Below, in pieces: positions 1 to 29,558 of a DNA stretch of 29,558 bases. Position numbers and translations under genes: made by a program. The stretch comes from an uncultured bacterium (lineage in GTDB: Bacteria; Hydrothermota; 32-111; QNBC01): assembly GCA_965372935.1 (NCBI GenBank), contig CBDVEF010000001.1, forward strand, positions 1 to 29,558, given 5' to 3'. The first letter of the stretch is position 1, and each line of letters begins with the position of its first letter. The notes beneath the pieces were generated by a model. It ran no database searches, was not told the DNA's origin, and saw nothing but the letters and a program-made list of their open reading frames with translations.

Positions 1-381
1 CCTCTTAAAATAGAGATAAAAAACAGACGAAAATATGAAATAATTTGCAATAAGTGGAATAATCGATTTTTAGGTGTCAGCAAAGCATATATTAGCAAAA
101 ACACATCTGTAATTATCGATAAGGATTCAATACCTCCTTATATCGATCAGATAATAATTGCAGATGATACAATATTTGTTAAAATCAAAGATAATAAATC
201 GGGTGTCAATTTTTCAACGATTTCCGCAGAATATGAAGGAATAAAACTGGTTCCATTTCCACATAAATATAAAGTAAAATTGATATCTCAATACAAATTA
301 CCTTCCAAAGGGATTTTCTATTTAAAATGTAAAGATAGAGCAGGCAATAAACTGCTTTACAAATCTTCAATTTATCGTTAA
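1..381 (+). CDS. 3' end of a gene truncated by the window edge; resembles the C-terminal Ig-like region of M23-family peptidases
   Basis: Frame 1 is open from base 1 to TAA at 379-381 (PLKIEIKNRRKY...DKDSIPPYIDQ...KIKDNKSGVN...CKDRAGNKLLYKSSIYR*). The D..PP.I / IKDNxSG / DRAGN pattern recalls C-termini of large M23 proteins. Not in the ORF track because the start is missing. Confidence 0.5.
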   Translation, partial: PLKIEIKNRRKYEIICNKWNNRFLGVSKAYISKNTSVIIDKDSIPPYIDQIIIADDTIFVKIKDNKSGVNFSTISAEYEGIKLVPFPHKYKVKLISQYKLPSKGIFYLKCKDRAGNKLLYKSSIYR

Positions 382-414
382 AATAGTTTCTAAAAGTAAA
401 GCATCGGAGGTAAT

Positions 415-2913
415 ATGAAAGAAATAGTGTATAATCCTGCTGAGATTGAGGAAAAATGGAGACGATGGTGGGATAAAAACAGGATTTATAAATTCGATAT
501 GGATAATAATAGACCAAAATTTTACAATTTATCGATGTTCAGTTATCCTTCGGGAGATAAATTACACATAGGACACTGGTATAACTATGGACCTGCAGAT
601 ACATTCGCTCGTTATAAACGATTAAAAGGGTTTAATGTTTTTGAACCGATGGGTTTTGATGCCTTTGGTCTCCCTGCGGAAAATTATGCTATAGAACACA
701 GCATACATCCTGCAAAAAGCACAAAAGCTAATATTACTTTTATGGAAAAACAGCTAAGGGAGATAGGGGCAATGTATGATTGGGAATATGAAATAGATAC
801 AAGCGATCCACTCTATTATAAATGGACACAATGGATCTTTTTAAAAATGTATGAACTTGGCCTTGCTTACCAAAAGGAAGCTCCGGTTAATTGGTGTCCT
901 GATTGTCAAACAGTTCTTGCTAATGAACAGGTGACTGCCCAGGGAGAGTGCGACCGTTGTGGAGCTAAAGTAATAAAGAGAAATCTTAAACAATGGTTTT
1001 TTAAAATCACAAAATATGCCGACAGGCTCCTTGAGGGACTTAATCGGGTTAATTGGCCTGAAAAGACAAAAATAATGCAAAGGAACTGGATTGGGAGAAG
1101 TGAAGGAGCCCTTGTAAAATTCCCTGTGGAAGGAAAAGATTTTAATCTTGAGGTTTTCACCACCAGACCTGATACACTATTTGGCGTTTCATATTGTGTT
1201 GTTGCCCCTGAACATAAAATTATAGATAAATTAACGACTAAGGAGCAAAAAGATGCCGTAAATAGTTACGTTGAAAAAACACTTATGGAGAATGAGATTG
1301 AAAGACAATCGACGGAACATGAAAAAACAGGTGTATTTACAGGTAGTTATGCAATAAACCCTGTCAATGACAAAAAAATTCCTATATGGATAGCTGATTA
1401 TGTAATTGCTCATTATGGGACAGGGATGGTAATGGCAGTCCCCGCTCATGATTCAAGGGATTTTATATTTGCAAAGAAGTTTGATTTACCAATAATCGTT
1501 GTAATTCAACCGAATAATGAAAAATTAGACCCTCTTTTAATGGAAAATGCTTATATAGAACCGGGCATAATGGTAAATTCGGGTAAATTTAACGATATGA
1601 AATCTGAAGAATTTAAGAAAATTATAGTTGATTATCTCGAAAAGAATGAATATGGAAAGCGATATGTTAATTATCGTTTAAGAGATTGGCTTATTTCAAG
1701 ACAACGGTATTGGGGAGCTCCAATTCCTGTTATACACTGCCCTGAGTGTGGGGTTGTCCCTGTAAGTGTAGGAGATATACCTGTAAAACTCCCCGATGTT
1801 GCCGATTTTAAACCAAAAGGTAAATCGCCCCTTGCATCTGTTCCTGAATTTATGAATGTCAAATGCCCAAAATGCGGATCAAATGCAATGAGAGATCCCG
1901 ACACGATGGATACATTTGTATGTTCTTCATGGTATTATTTAAGGCATCCTGATCCTAAAATCGAAACATATCCCTTTAATAAAAAGGCAGTAAATAAATT
2001 GCTTCCTGTAGATCAATATATCGGTGGAGCCGAACATGCTATAATGCATCTGTTGTATGCAAGGTTTGTTACAAAGGCACTTTTTGATGCAGGAGAAATA
2101 AACTTCGATGAACCTTTTACAAATCTTTTCCATCAGGGGACAATTACAAGAAATGGTGCAAAAATGTCAAAATCCAGGGGTAATGCCGTTAATCCTGATG
2201 AATTTGTCAGCAAATATGGCTCAGACACATTTAGGATGTATCTTATGTTTAGCGGAAGTTACGAAGAGGGTGGTGAGTGGGATGACAGTGGTATTAATGG
2301 TATCTTTAGATTTTTATCAAGGGTTTACAATTTTTATCATGAACATTACCCAAAAACCGGGACAACATATATTATAGATAAAAAACTTGAAAAAAGATTA
2401 CATTATACAATTAAAAGAGTAGGTAATGATATAGAAAGATTTAGCTTTAATACTGCAATAGCAAGAATGATGGAATTTATAAATGATGCAAAGGATTTTG
2501 TGAAGAAAAATATCATCACAAAAGGAACGGTTGATGAAGTTATGTTTAACAGTAAATCTGGTGAAAACAATCCTGCTTCTCTAAAAGAATCTCTGGACAA
2601 ATTCCTAATATTAATCGCTCCGTTTGCCCCCCATTTAGCAGAAGAATTATGGCATCTTACCGGTAGAAATGATTCTATATTTAATGAATTGTGGCCAGAT
2701 TATAATGAGGATATACTCAAAGAAGATGTTGTTACTATTGCAATCCAGATAAATGGGAAACTCAGAAGCACGGTTGAAATAGAAACAAATATTACAGAAG
2801 AAGATGTAAAAGATATCGTATTAAACAATGAAAAGATAAAATTATATATTGATAATAAAAAAATAAAAAAGTTTATATACATTAAAGGGAAAATAGTAAA
2901 TATCGTGATTTAA
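415..2913 (+). CDS. leuS: Leucine--tRNA ligase
   Basis: HIGH and KMSKS motifs, MGFDAFGLPAENYAI, CP1 editing domain (FTTRPDTLFG, GTGMVMAVPAHDSRD), WLISRQRYWG, Zn knuckles; SD GGAGGT just upstream. Confidence 0.98.
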   Translation: MKEIVYNPAEIEEKWRRWWDKNRIYKFDMDNNRPKFYNLSMFSYPSGDKLHIGHWYNYGPADTFARYKRLKGFNVFEPMGFDAFGLPAENYAIEHSIHPAKSTKANITFMEKQLREIGAMYDWEYEIDTSDPLYYKWTQWIFLKMYELGLAYQKEAPVNWCPDCQTVLANEQVTAQGECDRCGAKVIKRNLKQWFFKITKYADRLLEGLNRVNWPEKTKIMQRNWIGRSEGALVKFPVEGKDFNLEVFTTRPDTLFGVSYCVVAPEHKIIDKLTTKEQKDAVNSYVEKTLMENEIERQSTEHEKTGVFTGSYAINPVNDKKIPIWIADYVIAHYGTGMVMAVPAHDSRDFIFAKKFDLPIIVVIQPNNEKLDPLLMENAYIEPGIMVNSGKFNDMKSEEFKKIIVDYLEKNEYGKRYVNYRLRDWLISRQRYWGAPIPVIHCPECGVVPVSVGDIPVKLPDVADFKPKGKSPLASVPEFMNVKCPKCGSNAMRDPDTMDTFVCSSWYYLRHPDPKIETYPFNKKAVNKLLPVDQYIGGAEHAIMHLLYARFVTKALFDAGEINFDEPFTNLFHQGTITRNGAKMSKSRGNAVNPDEFVSKYGSDTFRMYLMFSGSYEEGGEWDDSGINGIFRFLSRVYNFYHEHYPKTGTTYIIDKKLEKRLHYTIKRVGNDIERFSFNTAIARMMEFINDAKDFVKKNIITKGTVDEVMFNSKSGENNPASLKESLDKFLILIAPFAPHLAEELWHLTGRNDSIFNELWPDYNEDILKEDVVTIAIQINGKLRSTVEIETNITEEDVKDIVLNNEKIKLYIDNKKIKKFIYIKGKIVNIVI

Positions 2914-4664
2914 AGGCAAGGTATTGAAACTGCGAATGTATTTAATCCGAATTTGTTACTTGTAATAATAAGTTTCCCATTATGAGCTCGGGCAATCGAA
3001 TCAACGATTGCAAGTCCGAGACCAACTCCCTTTAGACAATTTGACTTATTTAATTGAACAAACGGCTTTTTAATTTCCTCAATCTCATTTTGGGAAAGAT
3101 AAGCACCGCTGTTTCTAACTCCGAAAATCATCAAGTTATCTTTTTCATTGCTGAAAATTATAATTACACCTTCTTCAGGTGTATACTTAAATGCATTGTC
3201 AAGAAAATTATCAAGAACAATTCTTATCTTTTGTTTGTCAGCATATATCATATTATTATGAGAATTTATATCAATCCTAAAATCATAACCTCTTTCAATA
3301 GCAAGGATATTTCTATTTTCATATGCATCCAGCAATAATTGTTTCAAATTAAATCTTTCCATAACATAATAATCTTTGGCATTGTTTATTTTAACCATAG
3401 TCAATATATTTTGTATCATTTTTTCAAGACGCTTAATATTACTTTCAATAATTTTTAGTGATTTTTTTTGTTTTTCGTTTAATCCCCCGAGCTTTTCAAA
3501 AAGAAGATAAGATGTATATCCTTCAATCGAGGAAATAGGAGTCATTAAATCATGTGAGAAGTGATCCAATATTTTTTGCTGTTCTTCTCTTTCAGTTTCA
3601 AGTCTTTTGTTTATACGTTCAAGCGTTAAATTTAGATTTTTGAGATTCTTAACATTGCTAAGATCTGTAATACTTATCACTTTACCTATTTCAGATCTAT
3701 TTTTAAAAATAGATTTCATATCAATTCTTACTGTGGTTTTTGGATTATCTAACAAAACTTCTTTTATAAATTCAACATTTGTTCCAATAAGAGCACCTGT
3801 AATCTCTTTGATTTCAGAAGGATTTTTAATAATTCTATTTATAATCGTAATTATGTCCGAAGAACGATAAAGGTGCTCATCCTGAATACCCAAAATGCTT
3901 TTAAATGATTTATTACATGTAATAACCTCGTTATTAGCAGACAGTATAAGTATTCCTACATTCATATGATTGACAATATATTTAAGATCCATTATATTTT
4001 TTTCTGCCTCCTTTTTATTTGTTATTACATATAAGAATATAGATCCGGTTATTATAAAAGCTACTGATGTTAAATCTATTGTCAGTCTTGTAATACCTGT
4101 GATTCTAATAAAATTGAGTACAATCGGAATCACGACTGCAAAAACAAGAAACAAATTATTCCCATTTTTATTATACAGGAATCTTTTAATAATCAGAACT
4201 GCACCGAATAAGAGCAATATGTAAGCAACCACCATATTAAACCAGAAAAGGGGACCATACGCCTCTGCGGTTTTAAAATATATTGTTGAATATCTGCAAA
4301 AAAGGTGGTGAAAAGGGTTTGTTAAAATACCTAAATATACTATTACTGAAAGCATTATCGTAACCGGGATAATTTTATTGTGATATTTATTTAATTCCCT
4401 TGTATACATAAGACAAGATATTGCCACTGCCAATGCCTGTAAGTTAAAGAATATAAATTCAATCGACTTAATAATATAATGATTCTGAATAGGAACAAGA
4501 TAATACATAAGACCGAGAAAGGAGGTAAATGAAGCTGTAAGAAAGAGCAAAGAGAGGGGAATAAAGGCCTTTTGTATTCTAATGTGTATTAATGAATATA
4601 CAAATAAAGCAAAACTAATATATCCTGATATAATAAGAATCAAATAATAGAAATTAAGAATCAT
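2910..4664 (-). CDS. Sensor histidine kinase: N-terminal 7TM (HisKA_7TM-like) region, PAS-like domain, HisKA and HATPase
   Basis: About seven hydrophobic segments in the first 215 aa; PAS-like VNHMNVGILILSANNEVITCNKSF; H-box FSHDLMTPISSI; N-box NFLDNAFKYT; G2 GVGLGLAIV. Confidence 0.92.
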   Translation of the reverse strand: MILNFYYLILIISGYISFALFVYSLIHIRIQKAFIPLSLLFLTASFTSFLGLMYYLVPIQNHYIIKSIEFIFFNLQALAVAISCLMYTRELNKYHNKIIPVTIMLSVIVYLGILTNPFHHLFCRYSTIYFKTAEAYGPLFWFNMVVAYILLLFGAVLIIKRFLYNKNGNNLFLVFAVVIPIVLNFIRITGITRLTIDLTSVAFIITGSIFLYVITNKKEAEKNIMDLKYIVNHMNVGILILSANNEVITCNKSFKSILGIQDEHLYRSSDIITIINRIIKNPSEIKEITGALIGTNVEFIKEVLLDNPKTTVRIDMKSIFKNRSEIGKVISITDLSNVKNLKNLNLTLERINKRLETEREEQQKILDHFSHDLMTPISSIEGYTSYLLFEKLGGLNEKQKKSLKIIESNIKRLEKMIQNILTMVKINNAKDYYVMERFNLKQLLLDAYENRNILAIERGYDFRIDINSHNNMIYADKQKIRIVLDNFLDNAFKYTPEEGVIIIFSNEKDNLMIFGVRNSGAYLSQNEIEEIKKPFVQLNKSNCLKGVGLGLAIVDSIARAHNGKLIITSNKFGLNTFAVSIPCL

Positions 4665-4669
4665 ATTCT

Positions 4670-4699
4670 ATTGTATATTATTTATACAGTTTTTTTCAA
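4670..4699 (-). promoter_or_regulatory. Possible internal sigma70 promoter for the kinase, TTGAAA-N18-TACAAT, 5 nt before the ATG
   Basis: Read directly on the minus strand; no SD precedes the kinase ATG. Weak because AT-rich DNA yields such matches easily. Confidence 0.35.
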
Positions 4700-5140
4700 G
4701 GTGTAAATCAAATGTTTTGCAACAATGTATATTATAATGGAGATAATTGGAGCTACAATTAAACTGCCAACAAACATTACAATGTAGATTTTCCCAATTT
4801 CTGAATAGATAGTTCTGTTATAAAGTACCCACTTCCATGTTTTGTTAAGTATAAAATTACCCACAGCATAATCCAATGCAAAGATAAATGGAGCAAATAT
4901 AGGTATTGATAGCTGAGAACCAAGCAAAATAGAAACCTTGTTTATCTTGGTTCTGGAAAGCATGGCACTTACTCCAAGAGCTGTGAATGTTTGAAAGCCA
5001 TAGATCGGGATCACTGCAATAAGTGAACCAATAGCTATTCCTAATGCAATGGAGTGCGGTGATCTATGTTCTTTGAAAAGTCGTACAATAGTAGATTTAA
5101 AATAATTATACAGCTGTTTAGGATTAAATATAAATCTCAT
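4682..5140 (-). CDS. DUF2062-family membrane protein
   Basis: SPHSIALGIAIGSLIAVIPIYGFQT and downstream hydrophobic helices typical of DUF2062; TAATG overlap with the deoB stop. Confidence 0.85.
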   Translation of the reverse strand: MRFIFNPKQLYNYFKSTIVRLFKEHRSPHSIALGIAIGSLIAVIPIYGFQTFTALGVSAMLSRTKINKVSILLGSQLSIPIFAPFIFALDYAVGNFILNKTWKWVLYNRTIYSEIGKIYIVMFVGSLIVAPIISIIIYIVAKHLIYTLKKTV

Positions 5141-6312
5141 TAAAATAGATCTTTTAAGAATGATTCACCTGTCTTTAATGTTAAACTATGATAGTCTGCA
5201 ATGGTTGCTCCAATGTCAGCAAATGTATTTCTTATACCAAGATTTACATTTCTCCTACCTGCCAGGCAGTATGTCAGAAGAGGAACGAACTCCCTTGAAT
5301 GATCTGTACTCGGGGTTGTTGGGTCATTACCATGATCTGCTGTAATGAAAAGGATATCGTCTTTCTTTAGAATTTCCAAAATCCTTTTCACATATTTGTC
5401 AGCCAATTCAAGATTTTTTCTGTATCCTTCAATGTTATTCCTGTGTCCGTACTTTGTATCAAAATCTACAAGATTAATAAATGCAAGCCCTTCCCAATCA
5501 TTCCGTTCTATGATTTCAATAGTTCTTTTTAAACTGTCCTCGTCCCCTATTGTATGATAATCCTCTGTTAATCCATTTCCTGAAAACAAATTGCCAATCT
5601 TTCCTATTCCAATAACATCATAATTATTCTCTTTTAATATATCAAGAAGCGTCTTTTCAGGTGGTGCAACAGAAAAATCCTTTCTCTCATATGTTCTTGA
5701 GAAATTTCCCGGTGTGCCAATAAAAGGTCTTGCAATAACGCGAGCAATATTATAACCATCATCTAAAATTTTCCTAACTGTCAAACAATATTCATACAAT
5801 TTTTCAAGAGGTACCACATTTTTGTGACAGGCAATTTGAAAAACGGAATCATCGGAAGTGTATATTATTGGGAAGCCTGTTTTCATATGTTTTAATCCCA
5901 ATTGTTCTATTATAACTGTTCCTGAAGAAGCTCTGTTTCCCAATATTTCTTTTACACCCGTTTCACTTTTAAATTTTTTTATAATCTCATTTGGGAAACC
6001 GTCAGGATATGTATTAAACCCCTTTTCAAGTATTATACCAGCTATTTCCCAGTGTCCGGTGACACTATCCTTGCCATTAGATTTTTCTCTCATTTTACCA
6101 AAGCCACCTAAGGTTGTTAAATTACTTTTTACACCTTTGATCCTAATAATTTTACCAAGTCCTAATAATTCGATAACGGGAATATTGAGCCCATGACTAT
6201 ATTCAATTGTATGTTTTAGTGTATTACTTCCTTTATCCCCAAATTTATAACTATCTTCTTGTTCCCCTATACCAGCTCCATCGTATATAAGTATAAAACT
6301 TCTCTTTTTCAT
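5140..6312 (-). CDS. deoB: Phosphopentomutase
   Basis: ILIYDGAGIG, GKDSVTGHWEIAG, YTSDDSVFQIACH, RVIARPF, NLVDFDTKYGHRNN, TADHGNDPT, TDHSREFVP. Confidence 0.95.
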   Translation of the reverse strand: MKKRSFILIYDGAGIGEQEDSYKFGDKGSNTLKHTIEYSHGLNIPVIELLGLGKIIRIKGVKSNLTTLGGFGKMREKSNGKDSVTGHWEIAGIILEKGFNTYPDGFPNEIIKKFKSETGVKEILGNRASSGTVIIEQLGLKHMKTGFPIIYTSDDSVFQIACHKNVVPLEKLYEYCLTVRKILDDGYNIARVIARPFIGTPGNFSRTYERKDFSVAPPEKTLLDILKENNYDVIGIGKIGNLFSGNGLTEDYHTIGDEDSLKRTIEIIERNDWEGLAFINLVDFDTKYGHRNNIEGYRKNLELADKYVKRILEILKKDDILFITADHGNDPTTPSTDHSREFVPLLTYCLAGRRNVNLGIRNTFADIGATIADYHSLTLKTGESFLKDLF

Positions 6313-7127
6313 AAATCATCTCCAAATTTATCAAAATATATCGAATATATCGGGACATTTAATACCTTTGCAAGAATAGCACATTTAACTATGAAAAGAA
6401 AAATAACATTATTTTTCTTGTGATATAATTCGAAATTCGCCTGTCCTTTTGAAATAACGAGATCATAACTATCAACGATTTCTATATCTTCCAAACCAAT
6501 TGGTATTATATTGTCATTATTAAAACCTAATTTCATTGCATCTTCAGCTGTAATATCATTAATAATAGGAAATTTGCGAACACCGAGATAAACGGATTTG
6601 CCCATTTTTTTAAAAATATTAATAAGTATTTTGTCAAAGACTATTTCTCCTGCATTATCAGCTATGAAAAGAATATTATTTGCTTTGTTTAATTCTTTTT
6701 TAAATAAATCTAAATACTTTTTTTCAAAAGTAATATTATTACACATTTCAAGAACTTTCGATATATCAATGGTTGGAAATATCCCAAGGTCAATCCTATT
6801 GCCACATATTGAATATTTAATCGCTTCTATTAATCTATCTTCAGCATTGTATACCTTTTCCTCAATTTCACTGTAAATATTTAAAATTTTATTATTGTGA
6901 TCGTTTTTATCCTCCAGATATGGATCATTATTACCAACGCTCTCTTTGATTATGTTATTTATAATAATGGCAAGTTCAAATGGAGAGATGTTTATATCAA
7001 TATCATTGACGGCATATATCATCTTTCTTATTATTTCCCACTGTTTTTCACTATTGTCCGTAACTTTTCTTATAGTTCTAATTCCTTGATTTAAAATACA
7101 GGGGATACATTCCATATAAATTCTCAT
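6309..7127 (-). CDS. DUF89/ARMT1-like damage-control phosphatase
   Basis: N-terminal ECIPC, GNRID, ADNAGEIVFD, PIINDIT, SKGQANFE; ATGA overlap with deoB. Confidence 0.9.
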   Translation of the reverse strand: MRIYMECIPCILNQGIRTIRKVTDNSEKQWEIIRKMIYAVNDIDINISPFELAIIINNIIKESVGNNDPYLEDKNDHNNKILNIYSEIEEKVYNAEDRLIEAIKYSICGNRIDLGIFPTIDISKVLEMCNNITFEKKYLDLFKKELNKANNILFIADNAGEIVFDKILINIFKKMGKSVYLGVRKFPIINDITAEDAMKLGFNNDNIIPIGLEDIEIVDSYDLVISKGQANFELYHKKNNVIFLFIVKCAILAKVLNVPIYSIYFDKFGDDL

Positions 7128-7133
7128 ATTGAC

Positions 7134-7161
7134 ATTATATGCAGAAATCGGGAAATGTCAA
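7134..7161 (-). promoter_or_regulatory. sigma70 promoter TTGACA-N16-TATAAT for the DUF89-deoB operon
   Basis: Perfect hexamers on the minus strand (-35 at 7156-7161, -10 at 7134-7139); the ATG follows after 6 nt. Confidence 0.8.
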
Positions 7162-7211
7162 AAGCCTATGAGCACAATTGTCGAAGACATTTTTATGATT
7201 TAATTTTTCTA

Positions 7212-7240
7212 TTGCTTGATTCCGAATTATATTGTATAAT
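7212..7240 (+). promoter_or_regulatory. sigma70 promoter TTGCTT-N17-TATAAT for the GT4-GH130 operon
   Basis: -35 at 7212-7217, -10 at 7235-7240. It overlaps the ORF-track TTG at 7232, so the true start is probably the ATG at 7265. Confidence 0.7.
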
Positions 7241-7264
7241 AGCGTAATAAAGAATATTAGGATT

Positions 7265-16438: not shown

Positions 16439-17150
16439 TAAAATACTTGAAGAATTCAACAATAACTTTAAGATATTGGCAAATTCCTATAGAGATAGAA
16501 ACCTCACAAGAGAAACAATAGTATCATATATTGATCATACATTGCTAAAACAGGATGCAACAAAGGATAATATCTTGAAATTAACCAATGAAGCAAAAAA
16601 ATACAAATTTTTAGCTGTATGTGTCAACCCATATTATGTTCCCCTTGCTAAAAAGGAATTATCGGGAAGTTCTGTTCTTATTGCTTCCGTAATTGGATTC
16701 CCCTTAGGTGCCACAAGTAATATTGTTAAGATTAAAGAAACTGCAAAAGCCATAGAGGATGGTGCCGATGAAATTGATATGGTAATGAACAATGGTGCTT
16801 TTAAGGATCATAATTATAATTATGTTGAAAAGGAAATTAAAAGTATTGTATTAGAGGGGGCTAAAGTAAAAGTTATTATAGAGACATGTCTATTAACAGA
16901 TGAAGAAAAAATTATTGCAACAAAAATAGTAATAAATAGTGGAGCTGTTTATGTAAAGACATCTACTGGGTTTAATACAGCTGGAGCAACGGTAAGAGAT
17001 GTATCTTTATTGAAATTTATTGCAGGGAAAGACTTAGAAGTTAAAGCATCAGGTGGAATCAGGGATTATGAAACGGCAAAGAGAATGATTTTTGCAGGAG
17101 CAACACGAATAGGCGTCTCTAAAGGAATAAGAATAATAGGAAAAGAATGA
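16431..17150 (+). CDS. deoC: Deoxyribose-phosphate aldolase
   Basis: IDHTLLK, VCVNP, VIGFPLGA, GADEIDMV, KVIIET, VKTSTGF, VKASGGIR, GATRIG. Confidence 0.96.
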   Translation: MNNKILEEFNNNFKILANSYRDRNLTRETIVSYIDHTLLKQDATKDNILKLTNEAKKYKFLAVCVNPYYVPLAKKELSGSSVLIASVIGFPLGATSNIVKIKETAKAIEDGADEIDMVMNNGAFKDHNYNYVEKEIKSIVLEGAKVKVIIETCLLTDEEKIIATKIVINSGAVYVKTSTGFNTAGATVRDVSLLKFIAGKDLEVKASGGIRDYETAKRMIFAGATRIGVSKGIRIIGKE

Positions 17151-18199
17151 AGAAAAAATTGTTAATAACCTGCATTTTAATATTAATTATATTACATATC
17201 GTTTCAGGTGAAAAATTAGATATTCCTTTTAATATTAATTACTATGGGATCTCCCCCGGGGCTGAAGCATTAGGAATGGGATATGCATTTAGTTCGGGTG
17301 TCAGTTCCCCTGCAATGGTTTTCTGGAATCCTGCAAATATATCATTGTTAAAAAAAGCTGCCATTTATATTGATTTTGCAAAATATGACAGCGTAGATAT
17401 TACAGATTTGATAAATTATGAAAATGGTCTCAAAGGCGCTAGCGTTGATTTTTTCTCTATTATTTATAAAGATGGTGGTATATCCTGGCATCCAATTAGT
17501 AAGTCATTGATAGAAGACAGTATTATAATAGGTGGTGATACAACAACTTACCTTAAAGCATCTTCTCATATTGATGAATTCATTTTCACTTTTACTTCGA
17601 TGTTAGGTAATAATAATTATAGCGGACCTATCTTCTATGGTTTTAATCTTAAATATTATAATGGTATATTAGCTTATGGAGAAAGCATTTTCATCAATAG
17701 TATTTTTGCAACAAATAATATAGAGATAGATTATGGTCATGGTTTTGGAACTGATTTTTCAATTCTTTATGATGCTAAAAAGATAAAAACAAGTCTTACT
17801 ATCAACAATGTATTTTCAAGAGTATTATGGGGAAAGCATAAAACAGGTAAAATCCCTACCCGATTTAATCTTTCTCTTGCAATAATACCAATTAGTAATT
17901 TTGACATAGGTGTTGAGGTTACAAAATTCACAATATCTTCCCCTTTCATTTTTGCTGCTGGTATAAGAGGGAATTTTAGTGGTTCCAAATGGTATAATAA
18001 TTTCATATATTCAATGGGTGCTTATGCAGATGCTTTAAATTTCAGTCCTGATAATACAATCTATTCTGCAGGACTTGGATATAATGTAAAGAATTTAAGA
18101 ATCAACACATCTGTTTCGGGTTATATATCACAATTTACTAATTCATTTAATCCGGAATATCGTATATCTATATCTACAATTTATGATAATAAACTTTGA
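17147..18199 (+). CDS. PorV/UPF0164-like outer-membrane beta-barrel protein
   Basis: Signal peptide followed by GAEALGMGYAF...VFWNPANI, the GAR.LGMG...WNPA signature; GFGTDF strand; aromatic-alternating strands. Confidence 0.75.
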   Translation: MKKKLLITCILILIILHIVSGEKLDIPFNINYYGISPGAEALGMGYAFSSGVSSPAMVFWNPANISLLKKAAIYIDFAKYDSVDITDLINYENGLKGASVDFFSIIYKDGGISWHPISKSLIEDSIIIGGDTTTYLKASSHIDEFIFTFTSMLGNNNYSGPIFYGFNLKYYNGILAYGESIFINSIFATNNIEIDYGHGFGTDFSILYDAKKIKTSLTINNVFSRVLWGKHKTGKIPTRFNLSLAIIPISNFDIGVEVTKFTISSPFIFAAGIRGNFSGSKWYNNFIYSMGAYADALNFSPDNTIYSAGLGYNVKNLRINTSVSGYISQFTNSFNPEYRISISTIYDNKL

Positions 18200-18212
18200 A
18201 ATAGGAGAGATA

Positions 18213-18890
18213 ATGAAAAAAATAGTTTTTACATTGATAGCAATTTTTTTAATTGGTTGCTCGTTTAAAAACCCCATATCTATTACAGACAAAGGGATTT
18301 TTACAAAGCAGAGTATTAGTGCTCATTTATTTATACCCGATAGTGCTACTGCTGTTGAATTCACTTCTGTTATTTTAGATTGGAATTTAACTAATCCCCC
18401 CTCTTTTGATTCAATGCGAATAAAACGCAGTTCACAGGATGATTCATCAAACTATATGATAATTAAAACAATAAAAGCAGAACAGGCAGGTATATTTACC
18501 GATACAACAAACAATCTTAATGTAAATAAGGCATACTATTTTAGATTGGAAACATCCGAGGATGAAGAAATTCACACATATACAATTGATTTTCTTCAAT
18601 ATTTGATTATCAGTTCCCCTTCAGACACTATAAATACAAATGACTTTACAATATCGTGGAATAGTATTGATGGAGCGTTAACGGACATATCAGTTAAAAA
18701 GATTTCAACTTCCGATACAATAACAATCTGGAGTAAGTCAATATTAAATACATCTGTTAATTCTGTAAAATTCAATGATGATAGTACGGCAACAGATACA
18801 CTTGTAAATGGTAATTTTTATAATATTAATGTATTAATATCTCGTGGAGATGCGTCTACAATAGGGTCCAAAATTATATATAAATATTAG
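18213..18890 (+). CDS. Predicted lipoprotein with tandem FN3/Ig-like beta-sandwich domains
   Basis: ATG at 18213 after SD AGGAGA; MKKIVFTLIAIFLIGC lipobox; FN3-like LDW...IKRS...FTD...YYFRL; S/T/D/N-rich. Confidence 0.7.
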   Translation: MKKIVFTLIAIFLIGCSFKNPISITDKGIFTKQSISAHLFIPDSATAVEFTSVILDWNLTNPPSFDSMRIKRSSQDDSSNYMIIKTIKAEQAGIFTDTTNNLNVNKAYYFRLETSEDEEIHTYTIDFLQYLIISSPSDTINTNDFTISWNSIDGALTDISVKKISTSDTITIWSKSILNTSVNSVKFNDDSTATDTLVNGNFYNINVLISRGDASTIGSKIIYKY

Positions 18891-18919
18891 TATTTATGAA
18901 AGGAAAAGGGATTATACTC

Positions 18920-21535
18920 TTAAAATAAAATATCTCCGTCTTCAACTTCATCTCCGGGGATATTTTCTTTTTGCTGATTGGCAATTCCTGTATCTAATTT
19001 TATCAGCTCTGATTTTTTATCATCTATATTTTGTATCAAAAGGGATTTAACCTCTTTCAATTTATTAATATTTGCAATGCCTTTCTGTAATATATTCTTA
19101 AGAGATTGTGCTTTATTCTGCAATTCTAAAATATTTGCTTCAAGTTCCTGTTTTTTTAATTCAATTGTACTTTTCTCATTCTTTAAATTTATAATTTCAC
19201 TCTTTTCTTTAAGTATCTCTTGCTCTGCTTTCTCGCTTAATACCTCTTTATATTCTGAAATCTGTTTAGAAAGCCTTTTCTCTTCCTCCTTCCTAGCGGA
19301 GATAATAGATTCTATTTTATCTCTCATTGTCTCAATTTTTGAAATAATCTCCCTATCTGCATTCAGTTTATTCTCAATCTCATAAAGTTCTTTCTTATTT
19401 CTATTGATTTTTTCATCATAACTATCGATAATATCATTTTTGTTAGCTTGAATATCTTTTAATTCAGTTGTTTTTAGAGTATTTATCTTTGTGATTTCTT
19501 TATTTAAATGTTTCAATTTTAGATTTAATTCATCGTACTCTTCAATTTTTGCAGATAATTTACTTTCAAGACCTGCTATTTCATTTGTATAATTACTCAT
19601 ACTCTCCTGCAATTTACTGAGTTCTTCTTTACTATTTTTAATTTCGTTGACAATATTCTTATTATCATTAACCAAACCTTTTAATTTTTTAATCTCATTA
19701 CTGTATTCCAATATTTCAGCTTTTTTCAATTCGACATCTTTTAGATATGAATCATTTTCTCTTTTCATATTTTTGATATTATTTTGTAATACTGCTTCAG
19801 ATTTCTTTAATTCCTCAAGCTTTGCTAATTTTTCTTCAAATATGATTGACTTGGATTTTTTATTTTCTATTTCCTTTGTTAATCTCAAAAATGATGATTC
19901 CATATCTTCGATCTTCTTATCCAGCTCTTTTACTTTCTCTTTTCTGTTATCTGTTTTGATGTTATCTTCTGCAATTTTAGCCTCTAATCCGGACAACTCC
20001 TCAACCCTGCTCTCAATATCACTTTCCAATTTAGACAATACGGTTTTATTGTTATTTAACTTCGATTCAATCGTTTTGTTACTCTCAATATTTTCTTTTA
20101 GTGTATTGCTGACTTTACTATTTCCTATACTTAGGTTTTTTTCTTCCTCTCTTAACCTGGTAATGCTATTTTCTATATCTTCACTCTCTTTATCTGCTTT
20201 AATTTTGATTTGTTCGCTTATTTTAACATTCTCATTCAATGATTTTAAGATATTGCCTCTATCGGTTATATTTTCATTAATATCTTTAAGTTTGACAACA
20301 AGTTCACTGTGTTCCTTTTTATTTTTAGCTATTTCCTTTTTAATCTCCCTATTTTCATTATCTAAATCTATAGTTTCATTTTCTAAAGTTTTTTTATCTT
20401 TATTTAGATTTGTAATATTTTCTTCAATTTGTAATAATGAGTCCTTTTTATCAACAATATCTCTTTTCTTCTCCTCTGTTTCTACGGAAAGTTGATTAAG
20501 TGTATGTTCTTGCTCATTTAATTCAAGTGTTGCTGCCATTTGTTTTGCGATATTGTCCTCTATGTTATCCAATTCATTACTTTTTTTATCTATTTCATTA
20601 GTAAGTTTTGCTAATTTTTCCTCATTATTTTTCTTAAATTGTATATATTCGTCATTCCCTTTTGCAGTATCTCTTTCTAAACTATTTAGCTCTTTATTAT
20701 AACTCTTGATTTGAGATTCATAGTCCTTTACTTTTCTTTTGTAATCATCCAATTTATCGTTTTTATTAATCGATTCTTTGGTAATATTGTCTTGAATAAG
20801 CTTTAGTTCCTCTTCCTTCTTTGATATCCTGTTATTCATTGAAGATAGATTATTTTCAAGCTGTTTAAACTGTTTTTCCTTTTTGTCAAGCTCAGATTGT
20901 ATTTCCCCATTTTTGTTTTTAATAAGGATAATTTCCGATTCCTTTTCCTTGATATCTTTTGTCAATACATCAAGATCTTTTCCAAGATTCTGTCTGTTTC
21001 CCTTATCTTCCTCAATTTGACCTTCAATTTTAGAAAGTATTTTTTTTCTATTATTAATCTGAATATTTAAATCGTTTAATTCTCCTCTTGATTCTTGCAA
21101 GAATGTAGATATTTTTTCCCTACTCTCCTCTTCTGCTATATCTTCCAGTGTACTTTCTAATGATTCGAATGCATCAGCAGTCTCTTTAATTGTAATCTCA
21201 TCTTTGTTATCGGATTCTATTTCATCCAAATTTTTGGTAATTTCACTAAGGTTTTTTGTTAGATCTTCAAATTCGGATTTTAGTTCATTTGAGCCGGAAT
21301 TTTCTTCCGTTTCCTCTTCTGCAATACTTCTCAACTGTTTAAGTACATCTTTTTTGCCATTAGATACATCGCCTTTATCCTCTTTCTCTTGCTCATCCAA
21401 TATATTGCTTCTTAAATTCTGTAAAAGGCTTTTTTTGTCAACATTAGATTGCTTAATATTATTATTGTTAACTTGATCTTTTATATCCTTTTCAGAATCA
21501 CCTTTTTTCTTCTTCTTTTTACTCGGTTTAAACAT
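18920..21535 (-). CDS. 871-aa nearly all-coiled-coil protein of unknown function
   Basis: K/E/N/I/L/S-dominated with heptad character; Pro only at residues 4 and 860; no Cys, Trp, TM segment, signal peptide or Walker motif; SD AGAGGA inside the xerD 3' end. Confidence 0.85.
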   Translation of the reverse strand: MFKPSKKKKKKGDSEKDIKDQVNNNNIKQSNVDKKSLLQNLRSNILDEQEKEDKGDVSNGKKDVLKQLRSIAEEETEENSGSNELKSEFEDLTKNLSEITKNLDEIESDNKDEITIKETADAFESLESTLEDIAEEESREKISTFLQESRGELNDLNIQINNRKKILSKIEGQIEEDKGNRQNLGKDLDVLTKDIKEKESEIILIKNKNGEIQSELDKKEKQFKQLENNLSSMNNRISKKEEELKLIQDNITKESINKNDKLDDYKRKVKDYESQIKSYNKELNSLERDTAKGNDEYIQFKKNNEEKLAKLTNEIDKKSNELDNIEDNIAKQMAATLELNEQEHTLNQLSVETEEKKRDIVDKKDSLLQIEENITNLNKDKKTLENETIDLDNENREIKKEIAKNKKEHSELVVKLKDINENITDRGNILKSLNENVKISEQIKIKADKESEDIENSITRLREEEKNLSIGNSKVSNTLKENIESNKTIESKLNNNKTVLSKLESDIESRVEELSGLEAKIAEDNIKTDNRKEKVKELDKKIEDMESSFLRLTKEIENKKSKSIIFEEKLAKLEELKKSEAVLQNNIKNMKRENDSYLKDVELKKAEILEYSNEIKKLKGLVNDNKNIVNEIKNSKEELSKLQESMSNYTNEIAGLESKLSAKIEEYDELNLKLKHLNKEITKINTLKTTELKDIQANKNDIIDSYDEKINRNKKELYEIENKLNADREIISKIETMRDKIESIISARKEEEKRLSKQISEYKEVLSEKAEQEILKEKSEIINLKNEKSTIELKKQELEANILELQNKAQSLKNILQKGIANINKLKEVKSLLIQNIDDKKSELIKLDTGIANQQKENIPGDEVEDGDILF

Positions 21536-21536
21536 A

Positions 21537-22412
21537 TTATCCTCTTGGTAAATATAGCTTTAGTGTTTCCTTCAAATATTCTCTATCAACATGTGTATAA
21601 ATCTCTGTTGTAGTTATAGACGAATGTCCAAGCATTTCCTGAACAGAACGCAAATTTGCACCTCCTTCAAGAAGATGGGTTGCAAACGAATGCCTCAATG
21701 TATGCGGCGATACATGTCTTTTTACCCCTGACTTTAGGGTATAAGACTTTAATATTTTCCAAAAACCCATTCTTGTTATTGGATTTCCAATCATATTTAA
21801 AAAAAGTATATCAGAATTAAAAAAATATTTCAAGTTATGTCTGACATCATTTATATAAATTTTTGTATAACTAATTGCAAACTGTCCAATTGGGACAATT
21901 CGTTCCTTATTCCCTTTTCCGTATATCTTAATCAAAGATTCGCTAAAATCTATACCAGATAATTTAATATTTATCAATTCACTTACACGTAGACCTGCTC
22001 CATATGCGACTTCTATCATCGCTCTATCTCGTTTTCCTTTCATTGTATTTAAATCACATTTATCAAGAATCTTTAATATCTCATTTTGAGTTAAAACATC
22101 GGGCAATCTTCTCAAAATATGCGGGGCATTGATGTTTTTAGCTGGATTGTCCGAAATATAATTCTCTTCATATAGAAACTGAAAAAAGGCTCTTATCGAA
22201 GACATCTTTCTATTTATTGAAGAATCAAGAAATTGTGATTTGTTTAATTTAGTAAAATAGTTGTCAATTGAAATTTCAGTAATCCTATTGTTACTTGTAA
22301 ATGATAATAATTGATTTATATCAGAAATATAGGCATCTATACTATAAAGAGATAAACTCCTTTCAGTTAAAAGATAATTTTTATAAATTTCTTTCATCTC
22401 ATTATAATTCAA
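21537..22412 (-). CDS. xerD: Site-specific tyrosine recombinase XerD
   Basis: GLRVSEL, GKGNKER, HTLRHSFATHLLEGGA, LGH, IYTHV; XerD-like TRMGFWKILK. Start is TTG 22412 (GGAG 5 nt upstream) or ATG 22397. Confidence 0.88.
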   Translation of the reverse strand: MNYNEMKEIYKNYLLTERSLSLYSIDAYISDINQLLSFTSNNRITEISIDNYFTKLNKSQFLDSSINRKMSSIRAFFQFLYEENYISDNPAKNINAPHILRRLPDVLTQNEILKILDKCDLNTMKGKRDRAMIEVAYGAGLRVSELINIKLSGIDFSESLIKIYGKGNKERIVPIGQFAISYTKIYINDVRHNLKYFFNSDILFLNMIGNPITRMGFWKILKSYTLKSGVKRHVSPHTLRHSFATHLLEGGANLRSVQEMLGHSSITTTEIYTHVDREYLKETLKLYLPRG

Positions 22413-23787
22413 ATGAACTCCCGTAATCCGGTATACTTGTCTTTATATTTGATAATCCAGTAATTTTATTTTTTAATATCTCAATCTGCGTTTCCTCTCC
22501 ATGAACAAGGAATAGATCTTTAGGATCAGCAATTTTAATATGTTCTATTAGATCTTTTTGGTCACCATGAGCACTGAATTCATCAAAAACAATCACCTCA
22601 GCATTTATAGGATATATATCACCAAAAATTTTCACCTCTTTTTCTCCATCTCTAATTCTCCTCCCCAGTGTATTTCTCGCCATGTATCCGACTATCATAA
22701 TTGTATTTTTAGAATCAGATATATTGTGTTTAAGATGGTGGCGTATTCTCCCCGCTTCACACATTCCTGAAGCTGAGATTATAATGCATGGTTTGTTAGA
22801 ATTGTTCAGGTTCTTTGATTCCTCTACATCTTTAATGTATACAAGTTTTTTAAAACCGAAAGGATCGTCATGATTATTAATCATATACCATGTTTCATCA
22901 TCATAACATTCTCTATGTTTTCTGAATATTTCTGTTGCATTCACAGAGAGAGGACTATCAACATAAACAGGAACCGAAGGTACTTGATGCGATTCTGTTA
23001 ATTTATTAAGTGTATAAACAACTTCTTGTGTCCTTCCTACTGAAAATGAAGGAATGACAATTTTTCCTCCACGAGAATATGTTTTGTTTATAATATCTTT
23101 GAACCTTGTCCCAACATCTGTAATATCACCATGCAACCTCCCTCCATATGTTGACTCGGATATCATAGTATCAACATTTTCAATTAAATCCGGATCCTTA
23201 ATTATTGGCAATTTGTCTCTGCCAATGTCACCGGTAAAAAGCAATTTTTTCATCTGTTTGTCTTCTTTATACTCCAGAACCACCTGTGATGAACCTAAAA
23301 TGTGTCCAGCATCATAAAGCGTAAAATATATGTCCTCAGTCAATTTGATTCTTTCATAGTATGTTATTCCTCTTACAAGGGGAATAACATTTTGAGCATC
23401 TTCAACCGTATAAAGCGCTTTAACAGGTTCCTCTCCTCGCTTAATTTTTCTACTATTAATATATTTAACATCCATTTCCTGGATATGTCCGCTATCTCTC
23501 AACATTATGTCAATTAAATCCTTAGTAGCTTTTGTACAATAAATTGGATTTGAATAACCGTTTTTTACCAAAAGAGGGAGTAGTCCCGAATGATCAATAT
23601 GCGCATGAGAAAGTATTAGAAAATCAATGTCCTTAATTGAAATAGGTAATCGCTTATTCATTTTGGTAGATTCAGATCTTTTCCCCTGATGCATACCATA
23701 ATCAAGTAATATGTTAATATTATTTATTGTAATAAGATGCTTTGACCCGGTAACTTCTTTTGTAGCGCCATAAAATGTAATTTTCAT
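22402..23787 (-). CDS. MBL-fold beta-CASP ribonuclease (YSH1/TTHA0252-like)
   Basis: HAHIDH, AGHILGS, ESTYG, FSVGRTQE, SASGMCEAGRIRHHL, FSAHGD, LVHGE. Confidence 0.92.
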   Translation of the reverse strand: MKITFYGATKEVTGSKHLITINNINILLDYGMHQGKRSESTKMNKRLPISIKDIDFLILSHAHIDHSGLLPLLVKNGYSNPIYCTKATKDLIDIMLRDSGHIQEMDVKYINSRKIKRGEEPVKALYTVEDAQNVIPLVRGITYYERIKLTEDIYFTLYDAGHILGSSQVVLEYKEDKQMKKLLFTGDIGRDKLPIIKDPDLIENVDTMISESTYGGRLHGDITDVGTRFKDIINKTYSRGGKIVIPSFSVGRTQEVVYTLNKLTESHQVPSVPVYVDSPLSVNATEIFRKHRECYDDETWYMINNHDDPFGFKKLVYIKDVEESKNLNNSNKPCIIISASGMCEAGRIRHHLKHNISDSKNTIMIVGYMARNTLGRRIRDGEKEVKIFGDIYPINAEVIVFDEFSAHGDQKDLIEHIKIADPKDLFLVHGEETQIEILKNKITGLSNIKTSIPDYGSSFEL

Positions 23788-23820
23788 ATACTACCCCTTT
23801 ATGATGATATAGTTTATATT

Positions 23821-23849
23821 AATATAGAATAAAAATGCCTTATTGTCAA
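23821..23849 (-). promoter_or_regulatory. sigma70 promoter TTGACA-N17-TATATT for the nuclease-xerD-coiled-coil operon
   Basis: -35 at 23844-23849, -10 at 23821-23826 on the minus strand; SD AAAGGGG before the ATG at 23787. Confidence 0.7.
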
Positions 23850-23915
23850 AGATTATTATATATCTCCTGCATATGGGTGTGTACATATATATTTTTCTAT
23901 ATATTGGGATTCTGT

Positions 23916-23991
23916 GTAGAGACACAAGATTTTGCGTCTTATGCCCCAGAAACGCCAGATATTAAGGAGACGCAAGATATTGCGTCTCTAC
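23916..23991. repeat. Cluster of GTAG-type REP palindromes (consensus GTAGAGACGCAAGATATTGCGTCTCTAC)
   Basis: Degenerate copy at 23916-23942, half copy at 23948-23963 (14/16 match to the consensus) and a perfect 9-bp stem GAGACGCAA-GATA-TTGCGTCTC at 23967-23988 followed by TAC. Confidence 0.8.
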
Positions 23992-24160
23992 GGTTAAATG
24001 CTGCAGGAATACTGAATGGTCTGTGTTTGCATTTTGACAATAAAGTGGTTCAGAATGAAATAATTGGAAGAGCGAAGAAATGTTATTGTATCATATTGAA
24101 TTGTTATGTTGTCATCCTGAAATAAATTAAGGATAACATTTGTTTTTTTTCAATCTCTTA

Positions 24161-24196
24161 TATGTGACATCTTGCTTTGTAATTATTATGTGACAT
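24161..24196. promoter_or_regulatory. Exact direct repeat TATGTGACAT x2 (26-bp period), a candidate operator
   Basis: Copies at 24161-24170 and 24187-24196, upstream of the -35 at 24231. Confidence 0.4.
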
Positions 24197-24230
24197 TTTA
24201 GCATTGTAGCATCACACCACATTTATTATC

Positions 24231-24259
24231 TTGACTTATTGGTATATATTATTTAAAAT
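24231..24259 (+). promoter_or_regulatory. sigma70 promoter TTGACT-N17-TAAAAT for the purD operon
   Basis: -35 at 24231-24236, -10 at 24254-24259. Confidence 0.7.
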
Positions 24260-24283
24260 AACTTTTAGTAATAGGGAAAATTG

Positions 24284-24361
24284 ATGAATGAATATAAAAG
24301 GGTGTACAGAAAGGAAATCGATTTTCAATATTATCTATGGTTAAATTATTTCATTAACTAG
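24284..24361 (+). CDS. Possible 25-aa small ORF MNEYKRVYRKEIDFQYYLWLNYFIN
   Basis: First ATG after the promoter, preceded by AGGG at 7-nt spacing; below the ORF-track cutoff; no recognised homology. Confidence 0.3.
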   Translation: MNEYKRVYRKEIDFQYYLWLNYFIN

Positions 24362-24379
24362 CTTTTAAAAGGAGGAAGT

Positions 24380-24607
24380 ATGAATTCTGAATGGGTAGTT
24401 GTAAAAAAGGTTGTCGGACATTTCGAAGCTGATATAATCAAGGGAAAACTAGAAAGTTTAGATATTCCTGTACAAATACTAGGAGAAGCATATAGTAAAA
24501 TTGCAGCACTTGAACACGGAGAAATGTCAATTATAAAAATATTAGTCCCTCCGGAATTCGAGGAATTAGCAATTAAATATCTAAATGAAAACAAGGAAAC
24601 CATATGA
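24380..24607 (+). CDS. DUF2007-family small protein
   Basis: EADIIKGKLESLDIP...ILVPPE..ELAIKYL pattern; SD AGGAGG; ATGA overlap with purD. Confidence 0.8.
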   Translation: MNSEWVVVKKVVGHFEADIIKGKLESLDIPVQILGEAYSKIAALEHGEMSIIKILVPPEFEELAIKYLNENKETI

Positions 24608-25878
24608 AGATTTTAGTTATTGGAAGTGGTGGAAGAGAATATTCATTAGTATGGAAAATTCTAAAAGATAATAGTAGTGAGAATGAAATTTATGTAGCTC
24701 CCGGAACCGGTGGGATATGTAATATTGCAAAATGTATTGACATTAAATCAGATGATATTGATGATTTACTTGCCTGGGCTAAATACAATTTAATTGATTT
24801 TACAATAGTTGGATCAGAGGTACCCCTTGCCCTTGGTATTGTTGATAAATTTATTAAAGATGGAATGAAGATATTCGGACCCAATAAACAAGCTACACAA
24901 TTGGAATCAAGCAAGATATTTTCAAAGGATTTTATGAATAAATACAATATACCCACAGCGGATTATATAAAATTCAATAGTTTTGAAACAGCAAGTGAGT
25001 ATATTGCACATATTTCTCCACCTTATGTTATAAAAGCCGATGGTTTATCATCGGGGAAAGGTTGTTTTGTCATTCATAATTCTGAAGAAGCATTTAAAAT
25101 TACAAGAAATCTACTTTTAAAAAAAACACTGGGAAAAGCAGGTTCTCGAATAGTTATTGAATCCTTCCTCAAAGGAGAGGAGGCATCTCTTTTAATTCTT
25201 CTTGATGGAAAAAACTATAAAACTTTTTTACCTTCTCAAGACCATAAACAGGTATTTGACGGAGACAATGGACCTAATACAGGCGGTATGGGCGCTTATG
25301 TCCCATATAGAGGCATTAATAATGCTCTATTGGAAAATATAAAAACCAATATTATAGAACCAACCATTCAAGGATTTATTAAAGAAAACATTGATTATCG
25401 TGGAATACTTTATATAGGTTTAATGTTAACAAACCGTGGTCCTTATGTTATGGAATATAACGCCAGATTTGGGGATCCTGAAACCCAGGCATTAATGCCT
25501 ATATTAAAATCTAACTTATTAAACCTTCTTATAAAAACCAGTGAAGGTAATTTACAGAATGAAACAATTGAATTCTCAAATAGAAGTGTATGTTGTGTCG
25601 TATTTGCCAGTGAGGGGTATCCAAAAACATACAAAAAGGAGATTTCAATCAAAGGATTTCCATTCAACAATGATGAAAACCATCTTCTGTTTCACGCAGG
25701 AACAATAAAGAAAGATGGCAAATTCTATACTAATGGAGGTAGGGTTTTAAATGCAATAGGTGTTGGGGATTCACTAAGAGATGCCATTGAAAATGCTTAT
25801 GAAATAACTGAATATATGTTTTTTAAAAACATGCATTATAGAACTGATATTGGAAATAAGGGGTTAAAATATGAATAA
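24604..25878 (+). CDS. purD: Phosphoribosylamine--glycine ligase
   Basis: MKILVIGSGGRE, LESSKIFSKDFM, KADGL..GKG, QDHK, GPNTGGMGAY, EYNARFGDPETQ, HAGT, TNGGRVL, YRTDIG. Confidence 0.96.
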   Translation: MKILVIGSGGREYSLVWKILKDNSSENEIYVAPGTGGICNIAKCIDIKSDDIDDLLAWAKYNLIDFTIVGSEVPLALGIVDKFIKDGMKIFGPNKQATQLESSKIFSKDFMNKYNIPTADYIKFNSFETASEYIAHISPPYVIKADGLSSGKGCFVIHNSEEAFKITRNLLLKKTLGKAGSRIVIESFLKGEEASLLILLDGKNYKTFLPSQDHKQVFDGDNGPNTGGMGAYVPYRGINNALLENIKTNIIEPTIQGFIKENIDYRGILYIGLMLTNRGPYVMEYNARFGDPETQALMPILKSNLLNLLIKTSEGNLQNETIEFSNRSVCCVVFASEGYPKTYKKEISIKGFPFNNDENHLLFHAGTIKKDGKFYTNGGRVLNAIGVGDSLRDAIENAYEITEYMFFKNMHYRTDIGNKGLKYE

Positions 25879-26335
25879 AAATATACTAATTATATTGGGT
25901 AGTAAAAGTGATTTCCCGGTAATTGAAGATGCTATAGCATTTATGAATTCAAAAAACATTCCTTATCAGATGGAAATCGCTTCGGCTCATAGAACACCCA
26001 ATAAACTTGAAAAAATTATTTTAAACACTAAAAAAAGTAACATTAAGATAATTATTGCAGTTGCAGGCTTTGCAGCTCACCTTCCAGGTGTAATAGCAAG
26101 TAAAACTTTAATTCCCGTGATAGGTGTTCCTGTAGCCAGTTCTCCTTTAGGCGGAATTGATGCTCTTTTAAGTATCGTTCAAATGCCCCCTGGGATTCCG
26201 GTAGCTACAATGGGGGTGGGAAAAAGTGGAGCAAAAAATGCTGTATTGTACTCACTACAGATTTTGTCACTTAATAATAAAGATTATAAATCCATTTTAG
26301 ACGAATACAGAAAAAGTTTTGGTGATATTGATTGA
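25871..26335 (+). CDS. purE: N5-CAIR mutase (class I PurE)
   Basis: GSKSD, SAHRTP, AGFAAHLPG, PVIGVP, GIDALLSIVQMPPGIPVAT, GAKNA. Confidence 0.95.
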   Translation: MNKNILIILGSKSDFPVIEDAIAFMNSKNIPYQMEIASAHRTPNKLEKIILNTKKSNIKIIIAVAGFAAHLPGVIASKTLIPVIGVPVASSPLGGIDALLSIVQMPPGIPVATMGVGKSGAKNAVLYSLQILSLNNKDYKSILDEYRKSFGDID

Positions 26336-27393
26336 AACTTTATGAATCATTTAAAATTAGAAAAATAATAAAGTTATTAAAATCGGGAAATCTCATCGTT
26401 ATTCCAACTGAAACGGTTTATGGCATTATCGGAAATGCTTTTGATCGAGATGTGTATACTCATTTAAACAAAATTAAGATAAGACCTGAAAAGAAACCAT
26501 ATACACTATTTATAAAAGATCTTAATACAGCAAGGCAATATGCCTATTTTAATGACAAATATGAAAATCTATTAAAGGAAATGCTCCCTGGTCCATTGAC
26601 ATTTATATTAGAAGGGAGAGGACTTCCCGAATATCTTTATGCAAAAGACAGGAGTATTGCTTTTCGTATACCTGAGCATTATATTATTCAAACAATTATG
26701 CAAAACATCGATTTTCCTCTATTGTCAACAAGTGCTAATATATCGACAGAAAATACACCTGAAGATTTAAACAGTATAAAGAAACAATTTAAAGGTAATA
26801 TAGCCTCTTATATGAAAGGAACTATAAAGAATAATGTACCATCAACAGTTATAGATATACGAGACAAATTGGTTATAGAGAGAAGGGGACCATACAAGGT
26901 ATCCGATTTCCTAAAGCATTACAAACCTATCTATCTAAAAGATAGGTTACACATACTATTCGTATGTTATGCAAATATCGTAAGAAGTCCGATTGCCGAG
27001 GCATATTTCAAATTGAATACCGATTATGAAATAAGATCATCAGGTGTTCATGCAAGCAATATTGATGCACCCCCGGAAGAAGCTCAATCTGTGGCTATTG
27101 AAAATAGCATTGATGTATCAAATCACAAATCCAATAAATTAACTGATAAAGATCTCACCTGGGCAGATATTGTAATCACAATGGATAATATGTTAAAAGC
27201 AGATATATCTGATATATTTAATTATAATTCTCAAATCTGGTTAACCAGTTCCTTCTCAAAGAAATTAAATGGTGAACTAATCCCCGATCCATTCGGATAT
27301 AAAAAGAAAGCATATCATAAAATGATGAAAGAACTCTTATATCATTTAAATGAATTAAAGGTGTATTTAAGTAAAAATATCGTACAGGTTTAA
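26332..27393 (+). CDS. tsaC: Fusion of TsaC/YrdC threonylcarbamoyl-AMP synthase and a low-molecular-weight protein phosphatase
   Basis: N-domain PTETVYG, KIRPEKKP, PGPLTFIL, AFRIP, STSANIS; C-domain LFVCYANIVRSPIAE (CX5R), SSG, ADIVITMD, IPDPFG; no stop between them; TTG start overlaps the purE TGA. Confidence 0.88.
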   Translation: MKLYESFKIRKIIKLLKSGNLIVIPTETVYGIIGNAFDRDVYTHLNKIKIRPEKKPYTLFIKDLNTARQYAYFNDKYENLLKEMLPGPLTFILEGRGLPEYLYAKDRSIAFRIPEHYIIQTIMQNIDFPLLSTSANISTENTPEDLNSIKKQFKGNIASYMKGTIKNNVPSTVIDIRDKLVIERRGPYKVSDFLKHYKPIYLKDRLHILFVCYANIVRSPIAEAYFKLNTDYEIRSSGVHASNIDAPPEEAQSVAIENSIDVSNHKSNKLTDKDLTWADIVITMDNMLKADISDIFNYNSQIWLTSSFSKKLNGELIPDPFGYKKKAYHKMMKELLYHLNELKVYLSKNIVQV

Positions 27394-27399
27394 TATAAA

Positions 27400-28206
27400 T
27401 TACAAATATTTCTCATAGAGGAATACATTTGTTTTTGTCTTTTCCCATAATTCAAATCCATACATTAGCGATTTATCAAGAATTCCGGCGGAATATGGAA
27501 GAATAATTGCCAAACCTTTGTATCCATTGTCAAATGCAAATGCTTCAGCTATATTAAACATTACAGTAAGATCATCTCTCTTTCTAAAATTAATCTTAAA
27601 TATATTTAAGACGCTAACCTTTCTTCTGGAAGTATCACCTGACAAGCAAATCACATTATCATTATGGGCTAAACAATGTATATTTTTTCTGATATATTTA
27701 TTGTTATCCCTATTGTTTTCATAAAACATCCATTCTATTGGGATAAAATCAACATCGTTAATATCATATTTCACTAAATTGTATTTTATATTAACCTTTT
27801 TAACATTCTTTTCTACAAGAAGACAACCCTTGATTTTCTTAAACCCTGACTTCTCAATAATATGAATACTCTCATAATTATGGAAATATGTAGATAATCT
27901 TATAATCCTTCCCCTTTTCTTTGCTTCATTGATTAGGTGTTTATTAATCATATCTCCATATCCTCTTCCCCTTGCATTGACATCTACCCTGAGTCCTTCA
28001 AACCATAATGTATTGTCTGGCATTATTGTCATATTGGCTAAACCCTGCACTATGTCATTATCTACAATGCACACAAATATCTTATCTTCCCTCTTGATCC
28101 ATTTATCAAATACATCGGGAATATAATCAACCCCCTCCCAAATTTTTGATGAAATTTGAAAAATCCTTTCCTTATCAGATCGTTTTATCTTTCTTATCTT
28201 TATCAT
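27400..28206 (-). CDS. GNAT-family N-acetyltransferase
   Basis: WEGVDYIPDVFDKW and WFEGLRVDVNARGRGYG (acetyl-CoA R/QxxGxG motif). Start is ATG 28206 or TTG 28212. Confidence 0.85.
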   Translation of the reverse strand: MIKIRKIKRSDKERIFQISSKIWEGVDYIPDVFDKWIKREDKIFVCIVDNDIVQGLANMTIMPDNTLWFEGLRVDVNARGRGYGDMINKHLINEAKKRGRIIRLSTYFHNYESIHIIEKSGFKKIKGCLLVEKNVKKVNIKYNLVKYDINDVDFIPIEWMFYENNRDNNKYIRKNIHCLAHNDNVICLSGDTSRRKVSVLNIFKINFRKRDDLTVMFNIAEAFAFDNGYKGLAIILPYSAGILDKSLMYGFELWEKTKTNVFLYEKYL

Positions 28207-28216
28207 TTTCAATAGC

Positions 28217-28243
28217 AGGGGAGCTATAATAGCTCCCCTTTTT
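28217..28243 (+). terminator. Intrinsic-terminator-like hairpin with its U-tract on the plus strand
   Basis: AGGGGAGCTA-TAA-TAGCTCCCCT 10-bp stem followed by TTTTATGTTTT on plus; the minus strand has no U-tract after the stem. Confidence 0.7.
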
Positions 28244-28253
28244 ATGTTTTACT

Positions 28254-29093
28254 CTATTCTGTTGTTACGATATAATGAATCCCCCATAAATTTGCATCAT
28301 ATGGAAGTGAATCATCGGATAATGTTCCGTTTGACAATACATCAAAACCAATTCTATATACACCTAAGTTATGCGGAGTTTTCCATGTGCCATTATATGC
28401 ATTATGGTTTACTGAATCCTGATGAAATTTCCATCTAAAAAAATATGAGTGAAGAAATGCATTGGCATCATTTTTATTTGTATAAATCGTTATCTGTGCG
28501 TAATCATCTGGTCTTACCTTTATAACATCCTCTCTCTTCACGAGTGTAGCTATATCGGTAATAACAGTATCAATCCCACTATTGTTCAGGTGCAATTTTA
28601 TACTGTCTATTTGGATCTCATTGGTAACTGTTGTTATTTCAGTCCCACTTATTGCATATATTCTCCATCCCCTGTGATATGTCGACACGGTATCTTTCTT
28701 GAATATTGCAGTTCTTGTCCAGATATCTGTAAAATTCTTATCAACAATTACCGTATCACTATCTTGTCGTGCAACAATATGGATGATCCCCGGTATACTG
28801 CCAGAAAGTGAGACATAGGCAGAATCTCCAAGTATATCAATACTTATTGTCCTATTTATTGCCTGTGTTGTGTCTCTTTTTCTGAACCAAATGTAAACTT
28901 CTTCAAATGCATTCAGAAGTGCCGGTGGAACGCCCTCTTCACCATAGTGGCCATCTGGTTTAAACCATGCAGTCTCAGTATCAATTAAATCCTCTATTGC
29001 ATTCTTATCTGAATTAATAGGATTTAATCCGCAACCGATAAAAAACCCGCCAACCAATAAAATTGTAAAGCATATTAGAATGAATCTTTTCAT
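28254..29093 (-). CDS. Hypothetical lipoprotein
   Basis: MKRFILICFTILLVGGFFIGC lipobox; SD AGGAGG; beta-rich mature part with no recognised family. Confidence 0.8.
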   Translation of the reverse strand: MKRFILICFTILLVGGFFIGCGLNPINSDKNAIEDLIDTETAWFKPDGHYGEEGVPPALLNAFEEVYIWFRKRDTTQAINRTISIDILGDSAYVSLSGSIPGIIHIVARQDSDTVIVDKNFTDIWTRTAIFKKDTVSTYHRGWRIYAISGTEITTVTNEIQIDSIKLHLNNSGIDTVITDIATLVKREDVIKVRPDDYAQITIYTNKNDANAFLHSYFFRWKFHQDSVNHNAYNGTWKTPHNLGVYRIGFDVLSNGTLSDDSLPYDANLWGIHYIVTTE

Positions 29094-29113
29094 ATTAAAA
29101 CCTCCTGTTTATT

Positions 29114-29142
29114 ACATTAACACATATTTAAATATCGTTCAA
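29114..29142 (-). promoter_or_regulatory. Possible promoter TTGAAC-N17-TAATGT (extended -10 TG) for the lipoprotein
   Basis: Read on the minus strand; would give a very short leader containing AGGAGG. Confidence 0.4.
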
Positions 29143-29198
29143 TATCTTATTTTCTTGACAAATACCCATTTTTCTTGTAACTATTAATTACATTAATT

Positions 29199-29283
29199 GG
29201 AGAGATGTCCGAGTTGGTCGAAGGAGCACGATTGGAAATCGTGTAGCCGATGAGGCTCGCGGGTTCGAACCCCGCTCTCTCCG
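29199..29283 (+). tRNA. tRNA-Ser (anticodon GGA)
   Basis: Acceptor GGAGAGA/TCTCTCC, anticodon arm CACGA-TTGGAAA-TCGTG, long variable arm AGCC-GATGA-GGCT, T arm GCGGG-TTCGAAC-CCCGC, discriminator G; CCA not encoded; TTGACA at 29155-29160 upstream. Confidence 0.97.
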
Positions 29284-29370
29284 CTTGTATACAATAACAA
29301 GTCGTTGAAATGTCTAAATAATTTTACTCGATTATTTTCAAATATCGAAATAAATCCTTAATCACCACCA

Positions 29371-29558
29371 CTATTTTCCAGGAAATCTACGAGCTTTTCT
29401 CTCTTCCAATACCCTCTTAACCTCTTCACGAAATTTATATTCATATACTATAAATTTTGCCATCTGTTCATCAGATAAGATATTAGAAATATCTCTAAGA
29501 AAGATATCCTTTCGATTAATTGTTTCTTTCTCATACTCTGTTACTTGATTAATTTGAC
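29371..29558 (-). CDS. 3' end of a truncated gene, Spy/CpxP-like helical periplasmic protein
   Basis: Open frame QINQVTEYEKETINRKDIFLRDISNILSDEQMAKFIVYEYKFREEVKRVLEERKARRFPGK*; the IL(S/T)xEQxAKF motif is typical of Spy/CpxP-like proteins. Confidence 0.6.
   Translation of the reverse strand, partial: QINQVTEYEKETINRKDIFLRDISNILSDEQMAKFIVYEYKFREEVKRVLEERKARRFPGK

What the first reader, a model, noticed from the sequence alone, without database searches (positions are those of the whole stretch)
18920..23787. beta-CASP nuclease - xerD - giant ATPase-less coiled-coil operon: candidate chromosome-segregation or nucleoid scaffold system
Seen: one promoter (23821-23849), nuclease/xerD overlap, and xerD stop 1 nt from the next ATG with the SD inside xerD, implying translational coupling. 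The 871-aa product has no Pro between residues 5 and 859, no Cys/Trp, no Walker A/B, hinge, TM or signal peptide, so it is not a canonical SMC/SbcC/RecN. If mostly a continuous coiled coil it would be on the order of 100 nm long (0.15 nm per residue). Known: XerD resolves chromosome dimers at dif with FtsK; xerD often neighbours segregation genes such as scpAB; bacterial filament-like proteins (crescentin, Scy, FilP) are long coiled coils. Inference: an undescribed cytoskeletal or tethering protein that positions Xer recombination or the terminus region.
Basis: partly seen in the sequence, partly recalled or inferred. Interest (0 to 1): 0.72.

Follow-up and report, generated by a model that had tools for sequence, protein, structure and literature searches.

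The report
XerD-linked giant coiled-coil protein, WOR-3
An uncultured WOR-3 bacterium has a three-gene operon (an RNA-cutting nuclease, the chromosome-resolving recombinase XerD, and an 871-residue rod-shaped protein with no enzyme domain); the rod protein sits directly behind xerD in every relative where it was confidently found, so it is probably a tether or scaffold, but what it does is unknown.

Summary
Three tightly packed minus-strand genes follow the best promoter-like site in the region: a beta-CASP nuclease, xerD and an 871-aa coiled-coil (CC) protein. The CC protein has no ATPase, Cys, Trp, signal peptide or membrane segment.

New here:
- The organism belongs to candidate phylum WOR-3.
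- The CC gene has diverged orthologues of 871-1425 aa in three WOR-3 families. They share a central helix-break motif.
- A profile of that motif found 21 confident homologues in 251 WOR-3 genomes. All 21 lie directly after xerD.
- The flanks of the trio differ between lineages.
- The head is disordered and basic. In the window's class the tail ends in an acidic-hydrophobic tip: ...EDGDILF in the window's family, ...DIFFG or ...DILFG in the sister family.

Limits:
- The nuclease is most like RNase TTHA0252, so it is probably an RNA enzyme.
- SMC, ScpA, ScpB, FtsK-gamma, ParB and DivIVA are all present, so the CC protein is an add-on, not a replacement.
- The SSB-like tip fails strict SSB-tip criteria.
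- No test links the protein to Xer function.

Most likely it is a low-copy tether or scaffold with peptide-docking ends. The scan met the 1310-aa version earlier on other DNA and reached a similar verdict. Interest is moderate.

The parts
23821..23849 (-). Promoter-like site TTGACA-17-TATATT upstream of the beta-CASP gene
   Evidence: Best match (11 of 12) in 18700-24450. It is a consensus match only; the number of such sites in the region equals the shuffled expectation.
22402..23787 (-). Beta-CASP metallo-hydrolase, 461 aa, RNase TTHA0252 / CPSF73-like
   Evidence: Pfam Lactamase_B_6 + Beta-Casp + RMMBL. Best PDB match is Thermus RNase TTHA0252, E 1.6e-73 over the full length. The HAHIDH motif and the His motifs FSAHGD and LVHGE are visible in the translation.
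21537..22412 (-). xerD-type tyrosine recombinase, 291 aa, overlapping beta-CASP by 11 nt
   Evidence: TIGR02225 XerD scores 321.5 bits (cut-off 329.6), above XerC at 278.6. Best PDB match is E. coli XerD 1a0p, 3.7e-53. A second Xer paralogue is present in the genome.
18920..21535 (-). Coiled-coil protein, 871 aa. The ATG lies 1 nt after the xerD stop.
   Evidence: Only sub-threshold coiled-coil matches in Pfam and NCBIfam.
21131..21535 (-). Disordered head, residues 1-135. It starts with MFKPSKKKKKK and contains a short conserved helix KKSLLQNLR (residues 34-42, nt 21410-21436).
   Evidence: pLDDT below 50 and helix 36-45. MFKPxKKKKKK and KKSxLxxLR are invariant in the window's family f1. The sister family f2 has MFF[RK]K plus a basic stretch, and some members have SKKDKLKxLRG.
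20582..21130 (-). Long helix 1, residues 136-318
   Evidence: AF2 DSSP; 3.5-residue hydrophobic periodicity.
20528..20581 (-). Conserved helix-break motif, residues 319-336 (NELDNIEDNIAKQMAATL). This is the family signature.
   Evidence: Non-helical in the model. It aligns with LESGMG..ELDLTEKI of family f2 and LEEGLGKGMGDELDLAHKI of family f4.
19868..20527 (-). Long helix 2, residues 337-556
19847..19867 (-). Second short break, residues 557-563 (ENKKSKS)
   Evidence: The stretch IE[NT][KE][KR][SG][KE]S is conserved in family f1.
18983..19846 (-). Long helix 3, residues 564-851. It includes the conserved stretch KIETMRDKIESIISARKEEEKRLS.
   Evidence: Similar R-K-x-x-E-[KR]-[RK]-L stretches appear in the f2 and f4 consensus sequences.
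18923..18982 (-). Disordered tail, residues 852-871, ending in the acidic-hydrophobic tip EDGDILF (nt 18923-18943)
   Evidence: pLDDT below 50. The tip is E[DE]GxILF in family f1 and [DE][DE]I[LMF]FG or GDIFFG in family f2.

Best explanation
The 871-aa gene encodes a cytoplasmic, non-enzymatic, elongated coiled-coil adaptor found only in some WOR-3 lineages. It has a disordered, strongly basic head that is inferred to bind membrane or nucleic acid. The head is followed by three long helices joined by two conserved breaks, and a short disordered tail. In the window's class the tail ends in a conserved acidic-hydrophobic docking peptide, ...D/N-I-[LMF]-F(G). The gene is transcribed with an RNase-type beta-CASP enzyme and XerD and is translated directly after XerD. 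This suggests (inference) that it is made in small amounts similar to XerD. That would fit a tether or scaffold that places a partner at a set distance from an anchor better than a bulk filament. Shown: gene structure, composition, helix layout, purifying selection, orthology across three families, and strict adjacency to beta-CASP and xerD. Inferred: low copy number, what the two ends bind, and any tie to chromosome-dimer resolution.
For: The ORFs are packed with a 1-nt gap and an SD inside xerD. No catalytic or nucleotide-binding motif was found and no family was matched above threshold. The model shows a disordered head and tail and three helices of 183, 220 and 288 residues. dN/dS is 0.205. 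The beta-CASP-xerD-CC order holds in families f1, f2 and f4 while the flanks differ. The central motif is shared by all three families. All 21 confident homologues found in 251 WOR-3 genomes lie right after xerD, one per genome. The N-terminal MF+basic stretch and the C-terminal tip are among the best-conserved parts. The DIFFG-stop ending occurs only in this gene in five f2 genomes.
Against: Operon membership alone does not show a shared function. In family f2 the gene string runs on into glycan genes, and in family f4 the gap after xerD ranges from -4 to 131 nt by longest-ORF starts. Family f4 lacks the acidic-hydrophobic tip, so the tip is not essential to the family. No partner was identified. 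The AF2 model has modest confidence (pLDDT 63) and rests on four sequences. No RNA data were found.
Confidence: 0.45

Rival explanations
1. It is a bulk cytoskeletal, intermediate-filament-like coiled-coil protein, like crescentin, FilP or Scy. It would self-assemble into filaments that shape the cell or organise the cytoplasm, and its place after xerD would be incidental.
For: It has a head-rod-tail layout with a rod broken by short linkers. It is rod-dominated and has no nucleotide-binding motif. Foldseek returns only generic long coiled coils.
Against: Tight coupling to xerD suggests low expression (inference). Periodicity is mostly 3.5 residues, not the 3.67-residue (hendecad) type I recall for Scy and FilP. 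The rod spans about 715 residues, compared with about 310 in IF proteins (my own knowledge). The conserved terminal peptides point to docking rather than lattice contacts. Adjacency to xerD was strict in all 21 confident homologues.
Confidence: 0.2
2. It is an SSB-tail mimic. The tip EDGDILF would dock into the pockets that bind the SSB C-terminal tip, so the rod would recruit or sequester SSB-interacting DNA enzymes near XerD.
For: Among 3822 ORFs of the genome, only this protein, the two SSBs (ending ELDDLPF and IEDLPF) and one weak case (ending ENKIIF) have acidic ends finishing in [ILVM]-x-F. In family f1 the tip ends in a free Phe preceded by acidic residues.
Against: The scan pattern was written with SSB in mind. 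The penultimate residue is Leu, not the Pro kept in all seven SSBs checked. The ssb-113 mutation at that Pro is a documented variant in E. coli (PMC10164576). In the sister family f2 the orthologous tip carries an extra Gly after Phe (DIFFG, DILFG, DEIMFG), whereas SSB-tip pockets anchor the alpha-carboxyl of the terminal Phe (PMC10164576). Family f4 orthologues have no such tip.
Confidence: 0.1
3. It is a scaffold for the beta-CASP ribonuclease, a degradosome-like arrangement. The coiled coil would anchor or oligomerise the RNase, and xerD would simply sit between the two genes.
For: Every CC locus whose contig reaches far enough (19 of 19) also has the beta-CASP gene just upstream of xerD. 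Beta-CASP-xerD pairs occur without the CC gene, but the CC gene never occurs without them. A basic N-terminus plus coiled coil recalls the membrane-bound RNase organisers RNase Y and RNase E (my own knowledge).
Against: The CC gene is coupled to xerD, not to the RNase gene. Beta-CASP orthologues in 38 loci of other phyla have neither xerD nor a CC gene beside them. There is no direct evidence of interaction.
Confidence: 0.1
4. It is a degenerate or split SMC/Rad50/SbcC-type protein that works with the nuclease as an SbcCD-like or Mre11-Rad50-like DNA-end processing pair.
For: A nuclease plus a long coiled coil in one operon resembles those pairs. Weak NCBIfam matches fall on SMC and Rad50 arms. 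Foldseek finds SMC arm fragments.
Against: There are no Walker A/B heads, no hinge and no zinc hook (no Cys at all). The SMC score is 59.6 bits against a 567-bit cut-off. A complete SMC plus ScpA and ScpB are encoded elsewhere. The helix lengths are not symmetric about a turn. The nuclease is RNA-type.
Confidence: 0.03

Closest known systems
Bacterial coiled-coil-rich / IF-like proteins (crescentin, FilP, Scy, Helicobacter Ccrp proteins)
   Same: It is non-enzymatic, cytoplasmic and rod-dominated, with a head-rod-tail layout and short linkers in the rod. It has no nucleotide-binding motif.
   Different: No sequence relationship was found. The rod is much longer than in crescentin or FilP. Periodicity is mostly heptad. 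The terminal docking-type peptides are conserved. The gene is strictly adjacent to xerD and partly coupled to it in translation. Self-assembly is untested.
SMC / Rad50 / SbcC / RecN coiled-coil ATPases
   Same: Very long helices; weak profile and fold matches to their arms.
   Different: No ATPase heads, hinge or zinc hook. Scores are far below the cut-offs. The canonical SMC-ScpAB is present elsewhere.
SSB C-terminal tip (DDDIPF-type docking peptide)
   Same: An acidic run followed by I/L-x-F at the extreme C-terminus of a disordered tail. In the own genome only the two SSBs have a clearly similar ending (one further ORF is a weak match).
   Different: Leu, Met or Phe replaces the penultimate Pro. 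An extra terminal Gly is present in the sister family. The tip is absent in family f4.
ZapB-MatP type linkage in E. coli (a coiled coil tying the terminus region to the divisome)
   Same: This is only the concept of an ATPase-less coiled coil connecting chromosome-end processing to another cell structure.
   Different: No homology. ZapB is 81 aa (my own knowledge). No MatP-like partner or terminus link was examined or shown here.
The 1310-aa giant coiled-coil protein of another WOR-3 genome, noted earlier in this scan (e1-360651, e1-360652)
   Same: It is an orthologue in the sister family: the same beta-CASP-xerD-CC order and the same central motif.
   Different: It is about 440 residues longer, has an MFF[RK]K start and a tip ending in FG, and is followed by glycan genes.

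Membership tests
SMC/Rad50/SbcC/RecN ATPases | N- and C-terminal ABC-type ATPase head (Walker A, Walker B, signature motif) | tested here: not met
   No Walker A pattern. No head-domain match in Pfam or NCBIfam.
SMC/Rad50/SbcC/RecN ATPases | Central hinge or CxxC zinc hook with symmetric antiparallel arms | tested here: not met
   No Cys. The helices are 183, 220 and 288 residues with breaks at 319-336 and 557-563, so they are not symmetric.
SMC/Rad50/SbcC/RecN ATPases | Score above the family cut-off | tested here: not met
   TIGR02168 scores 59.6 bits against a cut-off of 567.35.
IF-like coiled-coil-rich proteins (crescentin, FilP, Scy) | Rod-dominated coiled coil with head and tail and no cofactor-binding motif | tested here: met
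IF-like coiled-coil-rich proteins (crescentin, FilP, Scy) | Nucleotide-independent self-assembly into filaments | not testable with these tools
   This needs purified protein and EM.
IF-like coiled-coil-rich proteins (crescentin, FilP, Scy) | Scy/FilP-type non-heptad (hendecad, 51-residue) periodicity | tested here: not met
   Hydrophobic periodicity at 3.5 exceeds that at 3.67 in 19 of 23 windows. The method is crude.
SSB-Ct-type docking tip | Acidic residues followed by a terminal Phe whose free alpha-carboxyl is bound by the partner | tested here: inconclusive
   Met in family f1 (EDGDILF, EEGNILF). Not met in family f2, where Gly follows Phe. The criterion is from PMC10164576.
SSB-Ct-type docking tip | Penultimate Pro (D-[IL]-P-F) | tested here: not met
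   The CC tips have Leu, Met or Phe at that position. All seven SSBs of these genomes keep Pro.
Beta-clamp-binding motif (QL[SD]LF) | Gln at position 1 and Leu at position 2 of the pentapeptide | tested here: not met
   The tips are GDILF, GNILF, DDILFG and GDIFFG, with no Gln. The motif consensus is from my own knowledge.
XerD (TIGR02225) | Profile score, best reciprocal similarity and catalytic R..K..HxxR..H..Y residues | tested here: met
   The score is 321.5 bits, just under the 329.6 cut-off but above XerC. Best PDB match is E. coli XerD. GLRVSE, HTLRH, GHSS and EIYTH are visible in the translation.
XerD (TIGR02225) | Partner XerC paralogue and FtsK with a gamma domain in the genome | tested here: met
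   Two Xer matches in the own genome. FtsK_gamma scores 97.3 bits. No dif site was identified (one search gave only weak candidates).
Beta-CASP ribonucleases (TTHA0252 / CPSF73 / aCPSF1 type) | MBL + Beta-Casp + RMMBL domains with HxHxDH and motifs A-C | tested here: met
   motifs are visible in the translation. Substrate (RNA versus DNA) was not tested.

The most novel reading that the evidence does not exclude
The coiled coil is a dedicated accessory factor of Xer recombination in WOR-3. It would be a rod of up to ~100 nm whose basic head anchors to membrane or DNA and whose tail peptide docks XerD, or an enzyme acting with it. This would place dimer resolution relative to the division site. 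It would be the first ATPase-less coiled-coil partner described for XerD.
Probability: 0.12. Interest if true: 0.7.

Novelty: new variant of a known kind. Interest (0 to 1): 0.4.

Why it matters
Long coiled-coil proteins are common in bacteria, and most are lineage-specific orphans. This one stands out because it has stayed directly behind xerD, and behind a beta-CASP RNase, through divergence deep enough to erase nearly all sequence similarity, while the surrounding genes changed. That makes it a concrete candidate for an unknown accessory of chromosome-dimer resolution or RNA turnover in an uncultured phylum. It also offers three short conserved peptides (the N-terminal basic start, a head helix and the C-terminal tip) that can be used directly as baits. 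If the linkage is only historical, it is one more orphan scaffold protein.

Tried and rejected
- **Word-indexed protein search, full CC protein:** nothing found; the search was swamped by low complexity.
- **Word-indexed protein search, f4 motif region:** nothing found.
- **Exhaustive HMMER with the f1 alignment against 1.84 billion representatives:** one true hit, a 223-aa C-terminal fragment. The other roughly 1650 hits match only the central rod of unrelated long proteins and were treated as coiled-coil noise.
- **ESM Atlas:** only weak, unnamed coiled-coil clusters.
- **Foldseek against PDB:** generic antiparallel coiled coils such as SMC arms. This reflects how AF2 folds a single chain back on itself, not homology.
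- **Split or degenerate SMC:** rejected.
- **Secreted or surface protein:** rejected. There is no signal peptide or hydrophobic segment in the translation.
- **Phyletic anticorrelation test:** DivIVA and ParB are present in lineages with and without the CC gene, so there is no sign that it replaces either.
- **dif search with generic patterns:** three weak candidates on other contigs, none in the window. Not pursued.
- **Rfam scan of 18000-25000:** no hits.
- **Weak profile hits in family f14:** these are 715-722-aa coiled coils next to a ~1050-aa gene, not xerD. At E about 1e-6 they were not accepted as members.
- **XerD tree:** too poorly resolved at the base to decide between one origin with losses and two gains.
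Full report
**Observation.** The window holds three minus-strand ORFs exactly as described: a beta-CASP protein (22402-23787, 461 aa), a tyrosine recombinase (21537-22412, 291 aa) and a coiled-coil (CC) protein (18920-21535, 871 aa).
- The first two overlap by 11 nt.
- The recombinase stop TAA (21539-21537) is followed by one base and then the ATG of the third gene. AAGAGGA lies four bases upstream of that ATG, inside xerD.
- TTGACA-17-TATATT at 23849-23821 is the best promoter-like site in the region. The count of such sites equals the shuffled expectation, so it is only a consensus match.
- No Rfam family matches.
- The CC protein has Pro only at residues 4 and 860, no Cys or Trp, no Walker A, and 145 Lys plus 136 Glu.

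**The two enzymes.**
- The first protein carries Lactamase_B_6, Beta-Casp and RMMBL domains. Its best solved relative is Thermus ribonuclease TTHA0252 (E 1.6e-73, full length), followed by Cas14 and archaeal and eukaryotic CPSF73-type RNases. It is therefore more likely an RNA enzyme than a DNA nuclease.
- The second protein scores 321.5 bits on XerD (cut-off 329.6), above XerC at 278.6. Its best solved match is E. coli XerD, and the catalytic residues are visible in the translation.
- The genome has a second Xer paralogue.
- It also encodes FtsK with a gamma domain, ScpA and ScpB, ParB and DivIVA, and an SMC split between two contig ends.
- The CC protein therefore does not stand in for any of these.

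**The coiled-coil protein itself.**
- Pfam and NCBIfam give only sub-threshold coiled-coil matches, for example SMC at 59.6 bits against a 567-bit cut-off.
- AlphaFold2 with a four-sequence alignment (mean pLDDT 63) predicts a disordered head (1-135, containing one short helix 36-45), three helices (136-318, 337-556, 564-851) and a disordered tail (852-871).
- Hydrophobic periodicity is mainly 3.5 residues.
- Foldseek returns generic antiparallel coiled coils, which is uninformative for a single-chain model.
- Against the same-genus genome, dN/dS is 0.205, compared with 0.119 for xerD and 0.088 for beta-CASP. It is a real gene under purifying selection that evolves faster than its neighbours.

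**Who has it.**
- Record titles of the closest relatives identify the lineage as candidate division WOR-3; one record is labelled TA06.
- A protein search of 40 relatives found homologues only in the window's own family f1, at 76%, 33% and 31% identity. All three show the same beta-CASP-xerD-CC order and the same 1-nt gap.
- I then fetched xerD neighbourhoods from more than 50 genomes across the phylum.
- In the sister family f2 (same class), all 13 genomes with an assembled locus have beta-CASP, xerD and, 8-12 nt further on, a 1270-1425-aa Lys/Glu-rich protein.
- In family f4 (another class), four genomes have xerD followed by an 876-948-aa protein of the same kind and then a DUF4159 gene.
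- BLAST finds almost no similarity between the three groups, but they are orthologues:
  - An HMM built from family f1 hits f2 proteins (5e-7 and 1.8e-5) and nothing else in the own genome, not even SMC.
  - hhalign of the f1 and f2 alignments gives 98.7% probability and aligns the f1 break motif with the f2 motif.
  - All three groups share I-E-x-K-K-x-x-L-x-x-L-E-x-G-[ML]-G...E-[LI]-D-L-x-x-K-I, or its f1 form EDNIAKQM. This lies exactly where the model breaks the helix.
- A profile of this motif region searched over 251 WOR-3 genomes gave 21 hits at E of 5e-16 or better. There was one per genome, and every one is the gene directly after xerD.
- By family, that search found the gene in f1 3/4, f2 13/14 and f4 4/6. 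It found weak hits (about 1e-6) in 4 of 22 f14 genomes and none in the remaining 200 or so.
- For three of the four f1/f2/f4 genomes without a hit, the orthologous xerD is missing or lies too near a contig end to show what follows. For the fourth (G026), incompleteness is inferred from its much weaker best xerD score.
- The weak f14 hits are different coiled coils beside a ~1050-aa gene.
- An exhaustive HMMER search of 1.84 billion representatives found only one further true relative, a 223-aa fragment.

**Linkage.**
- Every CC locus whose contig reaches far enough (19 of 19) also has beta-CASP upstream of xerD.
- Beta-CASP-xerD without the CC gene occurs in four more families (f6, f7, f21, f26), and xerD alone occurs in the rest.
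- Beta-CASP orthologues in 38 loci of other phyla are not next to xerD.
- The flanks of the trio differ between f1 genera, f2 and f4, so the trio is the conserved unit.
- In a XerD tree, f1, f2 and f4 are each clades. The CC trait needs two changes on that tree, but one origin followed by losses is not excluded.
However, the linkage is just as strict with the RNase.

**The ends.**
- Family f1 starts with the invariant MFKPxKKKKKK and a head helix KKSxLxxLR.
- Family f2 starts with MFF[RK]K plus a basic stretch, and some members have SKKDKLKxLRG.
- Family f1 ends in E[DE]GxILF. Family f2 ends in GDIFFG, DDILFG, DEIMFG or NEIMFG. Family f4 ends in a basic stretch with no such tip.
- In the own genome, a scan of 3822 ORFs for acidic ends finishing in [ILVM]-x-F returned only this protein, the two SSBs (ELDDLPF, IEDLPF) and one weak case.
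- Against strict mimicry:
  - All seven SSBs checked keep the penultimate Pro, while the CC tips never have it.
  - The f2 tips add a Gly after Phe, although SSB-tip pockets bind the alpha-carboxyl of the terminal Phe (PMC10164576).
- The tips also lack the Gln of clamp-binding motifs.
- The DIFFG-stop ending is unique to this gene in five f2 genomes.
- I conclude that the tip is a docking-type peptide whose partner is unknown.

**Mechanism.**
- The best-supported reading is a low-copy, elongated adaptor or tether. A basic disordered head binds membrane or nucleic acid, a long jointed rod acts as a spacer, and in the window's class a tail peptide docks a partner.
- Low copy number and both binding activities are inferences.
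- Rival readings are a bulk IF-like filament, an SSB-tip mimic, a scaffold for the RNase, and a degenerate SMC-type partner for the nuclease. The last is contradicted by the tests here.

**Comparison and verdict.**
- The protein works most like bacterial coiled-coil-rich scaffold proteins, but it has no sequence tie to any described family.
- It fails every membership test for SMC-type ATPases.
- The scan met the 1310-aa f2 version before on another genome (e1-360651, e1-360652) and judged it an orphan scaffold in an ordinary mixed operon. My results agree.
- My results add the orthology of the 871-aa, ~1300-aa and ~900-aa forms, the signature motif, the 21-of-21 adjacency to xerD, and the conserved terminal peptides.
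- It is a new variant of a known kind, of moderate interest. The xerD linkage is a good lead, but no function has been shown.

Noticed in passing
window 23912-24000 (intergenic, upstream of the operon promoter): Two palindromic hairpins of the form GTAGAGACGCAAnATnTTGCGTCTCTAC lie 48 nt apart. The draft genome holds 14 such hairpins at about 10 loci, often in pairs with the same spacing, which suggests a small MITE- or REP-like repeat family. They create the spurious ORF 23835-24125.
   Followed up: partly
window 19647-20495 (+) and 18978-19385 (+): Long Ser/Phe/Leu-rich ORFs run antisense to the coiled-coil gene. This is the expected artefact of an AAG/GAA-rich coding strand, not genes.
   Followed up: no
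G000 contigs C97 (6143-6634) and C58 (2-2938): The canonical SMC gene is split across two contig ends of the draft assembly: the head is on C97 and the rest on C58.
   Followed up: partly
G000 C36:3031-3327 and C144:843-1157: There are two SSB paralogues with different tails, ending ...PLPIEDLPF and ...EELDDLPF.
   Followed up: partly
L017, L019, L023, L045, L074 (families f6, f21, f11) and L021, L071-L073 (f4): In these WOR-3 families xerD, or xerD-CC in f4, is followed by a DUF4159 gene. Outside f4, a ~570-aa protein with no Pfam match follows that. This may be the older arrangement of the locus.
   Followed up: partly
L118, L119, L121 (family f14): A different 715-722-aa coiled-coil protein, two of the three ending in ...K-x-I-S-F, sits directly after a ~1050-aa gene. 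It gives weak hits to the motif profile but is not linked to xerD.
   Followed up: partly
L079-L117 (other phyla): Close beta-CASP (TTHA0252-like) orthologues at 42-51% identity are widespread in Bacteroidota, Ignavibacteriota, Acidobacteriota, Spirochaetota and other phyla. None of them sits next to xerD, so the beta-CASP-xerD pairing is a WOR-3 trait.
   Followed up: yes
window 24380-24607 (+): A small DUF2007-like ORF (75 aa, below the Pfam cut-off) overlaps the start of purD by 4 nt. It is transcribed divergently from the operon.
   Followed up: no
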